Assembly: GCA_963666835.2 (NCBI GenBank)
Contig: CAXXGO010000006.1
Span: 2,272,001-2,336,000 of the forward strand
Direction of reading: 5' to 3'
From: Phycisphaerae bacterium
Lineage (GTDB): Bacteria; Planctomycetota; Phycisphaerae; UBA1845
Length of the DNA stretch: 64,000 nt
Part shown: positions 1 through 64,000 of the stretch, piece by piece
How positions within the stretch are numbered: the first letter of the stretch is position 1
How the letters are laid out: each line of letters opens with the position of its first letter
Notes under the pieces: generated by a model
The model's database searches: none
Told to the model about the DNA's origin: nothing
Seen by the model: only the letters and a program-made list of their open reading frames with translations
Translations under genes and position numbers: made by a program

Positions 1-5
1 TGGGG

Positions 6-3000
6 ATGCTCGGTTGTGCCGCCGTCGTCGGTCACTACGTGAGGAAACGGATCGTCACCGCGAACGCCCTGGCGGCCGGCAAGGCCGAACTGGATCAGGG
101 AAACTGGTCGGACGCGTGCAAGCACTTGAAGGTCTATTTGTCGAAGTATCCTGACGACGTGGAGATTCTCGAGGAGTATGCACGGGCGCGCCTTGCTATT
201 CGTCCACTCGAGGCGGGCAACATCGGGTATGCGATTGGAGCGTATCGCCGATTGCTGCGACACAAGCCTGCCGACGAGATGGTTTGTAGCGAACTTGCCA
301 GGCTCTACCACGCTGTCCGGGAATACGATGACGCGGCGTATATCTGCCGTGAGCGTTTGAAGGCGGCGTCTTCTGATGCTACGGCCATGCTCTGGCTCGG
401 CAAGGCGCTTGCCGCCCAGCACAAGTATGACGAGGCGAACGAGCTGCTTACGAGCCTGGTCACGCAACACGGGGAACAGGTGGAGGGTTACCTTTTGTTG
501 AGCGCTCTGGCCATGCAAAAGGGTGAGAGCTCGTCCAAGAACGTGGCCACGGATTGGCTGAATCAGGCGGTGCAGGCTGTTCCCGATTCGGCCGAAGCGA
601 GGGTGGAGCGGGCACGGCATCGCCGGGCAAACCTCAACGACTTGGCCGGCGCGCGTGGAGATCTTGAGACTGCAAGTGCGCTGCAGCCTGACGACCCACG
701 AGTAATGCTGCTTCTGGCGGTGGAGTGGACGTCTCTGGGCGACCTGGACCGGGCGCACGATGCGATGGAAGCTGTTGCGGAAGTCGACCCGGATACTCTT
801 GCTGATTCGAATATTAGCCCTGCCGGCTTCGTTTTGGCGAGGTCGGTATCTGCAGCCAAGCTGACACTCCTGCGCGGCGAGAACAAGAAGGGGGTGGAGC
901 TTGCAGATCAGACGCTTGCGCGACTCTCGGATCAGTGGCGAGTGAAGTTTCTTCCCGTCGCGGCGAGGCTCTATGTGGCCGGTGCTTGCGTTGATAAGGC
1001 CCGGGGGGCTGTCAATGAGCTGCGGGCTGCTGTCGAGCTGACCAGTGACGCAAAGGGGTCGATGTACGACGAACTTGCGCTGATTGACGCGGCTGTTTCG
1101 GATGCCGAAGGGCGGTGGTATGCGGTAATCGCCTTGCTTGAGGATCGAGTATCTGTTGATCCCGGACAGGCGAATGAGTGGAGGTTGTTGTGGAGGGCGT
1201 ACGAGGGGAGCGGCCAATCCCGGAGGGCTCTCCGCGCGTTGGAGACTTACGTTAGTCTCAGGCCGGCCGATACAACAGCGGCGCTGGCCCTCGCGCGAGC
1301 CTACGCGAACCGGGATTGGGGCAAAGTCCTTCGGTATGCAGGGCAAGTTGAGCGGGCAAACCCGCACAACCTGGGGGCGAAGCTGTTGCGAATCGAGGCG
1401 ACGCTGCGCGGCGCTCGGGGAAGAGTCGGTGAATCTCAGATTGCCGAATCCGCTGCGGAGCTAGCGGCGCTGCGAGAAGCGAATCCAAGAAGTGTTGGCA
1501 TCCGTCTGCTGCAAGCACTCATTGCCGTTGGGCAGGGACGTCTCGACGACGCAATTGCCGAGTTGGAACATGCGGTTTCCGACACCGACGAGCCGTTGAT
1601 TCCGGCGTTGCAGCTTCTGCAGCTTCATGCCCAGGCCGGCCGGACCGAGCAGGCGATTGCGGTGGCCACAAGTGCCATGGAGCGTCACCCAGACGTTGCG
1701 GTACCGGCGACGGCTCTGGCCGAGCTGCTTGCGAGTTCCGGCCAGGCAGATCGGGCGGAAAAAACGCTAAGAGAAGCGATTGCGCGGTTGACGGGTAGGG
1801 AGAAGGTGCGCGCGGTTCTTACCCTGGCGCGGCACCTGCTTTCCAAGGATGACCGGTCACCGGGGATCGAGTTACTCAGCAGGTTCGCCGTTGATCATCC
1901 GGACGATGTCCAATCCCGGCTGGTGTTGTCGGAACTTCCCGAAGTCCGTGATGATGCGGAAAAGGCGCAGGAGTTGGTCGATGAGCTACGGGGTATCGAG
2001 GGTGAGCGGGGGGTGCGTTGGAGGGTGGCGCAGGCGGTGCTTTGGCTGCGGCAGGCTGATTGGCGGTCTCGGCAGGAAGCGATTGAGGAGTTGTTACGGG
2101 ACAGCATCCAAACTGATCGGGGCTGGTCTGCCCCGGTTCTGGCATTGGGAAGCATGTATGAGCTTTCCGGGAGGGACAGGCAAGCAGAAGAGCTGTACCG
2201 CGGAGTGCTCGCGGCGCTCCCCGAACAAATCGAAGTGGTGAGTCAGCTCGTCGCCTTGTTTGAAAGGCAGCGACGTTTCGCGGAGGCGGCTTCGCTCCTG
2301 GAGGGAATGCCGGAAGTTCCGAAACTGAGCGAGCATCGGGTGATTACGGCGGTTGGCCTTGGAGAGTACGACGCGGCGATCGAGCAACTGCGGCAGCGTA
2401 CGGCGGCAGACCCGGGCAACGTTGGTGCGAAGATAACGCTTGCGAAGCTGCTGTATTCTCACCATGGTGATGTCGGCGGCGCATTGGATCTGTTGGACGA
2501 GGCTCAGACCCTTGCTCCGGATTTACTGACAGCAATAACGGCTAAGACGACGATTCTGCACGCCGAAGGCCGTAACAGCGAGGTCATCACCCTCCTTGAT
2601 AACGAGGTCAAACGTCGGGGGGATTTCGCTGCTTACCTGCTGCGGGGTGCGTACTTCGCCACGATTGGTGAGGTGGATCAGGCCGAGCAGGACTACGTTC
2701 ATTTGACGACGGTTGGACAATCGGCTGTTGATGGTTACGCATCGCTGGGCGAATTCTATCAGAGGTTGGGGAGGACGGATGAGGCCATTGCCGCGTGGGA
2801 GGCTGGTTTGAAGATCGCCCCGAATGATGATCGGATGAAGCGGATGCTCCTGGCGGCTCTTGTGGCCAGCCCGCGCATGCCGGACCGTGAGCGGTCGCGG
2901 GCAATGCTGCGCGGGCTGCTGGCGCGCGCGCCCGATGATCCGGACGTTCTGTCCGCTCAAGCCGATCTGTTGCTGGCCGACGGTACGCCGGAGGCGATTG

Positions 3001-4286
3001 AGCAGGCCACCGATACGCTGGACCGTGTGACAGGCCTCGACCCTCGGAACGTCGGTGCTTACCTGCGTTTGATTCAATTGGCACGACAAGACGGCAATCT
3101 GTCGGAAGCGCGGCGTCTGGCGGTTAGAGGGCTTGGAGCCAACCCGTATGACGTTGCGTTGCTCCTGGTGCGAGCCGGTCTGGAAGCCGAGCTCGACAAT
3201 GTCCGCGTGGCTCGCCAACTGGCGGAGTCGGTCCTGGAGATACACCCAAGAAACGTCGCGGCGTACAACCTGTTGTCAGGATTGGCACTCCTGGCGGGCG
3301 AGATAGAATCAGCGCGAGCACTTAACGAGAAGGCCCTCGAGTTTGATAATCTCAACGAGATTGCTCAGGAAACTCACGCCAAGATCCTCATCGCAGGGGG
3401 ACAATACGATCAAGCTCTTCGAGACCTCGAGTCTTATCGTGGAACTGGGGAGGGCGGTGGCAGCGTTGTCACCCTTCTGGCACTGGCGGCGCTTTATCGA
3501 GAGCGCGGGGACTTTGATACGGCGGGGGAACGCCTTGATGAGGCCGCCGAACTTGCCCCAGGCGATTCGAGCGTTTTCGGCGAACGCCTGCGCTGGTTAG
3601 CGGCACAAGACCGGTTCGACGAGATCGTGAAGAGGCTCGCGGAACATCGTGTCGATCAACCGGGCGAATTGCAGGCCTTACTTGTGGGAGGTGGGCTCCT
3701 TGCCTCCGCAGGGGAGGAGGCCCATGTTCGCACGGCCAAGTCCCTGTTCGAACAAGCCATTGCGTATGAGCCGAACAGTGTTGATGGGCATCTTGGCCTT
3801 GCCCGAGTCGCTTACTTGGGCGGTGAAGTGGAGCTGGCCGAGCGCTCCTATTGGCGAGTTCTAGAGTTGGAACCCTATCACGAGCAGGCGCTGAATGACT
3901 TGGCGTGGATTCTCGTCGTCGAGCTGGATCGGGTCGAGGAGGCGCTGAGTCTGGCTGATAAGGGCGTGGCCCGATATCCGGACGATCCGCATCTGCTGGA
4001 CACGCGAAGCGTAGTGTTCCTGAAGTTGGGTCGGACGGCGGATGCGAGGAGGGACTTGGAAGAGTGTGTGCGTAACGCGGCCGACCTTCCGGCGACCCGA
4101 GCGCGTGCGTTGTTCCACCTTGCCCAAGTATGCTTCGAAGAGAACAGCCTTGCGGATGCCAAAGCGAAGTTGGCGGAGGCTCTGGAAATCGACGGGCGAA
4201 GTCACGTGTTCAACGACCGAGAACGCCAAGAGATTGCGCAACTGAGCGGTAAGCTGTCAACAGCTCCAAGCGAGCAAGATCGTTGA
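6..4286 (+). CDS. Large tetratricopeptide-repeat (TPR) protein, EPS-locus associated (PrsT-like); probably N-terminally truncated by the window edge
   Basis: 1426-aa Ala/Leu-rich helical ORF with many TPR-like units (e.g. AYLRLIQLA, EPNSVDGHLGLARVAY, ALNDLAWIL..PDDPHLLDTRSVV). Hydrophobic N-terminus; the frame is open at the window start. Confidence 0.8.
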   Translation: MLGCAAVVGHYVRKRIVTANALAAGKAELDQGNWSDACKHLKVYLSKYPDDVEILEEYARARLAIRPLEAGNIGYAIGAYRRLLRHKPADEMVCSELARLYHAVREYDDAAYICRERLKAASSDATAMLWLGKALAAQHKYDEANELLTSLVTQHGEQVEGYLLLSALAMQKGESSSKNVATDWLNQAVQAVPDSAEARVERARHRRANLNDLAGARGDLETASALQPDDPRVMLLLAVEWTSLGDLDRAHDAMEAVAEVDPDTLADSNISPAGFVLARSVSAAKLTLLRGENKKGVELADQTLARLSDQWRVKFLPVAARLYVAGACVDKARGAVNELRAAVELTSDAKGSMYDELALIDAAVSDAEGRWYAVIALLEDRVSVDPGQANEWRLLWRAYEGSGQSRRALRALETYVSLRPADTTAALALARAYANRDWGKVLRYAGQVERANPHNLGAKLLRIEATLRGARGRVGESQIAESAAELAALREANPRSVGIRLLQALIAVGQGRLDDAIAELEHAVSDTDEPLIPALQLLQLHAQAGRTEQAIAVATSAMERHPDVAVPATALAELLASSGQADRAEKTLREAIARLTGREKVRAVLTLARHLLSKDDRSPGIELLSRFAVDHPDDVQSRLVLSELPEVRDDAEKAQELVDELRGIEGERGVRWRVAQAVLWLRQADWRSRQEAIEELLRDSIQTDRGWSAPVLALGSMYELSGRDRQAEELYRGVLAALPEQIEVVSQLVALFERQRRFAEAASLLEGMPEVPKLSEHRVITAVGLGEYDAAIEQLRQRTAADPGNVGAKITLAKLLYSHHGDVGGALDLLDEAQTLAPDLLTAITAKTTILHAEGRNSEVITLLDNEVKRRGDFAAYLLRGAYFATIGEVDQAEQDYVHLTTVGQSAVDGYASLGEFYQRLGRTDEAIAAWEAGLKIAPNDDRMKRMLLAALVASPRMPDRERSRAMLRGLLARAPDDPDVLSAQADLLLADGTPEAIEQATDTLDRVTGLDPRNVGAYLRLIQLARQDGNLSEARRLAVRGLGANPYDVALLLVRAGLEAELDNVRVARQLAESVLEIHPRNVAAYNLLSGLALLAGEIESARALNEKALEFDNLNEIAQETHAKILIAGGQYDQALRDLESYRGTGEGGGSVVTLLALAALYRERGDFDTAGERLDEAAELAPGDSSVFGERLRWLAAQDRFDEIVKRLAEHRVDQPGELQALLVGGGLLASAGEEAHVRTAKSLFEQAIAYEPNSVDGHLGLARVAYLGGEVELAERSYWRVLELEPYHEQALNDLAWILVVELDRVEEALSLADKGVARYPDDPHLLDTRSVVFLKLGRTADARRDLEECVRNAADLPATRARALFHLAQVCFEENSLADAKAKLAEALEIDGRSHVFNDRERQEIAQLSGKLSTAPSEQDR

Positions 4287-5232
4287 CGAAGGCGTAGGCC
4301 ACGTGCTCCGGGGCGGCGGGAGTCGGCTGGGCTGCCGGCCGCCCAAAGCAAGTCAGTTTGAAGCGACCGAAGGTTGCTCAGTTCTGTTGACCGCTGAGAC
4401 AGGGGCGGTCTGTGGTGCTGAGGTTCTATTATCGGGTTGTGACGTTTGTGGGCGGATTTGTTGCATTCTTGCGGTAGTGTTAATATTGGCTGGTTCAGGG
4501 GAAGATCTTGCAGTTTGGCGGTAACGAGTTTGTTTGATATCGGGCTGTGTGAGGCGAGATCAGCGGCTTCTACTCGGCAGTTCTGTGCGGGGAATCGAGG
4601 TTGCTTGACTTGTGACCCTGGCATTGCTAAATTAGGACAGTTCCTAGGTGCTCCTGCGTGGTGTGCCGGGACGGTCAGAGGATGGCGCTGTATAAAGCAG
4701 ACCATTTCAATTGTAATTGCCTGCGGACAGCGGTTTTGGATTGGTACGTGCGGACGGCGCGTATACGATACAGACTGGCGGTGTATGCACGCGCCTAGGT
4801 AGAAGCCGGCATTCCGGTTGAATCTTGTGGTGTGCCCTAGTGGTTGGCTACATGTCAGTCGTTGGCGCTGCAGGGCTTTCGGAACGCCTGTGGCGGGTAC
4901 TGTGGCTACCTATCTTGGGGCTGGTTATGAGGGGAAGTCGGGCTCGTTACTGTGGTAGCGAAGTTGCGTTGGAAACGATGGAGGATTTGTCTCGGTCGGC
5001 GTGCAGTGAGGTGGTAAGGACCGAATTAGCTGCCCCGGATCGGATCCGGGAGAGGTGATTCAGGGTTTCGGCAGGTGTGCGAATCACACTGCGGTTCGGC
5101 GTTTATGGTTGCGCGGGGACGGGCGATAAGCCGGTCTTTTGGGCACCGCGATTGTGGTGGAATTGTCGTGAGGCACAGAGTCAAGCCCGCGTCCGTAAGT
5201 AATGGCGGTCGTGGGTTTCTTTGGAGTTTCTG

Positions 5233-5745
5233 ATGGTAGCAGTCTCGCCGATAAGTGATATTGTCGCCCGGTGGTGGTTGGTCCACACCAAGCCTCGCCA
5301 CGAGAAGGCTCTGGCAGCAGACCTGGATCGCAAGGGTATCGCCCACTTTCTTCCTCTGGTGCATGTTAAGAGACGTCACGCGGGTCGCGTGTTCGACGTT
5401 CGTCTACCCCTTTTCCCAGGCTACCTTTTTTTGAGCGGCACGGAAGAAGAGCGTTGTGCGGCGTTGATGACGTCTCGAACGGTGAATGTGATCAAGGTGG
5501 CAGATCAGGAGGCACTCCGGCGAGACCTGCAGGACGTGTACCGCATTACCGTCAGCAAGGAGCCGGTGGATCTGTATCCCGGGATCCGAGAGGGCCGTCG
5601 TTGTCGTGTGATCGGTGGTCCTCTTAAGGGTCTTGAGGGAGTGGTCCTTCGCCGGCGCGAGGTGTCTCGCGTGTATGTAGCCGTCCACGCGTTGCTGCAG
5701 TCGGCGGAAGTTGAGATAGACGTGTCGCTGCTCGAACCAGTTTAG
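5233..5745 (+). CDS. NusG/RfaH/UpxY-family transcription antitermination factor
   Basis: WWLVHTKPRHEK, FLPL and PLFPGYLF NGN motifs plus KOW motif CRVIGGPLKGLEGVV. Lies at the head of a polysaccharide operon. Start at ATG 5233 or TTG 5221. Confidence 0.9.
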   Translation: MVAVSPISDIVARWWLVHTKPRHEKALAADLDRKGIAHFLPLVHVKRRHAGRVFDVRLPLFPGYLFLSGTEEERCAALMTSRTVNVIKVADQEALRRDLQDVYRITVSKEPVDLYPGIREGRRCRVIGGPLKGLEGVVLRRREVSRVYVAVHALLQSAEVEIDVSLLEPV

Positions 5746-5992
5746 CCGCGTTCGTCGCCCTAAAGTCTTGTGCGGAAGTTGGTTACGTTCGATTCGGGAG
5801 CGTAGCTGAGGGGGACGAAGTCTGCCCGGACCACGTTAGGCTGCCCTAGATTCGGGTCTTGGCTTACGGGGCGCGTCGCCGGCATGATCGGACGCTGAAC
5901 GGTCCTCCTTTCGGTGGCACGTAGGTTGGACGTCGGTTGTTCTTGCGTATTCCAATGCCGCCGTTGCGGCACTGAACGAACGAGGTGTACGG

Positions 5993-8029
5993 TTGCAGTC
6001 TCTAAGGTGGTACGCGCGACGCATCGGGGCCATGTCATCGGGAGAGGTGTGGTGGCGCGTGGGTGCTGCGCTTCAGGGGCTTGCGGACCGCTGCGTTCTG
6101 GGAGCTCGACAGAGGTCTATTCCTCTTTCGGAGCTTGCTGACGGGGAAGCAGGATTATCGGGACTGCGTCCATGCACGATTGGTGACCGGGCGCGGCAAA
6201 ACGGTGAGGCCGCCGATTCGTCGCCGGTAGTCGTTCGTTGGCGAGAGAACGTGACCGAACGGGCGGACAAGCTGCTTGATAATCGGTTGACGCTCTTCGA
6301 TTTGGAGGATCATGTTCTTGGGCCTGAGGTAGACTGGAACTACGAATACGAAGCACGGAAGGCGACCCCGCGGACGTTCGCCGCCGGAATCGATTACCGG
6401 GACCATACGGTTGCCGGTGACGCCAAGGTGGCATGGGAGCCGAGCCGGCATCAGCATCTGGTGGTGCTGGCCCGAGCTTATCGGCTGACCGGACGCCGTT
6501 GTTACGCGGAAAAGGTCATTCAGCAGCTAGAGAGTTGGATCCGCCAGTGTCCCTACGGACAGGGCATGAACTGGCGCAGTCCGCTCGAGCTGGCGATTCG
6601 CATTATCAACTGGGTGTGGGCTCTGGAGCTGATTGTGCCGTCGAAGGTCGTGACTTCACACCATCTTGACCGGCTGCTTCCGGTGGTCTACCGCCATGTG
6701 TGGGATATTTCCCGGAAGTATTCGCGGTATTCGTCGGCGAACAATCACTTGGTTGGAGAGGCTGCCGGCGTGTTCATCGCCAGCAGCTACTTTGCCGGTT
6801 TCAAGAGCGCGGATGCCTGGACCAAGGAGAGTCGGGCGATTCTCATGCGGGAGATCGCCAGGCAAGCGTTGGATGACGGCGGACATTGTGAACTGGCGAT
6901 GGGATACCACATGTTCGTCCTCGAGTTCTTCTTGCTGGCGGGTCTGGCGGCACGGAGTACGGACTGCGACTTCTCGCGGGAGTACTGGGAACGATTGGAG
7001 CGCATGTTTGAGTTTCTCGCTGCGTTCACCGCGGGGGGCGAGCAGACACCGATGTTCGGTGATTGTGACGACGGTTACGTTCTTGACCTTGGCGGAGATG
7101 GAGACCGCGCCCGCAGTCTGCTGGCTATCGGTGCCACGGTTTTTGAGCGAAGTGATTTCAAGGCGGTCTCGGGAGATTCCGGCGAGCCCGTGTACTGGCT
7201 GCTCGGCGATGCGGGGTATAAGGCGTTTGCGAAGATCGATGCCGCAGGTGCGTCGGGCTCGATCGAGTCGCACGCGTTTAGTGATTCCGGTTATTATCTT
7301 CTTCAGTCCGGTGAGCGCGGGGGCTTGAACTCGATCAGCGTGACCTTCGACTGTGGTGATGTCGGGTTCGGTGCACTCGCGGCGCACGCCCATGCGGACG
7401 CGCTGAGTTTTACCCTGCGAGTTTGCGGTACGGATGTTTTCGTTGACCCGGGGACTTACGATTACTTCACGTATCCTCGATGGCGCGATTATTTCAGAAG
7501 CACGCAGGCACATAATACGATTGTCGTGGACGGCGTGGACCAGTCGGAGATGCTCGGACCTTTTCTCTGGGGGCGTCGAGCTCGCGCCCGGTGTCTGCAC
7601 TGGGCCCCGTCCGCGTTCGGGGGCACCGTTAGCGGCGAGCACGACGGATACGGTTGTCTTGATGATCCGGTTTCTCACCGGCGGGCGATAACTCTGGACA
7701 GTCGCAGCTCAGAGGTAGTCGTACATGACGAGCTCAGCGGTGCCGGGACGCACGCCGCCGCCATGTACCTGCACGTGGCGGAGAATTGTCAGGTTTGTGG
7801 GGGCGCCGGAAACCGGTATGAAATCGACTGCGGGCGAAGTGCCGTTGTTGTACGACTCAACCCCGACCTCGAGGTTGACGTTGTCAAAGGGAGCGACGAG
7901 CCGATCTTGGGTTGGGTGAGTCGCCGATACCACAGCAAGGAGCCCGGCACGACTATTGTCGCCCGTTGTCGGTGGACGGGCAGCGTTACGTTGGACACTC
8001 GGATGACCGTTAAGGCGGAGCGGTTATGA
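5993..8029 (+). CDS. Heparinase II/III-like (alginate-lyase-like) protein
   Basis: GDAKVAWEPSRHQHL, NWRSPLELAIR, SSANNHLVGEAAG, AHAHADALSF, VDPGTYDY and RSTQAHNT motifs. Confidence 0.85.
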   Translation: MQSLRWYARRIGAMSSGEVWWRVGAALQGLADRCVLGARQRSIPLSELADGEAGLSGLRPCTIGDRARQNGEAADSSPVVVRWRENVTERADKLLDNRLTLFDLEDHVLGPEVDWNYEYEARKATPRTFAAGIDYRDHTVAGDAKVAWEPSRHQHLVVLARAYRLTGRRCYAEKVIQQLESWIRQCPYGQGMNWRSPLELAIRIINWVWALELIVPSKVVTSHHLDRLLPVVYRHVWDISRKYSRYSSANNHLVGEAAGVFIASSYFAGFKSADAWTKESRAILMREIARQALDDGGHCELAMGYHMFVLEFFLLAGLAARSTDCDFSREYWERLERMFEFLAAFTAGGEQTPMFGDCDDGYVLDLGGDGDRARSLLAIGATVFERSDFKAVSGDSGEPVYWLLGDAGYKAFAKIDAAGASGSIESHAFSDSGYYLLQSGERGGLNSISVTFDCGDVGFGALAAHAHADALSFTLRVCGTDVFVDPGTYDYFTYPRWRDYFRSTQAHNTIVVDGVDQSEMLGPFLWGRRARARCLHWAPSAFGGTVSGEHDGYGCLDDPVSHRRAITLDSRSSEVVVHDELSGAGTHAAAMYLHVAENCQVCGGAGNRYEIDCGRSAVVVRLNPDLEVDVVKGSDEPILGWVSRRYHSKEPGTTIVARCRWTGSVTLDTRMTVKAERL

Positions 8030-8116
8030 CACTGGTTGGGGCTGGTACGGTTTCGGAGAGCGGGTTCGGGAAGCGCACGTCACGGACGTCTTTCGCCGTA
8101 TGAGAGGACGAGAGAA

Positions 8117-9247
8117 ATGTCAGTCAAATCACGACCGACAGATGCCGCATATGGAAGAGAGGGTACGAAGCTGCCTGCACAGAACGAATACGGCAGGGGT
8201 TCTGCGGAGGTATCGGGGATCATTCTGGCGGGTGTCCACAGTTGGGGGCACGGAGCGCTGGAGGGTATGGTATGCAGACCTCTGCTGCCGGTCGCGGGTC
8301 GCCCGCTTATTGAGCATGTCATAACCTGGCTCCGGCGGGAAGGGATCAGCGGAGCGGTTGTCTGCGCAAACAGCGATACGGGCGTTCTGCGCGGGAGCCT
8401 CGGGGATGGGAAAGCTCTGGGGGTCTCCCTGGCGTACTACGAAGATGAAATGCCCAGAGGTCCGGCGGGGTGTGCGCGCGATGCGGCTGGGGTGGTCGGA
8501 GGCAAGGTGTTTGTGGTGGCGGAAGGCGCCATCGTGCCAAGAGTCGATCTTGCGAAGCTGCTGGAGGCCCACCACCGTCGAGAGGCGGCGCTTACGGTAG
8601 TAATGGCGGAAAGCGATTCGACCGGTGAGCGCGCCGGGTCGATGTCGGAGCCGGCGGGCATCTACCTATTCTCGGCGGCGGCGTTGGAGCACGTGCCTGC
8701 GACTGGTTATCAAGACATAAAGGAGACGCTGATCCCGCGCCTGCACGCGCAGGGCAAGCGTGTGGTGATCGAGACTGTTGCGGGGGGGCTTGCTCCGCGA
8801 GTGACGGGGGCGGCATCGTATTTGGCGGTGAATATGTGGGCTACGCAACGGATGGACGAAGAAGCGGCGACGCGCGGCGGTTACACCCGAGTCGAGGGTG
8901 GTTGGGTACACCGGTCCGCCTTGGTTGATGAGACTGCCCGGATTATCGGGTCGGCGGTAGTCGGTCCGGAGACCGTGGTCGGCCCTGAAGCGATGATTGC
9001 CGGCCCCGCGACGGTCGGTCCGGGATGTAGGATAGAGCATCGCAGCATAGTCAGCCGCTCTGCGGTTTGGGGTCGATGCACAATAGGCGCGAGTGCAATT
9101 GTGGATAGCAGCGTTCTCGCAGATGACACGCACATAGAACCCGAGCTGGTCGTGCGAAACACTGTGATTACTCCTAAGCGCCGCTCGCGTTATGAGTTTG
9201 TCAATAGGCTGGCTGCTTATCGTCAGGGGATGCGCAACCGGACATGA
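8117..9247 (+). CDS. NDP-sugar pyrophosphorylase-like protein (nucleotidyltransferase fold plus left-handed beta-helix) with a degenerate active-site motif
   Basis: GIILAG..RPLLPVAGRPLIEH and E.MPRGPAGCARDA motifs, C-terminal hexapeptide repeats. The canonical GxGTR is replaced by GVHSW. ATG 8117 preferred to TTG 8036. Confidence 0.75.
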   Translation: MSVKSRPTDAAYGREGTKLPAQNEYGRGSAEVSGIILAGVHSWGHGALEGMVCRPLLPVAGRPLIEHVITWLRREGISGAVVCANSDTGVLRGSLGDGKALGVSLAYYEDEMPRGPAGCARDAAGVVGGKVFVVAEGAIVPRVDLAKLLEAHHRREAALTVVMAESDSTGERAGSMSEPAGIYLFSAAALEHVPATGYQDIKETLIPRLHAQGKRVVIETVAGGLAPRVTGAASYLAVNMWATQRMDEEAATRGGYTRVEGGWVHRSALVDETARIIGSAVVGPETVVGPEAMIAGPATVGPGCRIEHRSIVSRSAVWGRCTIGASAIVDSSVLADDTHIEPELVVRNTVITPKRRSRYEFVNRLAAYRQGMRNRT

Positions 9248-9394
9248 ACCGGAGAGCGGGTCATCAATGACAGGGTCTGAGGGATTGTGGGGAGAAGCTT
9301 TGCTGACGCAAGGGGCGAGTGAATCGTCGGCGGACGGGACGATCGGCCCGGTGAGCCGGCGGCGTTCGTTCTTGCTGGGGGGGACGGGATTACG

Positions 9395-11752
9395 ATGGTA
9401 GAACCAGAAGGACGGCAATCTGAATCTTCGCAGGGGGGAAAGGTTCGCGGCGAAATCGTCCCGGTTGAGGTCGGCGGGGCTTTGCCGATTGAGGCGACCG
9501 GCGATCCGGGTTACGGGCTGTTCGGCGGTTTGCCCTCGGGACCGCATGCGCCGGTGCCGGGTTTCTCGATTTCCATGTTGTTGCGGTCAAAGCTGTTGAT
9601 CTTTGCGGTGTTTGTTGTCGTGGCGGCGATGGCGATTCCCTGCATATGGTTGTTTATGGTGCCGGAGTATCGGGCGACGGCAACCGTTCGGGTGTCGCCG
9701 GTAGTCTCGCGGATTGTCTTCAGAACCGAAGACAATGGAATGGTGCCACTTTACCAATCGTACCTTAACACGCAGGTTTCCGTAGTACACAGTCCTACGG
9801 TGCTTCAACGTGTTCTCGATCTGGAGAGTGTGCGCGCAACGGCCTGGTACCGCAGGGATGCCGGTTCCTTGATGTCCATGCTCAGAGCCCCACTCAGTTC
9901 CTTGGAGCGGCTCAAGGACGACTTGTCGATCAGGCCGCGGCGGAACACGGAGTTGATTGACGTATCAATGACTGCGATGGAATCGGCAGATGCGGCACTG
10001 ATCGTCAATGCGGTCGTTGATGAGTACAAGAAACTCAGTGACGAGACCATGCGCGAGAGTGACATCCATCGGCTCGAGATGTTGACCAGCGAACGTGCGG
10101 CTCTTCAGAGAGAGATCGACGGAATCGTGGCCACGAAGTTCAATCTGTCCAAACGACTGGGCACGACCGGTTCCGAGGAGCTTCGTTCGCAGCTAAGTAG
10201 TCACCTAAGCTCGCTGGAAGCGGAAGAAGAACGATTGCAGCGCGAACTCGCGATGGCCCAATGGGAGCTGGAGATCTTGCCGGTGCCGAGCCGGGACGAA
10301 GACGTTGATACTGTTGATACTGATGGGAGCGACGCCGAGGATCCCCGCGAGGACTCGCAGCTTAGATATGCGGCGGATGTTGAGTGGCGTGGGTTGAATT
10401 CCGGTCTTGATATGGCCCGCCACGAATTGGAACTTGCCCGGAAACGCTATGGAGAGGCCCATCCTCGTATCGTGGAACTGATTGCAAGCGTAGACTACGC
10501 TGAGAGGATGTTGCGCGAGCGGGAGGCTCAACTGGCCCAAGAATGGGACGGGGACGTTCCTCAAGTCGCTTCGACTACCGTCGGAACGGTCGGGCCCGGC
10601 AGTCGAGCCGGCCTCGAGCGGCAGGCGCAGAGGTTGGAGCGGCAAATCGGACTACTTAGCGAGGAGATTCAACGCCAACGCAACAGGGTCGCCGAGGCCG
10701 GTGATGTGGCTAAGGATATTGCCCACTACGACGAGGAGATTCGGTACAAACGCGAGCTGTACGATGCGGTCCGTTCTCGCCTGAGTCAACTGGATATGGA
10801 GAGCAAGGCGACGGCGCGGATTTCGGTGGCAGCCCATGCCATCGCACCGACACAACCGCACCGTGACCGTCGGATTCTCTTGAGTGTGATGGCATTGGCA
10901 GGAGCATTGGCAGCCGGGCTGGCGGTCGGCTACCTGCGCGTGAGTACCGACCCGAGAATCCGTGAGGTGAGTGATATTCGTCCCGCCGGTCGGATCCCGT
11001 TCCTTGGGGAGCTGCCGCCGTTTCCTAAATCGATGGACCTTATGGCGGACTGCGACCCTGCCATCACGGAGGGAGTGCGGATGGTACGTACGGCCTTGCT
11101 GGCGCGCCTTGCTGATACGGGCAGCCGTGTGGTCCTGATTACAAGTTCATCAAGTGGGGCAGGCAAGACGAGTGTGGCTGTGATGTTGAGTCGAAGCCTG
11201 GCGCAGGTCGGGAAGCGGACCTTGCTGGTCGAGGCGGATCTTCGCCGGCCGTCGTTATCCGGTTACCTGAAGCTCAAGCCGAGTCCGGGGCTGGCGGCAT
11301 CGTTGAACGGATCGATCGATGATTCGGCGGCGATCATCTCGACCGGTGTGCCCGGCTTCGATGTGCTGCCTGCGGGCGACTGTCCGGCTGATGTCGACTC
11401 AGATCTTCTCGCCAATGGCGTTTTTTCGGCGTGCTTGGATCGCTGGAAGAAGTCGTACGACTACGTGTTATTGGACAGTCCGCCGTTTTTGCCGGTTGCT
11501 GATTCTCGGATGCTCGCCGCTCAGGCCGATGGTACTATCATGGTGCTGAGGATGGCACATTGCCGCCGAACGGAGGTGGTCGAGGCGTATGCCGGGCTGG
11601 GAACGGGAGGCGGCACGCTACTGGGGACCGTCTTGCTCGGCAGCGCCCGCCGTCGCTCAGACTACGGGTATTACGGTGGCTATTATACCCCTTCGTCCGT
11701 TGGTTCCGGACCGTTGGAAACGCAGGAACCGGGTGGGCCCCGGAATGGCTAG
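9395..11752 (+). CDS. wzc: Wzc-type polysaccharide co-polymerase / BY-kinase
   Basis: Two TM segments flanking a coiled coil with the YGEAHPRI motif. Walker A SSSGAGKT, A' VEADLRRP, B VLLDSPP; C-terminal Tyr cluster DYGYYGGYY. Confidence 0.9.
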   Translation: MVEPEGRQSESSQGGKVRGEIVPVEVGGALPIEATGDPGYGLFGGLPSGPHAPVPGFSISMLLRSKLLIFAVFVVVAAMAIPCIWLFMVPEYRATATVRVSPVVSRIVFRTEDNGMVPLYQSYLNTQVSVVHSPTVLQRVLDLESVRATAWYRRDAGSLMSMLRAPLSSLERLKDDLSIRPRRNTELIDVSMTAMESADAALIVNAVVDEYKKLSDETMRESDIHRLEMLTSERAALQREIDGIVATKFNLSKRLGTTGSEELRSQLSSHLSSLEAEEERLQRELAMAQWELEILPVPSRDEDVDTVDTDGSDAEDPREDSQLRYAADVEWRGLNSGLDMARHELELARKRYGEAHPRIVELIASVDYAERMLREREAQLAQEWDGDVPQVASTTVGTVGPGSRAGLERQAQRLERQIGLLSEEIQRQRNRVAEAGDVAKDIAHYDEEIRYKRELYDAVRSRLSQLDMESKATARISVAAHAIAPTQPHRDRRILLSVMALAGALAAGLAVGYLRVSTDPRIREVSDIRPAGRIPFLGELPPFPKSMDLMADCDPAITEGVRMVRTALLARLADTGSRVVLITSSSSGAGKTSVAVMLSRSLAQVGKRTLLVEADLRRPSLSGYLKLKPSPGLAASLNGSIDDSAAIISTGVPGFDVLPAGDCPADVDSDLLANGVFSACLDRWKKSYDYVLLDSPPFLPVADSRMLAAQADGTIMVLRMAHCRRTEVVEAYAGLGTGGGTLLGTVLLGSARRRSDYGYYGGYYTPSSVGSGPLETQEPGGPRNG

Positions 11753-11754
11753 CT

Positions 11755-13518
11755 TTGCTTTCCCTGGTCATTGATCATCAGGCTCCGTACTTGTCCTCCT
11801 CTTGTGGCGTGGTCTCGCTCGCGGCCTTGCCCTTTGGTACCGGTTCCTTCCTAGATCACGTTGCCACGACGATGGCCGGCGTTGCTGACGGGGATCTGTT
11901 GGTAATGCCGGCCTTTCAACCCGGCTCGGAGTATAAAGAGGCGATCGAAAGCAGCACGTCGCGCGGTATCAAAGTCATCTCGCCTGAGACCCTGCCTGCT
12001 GTACTGAGTGAATGTGAGCCTGCGGATTTTCTGCTCGCCGTGGATCTGGCACGTTGGCCGGGGGGCGGCTTTGATCTTGCGGAGATGACGCGCGATCACT
12101 GCGAGTATCGGGGGGCTTCGCACGTCGTAGCGATCGGATCCGGTGCTGACAACACGCGTGAACACGTCGAGCGCGATGGGCAGGGTGCGGTAAGGCGGGT
12201 ACAGCGGCTCTACGACAGGATAAGTTGGCCGGAGGTTGCGGCGAAGGCGGTGTTCCTTTCGTTTGCGCCGGCTCGAGTGGTTGGTGACACGCGTTTTGGA
12301 TCGCTGGCCGAGCTGCGTTCGGCGCTCTCCGCCAAGGGCGTTTTGAGTCGTGACATACCTCTATCCTGCGATGTGCTTGATCTGCGGGAGGAAGCAGGCT
12401 TCTTAGCGCTTCACGAGCAGATGCTTGCAGCGGGGTTGCAACGCCGATACTCGGGCACTTCCACGAATGGTGGCGACATTGTGATCGGTCGCGGTTGTTC
12501 GATCGCTGAGTCAGCGCGAATGGTCGCGCCGATCATCATTCATGACAACGTGACCGTAGAAGAAGGGGCGACAATCATCGGTCCGGCGCTGGTGGCCACG
12601 GCGAGTCATGTTGGGCGGGGGTCGACCGTTGTGAATTCGATTCTGGCTCCGAACACAGTTGTGGATGATTGTGCGGCAGTAGTCCACCGTGTGGGCTCCG
12701 GGCGATGCTCAGGTTCGATGTCGGACAGCGACGTGCGGACGTACTGTTTTCTATCGCTTGAGCACGCGCAGAAGCAACAGCATACCGATGGCCGCATTGT
12801 GGCGATCCAACGCGGCAAGCAGAGATATCGAAGGATGCAGATGATCCTCAAACGGACCATCGATTTGGTGCTGGCTTCGATGGGGTTGGTGGTGTTCTCG
12901 CCGCTTCTGGTGCTCGTGGCGATTGCCATCAAGCTGGAATCACGTGGTCCGGTGTTGTTTTCGCACCGGCGCGAGCAGAGGAACGGGAAAGAGTTTCCGT
13001 GCCTGAAGTTCCGCACAATGTGCGCAGACGCCCACCGGCGGCAACGTGAGCTCTATAAGGACAATGAAGTCGACGGCCCGCAGTTCAAGATTAATCACGA
13101 CCCGCGACTGACTCGAATCGGCCCTCTTCTGCGATCAACGAACATTGACGAGCTTCCCCAGTTGGTCAACGTCGTATTGGGGCATATGAGCCTCGTCGGT
13201 CCCCGCCCGTCTCCGTTCAGGGAGAACCAGATTTGCGTACCGTGGCGACGTGCCAGGCTCTCCGTGAGGCCGGGCGTAACGGGTCTTTGGCAGCTTTGCC
13301 GAGACGATCGCGAAGGGGGGGACTTCCATCAGTGGATCTACTACGATTTAGTCTACGTGCGGAACCTGTCGGTGCGGCTTGACATTAAGATTCTTCTTGC
13401 CACCGTGTTAACCTTGGGGGGGAGGCACAACGCTCCTCTCTCCTGGTTTGTTCGCGGCGCAGATGTTGAACCGGACTTTTCCGAGGTTACGGTTGTTGAG
13501 GCGGCGGAAGCGCGTTAG
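11755..13518 (+). CDS. Priming (undecaprenyl-phosphate) glycosylphosphotransferase with N-terminal nucleotidyltransferase-like and hexapeptide-repeat domains
   Basis: C-terminal Bac_transf motifs [56 protein letters not shown]. Start uncertain; TTG 11755, just after the wzc stop, is preferred to 11560. Confidence 0.85.
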
Positions 13519-13532
13519 ATCACCCCGAGAGG

Positions 13533-14786
13533 ATGGACCCCGGGGGCAGGCAGGCTGAAGAGTACCGGACAGGAAGAGGGAGTGTCATGGATATGGGCCT
13601 TCACCGATTGAATCGACAAGGCGCTGGGCGTCTTATGGAGTTCGGTTCCGTGATTCTGGTCGCGTGCACCCTGGCAGGCTGTACGGACCATCGCGTGAGC
13701 TTGGCGGATTTTCTGGCTATGCAGCAGGACGTACGCGAGATGAATTCGGCGCCCATGTCGGCCGAGGAGTTGGCGTCTGCGAGAGAGCTGATCGACCGGC
13801 AACTCGGACCGTATCGGGTAGGCCCGTCTGATGTACTCGTAGTCACGCTGACTAATGCCGATCAGACGGCGTTGTTTGCCCCGACCCCGGTACGCGTTGA
13901 CAGCAGCGGCGAAATCGACCTGCCGTTGGTCGGCGCGGTCAAGGTCGTTGACCTGGGACTCGAGGCCGTGGATGACGCCATCCGCAGCGCCTATGTGCCT
14001 GCGATTGTGAAGGACGCTGTCGTTCATGTCGAGCTGACCACCGCGAAACCCACGAATGTTATCGTTACGGGGGCGGTCACTTTGCCGGGCCTGGTTGCGC
14101 TTCGACGCACGGAGTGTAACCTCCTGTTCGCCATCGTCGGTGCCGGTGGGGCGTCAGAACTCGCGTCGGGGAAAGTGACCTTGCGGCGTATCCGGCGTCC
14201 CACGGAGGAGATTACGCTGGATCTCTCAGATCCAACGGAGCTGCGGGCCGCCTTGGCCTTGAAACCGTTGGAGGATGGGGACATTGTGAATGTGCATGCT
14301 GCGGCTCCGAATACGGTCTTTGTCGGGGGGTTGGTCAATGCCCCGCGTCCACAGGCCTATCCGCCGGGCGTGCAGGTGTCGATTCTGCAGGCCGTTGCTG
14401 CTGCCGGCGGGCTACGTGATGATCTCTGCGTAAAAGAGGGCACGCTGGTGCGACGTATGCCGAACGGGCGCGACGTACACGTAAAGCTCGCGCTGGACCG
14501 CATTGCGGACGGCCGGGATCCCAACATCCTGTTGGCGGCGGGGGACATCCTCTGGGTGCCGCATACGCTTGGGACAAGGGTCCAAGATTTCATCAACCGC
14601 AATGTCTTCCTGCGAGCCGGAGCCAGCGTGAACTACAACGTGACGGGGGTTGAGTATATGAACCGCCGCAGCCAGCAGACGTCTCGGTATAGTGGGAGCA
14701 CGGAGGATTCATACGATCCCTTCGGCTTCTTGACGCGCGGCGCCGCTCTGGAGAGTCTGGGGACGCAGGTCCCTCTCGTACCATGA
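13533..14786 (+). CDS. wza: Polysaccharide export lipoprotein (Wza/OPX family, SLBB domains)
   Basis: Lipobox LAGC, YRVGPSDVL, VDSSGEIDLPLVGAV, VGGLVNAP, GDILWVP. The true start may be a downstream ATG. Confidence 0.85.
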   Translation: MDPGGRQAEEYRTGRGSVMDMGLHRLNRQGAGRLMEFGSVILVACTLAGCTDHRVSLADFLAMQQDVREMNSAPMSAEELASARELIDRQLGPYRVGPSDVLVVTLTNADQTALFAPTPVRVDSSGEIDLPLVGAVKVVDLGLEAVDDAIRSAYVPAIVKDAVVHVELTTAKPTNVIVTGAVTLPGLVALRRTECNLLFAIVGAGGASELASGKVTLRRIRRPTEEITLDLSDPTELRAALALKPLEDGDIVNVHAAAPNTVFVGGLVNAPRPQAYPPGVQVSILQAVAAAGGLRDDLCVKEGTLVRRMPNGRDVHVKLALDRIADGRDPNILLAAGDILWVPHTLGTRVQDFINRNVFLRAGASVNYNVTGVEYMNRRSQQTSRYSGSTEDSYDPFGFLTRGAALESLGTQVPLVP

Positions 14787-15922
14787 CTTCGCTTGAAACC
14801 GCAGAGCTTAACGGTTCCTGCAGCGCGGGTGGGCCGGCCCGGGACAGTCTCAGGGCATTGGCTCTGGAGGCGCTGGGCCGAATGTACCGCTCGGACAGAG
14901 GTCTGTTCGCGTTTCGATTGCGCGGGCCAAGCGATCGCGAACTGCTCGAAGGCGAAAGTCGACGGTACACGGCGATTGCGCTTATTGGCTTGAGCACGCA
15001 GGACGAGGCGACCGGCAGAGGCGTGCTCGGCGGTGAGAGCGCCTGCGATGTTTGCCGGCGTCTGCTCGATGGCGTCAGTGACAGTGAGAACCTCGGTGAC
15101 GTGGCCCTGGTGCTTTGGGCGGCGCTGGCTCTGCATATTGACGAAGCGGGCAGAGCCTGCGATCGCATGCGAGTCCTTCAACCGTGTGACGGCTCTCATC
15201 CGACGGTCGAGTTGGCATGGGCTTTGACGTCCTTGGCGGTTGATGCGGGATTCGGTGAGACGGAAGAGAGACTTCGCCACGATATTGCCGAGATGCTCTT
15301 ATCGTCGTTCGTGTCGGCGTCCGAGATGTTTTCGCATTGGCCGACCGGTGCCAACCGCGGGTCATGGCGGTCCCATGTGAGCTGCTTCGCGGACCTTGTT
15401 TACCCGATCCAGGCACTGGCCCACCATTACATGTGTACGTCGGATCAAAGGGCCATCGCGATTGCGCAGCGCTGCGCGACGCGCCTGTGCAGTTTGCAGG
15501 GGGCATCGGGTCAGTGGTGGTGGCATTACGACGTGCGAACCGGGCAAGTGATCGAACGCTATCCTGTGTACGCGGTTCATCAGGATGCAATGGCTCCAAT
15601 GGCGCTCCTCGCTTTGAACGAAGCGGGAGGGGGGGGCTTTGACTCGGCGATCGAGCGGGGGTTTCGCTGGCTGAATGACCCGCCCGAGCTGGCGGGATCG
15701 TTGATCGACCACGCTTGTGGCGTAATCTGGCGCAAAGTGGCGCGACGCGAACCCGGCAAGGTGTCGCGCGGAGTTCAGGCCCTTGCCAGTCGCGTTCACC
15801 CGCGGTTGCGCGTGCCGGGGCTCGGGGCGGTCCTTCGGCCCGGTCGGATCGACTACGAATGCAGGCCATACCATCTTGGCTGGTTGCTGTACGCCTTGTC
15901 GGATCGGCGGCCCGGCTCGTGA
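14783..15922 (+). CDS. Conserved EPS-locus hypothetical protein, possible (alpha/alpha)-toroid sugar-modifying enzyme
   Basis: ATGA overlap with wza and TGATG overlap with the next gene. Motifs HVSCFADLVYPIQAL, QGASGQWWWHYD, ERYPVYAVHQDAMAPMAL, ECRPYHLGW. Confidence 0.6.
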   Translation: MTSLETAELNGSCSAGGPARDSLRALALEALGRMYRSDRGLFAFRLRGPSDRELLEGESRRYTAIALIGLSTQDEATGRGVLGGESACDVCRRLLDGVSDSENLGDVALVLWAALALHIDEAGRACDRMRVLQPCDGSHPTVELAWALTSLAVDAGFGETEERLRHDIAEMLLSSFVSASEMFSHWPTGANRGSWRSHVSCFADLVYPIQALAHHYMCTSDQRAIAIAQRCATRLCSLQGASGQWWWHYDVRTGQVIERYPVYAVHQDAMAPMALLALNEAGGGGFDSAIERGFRWLNDPPELAGSLIDHACGVIWRKVARREPGKVSRGVQALASRVHPRLRVPGLGAVLRPGRIDYECRPYHLGWLLYALSDRRPGS

Positions 15923-16728
15923 TGGTGGGCAGCGATGTGCGGCCGTGGCCTGTCTGCACTTTTTCGGGCGTCCCTATTCACGCGTTGACGATGCGTCAGG
16001 CGATTTCGATCGTCGACGAGACTATCGAACAGCGTGGTCGCTTGCTTATCGGCGTAGTGAATGCTGCCAAGATGGTTAATATGCGGCGCGATGAGTCTCT
16101 GCGCCGAGCGGTGCTGGGTTGCGATGTCATTCTGGCCGACGGCATGGCGGTAGTGTGGGCGAGTCGGATTCTGCGGCGGGGACTGCCTGAGCGAGTTCCG
16201 GGAATCGACCTGATGCACGGAATCCTGCAGCGCGGCGACGATCGCCACTACCGCGTCTATCTCCTCGGGGCGACGGACGAGGTGCTTCGCGTGTCGGCTG
16301 CCCGGATTGCCGAAGACTACCCGCGTGTGGCTTTGGTGGGGACCCGAAACGGGTATTTCGAACCCGACGAGGAAGCGGAGATTGCGGCGGAGATACGAGC
16401 GGCGCGGCCGGACGTTGTCTTCGTGGCGATGAGCCCGCCTAAGAAAGAGCTGTTCATGGCGCGTTGGTTTGCGACGCTTGACGCGCCTGTGTGCCACGGT
16501 GTTGGCGGTGCATTGGACGTTCTTGCCGGAAAAGTCCAGCGCGCTCCGAAACGCTGGCAACGTTTCGGCTTAGAGTGGCTCTACCGGGTCAAGCAGGAAC
16601 CCCGCCGCATGTGGCGGCGATACTTGGTTACCAATACGCTGTTTTGCGGGATGGTGCTCAGGGAGTTGTTCACTCCCGGCCAAGCCGCCCGTGAGGAACT
16701 GCGTACATCGGGCCGTACACGAGAGTAG
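15922..16728 (+). CDS. WecB/TagA/CpsF-family glycosyltransferase (GT26)
   Basis: LADGMAVVWASR, ERVPGIDL, RNGYF, FVAMSPPKKE, GVGGALD, RAPKRWQRFGLEWLYR..QEPRRMWRRY. ATG 15922 overlaps the upstream stop. Confidence 0.92.
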   Translation: MVGSDVRPWPVCTFSGVPIHALTMRQAISIVDETIEQRGRLLIGVVNAAKMVNMRRDESLRRAVLGCDVILADGMAVVWASRILRRGLPERVPGIDLMHGILQRGDDRHYRVYLLGATDEVLRVSAARIAEDYPRVALVGTRNGYFEPDEEAEIAAEIRAARPDVVFVAMSPPKKELFMARWFATLDAPVCHGVGGALDVLAGKVQRAPKRWQRFGLEWLYRVKQEPRRMWRRYLVTNTLFCGMVLRELFTPGQAAREELRTSGRTRE

Positions 16729-16764
16729 GATGCCCGTCGCCGGGTTGCTCCAAGAAAGTCAGCC

Positions 16765-17958
16765 GTGTTATCTCGGGAGGAATGCAAAACGGAGCGCGCG
16801 TTGGCTGGAACTGTCGTAGCGGAAAAGCCGCCTCTGACCGTCGATCTCGTGACGGACTACGAGGACTTTCTGGGGCTCGCTCCGGAATGGGATGAGTTAC
16901 TCGCGGCCAGTCGTCTGAACATCGTTTTCCTTACGCATGCCTGGTTTCGGTGTTGGTGGGAGGCGTTCGGCGGCGACAGCCGACTGCACATTGTATGCGT
17001 GAGAGACCACGGTCGACTCGTGGGTATTGCTCCGCTACATCTGTGCAGGTCGCGGTTTCGAGGCTTGCCGGTGCGGAAGCTCGCTTTCATGGCGAATGCC
17101 TATTCGGGGGACGGGGATTTTATCGTTGCTTCTCCGGAGCGACCGGTGCTCCGGGCGATTCTGAATTACTTGGCCGAGGGCCGCGGCGTTTGGGATTTGC
17201 TCGAGCTGGCGCGCGTTCGCGATGACTCGCCCTTGCGGGAAGAGCTTGCGGATGCAACGCGCGTTTGTAAGCTGCGCTACGTTGTGCGGCCGGACATCGA
17301 GGTTCCCTACATGCCGATTGAGGGGGACTGGCCGGCGTTTCTGGCGCAGCGTTCGCGAAGTTTCAGGAAGGCGTACAACAAGAGAACCAACCGGATCGAC
17401 AAGCACGAGGAGCCGGTGAAAGTCGTCAGGCTGTCTTCGCCGGAGGACGTCAAGGCGGCGTTTCCGGCTGTTCTGGACGTTTCCTCCAGGAGTTGGAAGG
17501 CCGCCAGGGGGCGGGCGATTACGGATGAAGCTGGTGCGGTCGATTTCCTTGAGCGACTTTCGTCGCTGGCTGATCGAGGTTCCGCCGTCGTGTGGGCGGT
17601 CCTCGCCGGATCGCGCATGATCGCATTTGAGTTTCACGTTAGCCATAACGGGGTTACCTATCCGATCCGCGCGGATTTTGATGAGACGTATGGGGCCCTT
17701 TCACCCGGCGCCCATTTGGAGTATTCGATCATTCGGACGTTGTTTGAAGACCGCGCAAGGAGCATCCGGGAGTATAACACGTGTGCCGACGGCTACGCGT
17801 ATGAGCTTCGCTGGACGGACAAGCTGCGGTTGCACGAACGAATCTGGATCTTCGCGCCGTCGTGGTATCGGATGGTTCTGTACCCGCTCGGACGGTTACG
17901 CGGCTACCATCGCAACGGCCACACCAGGAAGGCGACCAGTTGTCGATCAGCGCGGTGA
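16765..17958 (+). CDS. GNAT-family acyltransferase (CelD/BcsL-like)
   Basis: EWDELL..IVFLTHAWFRCWWEAFG, GRLVGIAPL, FLAQRSRSFRK, FDETYGALSPG. Confidence 0.8.
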   Translation: MLSREECKTERALAGTVVAEKPPLTVDLVTDYEDFLGLAPEWDELLAASRLNIVFLTHAWFRCWWEAFGGDSRLHIVCVRDHGRLVGIAPLHLCRSRFRGLPVRKLAFMANAYSGDGDFIVASPERPVLRAILNYLAEGRGVWDLLELARVRDDSPLREELADATRVCKLRYVVRPDIEVPYMPIEGDWPAFLAQRSRSFRKAYNKRTNRIDKHEEPVKVVRLSSPEDVKAAFPAVLDVSSRSWKAARGRAITDEAGAVDFLERLSSLADRGSAVVWAVLAGSRMIAFEFHVSHNGVTYPIRADFDETYGALSPGAHLEYSIIRTLFEDRARSIREYNTCADGYAYELRWTDKLRLHERIWIFAPSWYRMVLYPLGRLRGYHRNGHTRKATSCRSAR

Positions 17959-18024
17959 AGCAACGGTTCGTGACCTTCTTGTCGTTCTGCGGCAACGGCC
18001 GAAGGATGGACTTGGCAGGTTCAT

Positions 18025-19251
18025 GTGACTGACGACTGCATTGATGCCGGCGAGAGGAATGCACGCGGGTCGATTCGCGGTCTTTCGCGGATAGTCAAGC
18101 TGGCCGGGAAAGGGCTTTTCGGTGCTGTGCGGGAAGCGCCCGGTGCTCTGCGCCGAGAGTACGACTGCCGCACAGGCAAGAGAACAAGTGCCAACCTGAT
18201 CCTCACGTGGGGATGTACGTCGAAGTGTGCTTGCTGTACCGCGTGGCGCCGGACGCGCCATAAAGACCGCGAGCTGAGCTGTGCCGAGTGGATCGAGGTC
18301 GCCAGGAAGTTGGTTTCCCTGGGCGCTGGAACGTTCGAGCTGTTTGGCGGAGATATCTTCCTGCGGAAAGACGTGGTTATTCCGCTGGTCAGGGAGCTCA
18401 AGCTGCTTGGATGCGAAGTTCATACCGCGACGAATAGCAATCTGATAGACCCTCAAACAGCCGAAGCGCTGAGTGAGTGCCTCGACGTCATATATATATC
18501 GACCGACGGGGTCGGAGAATTGCACGACCGGGTTCGGGGTGTACAAGGTACGTTTGGCCGGGTGGACCGCGGTCTCGGGCAGTTCGTGAAGGCACGCGGG
18601 CAAGGGAACCGGCCAAGACTCATCTGCAACACGACGGTATCGCGCTACAACGTTTGCTCTCTGGCGAGAATTGCGGAGTTTGCGGCACGCGCCGGGTACG
18701 ATCAGATCGACTTTGAGTATGTAGGTGAGTTTACGGACGAGATTGTGGCCCGGTCGCGGATCGGAGAATACGAGCCGTCGCCGATCTTCAGGCGCATAGG
18801 GGAGTCATCGCTTGTGCTCGAAGACGCTGTTTCCGTCTTGCGCGAGCAACTGAGGCTGGCAAAACAGTACGATGGTCCGGCAATGGGGGGGGCGAAGCAG
18901 TTTCGGGTGAACACGATCAATATCGATGTGCTTTCCGACAGCGATATCGTCCACGGTACGGTGCCGAGCGGACGTTGCTTCGTAGAACGCCGTGAGGTTG
19001 TGATCGACCCGTATGGTAGTATTGCGCCGTGCTACTTCTTTGATACCTTCAGCTTGGGGAACGTACGCGACGGTGCGCTGGATCGATCCCTGGAAACGCC
19101 GGATCGAGCCCGGTTCCGCAGCTACCGTGATCGGGGACGCTTGGAGATGTGTAAGCACTGCATTCACAATGTTGCGCGGAACTGTGGTTTTATCGATACC
19201 GTAAAACGGGAGTTCATGGAGCGCCTTCGGTATTGGAGAGTATACCGATAG
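18025..19251 (+). CDS. Radical SAM protein with SPASM/twitch domain
   Basis: CTSKCACC cluster motif, FGGDIFLR, ISTDGVGELHDRVRGVQGTF; C-terminal C..IDPYGSIAPC..LGNV..CKHC. Confidence 0.88.
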   Translation: MTDDCIDAGERNARGSIRGLSRIVKLAGKGLFGAVREAPGALRREYDCRTGKRTSANLILTWGCTSKCACCTAWRRTRHKDRELSCAEWIEVARKLVSLGAGTFELFGGDIFLRKDVVIPLVRELKLLGCEVHTATNSNLIDPQTAEALSECLDVIYISTDGVGELHDRVRGVQGTFGRVDRGLGQFVKARGQGNRPRLICNTTVSRYNVCSLARIAEFAARAGYDQIDFEYVGEFTDEIVARSRIGEYEPSPIFRRIGESSLVLEDAVSVLREQLRLAKQYDGPAMGGAKQFRVNTINIDVLSDSDIVHGTVPSGRCFVERREVVIDPYGSIAPCYFFDTFSLGNVRDGALDRSLETPDRARFRSYRDRGRLEMCKHCIHNVARNCGFIDTVKREFMERLRYWRVYR

Positions 19252-19988
19252 CCGTGATCGCTTCGGGAGAGTATACCGTCCTTCGAGAAGCACTAGGCAG
19301 GATTCGTAACGACGGGGTCTTCACCTTGGGCGCGAAGATCGCGCGACGGCTGGGGAATGTAGTGTTGAGGACGAACTCGGCCGATTGGTATTATACGGAC
19401 CTGTCGCAGGCTGCTGATTACTGCACTGTTTCCCGTCAGGAGGCAGTAGTCGACTTCAACGCAACGAAAGAGGTTATTGCCTGGCTCAGGCAGATTCGAG
19501 GCGAGTTTCCCTGGGCTTGGGTACAAGAGGAACTGGATATCGCGCGGGAGTATAATCACGTATTCGCGCGCCTCCGGATGGGCGAGGAAGCGGTCGGATA
19601 CGTGAAGATCGGGCTGACACGGTCCTATGTTACGGATTTTGCGCGGTGCATCGCGGTGCCCGAGGCGTCGGCGTACATCTACGATACTTTCGTGCATCCG
19701 GAACGTCGCGGGCGCGGACTGGCCACGTTTCTGCTTCTGCAAACACAGGATTTTCTGCGCCGGCAGAACACCCGGTTCGTGTGGTCTCACATACCGAGGT
19801 GGAATCACGCGTCGATCGGGGCGTACAGGCGGGCGGGGTTCGCCGAGGTGAAGCACGTTCGATACGTGCGGTTTATGGGCTTGAGGCTGTTTTCGCATCA
19901 TCCGGAGCGGCTGATGCGATGCGCCGAGGACGGCTTGTTGCGGAGTCTGAGCCGCAGGCAGCATGAGGGCGGGGGTGTTGACAGTTAG
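19233..19988 (+). CDS. GNAT-family N-acetyltransferase
   Basis: YIYDTFVHPERRGRGLA (acetyl-CoA motif A) and NHASIGAYRRAGF. Start uncertain. Confidence 0.8.
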   Translation: MESIPIAVIASGEYTVLREALGRIRNDGVFTLGAKIARRLGNVVLRTNSADWYYTDLSQAADYCTVSRQEAVVDFNATKEVIAWLRQIRGEFPWAWVQEELDIAREYNHVFARLRMGEEAVGYVKIGLTRSYVTDFARCIAVPEASAYIYDTFVHPERRGRGLATFLLLQTQDFLRRQNTRFVWSHIPRWNHASIGAYRRAGFAEVKHVRYVRFMGLRLFSHHPERLMRCAEDGLLRSLSRRQHEGGGVDS

Positions 19989-22047
19989 AGACGGCAACGC
20001 GGACCGGATTCCGGTCGTTTTGACGATCGATACCGAGCCGGACAATGCTTGGGAGAACCACCACAATACGAGCGTGGCCAACGTGCAGGAACTTCTTCGT
20101 CTGCAGGAGTTGCTCGACAAGTACGGAGCGAAAGCTACGTGCTTGGTCACGTACCGAGTGATCCAGGATGATCGGGCCGTAAGTGTGTTGCGACAGCTTG
20201 TGGAGCACGGCGGGGCGGAGATCGGCGCCCACCTTCACCCGTGGGAGACTCCCCCGTTCATGGACTCCGGCGTGGACGTGCGATACCAGACCTATCCGCA
20301 TGAACTGCCGGTAGACGTGTTCGAGCAGAAGCTTACGTGTCTGACGGAGGCGATTGCGCGACGTTTTGGCCGGCCCACCTCTTACCGCGGAGGGCGGTGG
20401 GGGCTGGCGGCGGAGCACCTGCCGATTCTGGAACGCCTGGGGTACGAGGTGGATACGTCGGTAATGCCGTTGGAAGACTGGCGGCGTACGCCGGGCGTAC
20501 CGAAGTGTGAAAACGGGCGTGGTGGGATCGACTACCGCTTCGCGCCGATCGGGCCGTATTACCCGTCTTATGAGAGCGTTACGGACGAAGGCGATGCTCG
20601 GATTCTGGAGCTTCCGGTCAGCGTGGGGTTTACTCGCCGCACATCTCGCGCGGTGCGAGAGGTTTGGAGGCACCTGCCGTCGTTTCTGAAACGAGGGCTC
20701 GGTAAGTTGGAGGTTTTGCGGCCAGTCTGGGCCGTGCCTGCCGAGGAGCGGTGCGACCGGTTGGTTGACATGCTGCAGTATGCCATTGGTGTGCTTCCGT
20801 GCATTACTATTGCAGTGCATTCTTCCGAGCTGGCCTTGGGCGGTTCGCCGCGGAGCCGTACGAGCGGGCAGATCGACGAGGTGTTCAGACGCATAGACCG
20901 AATGCTGGATGTTCTTGCCGGGAGCGGTCGTTGTCAGTTTCGTACGATGTCCGACGCCTGTTGCCGATGGCGCGCAGGGGGCCGAGAGCCGGCACAGCCC
21001 AAGCAGTTATGCGGGGCGGTATCGGTGTCGGATTGCGACTCCGCCTCGACCGTGACTAACCCGGTTCAGCCGAGCGAAACGGAGCTGGTATATATTCTGG
21101 CGGCGAGCCACTCCGGTTCAACCTTGTTGGCAATGTTGCTCGGGGCGCATTCGGAGACATGCACGGTCGGAGAGTTGAAGGCTACTTCGCTTGGGAATCG
21201 TGAGACGTATCTCTGCTCCTGCGGTGTACGTATCAGAGGCTGCGAGTTCTGGCGCGAAGTAAGCGCGGAGATGGCGCGCCGCGGCGTCGCGTTCGACATA
21301 ACTGACGCCGGCATCGATATTCGGACGGGCGCTACGTTCTATGTGCGAAAGCTCCTGCAGCCGCTGCATCGTACGAGACGTTGGGAGTGCCTTAGGGACC
21401 TGCTGCTTAACTTGTCGCCGACTTGGCGGGCGAACTTGCCGAGGCTGCAACGGCGTAACCGAATCCTGGTCGAGACCCTGTGCCACTGTTGTAAGGCGCG
21501 CGTTATCATCGATTCCTCAAAGATCGGTCTGCGGCTGAAGTACTTGCTCCAGGATCCTGAACTGAACGTCAAAGTTGTACGGCTGATCCGAGACGGCCGG
21601 GCTGTCGCTCTGACCTATTGCAACCCACGCCTGTATGCGGGGGGCGTTGAAGCCGATGTGTCCGGCGATACGAGCCGAGAGGTTCTACCGGAAGATCCGC
21701 GTTCGATGAAGAAGGCGGCCTATGAATGGCGTCGCAGCAATGAGGAAGCCGAGTGCATCTTGAGCGGTTTGCCGACGTCGCAATGGGCGGAGGTGCGGTA
21801 CGAGGAGCTTTGCGCTGCTCCCGAGCAGACTCTGGATCGCCTGAGTAATTTCCTTAACCTCGATCCGGAGCGGCGTCTTCGGGATTTCCGCGCGCGCGCC
21901 CGACACGTTGTGGGAAACAGCATGCGGCTCGCGACGGCCGAAGGGATCAAGCTTGACGAACGGTGGCGCGCGGTGCTGACCGCTGAAGATCTGCGTGTTT
22001 TCGATGCCGTAGCCGGCCGGATGAACCGTCGATATGGTTATGTGTAA
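19963..22047 (+). CDS. Fusion of a polysaccharide deacetylase (WalW/NodB-like) and a sulfotransferase
   Basis: N-half: LTIDTEPD, GAHLHPWETPP, SYRGGRWG, YEVDTSV, HSSEL. C-half: 5'-PSB YILAASHSGSTLL, IIDSSK, 3'-PB LIRDGRAV, VRYEEL. One continuous ORF. Confidence 0.85.
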   Translation: MRAGVLTVRDGNADRIPVVLTIDTEPDNAWENHHNTSVANVQELLRLQELLDKYGAKATCLVTYRVIQDDRAVSVLRQLVEHGGAEIGAHLHPWETPPFMDSGVDVRYQTYPHELPVDVFEQKLTCLTEAIARRFGRPTSYRGGRWGLAAEHLPILERLGYEVDTSVMPLEDWRRTPGVPKCENGRGGIDYRFAPIGPYYPSYESVTDEGDARILELPVSVGFTRRTSRAVREVWRHLPSFLKRGLGKLEVLRPVWAVPAEERCDRLVDMLQYAIGVLPCITIAVHSSELALGGSPRSRTSGQIDEVFRRIDRMLDVLAGSGRCQFRTMSDACCRWRAGGREPAQPKQLCGAVSVSDCDSASTVTNPVQPSETELVYILAASHSGSTLLAMLLGAHSETCTVGELKATSLGNRETYLCSCGVRIRGCEFWREVSAEMARRGVAFDITDAGIDIRTGATFYVRKLLQPLHRTRRWECLRDLLLNLSPTWRANLPRLQRRNRILVETLCHCCKARVIIDSSKIGLRLKYLLQDPELNVKVVRLIRDGRAVALTYCNPRLYAGGVEADVSGDTSREVLPEDPRSMKKAAYEWRRSNEEAECILSGLPTSQWAEVRYEELCAAPEQTLDRLSNFLNLDPERRLRDFRARARHVVGNSMRLATAEGIKLDERWRAVLTAEDLRVFDAVAGRMNRRYGYV

Positions 22048-22059
22048 GAGCGAAGCGGC

Positions 22060-23670
22060 GTGGCGAAAGGAATAGATAAACGCGATTGCGCAATCCCGCA
22101 AATGGCCGCAGGCGGGGATGTTGGTGGGTCCGGACAAGAGCGTATCACTGCGAACGTCATAGCAAGTTGGGCCGGGCAATTGGTGTTTATTGCGGCCGGC
22201 TTTGTTCTGCCGCGGTTCATGGACCGCCATCTCGGCCAAGTGGCTCTCGGTGTATGGGACTTCGCTTGGTCCGTGGTAGGGTATTTCGGCCTCGTGCAGG
22301 CCGGGGTCGGCTCATCGGTGAACCGGTACGTGGCGAAGTACCGTTCTGCCGGCGATACCGAGGGGTTGCAGTGTGCGATGGCTTCGGTGAATTGCGTCCT
22401 GCTGACAGCGGCGGGAGTGATTGTGGTGCTGTCAGTTGCTGTCAGCAGGTTACTGCCCGGGTTTGCGGCGCGGCATTTGGGTGAGTACATCGCTGAGGCC
22501 CAATCTGTTGTTCTTCTGCTTGGTTTGGCTTTGGCGATTCAGATCGCCTTCGTTGTGTACTCCGGCGTTATTACGGGATGTCATCGCTGGGGTCTCCATA
22601 ACGGTATCAATTCGGCGTTCTACGCCGCGAGCATCGGAGTCATGGTAATAGCACTCACCCGTGGAGGTGGATTGACGACGCTGGCTGCGGTCTACTGCAG
22701 TGGGGTGGCGTTGACGGAAGTCACCCGTCTTTTTGCAGCGCATCGGATTTGTCCGGAATTGCGCGTGCATTGGAGGCTTGCCCGCTGGTCCGTTGCGCGC
22801 CGGATGATGAGTTTCGGCGGTAAGACGTTCGTTCCACGGGTCGCCGAGCTGATGCTGAACCAGACTGTGAGCATTCTCATCGTAGCCTATACCGGCCCGG
22901 CCTCGTTGGCGCTCTATTCGCGACCGCGGGCGCTCGTTCGGCATGTGCGTACGTTGGTTGGTAAACTGGCATTCGTTTTGACGCCGGTGGCGAGCGCGAT
23001 GCAAGCCACGGCGGATCGGGAACAGGTATGCAAGCTGCTGACGGATTCTGTCAGATACGCCGCGTACCTTGCGTTTCCCATGATTCTGGTGCTGATCATA
23101 CTCGGTGAGCCCATCCTGAGCGTGTGGATGGGACCGGAGTATGCGGTGGGGTCGGTTATAGCTATTCTGGCCGTTGGGTTTCTGGCAACGGTGACGAATC
23201 AGCCGATTCTGAGCATTCTAACAGGCCTGAACGCGCATGGCAGGCCGGGCTTCGCCCGCCTTGGGGGCTCGATTTGTGCGGTGGGGTTTGCCGTCCTGGC
23301 GCTCGGGCCTTTTGGGTGGGGGCTGCCGGGGGCGGCCGCGGCGATATCGGTTCCTCTGACTGTTGTGGATGGCGTGTACTTGCCGATTCTTGCGTGCCAA
23401 CGGCTTGGGCTTCCGCTTCGCACGTATCTGCTCAAAGCGTTCAGTGGTCCGGTGGGTTGCGCCGTTCCATTCGCTGCGTGTCTAGTATTTGCGCGGGCCG
23501 TCTTTGCCGATCGAGCATTGGCTGCTCTGGTGTGCGGTATGACGGTGGGCGGCCTCGTTCTGATGGTGGCCTACTGGAGGTACGCATTACCCGGCAGTTT
23601 GCGTCGTCGGATTACGGGTGTATTTGGCGGGGCGATGTCGCGCATTGCCGGCGTCAAGCCCAGGGCGTAG
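22060..23670 (+). CDS. wzx: Wzx-type flippase / polysaccharide biosynthesis transporter
   Basis: About 12-14 hydrophobic segments; LGQVALGVWDFAWSVVGYFGL..GVGSSVNRYVA; PILSVWMGPEY. Confidence 0.85.
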   Translation: MAKGIDKRDCAIPQMAAGGDVGGSGQERITANVIASWAGQLVFIAAGFVLPRFMDRHLGQVALGVWDFAWSVVGYFGLVQAGVGSSVNRYVAKYRSAGDTEGLQCAMASVNCVLLTAAGVIVVLSVAVSRLLPGFAARHLGEYIAEAQSVVLLLGLALAIQIAFVVYSGVITGCHRWGLHNGINSAFYAASIGVMVIALTRGGGLTTLAAVYCSGVALTEVTRLFAAHRICPELRVHWRLARWSVARRMMSFGGKTFVPRVAELMLNQTVSILIVAYTGPASLALYSRPRALVRHVRTLVGKLAFVLTPVASAMQATADREQVCKLLTDSVRYAAYLAFPMILVLIILGEPILSVWMGPEYAVGSVIAILAVGFLATVTNQPILSILTGLNAHGRPGFARLGGSICAVGFAVLALGPFGWGLPGAAAAISVPLTVVDGVYLPILACQRLGLPLRTYLLKAFSGPVGCAVPFAACLVFARAVFADRALAALVCGMTVGGLVLMVAYWRYALPGSLRRRITGVFGGAMSRIAGVKPRA

Positions 23671-23681
23671 CCCAGCGGACT

Positions 23682-24827
23682 ATGGCGATAACAATCATCC
23701 GATACTGGGGTAGCAACTTCAAGCGGGCCGGGCATAGCGATCTGTTTGCCCGTATCTTTCGCGAGGCTGCGGTCAAGGGCTGGCGCAGTTGCTTGGTATG
23801 CAGTCACCCACCCGAGGATTCAAGTTGGCTGGAGCCGCTGCGGGAGGTAGGCACGCAGATAGAGTATCTTCCGCGACCAAGGCGGAACTTCGACGTGGGA
23901 TGCATGCGGCGCGTCGCGCGATTGTGCCGGAAACTTAAGTGCGATGTCTTCCATTGTGACAACATGCACACGAGTCCTCTTATCGGGAGTACATTAGCCA
24001 GGGTGCCAGTGCGGTTGTGGTCGAAGCGAGCGATGAACCCGGTTTTTGAAACGGGGCGGAAGCCGACATTTCGCGACCGCTTGGTGCCGAGCCTGCGCTT
24101 GTCCTGTTGGTTGGCGACCAAGACACTGGCCGTGTCGCGTGCCGTCAAGGACGAACTCGTGGAGTTGGGGATCGCGGAAAGGAGGTTGATGGTTCTGCCG
24201 AATCCGGTAGACATAAAGCCGCCTGGAAGTCTCGATCGCGATGGTACCCGAGCTGCGCTTGGGTATAGCGACGGTGAATTCGTGATTTCGACGGTAGGCC
24301 ACGCCGTTCCGGTGAAGGGCTGGGATGTGCTGCTGAGGGCGTTTGGGGCGATCGCAGGCGAGGTGCCCGAAGCGCGATTACTGTTCGTGGGGAGTACGGT
24401 TTCCGCGGAGGAAAAAGCCTGGACCCAGGTTTTGCGAAAGACAATCATGGAGTTGCGCCTGTCAGCGCGAGTGAGGTTCGTCGGGGACATAGACGACGTA
24501 CCGTCTGTGTTGGCAGCGTCTGATCTCTTCGTGCTTCCGTCGCGGTCGGAAGGTTATGGTATGGCGTTGACGGAAGCCCTGGCCGGCGGCCTTCCGTGTA
24601 TTGCGACTCGCGTCGGGGTCGCGCCGGATCTTATTCGGGACGGCCAGAACGGTTTTCTGGTCGCGCGCGAGGATGCCAAGGCGCTGGCCGATTACATGCT
24701 ACGGTTGGCTCGGGATAAGGATGACCGCGAGAGAATGTCGCGCGTCGCCCGATCAGAGAGAGTGGCACCCAGCACTGGTGAGTATGCCAGCCGGGTTGTT
24801 GCCTTGTATGAAACGCTGCTGGCATAA
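23682..24827 (+). CDS. Glycosyltransferase family 4
   Basis: VGHAVPVKGWD and DLFVLPSRSEGYGMALTEALAGGLPCIATRVG (EX7E). ATG 23682 follows the wzx stop. Confidence 0.9.
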   Translation: MAITIIRYWGSNFKRAGHSDLFARIFREAAVKGWRSCLVCSHPPEDSSWLEPLREVGTQIEYLPRPRRNFDVGCMRRVARLCRKLKCDVFHCDNMHTSPLIGSTLARVPVRLWSKRAMNPVFETGRKPTFRDRLVPSLRLSCWLATKTLAVSRAVKDELVELGIAERRLMVLPNPVDIKPPGSLDRDGTRAALGYSDGEFVISTVGHAVPVKGWDVLLRAFGAIAGEVPEARLLFVGSTVSAEEKAWTQVLRKTIMELRLSARVRFVGDIDDVPSVLAASDLFVLPSRSEGYGMALTEALAGGLPCIATRVGVAPDLIRDGQNGFLVAREDAKALADYMLRLARDKDDRERMSRVARSERVAPSTGEYASRVVALYETLLA

Positions 24828-24853
24828 CGGAATAGGCGGGATTGAGCGCGGGC

Positions 24854-26005
24854 ATGGCCGGAGATCGTTCGACGTTGCGAATCTGCATGGTCGCTCATAA
24901 TGCCTACGGCGCCTTGGCGGGGAGTGTACGGGGGCACATCGGTGGCGTGGAGTGGCAGACGAGCTTGATGGCGAAGCAGTTGGTCCGGAGAGGTTTCCAG
25001 GTGGTGGTGCTGGTTTGGGGCGAGGGGCCGGCTGGGGACGAAACTACATGCGACGGGGTCCGGATCATCAAGATGTGTCGGCAAACGGAGGGGCTACCCG
25101 GTTTGCGGTTCTTTCACCCCCGATGGAGTAGCTTGACCCGGGCGTTGGCCCGGGCGGATTGCGACGTGTATTACCATAATTCTGCCGAGTGTGTTACGGG
25201 CCAAATAGCTCTCTGGTGTCGGCGGCATGGGCGCCGGTTTGTGTATTCAGTGGCCAGCGATATGGACTGCGATGTGGCGTTGCCGGACCTGCCGGGTTTG
25301 CGGGAGCGAGTGCTGTACCGGCTCGGCCTGCGCCGCGCTGATCGAATAATCGCCCAGACGCGCACGCAGCAGGCGATGTTGCGGACCGGTTTCGGACGCG
25401 ATTCGGTGGTTATCCCGATGCCGTGTGCGGGGCCGCGCAGCGGAGAGTATGTGCCGGTTTCACCGCCGGCTGTCGGGCCGCCGCGGGTTTTGTGGGTGGG
25501 CCGGATCGCGCCGGTTAAGCGGGTAGAGCTGTTGTGGGATGTTGCCGCCGCAATGCCTGACGTGTGTTTCGACGTTGTCGGCCCATTGGAGCCGGAAACT
25601 GTTTACACTCGCGAGCAATGCCGGATCGCGGGGGACTTGCCCAATGTGACGCTTCATGGGCGGATTGCACGGGAACGAATGCCGGACCTGTATCGCCAAG
25701 CTTCGTGCCTCTGCTGCACCTCGCGTTTCGAAGGGTTTCCCAACACGTTCTTAGAAGCGTGGAGTTATGGCATCCCGGTTGTATCGACGTTTGATCCGGA
25801 CGGATTGATCGCAGAGCGGGGTTTGGGGGTCGCGGCGTCCGATGTCGCAGGTCTTGTGCGGGGAATTCGAGGGTTGCTGGCATCGCCGGAGCGATGGCGC
25901 GAAGCCGGCGATAACGCGAGACGGTATTACTCGGAGAACCACACGGTGGAAGCGGTTTTGCCCCGATTCGAGCAGGTCTTTCGGGAAGGTCTGAGGAGCG
26001 CATAG
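24854..26005 (+). CDS. Glycosyltransferase family 4
   Basis: GGVEWQ, VLWVGRIAPVKR, TSRFEGFPNTFLEAWSYGIPVV. Confidence 0.9.
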   Translation: MAGDRSTLRICMVAHNAYGALAGSVRGHIGGVEWQTSLMAKQLVRRGFQVVVLVWGEGPAGDETTCDGVRIIKMCRQTEGLPGLRFFHPRWSSLTRALARADCDVYYHNSAECVTGQIALWCRRHGRRFVYSVASDMDCDVALPDLPGLRERVLYRLGLRRADRIIAQTRTQQAMLRTGFGRDSVVIPMPCAGPRSGEYVPVSPPAVGPPRVLWVGRIAPVKRVELLWDVAAAMPDVCFDVVGPLEPETVYTREQCRIAGDLPNVTLHGRIARERMPDLYRQASCLCCTSRFEGFPNTFLEAWSYGIPVVSTFDPDGLIAERGLGVAASDVAGLVRGIRGLLASPERWREAGDNARRYYSENHTVEAVLPRFEQVFREGLRSA

Positions 26006-26024
26006 CCGCCACAATGTACGGGAG

Positions 26025-27164
26025 ATGTTGGTGAAGCTTGTTGTTGCGACATCGTTTCCGAAGGATCCGAGCCGGCCGTTCGGCGGCGTGGAGGCGGTCA
26101 GTGTCAACTTGGTCAAGGGACTGGCGGAGCTGGACGACCTTGACGTACACGTGGTAACGACCTGTCGGTCATGCGAATCGCCAACGCAATCGCAATGGTG
26201 CGGAGCTGCGGTCCATCGGCTGCCTTGGGAGGGACGCAATGTACTAACGCACGTTGTGGGCCCGGGACGGCGGCGCGTGCGTGAGTACGTAGCCGGGCTG
26301 GACCCCGACGTTATTCACGCTCACGACATCTACGGGATTATGGTCAAACAGATGGCGATTCCTCGTGTCTTCACTATCCACGGGTTCATCCATGCTGATA
26401 CGCTGGAAGCTCAAGCGAGGTTTGCCCGCGTGCGATCACGGATTTGGCGATCCGTGGAACTTGCGGGGTGGGCGGATCAGCCGCACATAATCTCAATCAG
26501 TCCGTACGTGCGAGAGCGACTCTCCGGAATCGCGAAGGGGGTCATTCACGATATTGACAATCCGATCGCAGAGGGCTTTTTCGATATCGCTCGCGTGGAG
26601 CAGAAGGGGGTCATCTTCAGTGCCGGCTTGATCTGCCCGCGCAAGAACCAATTGAAGCTCGTTGAGGCGGTGGGGATTCTGCGGGCTCGCGGGCTTGACG
26701 TCCGCCTCAGATTGGCTGGCGCGGTCGCCGATCGCCAGTATGGTGAGCGCGTTGAGAATCGGATCAACATGCTTGGCCTTGACAAGCACGTGGCTCTTCT
26801 CGGGTCAATCAGCGTAGAGCAGGTGCAGGACGAACTTGCCTCGGCCGGCGTGTTTGCGCTCGTTTCGTTCGAGGAAGGTTCGCCCATGGGAATCGAAGAA
26901 GCCATGGCTGCCGGGGTGCCCGTCGTTACGTCGAACCGTTGCGGAATGCCGTATATGGTGCGCGACGGCGTTTCCGGTTTCCTTGTTGATCCGCATGACG
27001 AAGAGGATATCGCGTGGCGGATCGGGGAAGTTCTGAAGGACGATTCGTTGCGGGCGTCGATGGGGGCGAAGGCCCGGGAGATCGCGCTGGACCGATTCCA
27101 CCCGGCGGCAGTTGCGCAGCGAACGCGGGAGGTGTATCGTCGAGCCGTGCGGAAGCACAGGTAG
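26025..27164 (+). CDS. Glycosyltransferase family 4
   Basis: GGVEAV, PDVIHAH, ICPRKNQ, SFEEGSPMGIEEAMAAGVPVVTS. Confidence 0.9.
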   Translation: MLVKLVVATSFPKDPSRPFGGVEAVSVNLVKGLAELDDLDVHVVTTCRSCESPTQSQWCGAAVHRLPWEGRNVLTHVVGPGRRRVREYVAGLDPDVIHAHDIYGIMVKQMAIPRVFTIHGFIHADTLEAQARFARVRSRIWRSVELAGWADQPHIISISPYVRERLSGIAKGVIHDIDNPIAEGFFDIARVEQKGVIFSAGLICPRKNQLKLVEAVGILRARGLDVRLRLAGAVADRQYGERVENRINMLGLDKHVALLGSISVEQVQDELASAGVFALVSFEEGSPMGIEEAMAAGVPVVTSNRCGMPYMVRDGVSGFLVDPHDEEDIAWRIGEVLKDDSLRASMGAKAREIALDRFHPAAVAQRTREVYRRAVRKHR

Positions 27165-27171
27165 GACACGA

Positions 27172-28407
27172 TTGAACGTGGATGACGTGCGACTTCGACC
27201 GATCCCATATCCGTACCACGCGGCGCTTGCCATCTGCAGCGATTTGGACGAGACGCCGGACAGGCATGTGTATTGGGAGATTGCCAGTTTTCTGAACACC
27301 AATAAGGTTACGTCTATGGGGCCGGGCGTCGGCCTCGAGGTCGGCAATACGATTTATTTTGATATGTCGCCCGATCAGTTTGCCTATTGGAATACTGACG
27401 ATGCCGGTCGCGAGATGGTGCGGACTCTGATCCGAAGCGGACACGTTGACTGCCTGCATTCGTACGGAGACCTTGCGACGACGCGCGCACACGCCGCGCG
27501 TGCCTTGGACGAACTGGACCGGCACGACTGTCGATTGGAGGTCTGGGTCGATCACGCGGTTGCTCCAACGAACTTCGGGGCGGACATTATGAACGGACAC
27601 GGTGACGTGCCGGGGGCACCTGCCTATCATGCCGACCTGAGCTGTGCTTTCGGTGTGAAGTACGTGTGGCGCGGCCGGATCACGAGCGTCGTTGGACAGG
27701 GCGTGCCGCGGAGCGTTGGCGGTATTGCCGACAGGCGGAACATTGTTGGTTCCGGTAGGACCGTGGCCAAGGAGTGCGTCAAGGGCACATTGGCTCGACT
27801 GGGCAACCGCAAGTACGCCATGCATGGTCCGAATGAAGTTCTTCGTCGCACGCGCTTGCGAGACGGAAGAGAAGTACACGAGTTCATGCGGGCGAACCCA
27901 TACTGGGGCGGTGTGGAACACTCGGCCACGTCCGCGGGTCTGGCGGACGTGATGACTGATCGCTTCCTCAAGCGGCTGGTGGAACGTGGAGGCGTTTGCA
28001 TTCTGTATACGCATTTAGGGAAGATCAAGGATCATGAACGCCCGTTCGGCCTTCCGGCGCAGGACGCCTTGCGGAGGCTGGCAGAATATCAGCAAGGCGG
28101 TTCGATCCTTGTGACAACCACGCATAGGCTGTTGGAGTTTCGGCGAGCCGTAACGGAGGCAGACTGGACGGTCCGGTATGAAGATGACGGAGCTCTTTCG
28201 ATCGATCTGAGGCTCGACTCATTGCCGGATCAACGGGCTGCGGTGTCCGCGATAGACGGGTTGACGTGGTATGTTGGCGATTCGGCGGCTGTACGCCTTA
28301 TCGTCAACGGACGCAAGATAGAGGATCTTCGGATCAATCCTCCCGACCAGACCGGCCGAGCAAGCGTTTCGGTTCCTTGGCCGAGGTTGGAGTTCCCGAG
28401 CCTGTGA
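27172..28407 (+). CDS. Hypothetical protein, putative deacetylase/hydrolase-fold
   Basis: PYPYHAALAICSDLDET, LHSYGD, VWVDHA, ILYTHLG: an Asp/His pattern resembling CE4-like metal enzymes. TTG 27172 has AGGA upstream. Confidence 0.55.
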   Translation: MNVDDVRLRPIPYPYHAALAICSDLDETPDRHVYWEIASFLNTNKVTSMGPGVGLEVGNTIYFDMSPDQFAYWNTDDAGREMVRTLIRSGHVDCLHSYGDLATTRAHAARALDELDRHDCRLEVWVDHAVAPTNFGADIMNGHGDVPGAPAYHADLSCAFGVKYVWRGRITSVVGQGVPRSVGGIADRRNIVGSGRTVAKECVKGTLARLGNRKYAMHGPNEVLRRTRLRDGREVHEFMRANPYWGGVEHSATSAGLADVMTDRFLKRLVERGGVCILYTHLGKIKDHERPFGLPAQDALRRLAEYQQGGSILVTTTHRLLEFRRAVTEADWTVRYEDDGALSIDLRLDSLPDQRAAVSAIDGLTWYVGDSAAVRLIVNGRKIEDLRINPPDQTGRASVSVPWPRLEFPSL

Positions 28408-29729
28408 ACGCTGAATCAACATCTTCTGCCGCTGCGACAGCCGGGTCCGTTGAAATAGCTCGTGCCGACGCGGGTAATGCGTGCGCTTCGCACTCAGGAT
28501 CAGCGGTCCGCAGGTTACGCCGCTTCTTCGTGCATCTTACGCTACGCTGGCTCATGCTGTTTTACGGTATGATGCTCGGATTGGCGAAGATGCTAGGTTA
28601 TCTGATACGTCCGCGCGCTTACACCGGGCGGTGCGAGGTTGTGGTGACCGGGACGTTCTACTCGGACAACTGGATCACCTCACACCTACGCCCGTTGGCG
28701 GCATCCGGAGAGTGTTCACGTTTGTGGGTTGTATCAACGTATCCGATCCCACGAATACCGAATGTTGAAGCGGTTGCCCCGTCTCACTGGCTGCAGCGTA
28801 CTATCGGCAAGGTGCCGGCTCGTTTGATGCTGTTTGCCGTTACTGTGCTAAGACGCAGACCGGCCGTTGTGGGTGGGTTTCATCTTCTGGTGAATGGGCT
28901 GGTCGCCGCGGTATTGGCGCGGCTTGTGCGGGCTCGATCGATGTACTTCTGTGTCGGTGGTCCGATGGAGGTTCTTGACGGCGGGGTCTGGGCGGAGAAT
29001 CGGGTTTTTGGGCTATTGGAGACCCCGGACCCGGTCATCGAACGACGTCTGCTCCGGGCGGTTTCCGCCTTTGATCTTGTAATCACGATGGGGACCCGTG
29101 CCGTGACCTTTCTGAAACACCGTGGCGTGGAGTCCAGCTTTCACGTGGTATCCGGAGGTATCGAGTCACACCGGTTCAGCGGGGCCGACTCGGATCCCTC
29201 GTTCGACCTAATCATGGTCGGACGGCTCGCGTCAATCAAACGCGTGGACGTTTTTCTGCGTACGCTGGCGCATGTGCGAAGAGAACTGCCGGACACCACG
29301 GCCGTGATCGTGGGCGAAGGTCCCCTGCGCGGCTCACTCGAAGAGCTTGCCCATGATCTTGGTCTGCGGGACTGCGTGACTTTTGCGGGTCATCAGAATG
29401 ATGTCGAGAAGTGGCTCAAAAAGGCGCGAATATTCGTGTTATGTTCGGACTCGGAGGGGCTTGCTCTTTCATTGATGGAGGCAATGATGTGCGGATTGCC
29501 GGCCGTCGTGTCGAATGTCGGCGACTTGGCGGATCTCGTCGAAGAGGGCGTCAATGGCTACCTCGTTGAACGCAGATCCCCGGAAGCGGCCGCTGCTCGA
29601 ATTGTCGACCTACTTGGCGACGAGACCAAACGGGCGGCTTTTGCCAGAGCGGCGCACCAGACCGCCCTGCGCCATGACACGGCGAGCGTTACGAGACAAT
29701 GGGATTCGATTCTCGGACAACTTCCGTGA
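28404..29729 (+). CDS. Glycosyltransferase family 4
   Basis: VGRLASIKRVD and SDSEGLALSLMEAMMCGLPAVVSNVG. GTGA overlap with the upstream gene. Confidence 0.88.
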   Translation: MNAESTSSAAATAGSVEIARADAGNACASHSGSAVRRLRRFFVHLTLRWLMLFYGMMLGLAKMLGYLIRPRAYTGRCEVVVTGTFYSDNWITSHLRPLAASGECSRLWVVSTYPIPRIPNVEAVAPSHWLQRTIGKVPARLMLFAVTVLRRRPAVVGGFHLLVNGLVAAVLARLVRARSMYFCVGGPMEVLDGGVWAENRVFGLLETPDPVIERRLLRAVSAFDLVITMGTRAVTFLKHRGVESSFHVVSGGIESHRFSGADSDPSFDLIMVGRLASIKRVDVFLRTLAHVRRELPDTTAVIVGEGPLRGSLEELAHDLGLRDCVTFAGHQNDVEKWLKKARIFVLCSDSEGLALSLMEAMMCGLPAVVSNVGDLADLVEEGVNGYLVERRSPEAAAARIVDLLGDETKRAAFARAAHQTALRHDTASVTRQWDSILGQLP

Positions 29730-29804
29730 GCGGGCTGCTGAAGCGGATGGGGGTCGGGTCGACGGTCAATCCGGTGTGTGAAAGCAAGGCGCGACGGCGC
29801 AGTT

Positions 29805-31304
29805 ATGGTTGAGCGGATTACCGACGAGAACGTAGTATCGATCCACGTCGGGCCGGCGTCGTACTCGACGCAGGCGCCGTACCATCCGACGGACGTGTTC
29901 CCGGAATACCCGTTTTCCGGGTCGGTGGATGGCTGCGAGCCGAACCACGCCTATCGCGCGGTCCGGGGTGCGTTGGAGCTTCTGGGGTTGGACCGCGAGA
30001 AGGCCGGCACGGCCGACTGGAACCCGCTGGGGAGCGTATTGCAGCCGGGACAGACTGTGGTGCTCAAGCCTAACTTCGTTAGAGATTTCCGAGAGAGCAA
30101 TCCCGACCACGGAAACTGTCTTATAACGCACGGCGCTGTTATCCGGGCCGCGGTCGATTACGCGTATATAGCGCTGCAGGGTAAAGGGCGGCTCATCATC
30201 GCCGATGCGCCCCAGAACGATGCCGATTTTGAAGCTATCCGTGGCATCGCCGGACTGGATGAGATCCGGAACTTCTATCAGCGCGAGGCCGGCTTCGAGA
30301 TAGAGGTGTATGACCTGCGTCCGGAGCGGGCTCGGAAGATCGACGGCGTGATCGTTGGTCATGTGCCGCTTCCCGGTGATCCGGCCGGTTACGTCAAGGT
30401 CGATCTCGGTCGGCATTCGGCCTTTACGGAGATCAATCACCTGTGTCACCTGCTCTATGGGGCGGAATACGACACCCGCGAGCTGCGCCGGCACCACCAT
30501 GACGATGTGCACGAATATCTGATCTCCAAGACGGTTCTGGATGCCGATTGCGTGATCAGCCTTCCCAAGCTCAAGACGCACAAGAAGGTCGGCCTGACGG
30601 TCAACATGAAGAATCTGGTCGGCATCAACGGTAACAAGAACTGGCTGCCTCACCATCGCGAAGGAACACCCGCCCAAGGCGGCGACCAGTTCCCCGACGA
30701 TCGACTGAAGCATCGGGTGGAACGAGCGGTGGTGGCCTGCTTCAAACGGGTCTTTCCGAAACTCGGTCCGCTGCGCGCCTTCGTCGCGCGGCCGATCAAG
30801 GCGGCCGGGAAGAGTGTTTTCGGCGACACGAACAACGGAGCAATCCGCTCCGGCAACTGGCACGGGAACGACACGACCTGGCGGATGGTGATCGATCTGA
30901 ACCGGATCCTGCTGTACGCAAAGAGCGACGGCACGCTCAGCGACCGCCGCGCGCGGAACTTCTTCAGTATCGTGGACGGTATCATCGGCGGCGAAGGCAA
31001 CGGCCCCCTAGACCCGACCCCGAAACCCTCCGGCATAGTCCTAGCCGGTACAAACCCGGTGGCAGTAGACACGGCGTGTGCGCGAGTGATGGGGTTTGAT
31101 TGTCGGCGGTTGCCGTTGTTGTGCCACGTGGTTCAGGGGGAGCGTCTCTCCCTTGCGGGGTTTGGGCTCGATGATGTAATCGCCCATTCCAATGCCGAGA
31201 GATTCGACCGTGCATTAACTTCGACTATGACGCCCACGCTGGCATTCGAGCCACACGCGGGGTGGAAGGGATATTTAGACATTGGTTCGCGGACGGGCGA
31301 CTAA
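29805..31304 (+). CDS. DUF362-domain (putative Fe-S) protein
   Basis: VVLKPNFV, THGAVIRA, ADCVISLPKLKTHKK.GLT..MKNLVG, DGIIGGEGNGP, NPVAVD. Start 29805 (ATG) or 29778 (GTG). Confidence 0.82.
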   Translation: MVERITDENVVSIHVGPASYSTQAPYHPTDVFPEYPFSGSVDGCEPNHAYRAVRGALELLGLDREKAGTADWNPLGSVLQPGQTVVLKPNFVRDFRESNPDHGNCLITHGAVIRAAVDYAYIALQGKGRLIIADAPQNDADFEAIRGIAGLDEIRNFYQREAGFEIEVYDLRPERARKIDGVIVGHVPLPGDPAGYVKVDLGRHSAFTEINHLCHLLYGAEYDTRELRRHHHDDVHEYLISKTVLDADCVISLPKLKTHKKVGLTVNMKNLVGINGNKNWLPHHREGTPAQGGDQFPDDRLKHRVERAVVACFKRVFPKLGPLRAFVARPIKAAGKSVFGDTNNGAIRSGNWHGNDTTWRMVIDLNRILLYAKSDGTLSDRRARNFFSIVDGIIGGEGNGPLDPTPKPSGIVLAGTNPVAVDTACARVMGFDCRRLPLLCHVVQGERLSLAGFGLDDVIAHSNAERFDRALTSTMTPTLAFEPHAGWKGYLDIGSRTGD

Positions 31305-32721
31305 AGCGCTTTCACGCAAGAACATCTGGGAAGCCCTGCCTCGCCCAGTGAAAACAGTAGCGGGGGCGGCGTTGGGCAGATTCCCCGTGGCGTACCTGCT
31401 GGGTAGCAGTTTTCGGCGACACCGCGCGCTAGCCCGACAAGCAGACCGGTGGAGCGCTGACGAAGCTCGGGATTACCAGTTGGAACGGTGTCGGCGTATA
31501 TGCCGGCTTGCGTATGAGCAGACACCCTATTATCGAAGGAGCTTCGACGAGGTTGGCTTCGACCCACGCGGGATGAACTCGCTAAGCGATCTTCGCTTGT
31601 TGCTGACTATCGATAAGCACGTTGTCCGGGACCACTTAGGCGAGATGTGTACGGTTGCACCGACTTCGCCGGGTGTAGACTTCGTGTCAACGGGCGGCAC
31701 GGGTGGTGAGCCCTTGAACTTCTACATTGGAGCCGGTCGATCGGCCGTCGAATACGCCCACCTCGTAACGAGTTGGGGGCGGGCCGGCTATCGGCTGGGA
31801 ACGCCGATGGCCGTGATTCGCGGCAGGATAGTGCCCGAGAACCGTAGCGGCCTTCGGCATGAGTACGATCCTCTTCTGCGGCATCACTACTACAGCAACT
31901 TCCACATGACCGACGCGAATATGGAGCGGTACCTGCGGCATATTGCCGGGCTGGGACCATGCTACCTGCATGTCTACCCATCGTCCGTGGCGGCCCTCGC
32001 TCGTTACATCCGTCGCTCGGGTTCCGCGCCACCGGCCAATATCGGTGGCATCATCGCCGAGTCGGAGAACGTCTACGCTGAGCAGAGGAGCATGGTTGAG
32101 GAGACTTTCGGCTGTCGATACCTTTCCTGTTACGGCCACAGCGAGAAGCTGGTCGGTGGCGCGGAGTGCGAACACTCGACAGACTATCATATATGGCCCA
32201 CGTACGGTTTCTTTGAGCTGTTAGACAGTAACGGTGATCCCGTGACCACACCCGGCGAACGCGGCGAGATTGTCGGCACGGGGTTCATCAACACCGTGAT
32301 GCCGTTCATCCGATATCGAACGGGTGACTTCGCCACGTACATGGGCGACCGCTGCCCGGCCTGTGGGCGAGAGCAGGTCATCATCGCCGACATCCGCGGC
32401 CACAACACGCAGGAGTTCCTGATTGCGCAAGACGGCTCCGCGATCTCTTGGACCGCGCTGAATATGCACGATGACACGTTCGCTAATGTCCGGCAGTTTC
32501 AGTTCCATCAGGAGGCTCCGGGACAAGCGACCCTTCGTGTCGTACCGGCCGAGCGTTTCGGAGATCGTGACAGCACGCGGATCCAGCAGGGTATGCGACG
32601 CAAACTTGCCGATCGCGTAGAGGTCAGTATCGAGCTCGCCGAGGTAATCCCATTGTCGCCGATGGGTAAAATGATCTACGTTGATCAGGAATTACCGGCG
32701 GCCGAGCCAAGCCGCGAGTGA
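31282..32721 (+). CDS. CapK / phenylacetate-CoA-ligase-like adenylate-forming enzyme
   Basis: STGGTGGEP P-loop, YGHSEK, GEIVGTGF.N.VMPFIRYRTGD, GK near the C-terminus. Start uncertain. Confidence 0.85.
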   Translation: MVRGRATKALSRKNIWEALPRPVKTVAGAALGRFPVAYLLGSSFRRHRALARQADRWSADEARDYQLERCRRICRLAYEQTPYYRRSFDEVGFDPRGMNSLSDLRLLLTIDKHVVRDHLGEMCTVAPTSPGVDFVSTGGTGGEPLNFYIGAGRSAVEYAHLVTSWGRAGYRLGTPMAVIRGRIVPENRSGLRHEYDPLLRHHYYSNFHMTDANMERYLRHIAGLGPCYLHVYPSSVAALARYIRRSGSAPPANIGGIIAESENVYAEQRSMVEETFGCRYLSCYGHSEKLVGGAECEHSTDYHIWPTYGFFELLDSNGDPVTTPGERGEIVGTGFINTVMPFIRYRTGDFATYMGDRCPACGREQVIIADIRGHNTQEFLIAQDGSAISWTALNMHDDTFANVRQFQFHQEAPGQATLRVVPAERFGDRDSTRIQQGMRRKLADRVEVSIELAEVIPLSPMGKMIYVDQELPAAEPSRE

Positions 32722-32729
32722 TCTAAACG

Positions 32730-34085
32730 ATGCGCGTCTACGCTCTATACCTTGCAGTTGCATTCCTGTCGATCTACGCCTATCGACATTGGTATCGCTC
32801 GCTTTGCGGCTTGATCCTCCTTATGGCGGTCATTGAGCACCCTGACATGCCGAGGGGGATTATGGGCGTGCAGGGTCTAAGCCCGTGGAACGTGTTGTTG
32901 ATCAGCGTCCTCGTTGGATGGGCCATTAACCGCCGACGTGAGCGCCTCGTGTGGGATATGCCGAGGCATATGAACATCCTGCTACTGATGTATGCTCTCG
33001 TGGTCGTGGTGGGTTTCTTTCGGATGATCGTTGACCGCGAGCATCTTGAGGAGTTTGCGGCGATTGACCTGGTCAGCGAGCATCTTATCAACACGGTCAA
33101 ATGGGTAATCCCTGGTTTGTTGCTTTTTGAAGGGAGTCGCTCGCGGCGTCGAGTGTTGCTGGGATTGGCGTCGGTGCTGGTTGTGTACCTGCTGCTCGCC
33201 GTCCAAGTGATTCGCTGGATGCCTCCGAGTGCAGCAGGTAGTGCGGCAAGCCTGTCTTCGCGGAGCAACAAGATCATTCAGAATGAAATAGGTTACTCCC
33301 GGGTCAACATGTCCAGAATATTGGCCGGAGGCTCTTGGGCTTTTCTGGCGGTACTTCCGATGGCCCGACGGACGTGGCACCGGAGTGCGACCGTCGGGTT
33401 GTTTCTGCTGATTGCGTATGCGCAGGCGTTGACCGGCGGACGGATGGGGTATGTAACTTGGGGAGCTGTGGGTTTGGCGATGTGCTTGTTACGCTGGCGC
33501 CGGTATGTGTTTCTGTTCCCCGTGGTAGCGGTGGGCATTGGATTGACCCTGCCAGGGGTGGTTGAGCGTACGCTGCAAGGGTTCGGGACGACGGACGTTG
33601 CCGGGGAGACATTCACCGATGACTATGTGGTGACAGCAGGGCGCACTCTCGCGTGGCCGCTCGTGCTGGAACAGATTGCCGCGTCGCCGCTAGTAGGGCA
33701 CGGTCGAGAGGCAATGGTGCGCTCGGGCGTGACGGAGTACATGCGCCAAGAGTATGGCGCGGCGGACGCGTTTCCGCACCCGCATAATGCATACTTGGAG
33801 CTGGTTCTCGACAACGGGATTATTGGGTTTGGCGTGGTCGTGCCGTTGTTCTGTCTGGTTTTGAGCCGTGCGGCGCTTCTGTTTAAGAACGACCGCGATC
33901 CAATGGGAGTCGCAGTTGGAGGCGTCGGGGGGGCATTGATCCTTGCTTTGCTCGTGGCCGGTATGGGCAGCCAGACGTTCTACCCGAGAGAAGCGGAAGT
34001 CGCCATGTGGGGCGCGATCGGGCTCGTGCTGCGTCTGTGGGTAGAGCGGCGAAATAGACGATACGGTTGCAGTCCTGTGGGCTGA
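32730..34085 (+). CDS. O-antigen ligase / Wzy polymerase family membrane protein
   Basis: Multi-TM protein with LTGGRMG, AGRTLAW..SPLVGHG and HPHNAYLELVLDNGIIG motifs. Confidence 0.85.
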   Translation: MRVYALYLAVAFLSIYAYRHWYRSLCGLILLMAVIEHPDMPRGIMGVQGLSPWNVLLISVLVGWAINRRRERLVWDMPRHMNILLLMYALVVVVGFFRMIVDREHLEEFAAIDLVSEHLINTVKWVIPGLLLFEGSRSRRRVLLGLASVLVVYLLLAVQVIRWMPPSAAGSAASLSSRSNKIIQNEIGYSRVNMSRILAGGSWAFLAVLPMARRTWHRSATVGLFLLIAYAQALTGGRMGYVTWGAVGLAMCLLRWRRYVFLFPVVAVGIGLTLPGVVERTLQGFGTTDVAGETFTDDYVVTAGRTLAWPLVLEQIAASPLVGHGREAMVRSGVTEYMRQEYGAADAFPHPHNAYLELVLDNGIIGFGVVVPLFCLVLSRAALLFKNDRDPMGVAVGGVGGALILALLVAGMGSQTFYPREAEVAMWGAIGLVLRLWVERRNRRYGCSPVG

Positions 34086-34326
34086 TCTAGGAAGCGGTGA
34101 CAAGCAGTTTGGTTGCAGCCGGCGTCCTTGGTCTCTTTGGCCGGGAGAACGACGGCGGGGGGCGTTGCAGGCGGTGGGTGACATTTGCACCGGAGAGGCT
34201 TCGGGATGAGCGAACGAGTGACGGTAGCATGCTACGGGGAGCGTGAGAATGCAGGGGAAGCATACGGGCGGCAGTATGTCGTTGGTGCCTGCCGTCACGG
34301 AGAGATATATTACAGGAGGAGAGCTC

Positions 34327-35466
34327 ATGGCGGATTCGGGGCGCGAAAGGCAATCGCCTGAAGGTAAACTGCCCGAGGAAGGCGCGAGTGGAGAAGTGGC
34401 TGGTGAGCCCATAAGATTGTCGTGGAAGCGGCGGCTGCTTTATGTGAGTGTGGTCCTCGTGGTTCTTTCGACATGTCTGGTAATCGGCGCCGAGTGGGCT
34501 TTGAGGTGTTTTGCGCCGCAGCCGCTCATTCCAAGGTACGTTACGGATTCGGGATTTGGAATTCGCGTTCACTGTTCGAACATCGCGATACACCATACGA
34601 CCGCGGATTACCGCATAAGCGTTCGTACGAATTCCATTGGCAGCCGTGCGGACCGTGAGTTTACGTATGCGAAACCGCCAGATGTGTTGCGGATTGTCGG
34701 CCTGGGAGACTCGTTTACCTTCGGGTATGGTGTCTCTGTGGAAGATACGTATTTGGCGCGCCTGGAGCGCCTTCTGCGAGCGGACGGGCTGAATGTGGAG
34801 GTGATCAATCTCGGTGTGTCCGGTCACGGCACGGCGGAGGAGCTTATCATGCTCGGGCAGCGCGGTTTGAAGTTCTCGCCGGACCTTGTAATAGTAGGAT
34901 ACTGTACAAACGACATTGGTGATAACGTCCGATCGATGTTGTATGGGCTTGACGAGCGAGGCGATCTTGCGCGAAGGAATAGCGAGTACCTCCCCGCAGT
35001 GGGTGTCCGAGACCGGCTTTACTCGATGGCAGCCTACCGTTTTCTGGCGGAACGTTCGCATCTGCTGTACTTTGTGCGCCGGAACCTGTCCGAGCTCGTG
35101 CAGAAACGTCTCCATCGAGATCATGCTGTGGCCGAGGGGTTGGACGGTGATGGGGAACAGCGTTTGACTGGGGCTCTTCTCGATGAGATTAAACGGACAT
35201 GCACGGAGAGGGGTGTTGGTTTTTGTCTACTGGATATCCCTGACGCGCACCGGATCGAAAGCAACCTGCCGCTTGCATACATGCACGGTGTTTCGGAGGA
35301 GGATGTTGTGGATGTTCGGCCGGCCCTCAAGGCGCGATTGCCCAAAGAAGAGGTTTATTGGAGGCGGTCTGATGGCCATTGGACACCAGCGGGACACGAG
35401 ATCGCAGCGAACGCGCTCCACGACTGGATCCGCAAAGCGGGCGGCCCGCTGTGCGGCGGTGGTTGA
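34327..35466 (+). CDS. SGNH/GDSL hydrolase-family protein (probable polysaccharide O-acyl transferase/esterase), N-terminal membrane anchor
   Basis: LGDSFTFG, NLGVSG, CTND, DGHWTPAGH. ATG 34327 is preceded by AGGAGGA. Confidence 0.85.
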   Translation: MADSGRERQSPEGKLPEEGASGEVAGEPIRLSWKRRLLYVSVVLVVLSTCLVIGAEWALRCFAPQPLIPRYVTDSGFGIRVHCSNIAIHHTTADYRISVRTNSIGSRADREFTYAKPPDVLRIVGLGDSFTFGYGVSVEDTYLARLERLLRADGLNVEVINLGVSGHGTAEELIMLGQRGLKFSPDLVIVGYCTNDIGDNVRSMLYGLDERGDLARRNSEYLPAVGVRDRLYSMAAYRFLAERSHLLYFVRRNLSELVQKRLHRDHAVAEGLDGDGEQRLTGALLDEIKRTCTERGVGFCLLDIPDAHRIESNLPLAYMHGVSEEDVVDVRPALKARLPKEEVYWRRSDGHWTPAGHEIAANALHDWIRKAGGPLCGGG

Positions 35467-35595
35467 TTCACGGTTCTAACGGTTGTGGCATGTTGTCATG
35501 TAGCGAGGGCAACTGCGCATACCTCATGTTCGTCCGGTGAGTTGGCATCCCGCGCGTATCCGTGCTGTCTGACATCTGCGCCCTGGCCGAGGGAA

Positions 35596-38500
35596 TCACT
35601 CGTACGCACCAGCATCCGTGGCCATGCCGGTAGTCCGCGGGGCGCCATCGTTGTCCACGGCAATACTAATGCCGTAGCGTGTGAGAAACTCAGTATAGAC
35701 GTACTCAGCCATTCCAATATCGATTGCAGGGCTGTTGGATTGCAGATGGAAATCCAGGCCCTGGGCGTCAAGGAACCGGGGATCTGCGTCAACACAGCCG
35801 GCTGCACGGTCAATCGCTTGTAGCTGCGGTAGACTGTAGACGTTATTCCGCCAGCGGACCGACGCATAGTCTCCGCCCTGATATAGGAGCGAGTTGTCCA
35901 GGCTCCACGTTGTTGTACCTGCTGGATCTTCAATAAAAACATGATTACCCTCGGGCTCGGTGAGGTTGGCGATCAGGTTGTTGGCCATGCTGTATTGCCC
36001 GCCGCCTGGGCCATTAAGGCCAGCATCGACATCATAAATGGTGTTGTTCACGATGTACCTGTTGACGCCACCCGCAAGCATGATCCCTGCCTGCGACCAC
36101 GCCGTGCTCGGCGTATACGATCCAATGTGGTGAATACTGTGGATGACATTGCCGACGATGTACGCGTCTTGGCCAAAACCGCCACTGCTGTTGCTGCCCG
36201 CGTAGATGCCGTACTCACAGTTGTAGACTGTGTTGTGAAGGAACCAGACACGCTCCGGTTGGTACTGGAAGCCAAGCCCGATACTCGGGTTCCATGATGT
36301 CTTGACAATATCATGGACGTCATTCTGTGAGAATATCACGTCGACGGCTTGCTTTGAGTAGATACCCCCCTGGCGACACGAGTACACGTGGTTGCGGCCG
36401 GCATAGATGTGGTGCGTCGTCGGCATCGAGCCGATATTTCCCGCGTTAACGATTACGCCATCTCCGCTGTTGTTGTACAGCTCGCTATCCAGAATCGAGA
36501 CGTTGGACGCCCCCTTCGCGACGCCGACGGCGTTGTGGTCATCATCATTAGGCGATGCCATATCACCGTTATCGTGGACCGTGCAGTTGAAGATGACTAT
36601 GTGTGCGGCCAAGTCAGCGCCGAATGAGCCGATCATGACGCACGATCCCATTCGATGATGGAGATCGCTGTTTCTGAGCGCGATGTGTTCACATGGGGCG
36701 ATGATCTCAAAACCGGCATAGTCATTCACAGTACCGTCTACATCGAGGTTCTCGAAGACCATGTACGTTGCGTTATTCGACACCGAGAACTTCCAGCCGA
36801 ACCGTGGTGGGTCTAGCGGATTACCGGTGATGAAGATCGGATTCGATGCAGTTCCGTTGCCGTTGAAGGAGCGGTATCCCCCATTGCCATATGTTCCGCC
36901 ATGGATGTAGATTAGAGTGCCGGCCTGGAGGCCAGTGGTACTGGGTAGGCTGGCCCGGGGTGTGTCGGGCGATCCATTGGGGTTTCCACTGTCTGTGGCG
37001 CTTGGATGAGAATTGTCGACGTAGTAATGGAGCGGGTTGGCCGCGTTGTAGGGCGGCGCTACCTCTTTAATCCCAAACTCCGGACCCGGGATGCCGATGG
37101 GGGCGGTCCAGGCGGTGAAATCCTGGTTGCTCAGGCCGCTGCCGGGGACGGAGGAGACGGACAGTGTCTCCGGAGTCAAAAAGACGCGGCTGGGGTCTTC
37201 GGCTTCGATGGTGCCGGTCCAACCTTCGGGCACGCCGCGGACGTACGTGCCGTCCACGTCGGTGAGGGCCAGATAGTCCTCGCCGGCGGAGCTTCCGGTA
37301 CCGGTGAAGATCAGACCGTGCTGGCCAATCGGAGGCCTGGCGCCAACGGTATCGACCAGGGTAATGGTGCCGGACACGAACGCTCCGGTGGCGGTGCCGA
37401 CGAAATCCTGGTCGGTTTGAGCAGAAGTCACGTCCGTGTAGTCAACCGAGGCCGGTGCGAAGGTGAACATCGCGTGAGTCGGCGTGACCGTGCCGGACCA
37501 TCCGCTGGAAACCGAAAGCGCGTACTCGCCGTCGCCGTCAGTCGAAGCTGAGCCGCCGCCGTTGTCGGCCACCACCTGCACACTCGAAATCACCGTTCCC
37601 AGGTCATCAGTTATCACGCCCGAGATAGTCACCGACGGCTCGCCGGTGGCTTCGCACTCGCCGTTGGCCGGATTGCAGGCCTGTCCGGTGGGGCAGTCGA
37701 CCGGCGTGTTCTCACACACGGTATCCACGCACGCATCGACAGTACAAGCGTCGCCGTCGTCGCAATCGGCCGCGCCGGTGCATTCGGGCTCTTCACCGCC
37801 TGCGGACTCAAGCCTTGGGAGGATACCGGCATCCGAGCTGCCCGCGTCCACATTGTGAAGTTCGATAGCCAAGATGTTCGTGCCGGTCTCAAGCAGGCCC
37901 GGCGTGACCGTGATCGTGAACTCCTCCTCAGGATCTTCCTCGTCGTGGCCGGCCGTGGTGAGCGTGTCGTAGTCGACCGGATCCACCATGTTGTCGCTAC
38001 GGGCGACCTCCTGACCGTTGATGTAGGCGATGAAGCCATCGTCGTAGACGGCGCCTAAGGTCAAGGCGGCGTGTTCGCTCGGGTCGGCGACAGTGAATGC
38101 CCGCCTCATGAACACACTGACGTAATTGTCGGACATGTCATCCAGCTCGGTTGCGTAGCTGATGTCACTGCTATAACCGATACCGGTGGGCCCGCTCAGC
38201 CAAGCGCCGTCTGAGAAATCGGCATCCGCCCAGTTCGCCGGTGGAGCGGTGGTTCCCTTGAAGTAGCGCCATGTGTCGCCAACCGCTATCCACTCATCCT
38301 CGACAGGGCCTGCCGGCTCGCAGGTGTCGGCATCCTCATCACAAGTCTCGTCGACCTGGCACGGGTCTCCGCTCGACACGCAGTTATTAACCGCGTCACA
38401 GCTCTCCGTACCGTTGCAGTACAAGCCGTCGTCCGGGCAATTCGCATCGTTGGCGACATTATCACACGAGTCGGTAGCTTCGTTGCACGAGTCGTCGGTG

Positions 38501-40521
38501 CAGCCGACGCCGTCGTCACAGTTGACCGGCGTTCCGGACTGACAGTCCAGCGTGGCGTCGCACGTCTCCACCCCGTCGCAGTATAGCCCGTTGTCACAGT
38601 TGGCGTTGTTGGCGATGTTATCGCACGAGTCAGTAGCTTCATTGCACGAGTCATCGGTGCATCCGACGCCGTCATCACAGTCTACCGGCAACGTGGACCG
38701 ACAGCCCAAGATCGTGTGGCAGATCTCCGCTCCATCGCAGTACAACCCGTTGTCACAATTGGCGTTGTTGGCGATGTTGTCGCACGACTCGGTGGTCTCG
38801 TTGCACGAATCATCCGTGCACGCTACGCCGTCGTCACAATCGGGGGCCGTGCCGGCTATACAGACTCCGCCGGAACAGGTCTCGGCACCGTTGCACCACA
38901 GACCATCGTCACAGTCTTCCGGTCCGGTACAATCGACCGGCACGCAGGTGTCGTTGTTTTCGTCACAGTCTTCGGCCGGGCAAGGATCGCTTCCGGGCTG
39001 GCAGCCCAACGACAGGCTACACACCTCCGCGCCGTCGCAGAACAGTCCGTTGTCGCACAGAGAGTCGTTGGGGATGTTATCGCATTCGTCGGTGGTCTCG
39101 TTACACGAATCTGCAGTGCACGCTATGCCATCGTCGCAATCGACCGGTGTACCCGGCTGGCAGTCCAGCGTAGCGTCACATGTTTCCACGCCGTTGCAGT
39201 ACAAGCCGTCATCACAGTTGGAATCCACCGCCACGCTATCGCACGAGTCGGTGGCTTCGTTGCACGAATCGACCGTGCAGGCTACGCCGTCGTCGCAATC
39301 GGGGGCGGTGCCGGCCACGCAATCTCCGCCAATACACCGCTCAGCTCCGTTGCACCAAAGGCCGTCGTCGCACTCGGCGGAGCCGGTGCATCCTATGGGC
39401 ACGACGGCCGTGCAGGTTCCGGAATCCTCCGAGCAAACCTGTCCCGGGCACGGATTGCTGCCGGGCTGGCAGCCAAGCTCAGGATCGCACACTTCAACGC
39501 CATCGCAGAACAACCCATTATCGCAAACGCTGTGGTCGGGCACATGTTCGCAGGTGTTGTTCTCCTCGTCGCACGAATCCACGGTGCAATCGATGCCATC
39601 GTCGCAGGGTGACATCGAGGTTACGCAGTTTCCGTCAATGCACAGCGCCACTCCGGTGCAATGAAGACCGTCGTCACAGTCCTCGTCGGTCTCGCATGCA
39701 CCAGATTCCGCTATGCTGATCTCTTCGTCAATTGCAGTGAAGGACTCGGTCCGGTTGGTCCGCACATCGGAGAACCGCTTCTCGGATGGACTGAACTCAT
39801 GATCGATGTGCTGGACGCTGATCATGCCGTCCCAGCCGAAGGTGACGTAAACCTCGAAGGACCCATCGCTGTCCGTTACGTCCGTAGTGCCCCCCGCGCT
39901 TGCCGCGACGGTCACGTCGGCAATGCCGTTGCCGTCCGCGTCCGTGACCTTGCCGGTAATCCTCGGCCACACGGTGACCTGTTGTTCCAGGTCACCCGTC
40001 TGAGTGGTGGTGCAATCCACCGTAGCACCCGCCACGGCCAGCGAGAGCATGATCGTGTGGATCCCCGCCTTCGTAAAAACGTTGGTCCTCTCCCGGAAGG
40101 CTGCCATCTTTCCCGACTCCGAAACCCCGTCCACCGTCCAGGTGAGTACTGCATCAGCCGGCAGATCGTCAGCGATGCTAACGAACGTGCTGGTCACCCT
40201 CAAGGGCGGCGGACCATCGAATTCGTCCGCTGGTTCGGCGGCGCCCTCAAAGTGGACAGTGAACTCGCAGGCCGGGGCAGTCACTTCGGCCACGCCGATC
40301 AAGTCAGAGTCGCTGTTGATGTCGAGAGGATCTTCTACCTCGGAGATTATCGTTGAGCCAAGCGTCTCCCGCTCGCTGTCTCCGGGCAACTCGCTACCGG
40401 GTGTTGTTACGGTTCCTTCCCCGCAACCAGCGACGGTCAGGAGTAAGGCCCAACAAAGCGAAAGGACGGTATACGGATGACGATTCCGGGATACGCGGCG
40501 AGACCACAAGAAGAATGACAT
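35596..40521 (-). CDS. Large secreted lipoprotein: Ig/PKD-like and carboxypeptidase-regulatory-like domains, Cys-rich repeats, beta-sandwich domain, C-terminal right-handed beta-helix
   Basis: Lipobox VAGC; CDDGxxCTxDSC and CDxGLxCxGxExC repeats; Asn/Gly-rich parallel beta-helix; C-terminus FHLQSNSPAID..DNDGAPR..DAGAYE. Start ATG 40521 or 40539. Confidence 0.8.
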   Translation of the reverse strand: MSFFLWSRRVSRNRHPYTVLSLCWALLLTVAGCGEGTVTTPGSELPGDSERETLGSTIISEVEDPLDINSDSDLIGVAEVTAPACEFTVHFEGAAEPADEFDGPPPLRVTSTFVSIADDLPADAVLTWTVDGVSESGKMAAFRERTNVFTKAGIHTIMLSLAVAGATVDCTTTQTGDLEQQVTVWPRITGKVTDADGNGIADVTVAASAGGTTDVTDSDGSFEVYVTFGWDGMISVQHIDHEFSPSEKRFSDVRTNRTESFTAIDEEISIAESGACETDEDCDDGLHCTGVALCIDGNCVTSMSPCDDGIDCTVDSCDEENNTCEHVPDHSVCDNGLFCDGVEVCDPELGCQPGSNPCPGQVCSEDSGTCTAVVPIGCTGSAECDDGLWCNGAERCIGGDCVAGTAPDCDDGVACTVDSCNEATDSCDSVAVDSNCDDGLYCNGVETCDATLDCQPGTPVDCDDGIACTADSCNETTDECDNIPNDSLCDNGLFCDGAEVCSLSLGCQPGSDPCPAEDCDENNDTCVPVDCTGPEDCDDGLWCNGAETCSGGVCIAGTAPDCDDGVACTDDSCNETTESCDNIANNANCDNGLYCDGAEICHTILGCRSTLPVDCDDGVGCTDDSCNEATDSCDNIANNANCDNGLYCDGVETCDATLDCQSGTPVNCDDGVGCTDDSCNEATDSCDNVANDANCPDDGLYCNGTESCDAVNNCVSSGDPCQVDETCDEDADTCEPAGPVEDEWIAVGDTWRYFKGTTAPPANWADADFSDGAWLSGPTGIGYSSDISYATELDDMSDNYVSVFMRRAFTVADPSEHAALTLGAVYDDGFIAYINGQEVARSDNMVDPVDYDTLTTAGHDEEDPEEEFTITVTPGLLETGTNILAIELHNVDAGSSDAGILPRLESAGGEEPECTGAADCDDGDACTVDACVDTVCENTPVDCPTGQACNPANGECEATGEPSVTISGVITDDLGTVISSVQVVADNGGGSASTDGDGEYALSVSSGWSGTVTPTHAMFTFAPASVDYTDVTSAQTDQDFVGTATGAFVSGTITLVDTVGARPPIGQHGLIFTGTGSSAGEDYLALTDVDGTYVRGVPEGWTGTIEAEDPSRVFLTPETLSVSSVPGSGLSNQDFTAWTAPIGIPGPEFGIKEVAPPYNAANPLHYYVDNSHPSATDSGNPNGSPDTPRASLPSTTGLQAGTLIYIHGGTYGNGGYRSFNGNGTASNPIFITGNPLDPPRFGWKFSVSNNATYMVFENLDVDGTVNDYAGFEIIAPCEHIALRNSDLHHRMGSCVMIGSFGADLAAHIVIFNCTVHDNGDMASPNDDDHNAVGVAKGASNVSILDSELYNNSGDGVIVNAGNIGSMPTTHHIYAGRNHVYSCRQGGIYSKQAVDVIFSQNDVHDIVKTSWNPSIGLGFQYQPERVWFLHNTVYNCEYGIYAGSNSSGGFGQDAYIVGNVIHSIHHIGSYTPSTAWSQAGIMLAGGVNRYIVNNTIYDVDAGLNGPGGGQYSMANNLIANLTEPEGNHVFIEDPAGTTTWSLDNSLLYQGGDYASVRWRNNVYSLPQLQAIDRAAGCVDADPRFLDAQGLDFHLQSNSPAIDIGMAEYVYTEFLTRYGISIAVDNDGAPRTTGMATDAGAYE
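38330..39700 (-). repeat. Intragenic tandem Cys-rich repeats (about 53-aa composite unit, imperfect)
   Basis: Recurrent DNA blocks such as gcacgagtc..tgca..cgccgtcgtcacagttg encode CDDGVxCTxDSCNExTDSCDN. Confidence 0.85.
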
Positions 40522-41169
40522 ACGCCCCCCCTTCCCCATGCTGCCTAAACCCCCGAGGTTAACATCCCGGTTTAGCGTACGATTCGGGGAGGGTTAGGGG
40601 CAAAAAATAACGCATGAGCCCTTTCTCATGGTCTGAATAATGGACCCGGGACGTCGGCTCGTGCCGATAAGCGGCGACCATCTGCGGCTTCGGTTTCGCC
40701 CGGTGCTACGTCGCGCTGGGTTCTCGGATGTGCCACCGCATTTGAGCAAAGCGGGAACCGGACGCGGTGCGGATTGGACCCGTAGCTCCACGGGTCGTGA
40801 TGCGCAAGCCTGTTTGCCGGTGTTCAATCGAAGCGCCGATAACACGAAGAACGGGGTCGGGAGCTGTCTGGGCGTCGCTCACCGTGAGCAGTAGTAGTAG
40901 TGACACTTCGTGTCACCGCGCGGGTTATCGCGCTTGGTGCCGCGGGTGGTTTGGTTCTTAGCGGTGTGTCTTCCAGATCATCGCGACACTTATGGCCGTG
41001 CGGCATGGGCGGGCACAGGATGGGCTGGACGACGTGGCGCTTCTGCAATGCGGCAGGTGGTGCGGAAGGGACGCACAGCATCTCGCGAAGGCCCGGTCCG
41101 CTGGAGGTGGGCTACGCGGGGCAGCGAAGAGGGGAATCAGGGGGGCGTGTCTTTCAGCAGGCTGATCGA

Positions 41170-42492
41170 CTATATCAGCCACAGCGCTGTCAGCCAGAAG
41201 ATCAAAAGGCATGGGGGAAGAACGAGGCCGGTGTACGCCTGAGCGCGTGCGGCGCCGCGCAGGTGCTTCTGCCAAGCTTCGTGGAGCTTGTCCATTTCAT
41301 AGTCATCCCCGCATTCAGGGCAGAGGTGAACTTCCGGCAGGCCGCGGAGGTCGTAGCCGCAGCCGTAGCACACAGAGTAATCCGCGGCAAGGACTCTTCG
41401 CTTTAGCCGTATGTGACGCGAGTACGTCAGATAACCGTCGACAATGAACAGCGTCAAGAGCAGCCCGGTGGCCAGGGACGACCATGTTCCAGTCATGCCG
41501 GTTAACATCATCGCGAGAAACGCGAAAGCCGCCAGGCTGGTGACCCAGGATCCCCCCGGCTTTGCGAATCGAGGAAACTGCTCTCGGGCCAGCGCCGCTC
41601 TTTTCTTCTTCGTGGCAAAGAAGAAAACGATGAAGAGGGCACAAAACCCGAAAAGGACCCAGGTGATCCAGGGGGAGTCGTAGTGCACTCCAAACCAAGT
41701 GCTCTGGAGGAGGCCGCGAAAGCCGTCGAGAGGCGGGGGATCGTACGCTAGCCGGTCCGCGGGCACCGGCACGTTGATTTGTGGATTACGATTGGTGGTT
41801 GTGACCTCGTGGCCGAAGAGGCGGTTGACTTGCTCCGTGCGTCGAATGAGCAGACGTTCCTTCTCGACCCACAAGGTCATCTTCATGCCGGTAAAATCTG
41901 TGCCCTGCAGGCAATAACAGGGAACGCTGTCGATGGCCTCGTCCGGCCGCCGCGTGAGCGATCTGAAGTGTTTGCTCTTGGTGGTGGCGAAGGCCGACGG
42001 GAGTAGCAGGCGGATAACGATCGAAGAGGCGCCGCCTGTGCCGACGCTGACCATCCTGCCGGCCGCTGACAGGTCCGGGTGGGTCCGTTCTCCGACTTTG
42101 GCGCCGGCTACCTGGCCCCAACTGAGGATCTTCCGGCCGGCCGTCCAAACGATCTCCGGCCGGTAGTTGCAGTCGGGCAGGCCGTGCCGGTAATGGTATT
42201 GGCTCGGGCGAACGAACGCGGTCGAGAAGACAAGGTCGCTATCGGAACTGTAACCCGCGCTTCGGTGTACTTTCCTGATACTCCCCTCGTCCAAATACGA
42301 TTCCGCCGTCGAATACACCACGGCCATCTGTTCCATGATCTGCGCGGCCGTGAGCTCGTCCGCCTCGACCGCTTCTTTGGTCATGACGGTGTGATTACCT
42401 TGGACCGGGTGGGCAGGCTCTGGAGGTCCGAGCAGCGGCCGGCCCAACGTACAGAGAATGCAAACGACCTGTACCGCAGTCCAAGTCATCAT
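41170..42492 (-). CDS. Membrane protein: signal peptide, LolA-like/DUF2092-like periplasmic domain, TM helices, CxxC-CxxC zinc ribbon
   Basis: YSTAESYLDEG..FSTAFVRP..LWVEKERLLIRR domain, three TMs, CYGCGYDLRGLPEVHLCPECG, C-terminal TM. Confidence 0.65.
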   Translation of the reverse strand: MMTWTAVQVVCILCTLGRPLLGPPEPAHPVQGNHTVMTKEAVEADELTAAQIMEQMAVVYSTAESYLDEGSIRKVHRSAGYSSDSDLVFSTAFVRPSQYHYRHGLPDCNYRPEIVWTAGRKILSWGQVAGAKVGERTHPDLSAAGRMVSVGTGGASSIVIRLLLPSAFATTKSKHFRSLTRRPDEAIDSVPCYCLQGTDFTGMKMTLWVEKERLLIRRTEQVNRLFGHEVTTTNRNPQINVPVPADRLAYDPPPLDGFRGLLQSTWFGVHYDSPWITWVLFGFCALFIVFFFATKKKRAALAREQFPRFAKPGGSWVTSLAAFAFLAMMLTGMTGTWSSLATGLLLTLFIVDGYLTYSRHIRLKRRVLAADYSVCYGCGYDLRGLPEVHLCPECGDDYEMDKLHEAWQKHLRGAARAQAYTGLVLPPCLLIFWLTALWLI

Positions 42493-42847
42493 GTTGCTCT
42501 ACACGGCGTCGCCCGGACCCGCATCCGCCCCGGGCGCCCGAAAGTTGTTAATGTGGACGTGTCGGCCCCACTCCGTAGGCGGCCAGCATAGGGGTAAGCG
42601 TAGGGGATTCGGGCCGAGGTGTCAATGCAATTGCGATGGAGGCAGGCTCTCCGGCGTGGGGAGCGACTGAACGACGTTGTGGCCTGGGCGAACGAGCCTC
42701 CGAACCCGGGAGTGTAGTTTACGCTCGAGAGTCGCATGCCGTCAGCGGACAGACAACTCATCGATTTGACTGGGACCCTCGCCGCATGGTTGGTCAAGGC
42801 GGAGCGAAGGCGCCATCCCCCCGATGCCGGTGTGTCCCATGATCTTC

Positions 42848-42876
42848 GGGACATTGAGTCCTGGGCTCGCTATAAT
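42848..42876 (+). promoter_or_regulatory. Putative sigma70 promoter
   Basis: GGGACA-17 nt-TATAAT about 60 nt upstream of ATG 42938. Confidence 0.45.
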
Positions 42877-42937
42877 GGGATACGGTCGAGCCATCCAAAC
42901 CCGGGATGACAGGCACGTGTGGTCCGCCGAGACAGGT

Positions 42938-43525
42938 ATGGAGAACGCACAGGAACAACCTCATTGCCGCAATTGCGGATACGATTTGAGAGGAAGTCAC
43001 GACGGCAAGTGGTGCCCGGAATGTGCGTGGCCGATCGGGATGCCTCGCGTCTATGGTCGACAGCCCTTGTTGTTCGACACCTCACTATTGGTCGCGTTGT
43101 TGGCCTGCAGTGTAACGGCTATCCCCTTTCAGCTTTTCGTGTTTAGCATGGGTTATCATTGGAGGGCCTTGACGGGTCCCGAAGATCCCATGCATTCGAT
43201 GTTCTGGGCTTACCCGTGGAATGTGATTACGTGCGTTCAAGGTGTTGGTGCGATGGCGGCGATTGCGCTGGTCATCATCCTGTGCAGAAGACCCGCCCGA
43301 ATGCCCAGACTCGGGCTCGTGCTATCGACGCTTGGCGCCTGCTGTGCCTTGTTCGGTGCGATTGCGAGGTCTTACATGCAGGCACGACATCACCCGGCAG
43401 ACCCAGCGCTGGCATTTTTCTGCACGGCAGTATTCGTCCTGGTCAGATGTAAGTTCGCGGCGGAGTCTCGGAGGTCTAAAGGTCCTGGCGACGACCTCGT
43501 GAACGATTCACCGGACGATGTGTGA
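42938..43525 (+). CDS. Zinc-ribbon membrane protein
   Basis: CRNCGYDLRGSHDGKWCPEC followed by about four TM segments. ATG 42938 has AGG upstream. Confidence 0.65.
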   Translation: MENAQEQPHCRNCGYDLRGSHDGKWCPECAWPIGMPRVYGRQPLLFDTSLLVALLACSVTAIPFQLFVFSMGYHWRALTGPEDPMHSMFWAYPWNVITCVQGVGAMAAIALVIILCRRPARMPRLGLVLSTLGACCALFGAIARSYMQARHHPADPALAFFCTAVFVLVRCKFAAESRRSKGPGDDLVNDSPDDV

Positions 43526-43700
43526 CCGATGGTTCCGCAGGGACGTCGGATTCGATGTTCCGGGGCTGTTCCTGTGTCGTCGCCGGGCGGCGGGAAGGCT
43601 GGGCAAAGTGGCCATTCGTGGCGGGGCGAGCTGGCCGGTGGTGAATATGCGAGCGGTCTTACAGGGACTCGGTCTCGGTTTTGTCCGGGAGTGTGACTGA

Positions 43701-44522
43701 ATGGCTTGGTGGTGTCTCTGGTGTCTAACCAGCGTCCTGGGCGGTGCGCTTGTCAGCGGTGTTTCCTGGAGTACAGCGTGCTTGCGCTATGGCTATGCTC
43801 CGACATTTGACTTTGGCTTTCCCGCACTTGTTGGCGGGATGGTTGGAGGGCTGCTCTCGTTCGTTACGGGGGCTTGTCTTCGTGGATTCAGCCGGGTCTG
43901 GTGGGCGCAAGCCGCGGGCTTTGGTGCTGCGGGTGTACTCGCGGCTGCGGCCGCTCATTTCTTGCATATTCTTGCTACCGCACCGGTGGCGATCGCCGCG
44001 TATGTACTGCTCCTGGGCGTTGTGGCTCGGCGAGACGGGCGAGGGCTACGCGAGTACCAGTGCGCGTTCTGTGAGTGCGATCTGCGTGGAAGTGAATCGG
44101 GCTCTTGTCCGGGGTGCGGCGCGCCGACTTCGAAGGCCGGGCTTGGCGTGCCGCAAGGAGCTCGATGTCGAGAGTGCGGGTACTTGTTGGTGCTGCTTCC
44201 TGAAAGTCGCTGCCCCGAATGTTTCACGGAGTTCGACGCAGACGATCCCGAGACGTTTATTGTACCCGACGGCGGTAGAGTGGGTCTTGAACCATGGCTC
44301 TTGTTGTGCTTTTGCTTGTTGGTATCTGCCTTCTCGATTGCCGCCCGCGACGTGAGCAACCTCGCGTGGTTAGTGGGCTCGGTATTCCAGGGCGCCGTTG
44401 CCGTGTTGGCGGCCATTCGTCTGCGGCGCAGTTGTCCGAACGCAACGGTTTTGTATTGGCTCTCACTCGTAGTTGCTGTTGGAGCCGCTATGTTTGCGGT
44501 AATGTTTCCGCGCCTTTACTGA
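43701..44522 (+). CDS. Membrane protein with two tandem zinc ribbons
   Basis: Four N-terminal TMs, CAFCECDLRGSESGSCPGCG and CRECGYLLVLLPESRCPECF, three C-terminal TMs. Confidence 0.65.
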   Translation: MAWWCLWCLTSVLGGALVSGVSWSTACLRYGYAPTFDFGFPALVGGMVGGLLSFVTGACLRGFSRVWWAQAAGFGAAGVLAAAAAHFLHILATAPVAIAAYVLLLGVVARRDGRGLREYQCAFCECDLRGSESGSCPGCGAPTSKAGLGVPQGARCRECGYLLVLLPESRCPECFTEFDADDPETFIVPDGGRVGLEPWLLLCFCLLVSAFSIAARDVSNLAWLVGSVFQGAVAVLAAIRLRRSCPNATVLYWLSLVVAVGAAMFAVMFPRLY

Positions 44523-44576
44523 CGACAGTGAGTAGACGATTCAATATCCGCGATCCTTTCGACTCCGTCCGATGGA

Positions 44577-44676
44577 CGCGACCCCGGTTGGGGTCGAAGA
44601 GAACCAGGGTCTACGCGTCCCCAGGGTAGCCGCTTCGCGGCAACCCTGGGCTGTAGGGCGAAACGCCTTTGGCGTA
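44577..44676. repeat. REP-like palindromic unit (CCCAGGGTAGCCGCTTCGCGGCAACCCTGGG family)
   Basis: Three consecutive hairpins. The core 44620-44650 recurs as an exact reverse complement at 55745-55775. Confidence 0.85.
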
Positions 44677-44812
44677 CTCTCGCGAGCAGTGTGTATTCTC
44701 GTGACCGTCACTTGAGATGCCGAGAGGGGACCGCGCTGCCGATGCACAAAGGTCGGCGATTGACCATCTCGGGGGGGCAAGCGCTATCCTGGCCCGGAAG
44801 AAGCAGATGAGA

Positions 44813-45415
44813 TCAAAACCCCTTCTGGTAGATCATCATGCCGCGGCAGTCTTTGGTAAGGAAACGGAGGCAGTGTTGGTGGACGGCGGCGAACTCGCGG
44901 CCTACGAGGTTCACCCCCACGGCAATGCAGTTGGCGTTCTCGAAGTCGTCCAGCCAAAGGTAGCCGCCCGGGCGGAGGATGGCCTCAAAGATCAGCAGGT
45001 CCATTCGCGCCGTGTCCGTATCGTGCCCGCCGTCGACGATCGCTAAGTCGAGAGTGGCATCGTCGTTCGAGCTGATCGCTTGGGCGAGGGTTGGGGCGAG
45101 AGTCTGTTTCGTGTCTCCGAGGATCAGGTGGAACTGCGGATATTTCGCTTTGACGATCTCGGCGGCTTTGTGCGTGGCCTCGTGCTTGCCGATGTCGAAC
45201 GACAGCAAGGTCCCACCGCCGTAGGTCTCCATTGCGCGGAGGATGACACAGGCGCTGTGGCCGGCGTTGAATCCGGTCTCGGCCACAACCCGCGGCTGCG
45301 TCAGGCGGATGAAGGCGTAAAGAAACTCGGCCTGAGCCGGAGTGATGTAACCTTCCGGGGTCTCCGGGAGGCGGAGCATCAGGTCGTGCAATTCGGGATC
45401 GATGTCCGGTAGCAT
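44813..45415 (-). CDS. Class I SAM-dependent methyltransferase (Methyltransf_24-like)
   Basis: VAETGFNAGHSA, LLSFDI, LILGDT, DLAIVDGGH, LRPGGYLWLDDF. ATG 45415 has GGAG upstream; the longer ORF extension runs through repeats. Confidence 0.85.
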   Translation of the reverse strand: MLPDIDPELHDLMLRLPETPEGYITPAQAEFLYAFIRLTQPRVVAETGFNAGHSACVILRAMETYGGGTLLSFDIGKHEATHKAAEIVKAKYPQFHLILGDTKQTLAPTLAQAISSNDDATLDLAIVDGGHDTDTARMDLLIFEAILRPGGYLWLDDFENANCIAVGVNLVGREFAAVHQHCLRFLTKDCRGMMIYQKGF

Positions 45416-45559
45416 CGCGATGCACTCCGACGGCGAATAGAGCCAGCTTCCTCTAATCGATCGACCGGATTGTCCTTCGGGCTGGATCCTTTTCCTTGGG
45501 AAGGGGGTGGTTGCATCATTGGCGCTGGGCCGGTCTTGGTGGTGTTGACCGCTGACCGC

Positions 45560-45722
45560 GGCAGGTCTCGTTCCTCGACGCTGCCCTACAGGAATCCCGC
45601 TTCGAGCTGAAGCGGCCGAGCATCGGGGGCCGGCCTTGTTCGCGTAGCGCAGGCATCCTGCCTGCAGCGTGGCGGGCAACGTACAGAGTCACGGCAGGTC
45701 TCGTTCCTCGACGCTGCCCTAC
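45560..45722 (-). repeat. Two identical 30-bp GTAG-type REP copies (45560-45589, 45693-45722) with a different REP-like hairpin between them (45644-45665)
   Basis: GGCAGGTCTCGTTCCTCGACGCTGCCCTAC occurs twice; same family as the 54.8-56.2 kb repeats. GTAGCGCAGGCATCCTGCCTGC lies between the copies. Confidence 0.85.
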
Positions 45723-46023
45723 GGGAACCCCGCGTTTTCGGGCGGAAGTGGCCGGGAATCGGGGCTCAAGTTGCCGAAAGGCCGATCTCGACCCCTTGGG
45801 CTTGGCAGGGATGGGGATTCGTCGTTATTGTACGCATCGCCGTTGCGACGCGAGTGGACCTTGCACTATGCGGGTCCGGGCTCGGGCGCTCACACGCGGA
45901 GGCCCCAAAGGTGGGCCGGCGGTCGGGGCGGGCGGCTAAGGTGTTTACTCAACATGACGACTGCGGCCTTCGGACGCGGGTAATCGCTGAGGTCGGCGCA
46001 GTCCGGCCAGAAAGGACTGACTG

Positions 46024-47586
46024 ATGGAAGTTGTACTCAACGGGAACTCGCTATCGATTGAGAAGCTCTGCGCGGTGGCGCGGGACGGGGCGACGGTCTC
46101 GGTTGCGCCGGATGCCAAGGTCAAGATGCAGCGTTCGCGCGAGGTGATCGAGCGCGGTGTGGCGGAAGGAACGGCAATTTACGGCGTGACCACGGGGATC
46201 GGTGAGTTTGCCCGCATTCGAATCTCCGCCGAGCAGAGCGCCGAACTCCAGCGGAGGATCATCTATAGCCATTCGGCCGGGACGGGTGATCCGCAGCCGG
46301 AGGACGTGGTCCGCGCCGGTATGACCATTCGGGCCAACACGCTCTCAAAGGGATACTCGGGTGTCCGATTGTGCCTGCTCGATACGGTCTTGGAGATGAT
46401 CAACAAGGGCGTCGTACCTTTCATCAACGAGAAGGGCTCGGTGGGTACCAGCGGAGATCTGTCTCCGCTTTCGCAGTTTGCGGAAGTTGCCATCGGTGAA
46501 GGGCGGGCGTTCTATAAGGGTGAGCTCATGAGCGGGGCCGAGGCGATGAAGCGCGCCGGAGTCAAGCCCACGGACCTGACCTACAAAGAAGGGCTGGGGC
46601 TAATCAACGGTTCGCAGATCATGACGGCCGGTACGGCTCTGTTGGTGTATGACTCTGAGCGGATTCTGAAGAACGCCATGATTGCCAGCGCTATGACACT
46701 CGACGCCCTGCGCGCCGTGCCGCGGGCCTTCAATCGCCTGGTGCATCGCGTGCGGCCTTATCCGGGTCAGAATGCGGTGGCGGAGGCTCTGCCTCGGCTG
46801 TTCGCCGACAGTGAGATCATGGCCAACCAGAGCGGCAAGGTCCAGGACGGCTACAGTATGCGGTGTACGCCGCAGATTCTCGGCCCGTCTCTCGACACCG
46901 TGCAGCACGTTCGCAGGATCGTCAACATCGAGATGAATTCCGCCGCGGACAACCCGCTCTTCTTCGGGGATGAAGGCGAGTACTTCGCAGCCGGGAACTT
47001 CCATGGGCAGGGCGTGGGCATGGCGGCCGACTTCTTGTGCATTGCCATGTCGGAAGTGGCCAACCTCTCGGAACGCCACACGAACCGGCTGCTGAACCCG
47101 ACGCTATCCGGGCTGCCGGACTTCTTGGTCGAGGGGAAAGGGCTCAACTCCGGGTTGATGGTGGCACAGTACACCGCGGCCGCTCTCGTTTCGGAGAACA
47201 AGGTCCTGTCTCATCCTGCTTCGGTAGACTCAATCAGCGTTTCCGCGGACCAGGAGGACCACGTGAGTATGGGCCCGATAGCGGTCCGCAAAGGCACCGA
47301 GATCCTCAAGAACGTTCGCACGGTTCTGGCTATCGAGATGATGTCGGCCGCCCAGGCCTTCGAGTTCCACGAGGGACGCCGGCCGGGCAAGGCGACCGGG
47401 ATTGCGTACGACATAATCCGCAAGAGAGTGCCGAAACTCGTCGACGATCGTGTGTTGTATCCCGACATCGAGGCGATTCGACAAATGGTCGAGGACTGCT
47501 CGATCCTGGACGCGGTGGAGGCGGAGATCGGTCCGCTGAAGCTCGCCAGGGACATGGACCTTCCCCAGCCGGACGTGCCGGCGTAG
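46024..47586 (+). CDS. hutH: MIO-dependent aromatic amino acid lyase, most likely histidine ammonia-lyase
   Basis: YGVTTGIG, YSHSAG (HAL-type SH), GSVGTSGDL (MIO), KEGLGLING, VQDGYSMRC, DNP, GNFHG, DQEDHVSM. AAGGA ribosome binding site upstream. Confidence 0.85.
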   Translation: MEVVLNGNSLSIEKLCAVARDGATVSVAPDAKVKMQRSREVIERGVAEGTAIYGVTTGIGEFARIRISAEQSAELQRRIIYSHSAGTGDPQPEDVVRAGMTIRANTLSKGYSGVRLCLLDTVLEMINKGVVPFINEKGSVGTSGDLSPLSQFAEVAIGEGRAFYKGELMSGAEAMKRAGVKPTDLTYKEGLGLINGSQIMTAGTALLVYDSERILKNAMIASAMTLDALRAVPRAFNRLVHRVRPYPGQNAVAEALPRLFADSEIMANQSGKVQDGYSMRCTPQILGPSLDTVQHVRRIVNIEMNSAADNPLFFGDEGEYFAAGNFHGQGVGMAADFLCIAMSEVANLSERHTNRLLNPTLSGLPDFLVEGKGLNSGLMVAQYTAAALVSENKVLSHPASVDSISVSADQEDHVSMGPIAVRKGTEILKNVRTVLAIEMMSAAQAFEFHEGRRPGKATGIAYDIIRKRVPKLVDDRVLYPDIEAIRQMVEDCSILDAVEAEIGPLKLARDMDLPQPDVPA

Positions 47587-47590
47587 GGAT

Positions 47591-50359
47591 TCAGGGGGAC
47601 CGGTTCGGCTTACGGCGGGCGCCGAACGTGCGCAACAGAGCCGGCAGAAGCAACAGGGTTGCGGCGAAGCACCCGGTTATGCTCAACACGACCAAGCCGG
47701 CCAGGCGGGCGTTGGCCGGAACCTGCGACAGCATCAATACGCCGAAGCCCAAAGCGACTGCCAGGGCATCGATCAAGATGGCAGGCCCGGTAGCGGCAAC
47801 GGCGTCGATGATTGCCTTCTCGGCATCGTTGGTGCTCTGCCGCGCGCGCTGGTAACGCTCCAGAAGGTGGATAGCGTAATCGACGCCGATCCCCAGCGTC
47901 ATGCCGGCGAACATGGACGTGGCCACGCCCAACGGCACGCCGGCGATTCCCATAACTGCGAAGTTGACCAGCACTGCGGCAGCGCACGGCAATACGCAGA
48001 GCAGCCCCCAACGAATCGACCGCCCGAGAATGGTCGTGACCGCCAGGACGCCGACCAGAGAAAGCAGAAGCGAACGAATCTGGGTAGTGACAATCGCATC
48101 GATGAGCGTCTGGCTGACGGCCACGTCACCGGCGAATTCCAGAGACACTCCGCGAGGCCTCAATCGGGTACTCTCGTAACCGCGGATGTCGGCCATAAGG
48201 TGTTTCGTGTCGACGAAGTTGGCGTCCTTCATGAAAACGGTGACCAGGGCTCGTGCATAGTCTGAGTCAACTACCTGTTGCCGGCGGTCCTTGCCGCGGA
48301 TGCGTTCGTATTGTGACCACACCCATTTGATGCCTTCGGATTCGTCCGGGATTCGACGTTGGTCCTCGCGCAAACCGCGAGCCATTAGGTTCGCCGTCTT
48401 GATCAGATCGGCCGTGCCGATCGCGCCCCCGACGGCGTCGTCCCGATGTGACTCCACGAAATCTTCCAACTCTTCCACGAGCGTCAGGGTCTCCGGACGC
48501 ATGAAGCGGTAGGGCGCGATTTCGTAACGCAGCTCCACGTCCGCCGACGTCCGCAGCGCGATCCGGGGTGATCCGGATTTGCGGTTGACCGTAATAAGGA
48601 TCCCCTCGGGGACGCGCTCGGCCGACTCGATCCACGAGACCCAATCTCGCCATGCCCGAGGTACGCGGTCCGGCGAGGTCGGCTGAGGGGGGGCACCCTG
48701 ACGAGATAGGCGGACCTGTTGACCGACGATCCGCTCGGCATTGGCGATCGCGTCGGACGGGAGGAGTATGGTGTGATGGTCTATGGCCGCCCCCGGCAGC
48801 GTGCCGGAGAGCTTCGTGTGGTGCGTATCCAGGCAGAGCAGCAGAATATGGCTGCCGAGGAACTGCTGATTGAAGTAATCCGTCGCCTGGAAGAACTCGC
48901 TGTCGGGGGCGAAGCCGTCGATCCAACTGTCTTGAATGACAATCCGCTTCACCCCCAGCGGCGCCGCGGCCATGATAACGCCGGCGAGTGCAAGCACGGC
49001 GTAACGGTATCTGATCATCGACGCCGCGAATCGGCCGAAACGGGAATCTCGCCGTGACTGACTATTGACGGCCGCATCGAGCTGAAGTTCCCTGAGGAAG
49101 CGGCGGGGGGGCAGCAGGGTCAAACACGCTGGGATGACGGAAAGCGACCAGAGCATGCAGAAGATGATGCCGATGGCCGTGAAGATGCCGAACGCTTGAA
49201 CCGGGCCGATCGGGGAGAGCGCGAACGAAAGGAACCCGACTGCCGTGGTGACCGAGGTCTTCACGACCGGACCGGTCATTTCCTCCATGGTTGCCAGGAC
49301 GGCGTTGCGATGGTCGTCGTAAGTTCGGGCTCGAAGCTCCTCAATGTAGCGAGCGGTGATGTGGATCTCGTCGGCCACTCCGATAGCGGTGAGAATCACC
49401 GGCAGCACTGCGATGGTGAGATAGACCGGCACCCCAATCCAGCCCATCAGACCGAACACGACCGCCAGGCATGCTCCCACCTCCACAAGAGGTAACGCGA
49501 CCCCGATTACGCTCCGAAAGCTGACCAGAAAAACGAATGCCATGATCGCGATGGCCACGGGCACCAGTCCAACGTGACGTCCAATGAACACGCGAAGTTC
49601 GTAGAGGCTGCGGGGAACGCGCCATTCGTCCGCCGATCCGTCGGATCGGGTCCGGTAGCCGAGCACCACGGAGGGAACTCCCAGATCTTCGAGAATGTGA
49701 GTGCCCAGAAGCGCCTCGGCCACGGGAGCGCCGATTATGTCGATCCGTTCCGGGAGTTCGCCTTGGGCTCGCACGATGTCGCGGATCTTCCGCACCAACC
49801 CGGTCCGATCGGCATCAGCAGGTACTCCGATCATGATGGCGGTGGCGTTCTCGTCCAGTGAAACCAGCGTACCGGTGAAGAGCTCGATGGCTCGCAGGTC
49901 ATCACGGAGAGTCTGGAGCGCTTCCGCAGTATCCGGGAGGGGTTCGAGCAAACGACGGACGTGCAGAGTGCCGGGTCGAACTCGGTGCCCGTATTCGGTA
50001 GCCAGTGAAAACAGATCTGTCGGGCGAACACCTTCGAGCTCTCGAAATGCGCCGGTCAGGGCCTCAACGAGAGCGACGGTATGAGCGTTGAAGATGCCGT
50101 CGGGGTGGTCCGCCCGGATGAGAACGACCACGGGGTCCTCAGTGGCGAACTCATCTCTGATTGCTCGGTCGAGGCGGATCTCGGGAGCTAGCTTGGGCAC
50201 CAGGGCGTGCCCGTCGGTGCGAATCTGCAGCCGCAATACCCCCGGGGCGATTGCCAGCGTGATAAACAACGCAACAGCGATCACCGTTTTCGGATGTTGT
50301 GTCGAATATCGGTATAGCCAGACCAAGATCTTACCGCCGGAAGAGCTTTCCGCAGTCAC
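47591..50359 (-). CDS. MMPL/RND-family transporter
   Basis: Two repeats of 1+5 TM with large soluble loops; AIGVADEIHI and LGIGVDYAIHLLERY motifs. Start uncertain: GTG 50359 chosen, ORF open to 50599. Confidence 0.88.
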   Translation of the reverse strand: MTAESSSGGKILVWLYRYSTQHPKTVIAVALFITLAIAPGVLRLQIRTDGHALVPKLAPEIRLDRAIRDEFATEDPVVVLIRADHPDGIFNAHTVALVEALTGAFRELEGVRPTDLFSLATEYGHRVRPGTLHVRRLLEPLPDTAEALQTLRDDLRAIELFTGTLVSLDENATAIMIGVPADADRTGLVRKIRDIVRAQGELPERIDIIGAPVAEALLGTHILEDLGVPSVVLGYRTRSDGSADEWRVPRSLYELRVFIGRHVGLVPVAIAIMAFVFLVSFRSVIGVALPLVEVGACLAVVFGLMGWIGVPVYLTIAVLPVILTAIGVADEIHITARYIEELRARTYDDHRNAVLATMEEMTGPVVKTSVTTAVGFLSFALSPIGPVQAFGIFTAIGIIFCMLWSLSVIPACLTLLPPRRFLRELQLDAAVNSQSRRDSRFGRFAASMIRYRYAVLALAGVIMAAAPLGVKRIVIQDSWIDGFAPDSEFFQATDYFNQQFLGSHILLLCLDTHHTKLSGTLPGAAIDHHTILLPSDAIANAERIVGQQVRLSRQGAPPQPTSPDRVPRAWRDWVSWIESAERVPEGILITVNRKSGSPRIALRTSADVELRYEIAPYRFMRPETLTLVEELEDFVESHRDDAVGGAIGTADLIKTANLMARGLREDQRRIPDESEGIKWVWSQYERIRGKDRRQQVVDSDYARALVTVFMKDANFVDTKHLMADIRGYESTRLRPRGVSLEFAGDVAVSQTLIDAIVTTQIRSLLLSLVGVLAVTTILGRSIRWGLLCVLPCAAAVLVNFAVMGIAGVPLGVATSMFAGMTLGIGVDYAIHLLERYQRARQSTNDAEKAIIDAVAATGPAILIDALAVALGFGVLMLSQVPANARLAGLVVLSITGCFAATLLLLPALLRTFGARRKPNRSP

Positions 50360-50567
50360 CTGCAGAGCGGCCGATGCTACGGGAGCCGCGGTCGGCAGGC
50401 AAACGGGCCAATCTGCAGGAATTGCGCAACCAAAAGTGGCTTGCAGCCAGACTGGCAGCCTTGAGCGAGGTCGCCCTTTGTTGACTCGCCGTGTGGGTTT
50501 GGGGGCGATGAAACGGGCCGTGAGGCTCTGTCGATAGCCGATTTCCTTCTTGTCTGGGGCTCCGCCG

Positions 50568-50576
50568 TGGTATAAT
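50568..50576 (+). promoter_or_regulatory. Putative extended -10 promoter for the DUF1702-ACP-KS operon
   Basis: TGGTATAAT (TGnTATAAT) in the divergent intergenic region, about 200 nt before ATG 50772. Confidence 0.5.
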
Positions 50577-50771
50577 CGGAGTGACACTAGCATAAGCACG
50601 CGAGGCTAAGCCTGCAGATCGTATCGCTGCCGGTTCTGTTTGGGTTGCGCAGAGGCTTGGCCGGCGGGTGAGCCGCAGCATGGTGGATTCGGCTTGCGTT
50701 CTGGCGCTGGTTGGCTCCGCGGATGGCGTGCTGGGTGTTCGGGCCGAAGCGACCGGGTTGGGTCGATTGAC

Positions 50772-51854
50772 ATGGGATATGGGATGTACATCACGCTGGT
50801 GATCGCAGCGGCGCTGGTCGTATGCCTTGGCACAGGTTGGTGGCGTGTGGGGTTCACGCCCTTTGCGATTCCCGCCCGTAAGATGACCGTCGAGCGGCTG
50901 GGACTTTGTGTCGCCGGACCGGAGGACGCGAAGCGGGTGAATGGGATTCTGGCGAGTTTCGCGGGCGGTTTCAATGCCATGATCGCGGCACGACGAATGA
51001 AGGCCGTGCGAGCCCATTGCGAGTCGATCGGTCCGCTGTATCGCTCGTTTGCGGAAGAGGGTATGGCGATGGGCTACACCCTCCGCCGCCTTTTCCGTTA
51101 CGATCCGGCCTCCTTTGAATCGCAGATTATCGAACAAGGCCCCGGTTTCCGATACCTCTACTACGTCGGCTTGGGCTTCTGGTCGGGGATCCGGAACCAC
51201 TCCGGGCAGCGTTTGACGGGCATTACGCAGGGGTTGGATCCGCTTCATCGATTCTTGTGCTTCGATGGCTACGGGTTCAACTACGCGTTTTTTGAGTACG
51301 GCAAGGACCCCGAGGTGCTTCGCCGGCTGGACGGCCTGGACGGGTACGCGCGTCACGCGGCGTATCAAGGGGTCGGGCGGGCATTCTGGTTCCTCTTCTC
51401 GGGCGACCCCGAGCGGCTTATCGAGCACGCCGCGCGGTTCGGGGAATATTCCGGAGATATTGCGGCCGGCGTCGGATTGGCGTCGGTGTTTGTCAATCCC
51501 GATCGGTTGGACACCGCCCGGGATCTGGCTAACAAGATGCCGCAAGAGTGGCACGATGACTTCCATCTGGGAATGTGTTTCGGGCTCAAAGCCCGTTCGA
51601 TTAATGATCCGGACGAGTATGCGCGAAATCTGGGGCTGCTGGATGCCGGAGGGCGTGAGGCGGTAACGGCTTCGATTCGAGAGTGTGATCGGGTCGAGGC
51701 GGCGGTTCGGGGAGAGATGGGCGAGGATGGATACCGGCGTTGGCGCGAGCAGGTAACGGCATGGATGGCTTCGAATGTTTCCTATCCGTTGACTGGAGTC
51801 GCGACGACTTCGCCGTCGGCATCGGGCCTGCCGACCGCAGTCGAAACGGCATAG
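50772..51854 (+). CDS. DUF1702-family protein (UnbL / enediyne E3-like) with an N-terminal hydrophobic anchor
   Basis: FAEEGMAM, YYVGLGF, FDGYGF, YQGVGRAFWF and GVGLAS motifs as recalled for DUF1702. Start ATG 50772 or 50784. Confidence 0.72.
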   Translation: MGYGMYITLVIAAALVVCLGTGWWRVGFTPFAIPARKMTVERLGLCVAGPEDAKRVNGILASFAGGFNAMIAARRMKAVRAHCESIGPLYRSFAEEGMAMGYTLRRLFRYDPASFESQIIEQGPGFRYLYYVGLGFWSGIRNHSGQRLTGITQGLDPLHRFLCFDGYGFNYAFFEYGKDPEVLRRLDGLDGYARHAAYQGVGRAFWFLFSGDPERLIEHAARFGEYSGDIAAGVGLASVFVNPDRLDTARDLANKMPQEWHDDFHLGMCFGLKARSINDPDEYARNLGLLDAGGREAVTASIRECDRVEAAVRGEMGEDGYRRWREQVTAWMASNVSYPLTGVATTSPSASGLPTAVETA

Positions 51855-51866
51855 AGGAGGAGCGCA

Positions 51867-52115
51867 ATGAAAGGTTATGAGGCTGCCAAAGACGAGATTC
51901 TCGAGTGGATTAGCGAGGCGATTCAGGTTCCGGTTGCGGAGATTGACCTGGATAAACCGCTCACGGACATCGGTCTCGACTCGCTCGATGCCGTGCACAT
52001 GATCGCCACAATCGAGTCCATCATTCAGAAGGAACTGCCCGAGGACATCATTCAGCGCGTAAGCTGCCTTAACGACATGCTCGATATGATGCGGGAGAAG
52101 ATGGCTGCCGCCTGA
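51867..52115 (+). CDS. Acyl carrier protein
   Basis: Acidic 82-aa protein with the GLDSLD phosphopantetheine site. Strong GAGGAGGAG ribosome binding site. Confidence 0.92.
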   Translation: MKGYEAAKDEILEWISEAIQVPVAEIDLDKPLTDIGLDSLDAVHMIATIESIIQKELPEDIIQRVSCLNDMLDMMREKMAAA

Positions 52116-52157
52116 GTTCGGTTCCAACGTGATCCGCAAGGTCGAGCGAGGAGTCGT

Positions 52158-53342
52158 ATGGCTGAAGACGTCGTCATTACCGGTCTGGGGATAGTCTCTT
52201 CCTTGGGCTGCGGGGAGCAGCGCTTCTGGGATGCGCTCTATCACGGCCGGTCCGGGGCCTCGCCGGTTGATCTTATGGATACGTCCGATCTGTCACGGAC
52301 TATCGCGTGCCAGGTACGTGACCCTATAGACGTCGAAGGGGATATGGGCAGAGCCGCCCGTCTTTCCGTTTCCGCCGCCCGCCAGGCGGTGGCTTCCGCC
52401 GGAATCGCTTCGGCCGACCTGGCGGGCAGGCACGTGGTTACGACCATCGGCACGACGATGGGTGAGACGGAGTTCATCGAAGATCGTCTTACTTCACCGA
52501 ACGCAGACTGGCTCTCGCCTCAGCACACACAGCGGATTCTTCACGGCCGGCCCGGCTCGATTGCCGAGCATGTGCGGACCGACCTTCGAATCCACGGCCC
52601 GGCCGCCGATCTGTATGGGGCGTGCGCGGCCGGCAATATGGCGATCCAATCCGCCCGACGCCGGCTGCTGGCCGGTGAAGGAGATTTTGCCCTCGCCGGC
52701 GGGGCTGATGGTTTCAGTCGATTGGCCTTCATCGGTTTCATGCGTCTGCGCGTGATGGCGGCAGAGGTTTGCCGGCCTTTCGACGAACAACGTGACGGTT
52801 TGCTCGTCGGCGAAGGGGCGGCGGTGTTCGTGTTGGAGCGAGAGTCGTCGGCGCGGGCTCGCGGAGCGCCGATCAGAGCGCGAGTTGTAGGGGGGGCGGT
52901 CACGTGTGAGGACTATCACCCGACTCGCCCGCACCCCGAGGGCGATGGGTTGAGCCGGTCGACCACCGCGGCGTTGCGCGACGCCGGGATTGCTCCCGAA
53001 GACGTGGACTATGTCTGTGCTCACGGTACGGGAACGCCGCACAACGACGCCATCGAGGTGAAGGTGATGCAGAGTTGCTTCCCACGCGGCGTGGCCTTCA
53101 GCTCGATCAAGGCGCTGACCGGGCACCCGATGGGGGCGGCCGCGGCTATGGAGGCGGCGTGTTGCGCGCTCAGCCTCGAGGCTCAGACCCTCATCCCGAC
53201 CTGGCACTTGGAGAACACGCTGCAACCCTGCATGCTGGACGCGATTCAAGGGGCGCCGCGCGCGGCGCGTGTGCGCTACGTGGTCAACAACTCCGCCGGG
53301 TTCGGTGGTTACAACAGCAGCATTGTCTTGGCGGCGGCGTAG
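52158..53342 (+). CDS. Beta-ketoacyl-ACP synthase (FabF-like KS)
   Basis: VVITGLG, GACAAG (Cys), RPFD..RDG..GEGA, HGTGT (His), KALTGH (His), NSAGFGG. Confidence 0.92.
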   Translation: MAEDVVITGLGIVSSLGCGEQRFWDALYHGRSGASPVDLMDTSDLSRTIACQVRDPIDVEGDMGRAARLSVSAARQAVASAGIASADLAGRHVVTTIGTTMGETEFIEDRLTSPNADWLSPQHTQRILHGRPGSIAEHVRTDLRIHGPAADLYGACAAGNMAIQSARRRLLAGEGDFALAGGADGFSRLAFIGFMRLRVMAAEVCRPFDEQRDGLLVGEGAAVFVLERESSARARGAPIRARVVGGAVTCEDYHPTRPHPEGDGLSRSTTAALRDAGIAPEDVDYVCAHGTGTPHNDAIEVKVMQSCFPRGVAFSSIKALTGHPMGAAAAMEAACCALSLEAQTLIPTWHLENTLQPCMLDAIQGAPRAARVRYVVNNSAGFGGYNSSIVLAAA

Positions 53343-53442
53343 TAGCCCTTCGAGTAAGCAGGACGCCGCGGCCGGTGGTTTCGCCGGGTTTCTCGGGCCA
53401 GGCTCTGGGCACGCCTACGTTCCCTGGCTATAAAGTCAGTCT

Positions 53443-54711
53443 ATGGACTCGTACCCAAGACGTGTAGTGGTTACCGGGGTCGGGCCGGTGACTTCGATCG
53501 GCACCGGTTGTGATGACCTGTGGGCGTCCCTCGACGCCGGGCGTTCGAACGTTCAGACTCGCATGCTTCCGTCGGACGTCGCTTGCGGGGCGGAGTTGCC
53601 GATTGCCGCGATGCCCGCGGTTGAGGATGTGCCGGGCCTTGCCCGTCACGTCGATTTCCTGACCGGGCAAGACTGCGCACCTTATCGCGAATTGGCGTAT
53701 GCACTTCTGGCCATCGAGCTTGCCCTGGATGATGCGGGGCTCGATCCGGGGGACAATGGCAAGCGCGTGGGGGCGGTGCAGGTCTTTGAAGCGCCCGGCG
53801 TGGAGGGAACGGTGAGCCATCTGTTCCGGCTCATGTCGATGCCGCCGCCGCCCGGAGCGCCGCCGAAGCTGTACGACCATCTGGCCTCCTACTTCTACAG
53901 CATGCAGCCGTTTCATTTCGTCCATTTAATGGGTAAAGCGTTTGGGCTGCACGGTTTTTCAACGAGTGTGCACAATGCGTGTTCATCCGGGTTGTTTGCG
54001 ATGGAAATAGCCGCCCAGCAGATTCGCGCGGGTAACGCCGACGCCATGATCGTCGTCGGCGGGGAGGCATTTGAAACCGCCGTTCGCCTGGAGTGGTTCC
54101 GCCGGCTGGAGATGTACGCTTCGGATACGTGCATGCGCCCGTTCGATGCCGAGTCTTGTGGGTTCTACGTGGGGGAGGGGGCCGGGGCCATTGTGCTGGA
54201 AGCGGAGGAACTCGCCGCCCGGCGCGGGGCGAAGCCGTACGCCGCCTACCTTGGCGGGGCTCATGCCCAGCAAGCGTGGAAGCAGACGATCCCCGACGTT
54301 CGGGCGTTGAGGCTCCGCGATGTCATCACCGAGGCATTAACCCGAGCTTCGGTCTCGCCCGCGGATCTGGACCTGATTGTGCCGCACGGAGCCGGGACGA
54401 TGCTGTGTGATGGGTATGAAGCTTCATGCCTGGCCGGGGCACTTGGCGACGCCCAGACCTCGGCAGTGGCTACCGTGTTCAAGCCGAACCTGGGTCACAT
54501 GCTGGCGGCCAGCGGGATTACCGAGACCATTTGTGCTATGCTGGCCATGAAGCACGGTCGCGTGCCCGCCACCCTCGGCTCCCGCGCCGACCGGGTGAAG
54601 CTGGCCGTGCCCCTGGTGACCGAATCCGTGACCCACCCCATACGCTTTATTCTCAAAATGTCGACCGGCTTCACCGGCCACGATGCGGCGGGTGTTCTTG
54701 GTGAGGTATGA
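53443..54711 (+). CDS. Second beta-ketoacyl synthase family protein (divergent)
   Basis: RVVVTGVG, NACSSG (Cys), RPFD, GEGAG, PHGAGT (His), KPNLGH (His), GFTG. Confidence 0.88.
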   Translation: MDSYPRRVVVTGVGPVTSIGTGCDDLWASLDAGRSNVQTRMLPSDVACGAELPIAAMPAVEDVPGLARHVDFLTGQDCAPYRELAYALLAIELALDDAGLDPGDNGKRVGAVQVFEAPGVEGTVSHLFRLMSMPPPPGAPPKLYDHLASYFYSMQPFHFVHLMGKAFGLHGFSTSVHNACSSGLFAMEIAAQQIRAGNADAMIVVGGEAFETAVRLEWFRRLEMYASDTCMRPFDAESCGFYVGEGAGAIVLEAEELAARRGAKPYAAYLGGAHAQQAWKQTIPDVRALRLRDVITEALTRASVSPADLDLIVPHGAGTMLCDGYEASCLAGALGDAQTSAVATVFKPNLGHMLAASGITETICAMLAMKHGRVPATLGSRADRVKLAVPLVTESVTHPIRFILKMSTGFTGHDAAGVLGEV

Positions 54712-55249
54712 TCCTCCTTCGGTGCGGCCCCTCCCTTGGCCAATCCACGCCGATTCGTCGACCCCCTGCGGCCACTCCCTGACGGTCGGCGGTCCAACAA
54801 GTTTCCTCATGACACCGATCTGGCACCACCCGTAGGGCAGGTCGAGGTACGAGACCTGCCGCAACGGCTGTCACCACCCGTAGGGCAGGTCGAGGTACGA
54901 GACCTGCCGCAATAACGCGCATCGCGCGAAGACTATGGCAGGTCTCGTACCTCGACCATGCCCTACAACCTGCCGTTAGTACGGTGAGCGTAAGCGACCC
55001 GCCCCGGGCCAATGCGCGGCCACTCGTCGACCGGCTACAGCCACTCCCTGACCGTGGGTGGGCCAGTAAGTCCATCCATGACACCGACCTGGCACCACCC
55101 GTAGGGCAAATCGAAGCACGAGGCCTGCCGCAATAATGCGCATCGCGCGAAGACTATGGCAGGTCTCGTGCCTCGACCATGCCCCGCGAGATCGTCGCGT
55201 GACGCGCGCTGTTGTGGCAAGTTTCGTACGTTGACCGTGTCGTAAGCGA

Positions 55250-55515
55250 AGCCCCTTGGGGCGGCAGGTCCTTTAGCCCCACGGCGTAAGCCTGGGGAAA
55301 CCGTGAGAACGCTTCGCGCCAAGCCCCCTCGGGGGCGGCAGAGGGCATCGAGATTCGAATCGGACACCGGTAATTCAACATCGTAGGGAAGCACGTTGGC
55401 GACCGCCGGGAGCATTTCGATCATCGAAGTGCCGCCCCTGGGGGCTTGGGTTGACGTGTGACGCGATCCCGCGGCTTACGCCGCGGGCTTGGAAGAGCTG
55501 CCGCCCTGACGGGCT
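55250..55515. repeat. Composite inverted-repeat element (A-B-C / C'-B'-A' hairpins)
   Basis: Ends AGCCCCTTGGGGCGGCAG and CTGCCGCCCTGACGGGCT (15/18 inverted match). Internal CCCACGGCGTAAGCCTGGG and CCCGCGGCTTACGCCGCGGG hairpins. Confidence 0.7.
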
Positions 55516-55718
55516 GGTCCCGCGAGCCACGTGGGTGGCACATATTCGTGCGACTCACACCATTGCGCCCTTGGTAGCAGGTCTCGTGCCTCGACCGTGC
55601 CCTACAATCTGCGCGAGTATTCATGATTGAAGGCTCCTACCCTCCTCGCCACCGCGCGGGAATGCGCTGCCGTGCGAGAATACGCCGCCGTGTGGGAGAA
55701 TGCGCTCCCGCGCCCAAA

Positions 55719-55932
55719 TACGCCGAAGGCGTTGCGCCCCTAAGCCCAGGGTTGCCGCGAAGCGGCTACCCTGGGATCACGATCACATTGAAGATCAACC
55801 CCAACGGGGTTGCGTCGGTGTTCAACCCACTTCGGGGTTGGTGCGGAAGAGGGCCCGGTGACCCAGGGTGGCACTGAAGCGGCTACGCCGCTTCGTTTAC
55901 CCTGGGCTTTGCTGTTTAACGCCTTCGGCGTA
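55719..55932. repeat. Composite inverted-repeat element with perfect 15-bp terminal inverted repeats (REP doublet / MITE-like)
   Basis: TACGCCGAAGGCGTT at 55719-55733 and AACGCCTTCGGCGTA at 55918-55932. Each half resembles the unit at 44577-44676. Confidence 0.8.
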
Positions 55933-56340
55933 CGTTCGGAAAAAGCGTCCCGCGCGAGAACCCGGCGCCACCCGTAGCCCGTAGGGCAGGTCGAGGCACG
56001 AGACCTGCCGCAATGGTGCCCATCGCGCGAAGACTCAGCCCCTTCCTTACGGTGCGTGGGCCGGCAAGTTGACCCATGCCGCCGACCTGGCACCACCCGT
56101 AGGGCAGGTCGAGGTACGAGACCTGCCGCAATGGCGCGCGTCGCGCGAAGACTATGGCAGGTCTCGTGCCTCGACCGTGCCCTACAGCCTGCGCGGGCAT
56201 TCTTGATTGGGGAACCCGCAGGTAAGTCCATTGAACTGCGGCCAGAGAGAGAGTACCATTCAAAGGTGAGGCGGCGAACGATATGGAAACCACGAGATGG
56301 TACGCCTCGGTATGCCGTTTGGTCGATGCGGAGGGACACG

Positions 56341-56751
56341 ATGTCGGAATCGCAGACTGAGCCGCGCGTCTGCTGCCCGTCGTGCAGCTTCTCGCTGACG
56401 CAGGAGGCGCAACGGGATTGCGTGTGCGATAACTGTGGCACAGCGCTGGACGCGGAGTATCTGCGGTGTAGACGAGAGGAGCTGATTACCAAGGACGCCC
56501 ACGATCGACGCGTGTTGGCTTGCGAGCGGACTGCCGCCGTGGTCGGTGCAATCATGTTGGCGTCGGGCGCGGCAATGGTCGCCAAGTATGCCCCACTTAT
56601 GATGGTCAGCGGAAGAGCCTCCGGGGTATTCTTGATCGGCACTCTGATCGCCGTTGGCTGGCGCTGGCACAATCGTGATCCGATGTGGCCGGTGCTGGCG
56701 CCACTCGGGTTGTTCTGGTTTCTGTTCGGCTTGTTTTGCGCAGCGTGCTGA
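56341..56751 (+). CDS. Small zinc-ribbon membrane protein
   Basis: GGAGGG ribosome binding site; CPSC..CDNCG followed by three TM segments. Confidence 0.65.
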   Translation: MSESQTEPRVCCPSCSFSLTQEAQRDCVCDNCGTALDAEYLRCRREELITKDAHDRRVLACERTAAVVGAIMLASGAAMVAKYAPLMMVSGRASGVFLIGTLIAVGWRWHNRDPMWPVLAPLGLFWFLFGLFCAAC

Positions 56752-57155
56752 AGTCGGCTATCCCGGATTGTCTATGACGTTCGCACAAATGCGCGTAACT
56801 TACTGTGGCCTCACCCATGTGGGTGACACCACTGAAACACAGCGCGCTTCCACGCCAGGGACAAGCCCTGGAGCTACACTTGGATCACGGCCTCTTGTTC
56901 GTTTGTGCGAGTAGTCAGCACCAAGGCGATGGGGACTGTGTTGCTGGAATTAGTCGACTCGGAGCAGATGTTCGTGACGCCTGGGCATCGGCTCTAGGCC
57001 GTGTTGCCGGCCGGGACGTGTAGCGGGCTCAGCAACACAAGGGGGACCTCCCGGCCGATGATTCTGTCAGGGTCTCTCCCGTGGTCGGTAATCCGCACGT
57101 CCGCACGTCCGCAGGTCGCGGAAGCCGGATGGCCGGTTCCCTGGCTTGCGTCCTG

Positions 57156-57164
57156 TGGTATAAT
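57156..57164 (+). promoter_or_regulatory. Putative extended -10 promoter of the leader-heme operon
   Basis: TGGTATAAT ending 32 nt before ATG 57197. Confidence 0.55.
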
Positions 57165-57196
57165 CTCGGGAGAGAAGCTGTCAGTTTCGGTGGGCC

Positions 57197-57727
57197 ATGC
57201 GTAACAAGAGCAACAACGATCATGAGGGTCGTGCCGGGGTGTTCAGTCGCCTGTTCTGGGGACTGATGATCCTGGCGCATGCTCCGGGTCTGATTGCCGC
57301 GGGGCGTGCCGGGCTTATGAACGGGTTCGGGGTGGAGCTACTCAGCGGGTCCGTCCTGCTGGTTGCCTCCATGGTGTTCTTCGTTCTGAAGATCCGGGGC
57401 GTTCCCTGGCTGCGGCTGCAAACCAATCGCCGGTCTGTTATTGCGGTTTGCCTGGTGGTCATGCTGATCCACCTGGAGTGCATCAGGCCCGGCCTGCGCG
57501 GCGAATTGCTATCCCAATGCACCGTTGTTCTGGTGACGACTTCGCTGGTTTTCGCCGTGCCGCGGGGGGTGCGAAGGGTCCGCTCCTCGTTGGCAAGCAG
57601 GCATTCTTCTTCAAGCTTGCGGAGTTTCGATGACCGCCCGACCGGCGTCATCTGGCTCGACTCATACCGCCCACGTTGTTGGGTCCTCGTTCTTTCCCTG
57701 CTGCGGCTGCGCGCGCCTCCTGCGTAG
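57197..57727 (+). CDS. Four-TM membrane protein ending in a RAPP motif; candidate ribosome-arrest leader of the heme operon
   Basis: Four hydrophobic segments obeying the positive-inside rule, His28 and His92, a tail of about 54 aa ending LRLRAPPA-stop. Lies between a putative promoter and hemH. Confidence 0.7.
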   Translation: MRNKSNNDHEGRAGVFSRLFWGLMILAHAPGLIAAGRAGLMNGFGVELLSGSVLLVASMVFFVLKIRGVPWLRLQTNRRSVIAVCLVVMLIHLECIRPGLRGELLSQCTVVLVTTSLVFAVPRGVRRVRSSLASRHSSSSLRSFDDRPTGVIWLDSYRPRCWVLVLSLLRLRAPPA

Positions 57728-57891
57728 CCGACGAGGGCGTTCCGGTCCGGATTGCGTGGACTTGGGCAACGCCTCTCTCCGATTCGATTCGTTCTTGTCT
57801 TCCGACTGAGGTCTGGTTGTTAATAGCCGTAAGTGAGCCGGCACGCGGGTGCCGGAGGCTCCAAGCGGAGCCGTGGGAGGCATGGCATCAA

Positions 57892-60249
57892 ATGCTCTCG
57901 TTAAAACCGACCAGAGAATCCACCGGCGGGGGAGCCGGGGAATCGATCTCCACGTTATCGGCCACCAAGGGTGTGCTGCTCATCAACCTCGGGACTCCGG
58001 ACGCCCCCGATGTCGAATCGGTGCGCCGGTACCTGGCGGAGTTTCTGGGTGATCCCGAAGTGATCCAACTTCCGCGTGGGCTCAAGTGGCTCAATGGCCC
58101 GCTGGGGCGATTCATCGCCAGACGCCGGGCCCCTAAGTCCGCAAAGTCGTACGAGCAGATCTGGACCGAACGGGGCTCGCCCCTCGGTTCGATCAGCGCG
58201 GAACAGGCCGCGTCCCTGCAGTCGGCGATGCCCTCGGATTGGCAGGTCTTCCATGCCATGCGCTATGGGAAGCCGACGATCGCCGAGACACTCCGGCGGG
58301 TTGAGGATTCGGGGGTCGAGGAACTCGTCGTTATCCCGATGTATCCTCAGTTCAGCGGACCGACTACCGGCACGGCGCTGCGGGCGCTATACGGCAGCCT
58401 CAAGAGAGGCGGCCACCGTCTTAACGTAGCGACGCGTAACTCGTGGTACGACGACGGCGGATACCTGCACGCGCAGGCCAAGCTGATCGCCGATTACGCT
58501 CGACTGCACGGGTTGAGCCCGGAAGATACTCATCTCGTGTTCTCTGCCCATGGGCTGCCGGTGTCCTACGTGGAACGCGGCGACCCGTATCCGGATCACG
58601 TGAACCGCACGGTGGAGTTGGTCGCACAACGCCTCGGCTGGCCCGAAGAGCGCCGGACCTTGGCCTTCCAAAGCCGCGTGGGTCCGACGGCATGGCTGAC
58701 GCCGAATACCGAAGACGTGCTCAGGGAGTTGGGCGATCGCGGGGAACGGCGGGTTCTGGTTTGCTCGGTCAGTTTCACTACCGATTGCCTCGAGACTCTC
58801 GAGGAGATCGATCTGAAGTACCGAGAGATGTTCGAGCGTGACGGCCGGGAGATGTTCCTCTGTCCCGCGTTGAACACCAGCCGCGATTTCATCGCGGCCC
58901 TCAAGAACCTGGCGCTTCGGGGTCCTCAGGCGGTCAAGTCGTGGGGAGCGCGAATGCACCCGTTGTTGAAACCGGCGGCACAGCCCCTTTCGGCTTCTGA
59001 GCATGTCGACTCGCTCGTGTTTGTCGGCGTATCGATGAAGAGCCGGGTCGGTGACGGCAGCGGTCCGGAGCTGATTCACGAAGACGAGCGCGGTCTCGAG
59101 AAACTCAAGAAACCACACGATGAGATCCCCGGGATTCTCCAGGGAATCTGCGGTCGCCGCGGCGCGCGGGAGGCGTTCGTGTGGAACACCTGCTATCGGT
59201 TCGAGTTCTACGGCTGGGAGAGTGATTCCGCGGCCGGGCCCGACGATTGCGTGGTGGCCCGCGTCTGTCAGCAAGTGTTCGCCGGCGACATTCCGGAGGA
59301 TGTCTCGGTGAACGTCCTTCGCGGTCGGGAGGCGTGGCATCATCTGGTGCGCACGGCGGCGGGCCTCAACAGCGGTCTGGCGGGGGATCATGACGTCGTC
59401 GAGCAGCTTCGCACTGCGCACAACCTTGCTCAGCGCGCGGGGACTGCGGGGGTGTTGACCGATCGTCTGGTCAGCGAGGTTACCGAGTTGGAGCGCCGCC
59501 TGCGCAGCGAGACTGCGTGGGGTCGGTTCGACCCCGGCTATTGCTACGCGGCCATGTCCCGGCTTTTGGAGTCAGATGGAATCGACCTTCGCGAGAGTCG
59601 CATACTGGTTGTCGGTGGCTCAACGACGTCGCGATCCGTGCTATCGGCGCTGATTGATCGGTTCGGTGTGCCGGAGCGGCAGTTGACGTTGGCCTATCGT
59701 GGCCACGGCGGCGGGCAGATCAAACTTCTGCGCAGGGCGATTCGCGGCGGACGGCGCCTGCGGGTGCAGTCGTACGGTGAGCCGCAATTGGTGCAGGCGG
59801 TGGCGGAGGCGGATGTGGTGATCTTCGGGATCGATCGCGACGAGCCGGTGCTCGATGCGGGGGCGATCCGGGAGATGCGTGATTTCGCGGATCGGCCTTT
59901 GTTTGTGGTAGACTTCAACACTTTCGGCTCGACCCGCGGATGGGAGGCGGTGTCGGGAGTAACCGTTGTTGATGCGAACCGGCTGGCACAGACGGTTGTA
60001 GATTATACGAACGCAATGTGGACGGACGCGGAGTTTGCCGGAGCTCTGCGGGAGGCAGAGGATTGGATCGCGGAGCACCTGCCGCCGTCTGTCGAAGTGG
60101 ACAAACGCCCGCCGGGCTGCCCCGGCAGTATGGAAGCCGCGGCCGACTCCGGATTGTTGGGGCCGCGGGAGCGTTGGCTACGGTGCGTGCAATGTGTCGG
60201 GAACCGTTCGGTCGACGAGCGAGTTTCGGTCAGGAGCGGAGTATCATGA
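57892..60249 (+). CDS. hemH: Ferrochelatase fused to a C-terminal divergent glutamyl-tRNA reductase (HemA)-like domain
   Basis: N-half: GVLLINLGTP, AMRYGKP, PMYPQFS, FSAHGLP, GDPY, AFQSR, FTTDCLETLEEID. C-half: NTCYRFEFY, HLVRTAAGLNS and a Rossmann-like ILVVGG. GGAGG at 57876-57880, ATG 57892. Confidence 0.88.
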   Translation: MLSLKPTRESTGGGAGESISTLSATKGVLLINLGTPDAPDVESVRRYLAEFLGDPEVIQLPRGLKWLNGPLGRFIARRRAPKSAKSYEQIWTERGSPLGSISAEQAASLQSAMPSDWQVFHAMRYGKPTIAETLRRVEDSGVEELVVIPMYPQFSGPTTGTALRALYGSLKRGGHRLNVATRNSWYDDGGYLHAQAKLIADYARLHGLSPEDTHLVFSAHGLPVSYVERGDPYPDHVNRTVELVAQRLGWPEERRTLAFQSRVGPTAWLTPNTEDVLRELGDRGERRVLVCSVSFTTDCLETLEEIDLKYREMFERDGREMFLCPALNTSRDFIAALKNLALRGPQAVKSWGARMHPLLKPAAQPLSASEHVDSLVFVGVSMKSRVGDGSGPELIHEDERGLEKLKKPHDEIPGILQGICGRRGAREAFVWNTCYRFEFYGWESDSAAGPDDCVVARVCQQVFAGDIPEDVSVNVLRGREAWHHLVRTAAGLNSGLAGDHDVVEQLRTAHNLAQRAGTAGVLTDRLVSEVTELERRLRSETAWGRFDPGYCYAAMSRLLESDGIDLRESRILVVGGSTTSRSVLSALIDRFGVPERQLTLAYRGHGGGQIKLLRRAIRGGRRLRVQSYGEPQLVQAVAEADVVIFGIDRDEPVLDAGAIREMRDFADRPLFVVDFNTFGSTRGWEAVSGVTVVDANRLAQTVVDYTNAMWTDAEFAGALREAEDWIAEHLPPSVEVDKRPPGCPGSMEAAADSGLLGPRERWLRCVQCVGNRSVDERVSVRSGVS

Positions 60250-61667
60250 GCGCGAGTATTTCAGACGCAGACTTGGCGATTTTTCGCAGATATGCCGGGC
60301 TGTCGCTGCCTCGTCATGTGTCGTACCCGATGCCAACTTGGTGGCAGGATGTTGATGAGACCGAGGCGGCGGCGCTGTACGAGGTGAGCCGGGGAGAACC
60401 GGCCAATGACCTGTCCCTGTACGTGCACGTTCCGTTTTGCGAGAAGCTGTGCAAGTTCTGCGCTTGTACCCGAGTGGTTCTACCCAAGGATAAGTCCGGA
60501 GCGACCGAGCGGGTCGAGGCTTATCTGGCGGCGATGGAACGAGAAATCGCGTGCCGGGCGGATCTGGCGGGTGATGGGCGCGCGTTGCGGCAAGTCCACT
60601 GGGGCGGAGGAAGCCCGCTGTATCTGACCTCAGAGCAGATGAGCAGGATTCAGAATGCCATCAGCAAGGCATTCTCATTGGCTCCGGATGCCGAGATCGC
60701 CGTCGAGATCGATCCGCGTCAGGCTACTCGGGAGCGAATCGAAGGGCTCCGCCGCTTGGGTTTCAACCGTATCTCGCTGGGCGTGCAGGATTTCAACGAG
60801 CAAGTCCAGGAACACGTGCATCGCGTCCAGCCTTTCGAGTTGGTTCGCGACACGGTCGAGGCCTGCCGCGCGGCGGGCTTCGCAAGTGTCAACTTCGATC
60901 TGATCTACGGCCTTCCGTACCAGACCGTCGAGACGGTGCGCGATGCCGTTGAACGATCCATCGGCTTGTCCCCGGATCGTGTCGCCTACTACCACTATGC
61001 CCAGATTCCCGAGAAGATCGCCACGCAACGGGGGATGGACTATACGAAACTCCCCGATAGCGACACCAAGCTGGAGATGTTCCTTTCCGGCGTGAGTCAG
61101 TTCGAGGAGGCCGGGTACGAGTTCGTCGGGCTGGACCATCTGGCTAAGCCGGACGAATCTCTGGCCCGGGCTCGTGCGGAAGGCACCCTTCAGCGCAACT
61201 TCCAGGGTATGACGACTGGGGGCGGTTTGGATCTCATCGCTGTTGGAGCGTCATCCATCAGTCATCTGGCGGGCGTGGGGTTTCTTCAGAACACCCGGGA
61301 TATTGCGGCATACGTGGAGAGCCTGGAGAACGGGAAAGGGCCGATTCACCGGGGGAAGCGTTTCACTCGTGATGATCTGATCCGTCAGGCCGTGCTCGCC
61401 GACCTCTACTGCCTGACTGAGGTTCGCGCTGATCGTATCGAGCGGCAGTTCGGCATTGTCTTCGGCGAATACTTCGCTCGGGAGCTCAAGATTCTAGAAG
61501 AGCTGGAGAAGGATGGGCTGATCGTGCGTGGCGCGGACGAGACGATTCGGGTAACTTACCCTCTCGGACGGGTGCTCCTTCGCAATATTGCGGCCGTGTT
61601 CGATGCGTATCTTGCTCCGGATGCATACCGCGCCGGAGAGCGCGAGTGCTTTTCCGCCAACGCCTAG
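60246..61667 (+). CDS. hemN: Oxygen-independent coproporphyrinogen III dehydrogenase (radical SAM)
   Basis: LYVHVPFCEKLCKFCAC, HWGGGSP, EIDPR, RISLGVQDF, DLIYGLPYQT, LQRNFQG. ATGA overlap with the hemH fusion. Confidence 0.92.
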   Translation: MSASISDADLAIFRRYAGLSLPRHVSYPMPTWWQDVDETEAAALYEVSRGEPANDLSLYVHVPFCEKLCKFCACTRVVLPKDKSGATERVEAYLAAMEREIACRADLAGDGRALRQVHWGGGSPLYLTSEQMSRIQNAISKAFSLAPDAEIAVEIDPRQATRERIEGLRRLGFNRISLGVQDFNEQVQEHVHRVQPFELVRDTVEACRAAGFASVNFDLIYGLPYQTVETVRDAVERSIGLSPDRVAYYHYAQIPEKIATQRGMDYTKLPDSDTKLEMFLSGVSQFEEAGYEFVGLDHLAKPDESLARARAEGTLQRNFQGMTTGGGLDLIAVGASSISHLAGVGFLQNTRDIAAYVESLENGKGPIHRGKRFTRDDLIRQAVLADLYCLTEVRADRIERQFGIVFGEYFARELKILEELEKDGLIVRGADETIRVTYPLGRVLLRNIAAVFDAYLAPDAYRAGERECFSANA

Positions 61668-61785
61668 TGCTGCGCCACACCCAGGGTCTCGGGTGTGCCT
61701 GCTCGTGAGCAGTGCATGGACGGGACGAGGTGTGGATTGCCCCCGGACCTTTACACATGGCCAAACGCCGGTAGAAGCTTCCAAC

Positions 61786-62820
61786 ATGAAGAACGACCTT
61801 CTGCTCCGAGCAGCGCGGCGCGAGCGTACCGTGCGAACGCCCGTCTGGTTGATGCGCCAAGCCGGCCGGTTCGATCCGCGCTACGGCGAGATTCGTCGGA
61901 AGTACGACTTGCCGCTTGAAGAGCTCTTTCGAAGACCTGATGCCGCGGCGGAGATCTCACTACTTCCCCGGCGATTGGGCGTTGACGCCATAATCTTCTT
62001 CCAGGATATCCTCACGCCGCTGGCGCCGATGGGGGCGGAGTTCGTGTTTCGACCCGGTCCCGTATTGGAAACGCCCTTGCGCGAGCCAAGTGATGTCGAA
62101 GCCCTCCGGCCGTACGATGTTGATTCGCATCTCGGTTTCGTTACCGAGACGCTCAAACTGGTTGCCGGGGCTTTGGATGGAGAGTTGCCGTTGCTCGGTT
62201 TTGCGGGAGCCCCGCTGACTCTGGCGTTCTTCCTCATCGAGGGACGTAGCCCTGGTGTAGAAGCCGATCGTGCATTGGGTATGATGCGATCGGACCCGAG
62301 CACCTTCCGCAGGCTGCTTCGTTTGTTGACGGACATGACCGTTGACTATCTGGCGTTGCAGATTGAAGCTGGGGTTGATGCTGTTCAGTTGTTTGAATCA
62401 TTGGCCGATCGGGTCTCGCCGGAGGAGTATTCTGAGTTTGCCCTGCCCTGCCAGGTTGAGATATTCTCAAGACTGGGGTCGCGGGTTCCGCGTATCCTGT
62501 TTGCGAAGGACCTTCCGTCGGTGGACCCGATGGCCGCCTCGGGAGCGGATGTGTTGAGCATAGGGTCCCGGTTGGACTTGGCTGAGGCCGGAAGACGGTA
62601 TGGTGATCGATTCGCACTTCAAGGCAATGTCGATAACTACCTTCTCAGGGACGGTAGTCTGGAGGAGATCGCCGCAGCGGTGCGAGCCTGCGTCGAAGCC
62701 GGTGGGAATACGGGCCACATCCTCAACCTCGGACATGGGATTCTCAAAGATACGCCGTTCGAGAATGTGCGTCAGTTCATCGAAACTGCTAGAATGGATG
62801 CCAACGACTCTGGGGGTTAA
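61786..62820 (+). CDS. hemE: Uroporphyrinogen decarboxylase
   Basis: PVWLMRQAGR, DAIIFFQDIL, LLGFAGAPLT, LQGNVD, HILNLGHGI. Confidence 0.95.
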   Translation: MKNDLLLRAARRERTVRTPVWLMRQAGRFDPRYGEIRRKYDLPLEELFRRPDAAAEISLLPRRLGVDAIIFFQDILTPLAPMGAEFVFRPGPVLETPLREPSDVEALRPYDVDSHLGFVTETLKLVAGALDGELPLLGFAGAPLTLAFFLIEGRSPGVEADRALGMMRSDPSTFRRLLRLLTDMTVDYLALQIEAGVDAVQLFESLADRVSPEEYSEFALPCQVEIFSRLGSRVPRILFAKDLPSVDPMAASGADVLSIGSRLDLAEAGRRYGDRFALQGNVDNYLLRDGSLEEIAAAVRACVEAGGNTGHILNLGHGILKDTPFENVRQFIETARMDANDSGG

Positions 62821-62843
62821 CCGGTGCTAAGGGCGGAGAGGCT

Positions 62844-64000
62844 ATGACGGACACCTTGCGAGACGTCATCGTCGTTGGCGGTGGGATCAGCGGTCTGACC
62901 ACGGCATGGTACCTGAAGCACGCCGACGTCGATGTCTGCCTGCTCGAGGCCGGCGATTATGCCGGCGGGGTCACGCGCACGGAGCGGCGCGACGGCTTCC
63001 TGCTGGAGAAAGGCCCGTTCAACGTCATAGTCCGAGATCCGGATTTCGAGACGTTGCTCGAGGGGGTCAGTGACGAGACTGACGTTGTCTCGGCGAGTCG
63101 GGCAGCCCGGGCGCGGTATCTGTACCGGAAAGGGCGCCTCTCGGCGGTGCCGACCAATCCGGTGGCGCTGGCGACCACGCCGCTGTTGAGCTTCGGGGCG
63201 AAATGCCGACTTGTGCGTGGATTGTTGGGCAGCCGGCGTTCGACTCGGATTGAGGAGACCATCGAACAGGTTGGGGCGCGACGCTTCGGGACCGAAGTAT
63301 CCGACACGATGATCAGTGCGGTCATCTCGGGGATATTCGCGGGGGACATTCGGCAGTTGAGTCTCAAAGCGTGTTTCCCGAGTGTCGCCCGGATCGACGG
63401 ACGAGCCCGAAGTCTGGTCGCCTACGGCCTGACTTCCCCATTCCGCCGCAAACGCTCTTCTCCGGAATCTCAACCCAGGCGGTGGCGGGGACTGGTGAGT
63501 CTTAAGGGTGGTCTGGGGACTTGACCCAGGCGCTGGCCCGCACGCTTGGTGACGATTGCATGACCGGTTGCCGGATCGACGAGATCCACGCGACCGATCA
63601 GGGCTATCAAGTAGTGTACAGCGATCGTGAAGGGGCGGTCGGTTCGGCGTACTGCCGCCGGTTGGTTTTGGGAACGGCCGCGTCGGAAGCCGCGCGCTTG
63701 CTCGGTCCGGTCGTGCCGGATGCTGCGGAACAGCTCATGACGATCGAGAGCGTTCCGATGCTCGTGTTGAACCTCGGTTTCAGGCGGGCGGACATCGGTC
63801 ATCCTCTTAAGGGTTTCGGTTTCCTGGTTCCGCGGAACGAGCCGGAGTACCCCTTGATGGGCATTCTCTGGGCCAACAGCATTTTCCCACACCATGCTCC
63901 GCCGGACCACTGCCTGATCCGCGTGTTTATTGGCGGCAGCCGTGATCCGAATGCCATCGAACGCAGCGATGACGAGTTGCTGGCGTCGGCGATGGATGCC
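62844..64000 (+). CDS. hemY: Protoporphyrinogen/coproporphyrinogen oxidase (HemY-type flavoprotein); frameshifted near 63520 and running off the window
   Basis: VVGGGISGL FAD motif, GFLLEKGP, ISGIFAGD. The frame stops at 63524, but HemY-like sequence (LTQALARTLG..GFGFLVP..NSIFP..RVFIGG) continues in the -1 frame from 63521 to the window end. Confidence 0.85.

Follow-up and report, generated by a model that had tools for sequence, protein, structure and literature searches.

Introduction

In known RAPP-type arrest peptides, the ribosome halts with the first proline of the motif in the P-site and the second in the A-site, and in ApdA, ApdP and SecM the RAPP core lies near the C terminus of a membrane-targeted leader that heads secDF or secA (PMC10951233). 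The motif alone is described as insufficient for arrest, with upstream context also mattering, and all seven of the RAPP-type Streptomyces proteins that were tested arrested (PMC12992588). Some leaders of this kind respond to a ligand. In CruR of Bordetella pertussis, which is associated with copper genes downstream, a stretch richer in C than in G at the end of the open reading frame (ORF) holds a Rho site and is followed by a gap of 162 bp (PMC9426467), and arrest of CruR has been demonstrated (PMC12992588). The nascent chain of CutF, a DUF2946 protein of Rhodobacter capsulatus, is described as sensing its ligand across the membrane and stalling at a proline-rich C terminus, and copper induces this stall, which frees a ribosome-binding site (bioRxiv 10.1101/2025.02.05.636593). 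Four peptides of Streptomyces lividans (SLIV_18480, SLIV_27375, SLIV_33595 as well as SLIV_33605) combine four predicted helices and a C-terminal RAPP or RGPP with conserved candidate ligand residues that match the downstream gene, and in SLIV_18480, a RAPP peptide, the conserved histidines were modelled as a copper site (PMC12992588). In heme biosynthesis, the membrane protein HemX of Bacillus and Staphylococcus takes part in heme-dependent, post-transcriptional control of synthesis by setting the GtrR protein level through an unknown route, and an arrest motif is not part of the account given of it (PMC10991733).

The sections of that review that we drew on treat HemX and two-component systems as controls of heme synthesis and do not contain the words "leader" or "riboswitch" (PMC10991733). 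Likewise, the words heme, ferrochelatase and porphyrin are absent from the main text of the survey of RAPP proteins (PMC12992588). The source table for Fig. 4B of that survey, as far as we used it, lists at least five RAPP ORFs upstream of ferrochelatase, without remark; one of these rows is identical to P0004, a relative of the leader reported here, one is unrelated, and three more are, judged by eye, probably members of the same family. Among the titles and abstract openings that our literature search covered, which mostly excluded subscription papers, we found no heme-responsive arrest peptide and no gene cassettes of the kind described below.

Here we describe a leader ORF in a Phycisphaerae bacterium that shares several features with CruR. 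In both, an upstream ORF closes with RAPP and a few further residues and keeps candidate ligand residues at a defined spacing from this motif; both have a C-over-G stretch at the ORF end and an intergenic region of similar length (162 bp in CruR, 164 here), and both head supply genes that are expected to be off when the ligand is present. In contrast to CruR, the leader has no DUF2946 match and no CxxC, is predicted to consist of four membrane helices rather than a signal peptide and a soluble domain, places His92 of its histidine pair 80 residues from RAPP, with a looser spacing (71-91) than the 45 ± one or two residues of CruR, and precedes heme genes rather than copper genes. The leader resembles CutF in that a nascent chain would sense a ligand across the membrane and would stall at a C terminus rich in proline, but our folding test of the leader gave no unmasking of the kind reported for CutF. 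It resembles ApdA, ApdP and SecM in the position of the motif and in membrane targeting, but none of 59 leader loci heads secDF or secA. The four-helix peptides of S. lividans are similar in architecture, but by their description metal, thioredoxin or sigma-factor genes lie downstream of them, with no heme context. HemX and the leader have no Pfam or NCBIfam family in common.

Results

The leader ORF and the operon behind it

We analysed a window of 64,000 nucleotides from contig CAXXGO010000006.1 of GenBank assembly GCA_963666835.2, to which coordinates refer unless a contig is named. A first-pass annotation of this window had proposed that an uncharacterised ORF in front of heme genes is a RAPP ribosome-arrest leader that monitors tetrapyrrole synthesis. 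Translation confirms that the ORF (57197..57727, + strand, 531 nt) encodes 176 aa and that it ends in R-A-P-P-A-stop (LRLRAPPA-stop), with the codons of R172-A173-P174-P175, the candidate arrest site, at 57710..57721 (+). The promoter-like motif that had been reported before the ORF, an extended −10 element of the form TGnTATAAT (TGGTATAAT), is present at 57156..57164 (+) and ends 32 nt 5' of the leader ATG. This element is a putative one, read from the sequence. The pattern is rare, with 25 copies in the 6.0-Mb genome when both strands are counted. A consensus scan that requires a −35 box called no promoter at the leader ORF, and no corresponding −10 motif was evident at a fixed position in the homologs.

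The heme genes follow on the same (+) strand in the annotated order, but not directly, as had been claimed, since an intergenic region of 164 nt (57728..57891) with an SD-like GGGAGG at 57875-57880 lies between them and the leader. The first of these genes encodes a hemH-hemA fusion (ferrochelatase and glutamyl-tRNA reductase; 57892..60249, +; PF00762, E 2.9e-98, and PF05201, E 1.6e-19), with ATG 57892 as its best start. It is followed by a hemN-type radical SAM enzyme (60243..61667, +; PF04055, with HemN_C under its cut-off), the uroporphyrinogen decarboxylase gene hemE (61783..62820, +; PF01208, E 2.4e-97) and a hemY-type flavoprotein oxidase (62844..64000, +; PF01593) that extends past the window end, just beyond which lies hemB (G000:C6:2336320-2337288). 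The hemY gene reads as two frames with a break at 63514-63524. Contigs of all three runs compared, from two studies, hold one extra base there, and the split is therefore most likely an assembly error. The fusion itself, at 57892-60249 and at 10 related loci, puts the enzymes of the final and the initial step of heme synthesis on one polypeptide, and in its reductase part Pfam matches only the N-terminal domain and, weakly, an NAD-binding one. Elsewhere in the window, an MMPL/RND exporter and a DUF1702 protein are encoded at 47591-54711, together with ORFs that by eye resemble an acyl-carrier protein and two ketosynthases; this cluster probably serves secondary metabolism.

RAPP stands in the last 10 residues of 46 of the 88,526 stop-to-stop frames of the genome (AAPP in 57). 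It is thus frequent in arbitrary frames, and the motif alone being weak evidence, the case for the leader depends on conservation among its homologs. Other ORFs of the same genome (G000) also end in this way. Two related multi-helix membrane ORFs with RAPP or RGPP ends (G000:C6:1043989-1044753 and 759540-760430, +) stand before secreted proteins; they are unmatched by the leader profile and lack its histidine pair, and are probably a second undescribed family of RAPP leaders. A short ORF with a CxxC as well as a C-terminal RAPP, likewise before a secreted protein (G000:C6:908480-908815, +), looks CruR/DUF2946-type.

Conservation and predicted topology of the leader family

Our first search returned 16 proteins, and a profile search (E<=0.001) returned 680 representatives, 150 of them listed. 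We counted conservation over a pooled set of 283 distinct sequences or, where stated, over a set of 164 homologs. Neither Pfam nor NCBIfam holds a family for the leader, no family of either matched more than 3 of the 150 listed members, and the PDB holds no solved-structure relative by sequence. Membership in DUF2946 was considered and rejected: the leader has no Pfam match to that family at E<=0.1, DUF2946 does not appear in the 25 families listed out of 69 for the 150 members, and any CxxC occurs in only 8 of 283 sequences.

The first-pass annotation had pointed to the RAPP ending, two histidines and the length of the tail as features to look for in homologs, and all of them are conserved. 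Of the 164 homologs, 143 carry R[AG]PP within their final 25 residues, and in the pooled set RxPP is found there in 273 of 283 (RAPP in 227, RGPP in 23, RPPP in 17, RSPP in 5, RCPP in 1 and none in 10), 1-4 residues before the stop codon in 245 of those 273. His28, encoded at 57278..57280 (+) within the first predicted transmembrane helix (TM1), is kept in 282 of 283 sequences; His92 in TM3 (57470..57472, +) in all 283; Lys65 in 260; and Met24 in 61% of the family. The two histidines are exactly 64 residues apart in 129 of the 164 homologs, and from His92 to the arginine of RxPP there are 71-91 residues, with a mode of 80, which is also the distance in the leader itself. The tail from P122 to R172 measures 50 residues, equal to the family median in the 118 of 283 rows where it could be measured. 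Otherwise the membrane core is far better conserved than the C-terminal tail, which is poorly conserved up to RxPP. Two members, L055 and L071, keep both histidines and have lost RxPP. In one clade (L062, L065, L067, L069, L075, L076, L083, L086 and relatives) Lys65 is replaced by Glu and both histidines are kept.

The family-wide load of Lys and Arg is 3.8 at the N terminus, 0.8, 4.3 and 0.9 in loops 1-3 and 4.6 in the tail. This basic and acidic alternation of the loops between four hydrophobic stretches fits an N-in, C-in topology, so that TM1 and TM3 would be parallel, and the charge distribution orients both TM1 (His28) and TM3 (His92) from inside to outside. An AlphaFold2 model places helices at 9-42, 46-67, 78-96 and 101-137 (mean pLDDT 75, pTM 0.51), and fold searches with this model returned only generic helical hairpins (best Z 7.7), which show neither likeness nor novelty. 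Covariation over 282 leader sequences was dominated by invariant columns and did not place the helices. In membrane proteins that bind heme b through two histidines, these residues are invariant, lie in membrane helices that run in the same direction and flank the heme pocket from opposite sides within a fold like that of cytochrome b; mutating them abolishes the low-spin heme spectrum. In the arrangement found in cytochrome b, the histidines stand on parallel helices of a four-helix bundle. From the corresponding anatomy of the leader, we infer that His28 and His92 could ligate heme. The ribosome exit tunnel holds 30-40 residues. As TM4 lies about 50 residues before the arrest site, the membrane domain would be entirely outside the tunnel and could fold in the membrane.

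Genomic contexts of the leader

Within the class, 53 of 401 genomes have the leader (59 matches); 63 other genomes belong to the same order as ours, and 49 of the 53 are among them. A phylum-wide sample gave the leader in 3 of 401 genomes. Because these genomes are related and incomplete (90-100% complete), the counts here and below are not independent. A metagenome scan with leader P0001 returned one short locus, and one close relative is labelled Phycisphaerales by its source. An ESM Atlas cluster (rank 3; feature score 0.92) with 206 members, most commonly from Acidobacteriota, may extend the family beyond Planctomycetota.

Of the 59 matches, 10 lie in front of a hemH-hemA operon and 48 in front of secreted-protein cassettes, and a contig end truncates the remaining one; in the other 58, the operon 3' of the leader is on the same strand. 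A genome of another class (G544) adds an 11th hemH-hemA case, and the linkage of homologs to hemH that the first-pass annotation had anticipated is thus found in 11 genomes. Among 68 genomes tested, all 10 that have both ferrochelatase and the leader have the leader directly upstream of ferrochelatase. Conversely, all 43 leader-bearing genomes without hemH and hemE carry one of two cassettes, c1 or c3. Both operon types occur together in G092 and G321. Stand-alone hemH genes without a leader were seen in G197, in G064 and as a second copy in G056, and in G040 heme oxygenase is followed by a c6-c3 cassette without a leader. A quick tree built from 62 leaders requires 4 changes of the hemH-type label, and well-supported branches force at least 2 of these, which indicates that the cargo behind the leader was exchanged repeatedly, or lost. 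Downstream of none of the 59 matches did we find a sec or yidC gene or a recognised iron or copper transporter. The idea that the leader monitors tetrapyrrole synthesis therefore needs to be widened: its link to hemH stands, but synthesis alone does not account for the 48 of 59 matches that precede cassettes, mostly in genomes without hemH, and a monitor of heme supply, made or imported, fits better. Collectively, the leaders are a real, conserved, undescribed and unnamed family of RAPP leaders tied to heme supply.

Secreted-protein cassettes and heme metabolism of their hosts

The cassettes encode either c1 (~450 aa) or c3 (~390 aa), the latter usually with c6 (~250 aa). The tails of these proteins are dockerins or of the PEP-CTERM type, and in most cases the gene of a prepilin-type protein, c2, comes next. 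At one locus, a partial second copy of c2 lies a few kb 3' of the cassette (L040:1916-2395). Of 69 genomes, 29 were found to have c1 and 20 to have c3, and a single genome had both. When searched from the c1 side with a model of the membrane part of the leader alone, 61 of 69 c1 loci had the leader directly upstream, 7 had no contig room for it and 1 lacked it, many of these genomes being the ones counted above, which had helped to build the model. By source label, 68 of these 69 loci are Planctomycetota-type and 1 is from Alphaproteobacteria.

A model of c1 (pLDDT 86) is a small beta-barrel that resembles many ligand-binding and outer-membrane barrels, including NspA (Z 8.5, rmsd 3.4, 152 aligned) and YceI-type proteins (Z 7.4-7.7). 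Its matches to hemophores are weak (HpuA 4.8, HtaA 4.4, HphA 4.3 and a Haemophilus haemophore 4.1), so that the argument for heme capture by the cassettes comes from their distribution and not from structure. Foldseek found no match for the c1 model, c1 has no invariant histidine, and c1, c3 and c6 have no solved relative apart from the dockerin/EF-hand tail. An atlas search with c3 gave weak CBM96-like leads only. Among the cassette genes and 22 scanned neighbours, heme oxygenase was the one known heme-binding or transport family detected.

We detected ferrochelatase in 12 genomes of 68 tested and hemE in 13 of 69, and hemE and hemH were absent from 46 of the 48 cassette genomes. In 23 of the 43 leader-bearing genomes without hemH and hemE, hemB and hemC were also not found; the other 20 have hemB and hemC only, and AhbD was not found in any of five hemB-positive genomes tested. 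All 23 genomes that lack the four genes encode heme-copper oxidase subunit I and thus appear to need outside heme. These apparent heme auxotrophs include near-complete genomes of one to seven contigs, such as G048, G099, G134 and G275. Heme oxygenase is encoded in 40 of 48 cassette genomes compared with 1 of 21 others, and its gene lies directly upstream of the leader in G078, G148, G336, G251 and G190 and of the cassette in G040. Five genomes (G183, G326, G361, G371 and G391) have the oxidase and no hemE, cassette or leader, which means either that the cassette is not the only route to heme or that these assemblies are incomplete. Judged by genes and their distribution, the cassettes would be a candidate for an undescribed heme-uptake system.

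Composition and folding of the leader transcript

A stretch richer in C than in G covers the tail codons and the stop codon of the leader (57579..57734, +), where 78-nt windows reach C30/G20, and by its base composition is a candidate Rho-utilisation site. Across the family, C minus G in the 78 nt around the leader stop codon has a mean of 0.168 and is positive at 56 of 58 loci; the control, 823 long frames of G000, has −0.041. The C/G ratio at fourfold-degenerate sites climbs from about 0.8 to 1.7 at the RAPP codons, indicating that the bias is not purely an effect of the amino acids encoded. The first 60 nt past the stop codon are only mildly C-rich (C/G 1.14), and the signal falls on the last codons and the first 15 nt. 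The genome encodes Rho.

The gap between the leader and the next gene ranges from 86 to 551 nt with a median of 201 nt over the 50 loci used for this measurement and for the folding tests; 5 further loci were dropped, for which no downstream start was placed. No intrinsic terminator was called within 57728..57891, and the intergenic region folds no better than its shuffles (z −0.9 and −1.0). Unmasking of the ribosome-binding site in the manner of SecM was tried as a mechanism and rejected, with blocking of the RAPP codons giving 9 loci up and 8 down of 50 and the control 8 up and 6 down.

Discussion

We consider it very likely that the leader controls the genes behind it through ribosome arrest. 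That it does so as a CruR-like, ligand-responsive attenuator that senses heme is, by analogy with that system, a probable reading. In such a mechanism, the four-helix domain would be inserted in the membrane during translation and the ribosome would stall at RAPP, about 50 residues past the last helix, with P174 and P175 in the P- and A-sites, respectively, if the known RAPP peptides are a guide. At low heme, the stalled ribosome would cover the C-rich stretch at the stop codon and block Rho, as CruR and the base composition suggest, and the heme-supply genes would be transcribed. When heme is present, it would bind His28 and His92 of the nascent domain, and folding of this domain may relieve the stall, the most conjectural of these steps; Rho would then terminate transcription in the long intergenic region. 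In its two gene contexts, the same leader heads the route by which a genome would obtain heme, be it the hemH-hemA operon or the cassettes of surface proteins with their presumed role in uptake.

The identity of the signal is where a different ligand has to be considered. The same arrest and attenuation device could carry histidines that bind free iron or copper, ahead of cassettes that acquire metal. As described, the known ligand-responsive leaders with RAPP or proline-rich ends sense copper (PMC9426467; bioRxiv 2025.02.05.636593), and the four-helix SLIV_18480 has a modelled His/Met copper site (PMC12992588), which the 61% conservation of Met24 in our family would suit; iron, for its part, is freed by heme oxygenase and consumed by ferrochelatase. 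We nevertheless find a metal ligand unlikely, given that no recognised iron or copper transporter occurs in the 59 contexts, that CxxC is present in only 8 of 283 leaders and that cassettes follow the absence of hemE and hemH in 46 of 48 genomes. Iron shortage should moreover raise heme uptake and lower heme synthesis, and with such opposite effects a switch of single polarity could not serve both operons. Because heme shortage is the sole condition that needs both synthesis and import, we infer that the signal is heme.

Two further explanations do without a sensed ligand or without downstream control. A monitor of membrane insertion or secretion capacity, similar to SecM, ApdA or MifM and heading these operons by chance, would fit the secreted or surface proteins found in 48 of 59 contexts, the unrelated RAPP leaders that precede other secreted proteins in G000 and a tail whose length lets each of the four helices engage the translocon. 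It is improbable nonetheless, as no sec or yidC gene lies behind any locus, the products of the hem operon are soluble enzymes, two polar histidines within membrane helices are invariant, and our folding tests gave no sign that blocking the RAPP codons exposes the downstream ribosome-binding site. We give similarly little credence to the possibility that the finished protein is what matters, as a small heme-binding membrane chaperone or shuttle or as a HemX-like regulator, with RAPP limiting only its own synthesis. The much better conservation of the membrane core than of the tail, the two members that keep both histidines without RxPP (L055 and L071) and the example of HemX as a membrane protein that controls heme synthesis post-transcriptionally (PMC10991733) would be in keeping with such a role. 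Against it, every complete locus has its downstream gene on the same strand and well separated from the leader (86-551 nt over 50 measured loci), RxPP holds its place 1-4 residues from the stop codon in 245 of 273 sequences, the C-over-G signal is visible at synonymous sites, and the cassette loci offer no HemA to act on.

Taking the heme-sensing attenuator together with the cassettes, we tentatively propose, with somewhat more doubt than conviction about the whole, that a nascent bis-histidine four-helix bundle loads heme in the membrane while its ribosome sits on RAPP and so switches off heme synthesis or import, and that c1, or c6 with c3, together with a prepilin-like partner, would constitute an undescribed form of heme scavenging by PEP-CTERM- or dockerin-anchored surface proteins in an uncultured order of Phycisphaerae whose members would largely be heme auxotrophs. 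If this is true, a heme-responsive leader would add a cofactor to the signals read by stalled ribosomes, with a membrane domain as the sensor, and would bear on how RAPP arrest is released outside protein-localisation pathways, a question left by the survey of RAPP proteins in the part considered here (PMC12992588). Heme capture would also be a candidate function for three unannotated families of surface proteins. Finally, a prediction of our model is that heme must be supplied to many members of this uncultured order, which may serve as a hint for their cultivation and for which there is a precedent (bioRxiv 10.1101/2021.01.11.426183).

Follow-up and report, generated by a model that had tools for sequence, protein, structure and literature searches.

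The window, by which we mean the whole 64,000-nucleotide stretch of DNA that was analysed and to which all positions refer, carries a ferrochelatase gene (hemH) preceded on the same strand by an open reading frame (ORF) with an Arg-Ala-Pro-Pro end. The two are separated by a leader RNA. The following features make up this part of the locus.

57197..57727, + strand: leader ORF, 176 aa, a helical, hydrophobic, membrane-type protein ending in LRLRAPPA* (ORF list, homologues, AlphaFold2)
57710..57721, + strand: Arg-Ala-Pro-Pro codons CGC GCG CCT CCT, predicted arrest site
57728..57891, + strand: 164-nt leader, from the stop of the ORF to the start of hemH
57892..60249, + strand: hemH, 785 aa, in which ferrochelatase is fused to a C-terminal half resembling glutamyl-tRNA reductase (Pfam, NCBIfam)

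The hemH product matches the Pfam families Ferrochelatase (residues 26-341, E 2.9e-98) and GlutR_N (residues 402-541). In NCBIfam, TIGR00109 (hemH) scores 285.9 bits, and the hemA models over residues 402-712 remain below their cut-offs. The ferrochelatase is here fused to a look-alike of the enzyme of the first step of the heme pathway.

Concerning initiation of hemH, an earlier note on this DNA had taken GGAGG as the Shine-Dalgarno (SD) sequence. This assignment is plausible, and the 3' end of the 16S rRNA carries CCUCC. However, the ATG adjoining GGAGG at 57882 is out of frame; the in-frame start is the ATG at 57892, 11 nt after GGAGG. In nearly all of the 43 loci in which a homologous ORF precedes hemH, GGAG-type motifs are found approximately 7-11 nt before the chosen ATG, the starts having been picked by best SD. 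At these loci (43/80) hemH starts 111-370 nt downstream of the ORF, with a median leader length of 154 nt (IQR 131-164). A scan of 56900-58000 revealed no promoter, and the leader contains neither a sigma-70-like promoter nor an intrinsic terminator. The sole terminator-like site of this interval lies inside the ORF, and the rate of such sites is no higher than in shuffled sequences.

Conservation of the leader ORF and its C-terminus

Of 101 genomes of the same family, 80 have a homologue of the leader ORF; 43 of these loci are linked to hemH and 37 are other loci. An R-x-P-P-type end, (R/H)-x-P-P, is located 1-10 residues ahead of the stop codon, and the tail behind it comprises 1-2 residues in 57/80. 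The motif is RAPP in 66 loci, RPPP in six, RGPP in four, RSPP in three and HAPP in one. At 22-41% overall identity, Pro174 and Pro175 are present in 80/80 loci and Arg172 in 79/80. The residues that are invariant in all 80 homologues are W21, H28, K65, H92, P174 and P175.

The leader ORF protein matches no Pfam or NCBIfam model, and a Foldseek comparison of its AlphaFold2 model with the PDB gave no match at E up to 1e-3. The model comprises five helices with a mean pLDDT of 74.5, the first three reaching pLDDT 86-93. Hydrophobic 19-mers are found at residues 46-64, 81-99 and 104-122, with about 52 residues between the end of the last one and Pro174. By analogy with published RAPP peptides, Pro174 (57716-18) is predicted to occupy the P site, and Pro175 (57719-21) the A site, of the stalled ribosome. 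Downstream of the paralogues that are not linked to hemH lie signal-peptide proteins and unrelated genes, such as those for PEP-CTERM/IPTL-CTERM secreted proteins.

The leader ORF thus shows what characterises RAPP/RGPP arrest peptides at the sequence level, namely a C-terminal motif, conservation of this motif against a diverging remainder of the C-terminal region, hydrophobic segments that could provide a pulling force and an upstream position on the same strand. That RAPP is the stalling motif of a hemH leader ORF, as the earlier note had assumed, is supported by the R-x-P-P end in 80/80 loci and by hemH on the 3' side in 43 of them. Judged from its homologues, the upstream ORF is real and conserved, and the premise of an arrest leader, on which ribosomes are predicted to stall, is well supported.

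Complementarity between the arrest-site codons and the hemH ribosome-binding site

It had further been proposed that the arrest-site codons pair with the hemH SD and block initiation, and that a ribosome stalled on RAPP covers these codons and frees the SD, in the manner of secM-secA. The elements of this proposal and of the predicted folds are as follows.

57715..57724, + strand: 5' arm of the proposed helix, GCCUCCUGCG; in the minimum free energy (MFE) fold, a local hairpin has the CCUCC of this arm in its 7-nt loop and the 3' end of the arm in its stem
57872..57881, + strand: 3' arm of the proposed helix, CGUGGGAGGC; contains the SD GGAGG (57876-80)
57704..57730, + strand: local hairpin of 10 bp (57704-13 with 57721-30) that contains the RAPP codons and competes with the proposed helix (predicted fold)
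57771..57777, + strand: CCUCUCU in the leader, predicted main SD partner (P ~0.7) in two of four fold windows
57838..57872, + strand: two adjoining stable hairpins just 5' of the SD (MFE: CCGGCAC/GUGCCGG, 57838-44/57849-55; GGCUCC/GGAGCC, 57857-62/57867-72)

Both 10-mers were found at the positions given for them, and they pair as claimed: GCCTCCTGCG at 57715-57724 is antiparallel to CGTGGGAGGC at 57872-57881 over 10 contiguous pairs, 8 of them Watson-Crick and 2 G-U. The 5' arm spans the last base of Ala173, Pro174 CCT, Pro175 CCT and Ala176 GCG of ORF 57197..57727. The two hairpins named between the arms are also present in the MFE fold, but the outer GAGCC arm begins at 57835, one base earlier than stated. 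Complementarity between the Arg-Ala-Pro-Pro codons and the hemH ribosome-binding site is therefore confirmed in the sequence.

The duplex between the 28-nt footprint of the stalled ribosome and the ribosome-binding site has an energy of -24.2 kcal/mol and ranks first among all 28-nt windows in 57400-57845. Of 18,278 background windows taken along the 64 kb stretch, 0.31% equal this value, and p is 0.008 against 500 synonymous recodings of the same codons; these figures speak for pairing with the SD. An uninterrupted run of ten or more pairs with the SD region was also found in 38 of 400 random 171-nt genomic segments, which makes a match somewhere within the leader a ~7-10% event. Moreover, Pro-Pro and Ala-Pro codons are intrinsically anti-SD-like, and a 10-nt match to GGAGG alone is therefore weak evidence. 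C/U-rich arrest codons would pair in silico with any G-rich SD, which would explain both the match in the window and its scattered look-alikes in relatives. For a location chosen beforehand the 10-nt match is moderately unusual, but its discovery was post hoc.

Predicted folding of the window

The fold results are thermodynamic predictions of structures free of pseudoknots and kissing loops. The long-range helix that the earlier note had proposed is absent from the low-energy ensemble and so finds no support by the test that the note itself had set. Forcing it costs +5.0 to +8.7 kcal/mol relative to the ensemble in four fold windows (P ~3e-4 to 7e-7), and the probability that the SD pairs with the arrest-site footprint is 0.00 in the window. 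The partner of the SD shifts with the fold boundaries, being 57771-77, 57667-73 or 57894-99 in the four fold windows, and the fold of the whole region is no better than that of shuffled sequences (z -0.77). Both results weigh against an SD-masking helix.

Release of the SD by a stalled ribosome did not emerge from the folds either. Forcing 57700-57735 to be unpaired changed the probability of an unpaired SD from 0.02 to 0.04 and that of an unpaired AUG from 0.05 to 0.07, the SD swapping to other C/U-rich partners. In a second fold test, masking of the footprint left SD unpairedness in the window at 0.23 (0.23 before masking). With the footprint masked the SD is as paired as before, contrary to the logic of secM-secA. 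By these models, an anti-SD helix is not supported for the window.

SD pairing across relatives

SD-footprint pairing is predicted at P>0.5 in 13 of the 43 hemH-linked relatives and is not seen in the other 30, and its register ranges from -14 to +16. Loci L010 and L026 have 10 contiguous SD-footprint pairs (P=1.00) and L004 reaches 0.81, whereas pairing is absent in L038, which belongs to the same genus as L010 and L026. Of the non-hemH paralogues, 5/22 pair as well. Support for the pairing at the level of the family is partial: the CCU-CCU codons are not conserved, the arrest-site codons of relatives varying freely, but the RAPP-codon:SD pairing in 13/43 lies weakly above controls.

The family mean of SD-footprint pairing is 0.261, as compared to 0.150 +/- 0.039 for synonymous recodings, none of 13 replicates reaching the observed value; the recoding null, however, consists of background codons rich in G at third positions, and therefore any G-poor tract would beat it. 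Own ribosome-binding sites have a slight edge over swapped ones (-14.0 vs -13.2 kcal/mol, permutation p=0.025), but locus by locus the duplex test gives p<0.05 in only 4/43 (Wilcoxon p=0.25). Masking of the footprint across the family changed SD unpairedness by +0.058; masking of control positions changed it by +0.027 and +0.031 (p=0.17 and 0.11). CUCC occurs in the x-Pro-Pro codons of 26/43 hemH-linked loci, where about 15 are expected from the genome's Ala-Pro-Pro context, and in 14/37 loci without hemH, where about 13 are expected. In the 43 leaders C is also enriched towards the 5' end and G towards the 3' end, as SD pairing would have it, and there are experimental precedents for SD-masking stems in combination with arrest peptides (PMC10987492). 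Taking both sides together, we consider it rather unlikely that hemH is controlled by unmasking of its SD, be it through the helix or through a variant in which CCUCC in the 7-nt loop of hairpin 57704-30 kisses the SD as a pseudoknot.

The one near-identical strain available, represented by one sample, shows no change in either helix arm and thus speaks neither for nor against the helix by covariation. A search for related loci with the leader protein yielded one distant metagenome locus (34% identity, left out of the counts) and no close relatives.

A C-rich, G-poor tract at the end of the leader ORF

One further feature concerns base composition.

57626..57725, + strand: C>G patch spanning the final ~33 codons of the leader ORF, a weak version of the bubble found in the family (C-G, 78-nt windows)

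C-G was determined in 78-nt windows, the family figure referring to a window centre 12 nt upstream of the first Pro codon. C exceeds G at the arrest site in 43/43 hemH-linked loci (mean +0.155) and in 37/37 others (mean +0.188), and the bubble reaches windows centred at +40, which are mostly non-coding, in 86% and 92% of loci, respectively. As a control, 2,872 gene ends of the same genome gave a mean C-G of -0.024 (sd 0.095), and 2.7% of them reach +0.155. In the window itself C-G amounts to +0.04 to +0.10 (centres 57626-57704), its peak being in about the top 11% of gene ends, and the bubble ends at the stop codon (-0.03 at +14). The bubble is partly forced by the amino acids, since the codons for R, A, P, P and Leu are C-rich. 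At 4-fold sites, the proportion of G is 0.249 in the last 22 codons as compared to 0.393 in the body of the ORF in hemH-linked loci, and 0.277 as compared to 0.378 in the others. The C-rich, G-poor tract around the RAPP codons is conserved and is the likely source of the 10-nt complementarity.

The genome encodes Rho (TIGR00767, 658.8 bits; cut-off 509.45). A rut site confined to the leader was rejected: only 2/43 leaders contain a 60-nt stretch with C/G of at least 2, and no sequence motif is common to the 43 leaders, no k-mer occurring in more than 13/43. Predicted unpairedness around the arrest site is flat (0.34-0.40) and does not discriminate between models.

Discussion

Tentatively, and with somewhat less than even confidence, we propose that stalling on the conserved membrane-protein leader ORF controls hemH by blocking Rho-dependent termination, in the manner of CruR. 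The SD would not be unmasked, and the 10-nt match would be a by-product of the C-rich tract. Ribosomes would stall at RAP-P and the stalled ribosome would keep Rho off the C-rich RNA; with Rho kept off, RNA polymerase could read through the structured leader of ~150 nt into hemH. Release of the stall would let Rho terminate. The trigger for release may be membrane insertion, or a ligand bound by the invariant Trp/His/Lys/His residues. Some observations count against Rho-dependent control. Given the flat unpairedness, the folds do not predict the unstructured tract that would be expected of a rut site. The bubble of the window is weak (+0.10 at most, none past the stop codon), and SD pairing is stronger for natural than for recoded codons (0.26 vs 0.15). 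The enrichment of CUCC is limited to the hemH-linked set, a difference that a pure rut model leaves unexplained.

The locus could also be free of cis-regulation. The ORF would then encode an ordinary small membrane protein whose R-x-P-P end acts in the finished product, as a docking or degradation tail or in contact with membrane-associated ferrochelatase, and hemH would be a mere operon neighbour. The invariance of W21, H28, K65 and H92 in 80/80 homologues, together with the well-modelled first three helices (pLDDT 86-93), suggests that the product folds and has its own function, and 176 aa are long for a pure leader peptide. However, known arrest peptides are of similar size, SecM having 170 codons (PMC7897499). 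The motif never lies more than 10 residues from the stop codon, and paralogues carry it before unrelated genes; a position-dependent translational device therefore fits better than a partner-specific tail. Likewise, a protein tail does not explain the depletion of G at synonymous sites or a C>G bubble that extends into non-coding sequence, and RAPP and RGPP are reported to be robust stalling sequences that are underrepresented in proteomes and enriched at the C-terminal ends of small localised proteins (PMC12992588). We regard this explanation as unlikely.

That the leader regulates hemH without the upstream ORF, its internal anti-SD (57771-77) and two hairpins forming an RNA switch or thermosensor for a ligand or protein, is very unlikely: the SD does pair with 57771-77 at P ~0.7 in two fold windows, leaders are of conserved length and on average more stable than dinucleotide shuffles (family mean z -1.0, window -1.5, 9/43 below -2), and the near-identical strain has changes at 57845, 57863 and 57864 in hairpin loops and none in stems, but the SD partner is unstable across fold windows, an Rfam scan of 56500-58500 at E up to 1 gave no match, the 43 leaders share no motif, and the invariant R-x-P-P end just upstream is left unexplained.

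The proposed control through Rho has a model in CruR of Bordetella pertussis (Bp2923), an upstream ORF terminated by RAPP that controls bfrG (PMC9426467). Arrest at the C-terminal RAPP of CruR prevents Rho-dependent termination at a C>G bubble that extends from the upstream ORF into the intergenic region (PMC9426467). Like bfrG, hemH is preceded on its own strand by an ORF that has RAPP a few residues ahead of its stop codon; at the family level a C>G bubble extends from the end of this ORF into the first part of the intergenic region; the downstream gene belongs to metal or cofactor metabolism; and the nascent protein has conserved candidate ligand-binding residues. The two proteins are unrelated in sequence: CruR is a DUF2946 protein with a CXXC motif, whereas the ORF described here encodes a multi-helix hydrophobic protein with invariant W/H/K/H, and the bubble is weak in the window.

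Like SecM-secA and uDF_RQH-secDF2 (PMC10987492, PMC7897499), the locus combines a localised nascent chain, with an arrest motif of the R-A-(G/P)-P type at its C-terminus, and a downstream gene whose SD is mostly paired by prediction. SD masking in those systems is achieved by a compact stem beside the arrest site, whereas the helix considered here would span 147 nt and falls outside the predicted ensemble. Moreover, masking of the footprint exposes no SD here, and hemH is not part of the Sec/YidC machinery. SD-sequestering hairpins are not predicted for ApcA, ApdA and ApdP (PMC7897499). With ApdA, ApdP, ApcA and the RAPP/RGPP class of small ORFs (Fujiwara et al. 2025, PMC12992588), the leader ORF has in common the C-terminal RAPP/RGPP, a length below 300 aa, localisation signals and functionally diverse downstream genes.

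A more specific version makes the leader ORF a co-translational sensor of heme (or of porphyrin or iron). Trp21, His28, Lys65 and His92 would bind the cofactor during helix insertion, the folding force would release the RAPP stall, and the ferrochelatase-GluTR fusion would be shut off; the C-rich codons would also serve as an anti-SD in some lineages. We think this very unlikely; if true, tetrapyrrole synthesis would have its first example of feedback through a nascent chain. If the stall as such is real, heme synthesis would be set at its final step by a nascent membrane protein throughout a bacterial family, and control by arrest peptides would extend from secretion and copper uptake to tetrapyrrole metabolism. 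The set of 80 loci offers a natural comparison of how RAPP arrest is coupled to downstream genes, the same ORF family standing before hemH or before secreted PEP-CTERM proteins. The C>G bubble is common to all 80 loci, and the option of SD pairing is present only in some.

Our literature search found no paper joining ferrochelatase with an arrest peptide, and none of the listed matches on RAPP, anti-Shine-Dalgarno and arrest was relevant by title or abstract. The main text of PMC12992588 does not mention ferrochelatase or heme and contains no experiment on or analysis of the leader-ORF family. At least four members of the family are nevertheless included in its supplementary table uORF_List_RAPP.csv, with the downstream gene given as 'ferrochelatase'. 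By its sequence characteristics, the leader ORF belongs to the known class of RAPP arrest peptides, and its family is already in a published supplementary table without comment. Published members of the family are found in a table of Planctomycetota genomes.

A RAPP-terminated leader ORF family upstream of ferrochelatase genes

The elements of the window considered here, all on the same strand, are:

56056-56751, 231-aa ORF upstream of the leader ORF, without Pfam family
57197-57727, leader ORF of 176 aa with the C-terminus LRLRAPPA*
57715-57724, GCCTCCTGCG, within the RAPP codons
57872-57881, CGTGGGAGGC, with the putative Shine-Dalgarno (SD) sequence of hemH
57892-60249, hemH

The leader ORF belongs to no Pfam or NCBIfam family. 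One search found homologues in 27 of 41 relatives, a second in 80 of 101 genomes from the same family. Eighty loci were examined, 20 from the former search and 60 from the latter, these 60 in E-value order; 14 weaker or partial matches from the 101-genome search lie outside this set. Each of the 80 ORFs carries [R/H]-x-P-P at its C-terminus, 1-10 residues ahead of the stop (RAPP 66, RPPP 6, RGPP 4, RSPP 3, HAPP 1), and W21, H28, K65, H92, P174 and P175 are invariant. These features are typical of the RAPP/RGPP arrest-peptide class as described in PMC12992588 and PMC7897499. The premise of the earlier note, a leader predicted to stall at RAPP ahead of hemH, is thus strongly supported by conservation. 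In the available part of its supplementary table, PMC12992588 lists at least four family members with 'ferrochelatase' as downstream gene; neither ferrochelatase nor heme comes up in its main text, and our literature search retrieved no publication joining ferrochelatase with 'arrest peptide'. Across 2,872 long genes of the genome of the window, only 14 internal RAPP motifs occur.

Hydrophobicity and a predicted model indicate a hydrophobic, helical product, for which a PDB fold search with the model gave no match. The invariant W21, H28, K65 and H92 are located in hydrophobic helices. The hemH-linked subgroup carries a WLDxFRPHCW motif 10-20 residues ahead of RAPP, a spacing that would put it within the exit tunnel of a stalled ribosome. 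These residues and this motif are candidate ligand-sensing or arrest-modulating elements.

Complementarity of the RAPP codons to the hemH ribosome-binding site

The earlier note proposed that the RAPP codons mask the hemH SD and that a stalled ribosome exposes it, as in SecM-secA. The underlying complementarity is confirmed: GCCTCCTGCG, spanning the last base of Ala173, the Pro codons CCT CCT and Ala176, forms 10 antiparallel pairs (8 Watson-Crick, 2 G-U) with CGTGGGAGGC, which contains GGAGG. Both local hairpins named alongside appear in the minimum-free-energy fold. GGAGG is a reasonable SD, since the 16S rRNA of this genome ends in ...CACCTCCTTTCT and GGAG-type motifs lie ~7-11 nt 5' of the hemH start, picked by best SD match, in nearly all 43 hemH-linked relatives; the adjacent ATG at 57882 (after GGAGGC), however, is out of frame, and the in-frame ferrochelatase start is ATG 57892, 11 nt past GGAGG.

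As a bare duplex, the 28-nt footprint of a stalled ribosome (57704-31) and the ribosome-binding site (57872-94) reach -24.2 kcal/mol, the top of all 28-nt windows in 57400-57845 and a value attained by 0.31% of 18,278 windows of background sequence. When the same codons were recoded synonymously 500 times, the match had p=0.008. Of 400 genomic segments of 171 nt drawn at random, 38 could form 10 or more contiguous pairs with the SD region, so that a match anywhere in the leader is a 7-10% event.

Folding of 57690-57910, the check set by the earlier note, does not return the helix, and the stability of the fold does not exceed that of shuffled sequences (z -0.77). In the prediction, a 10-bp local hairpin (57704-13 paired to 57721-30) contains the RAPP codons, and the partner of the SD is CCUCUCU at 57771-77, shifting to 57667-73 or 57894-99 with the fold-window boundaries. 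In four fold windows, the ensemble free energy rises by 5.0 to 8.7 kcal/mol once the helix is imposed (P ~3e-4 to 7e-7). Exposure by a stalled ribosome fared no better: with 57700-57735 forced unpaired, the unpaired probability rose from 0.02 to 0.04 for the SD and from 0.05 to 0.07 for the AUG, and masking the footprint in a longer fold left SD unpairedness at 0.23. The proposed anti-SD helix is not supported in this window.

Pairing among relatives

Among the first 12 hemH-linked loci the window alone uses CCU-CC for Pro-Pro. CUCC occurs in the x-Pro-Pro codons of 26 of all 43, where 8.9 are expected from pooled codon usage. This enrichment is inflated by context, because this genome uses GCU for 28% of the 471 Ala codons that precede Pro-Pro vs 12.8% of all Ala codons; from its Ala-Pro-Pro context ~15 are expected. 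The other 37 loci show 14 vs ~13 expected.

Partition-function folding pairs the SD with the arrest-site footprint at P>0.5 for 13 of the 43 loci (mean over all 43, 0.261), with registers from -14 to +16 and 10 contiguous pairs in two relatives (L010, L026); 5 of 22 non-hemH loci pair likewise. Synonymous recoding gave 0.150 +/- 0.039, none of 13 replicates reaching the observed mean and each holding 2-11 loci above P 0.5. Duplex-energy tests were borderline (p<0.05 in 4/43 loci; Fisher p=0.014, Wilcoxon p=0.25), own binding sites exceeded swapped ones (-14.0 vs -13.2 kcal/mol, p=0.025), and masking the footprint raised SD accessibility by +0.058 vs +0.027 and +0.031 at controls 30 and 60 nt upstream (p=0.17, 0.11). 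Since relatives are non-independent, all these family-level p-values are optimistic. Among relatives, at most some lineages would have the helix as an option.

In a near-identical strain (sequencing runs X2 and X3, one sample) both arms are unchanged, which is uninformative for the helix. A low-depth allele there differs at 57822-57864 by 7 substitutions and 2 single-base deletions; its changes within the two hairpins (57838-57872) fall in loops only (57845, 57863, 57864).

A C-rich, G-poor tract and a possible Rho-dependent coupling

Every locus is rich in C and poor in G around its arrest site. When 78-nt windows are centred 12 nt 5' of the first Pro codon, C exceeds G in 43/43 hemH-linked (mean C-G +0.155) and 37/37 other loci (+0.188), vs a mean of -0.024 (sd 0.095) at 2,872 control gene ends, 2.7% of which reach +0.155. 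At +40, where the windows are mostly non-coding, the excess is still present in 86% and 92% of the loci, respectively, and G at 4-fold sites falls over the last 22 codons from 0.393 to 0.249 (other loci, 0.378 to 0.277). In the window itself, however, the excess is weak (at most +0.10) and ends at the stop codon, C-rich leaders by themselves are rare (2/43), and predicted unpairedness around the arrest site is flat.

The same signature characterizes CruR, where, according to PMC9426467, the ribosome stalled at RAPP shields a C>G bubble across the uORF end and intergenic region from Rho. The genome encodes a bona fide rho (G000:C1:1168970-1170208); a second Rho-like open frame (G000:C1:1092155-1093252, 439 bits) scores below the TIGR00767 cut-off. 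We tentatively favour a CruR-like, Rho-dependent coupling of the leader ORF to hemH over its rivals. In silico, a C/U-rich tract pairs with a G-rich SD, which accounts for the complementarity in the window, the scattered look-alikes and the excess over the G3-rich recoding null, but leaves the hemH-specific CUCC excess unexplained. SD unmasking by the stalled ribosome is doubtful given the folds; for ApcA, ApdA and ApdP, PMC7897499 states that no SD-masking hairpins were found. That hemH is not regulated in cis at all, we consider unlikely. An autonomous leader switch is very unlikely. The leaders have a conserved length (median 154 nt in 43 loci) and slightly more structure than shuffled sequences (mean z -1.0), but no motif is common to the 43, and Rfam gave no match for the region.

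Downstream genes

hemH lies downstream in 43 of the 80 loci. In the window it encodes a 785-aa fusion of ferrochelatase (residues 26-341) and a glutamyl-tRNA-reductase-like half (GlutR_N at 402-541; hemA models span 402-712, below their cut-offs), in which the final enzyme of the heme pathway is joined to one resembling its first. Its counterparts in relatives are also ~2.3 kb.

The other 37 loci mostly precede signal-peptide proteins, with PEP-CTERM or IPTL-CTERM tails in 3 of 6 sampled. Such R-x-P-P membrane-ORF paralogues, 100-300 nt upstream, are loci L013-L020, L041, L044-L046, L048, L050-L056, L058, L059, L062-L068, L071-L077 and L080. The proteins fall into ~240-aa 'VPFTEDF' proteins with PEP-CTERM or IPTL-CTERM tails, ~400-aa 'MTGVD..WPG' proteins and a 'TPSDDRWFYPFNFN' group; one leader family thus serves unrelated downstream genes.
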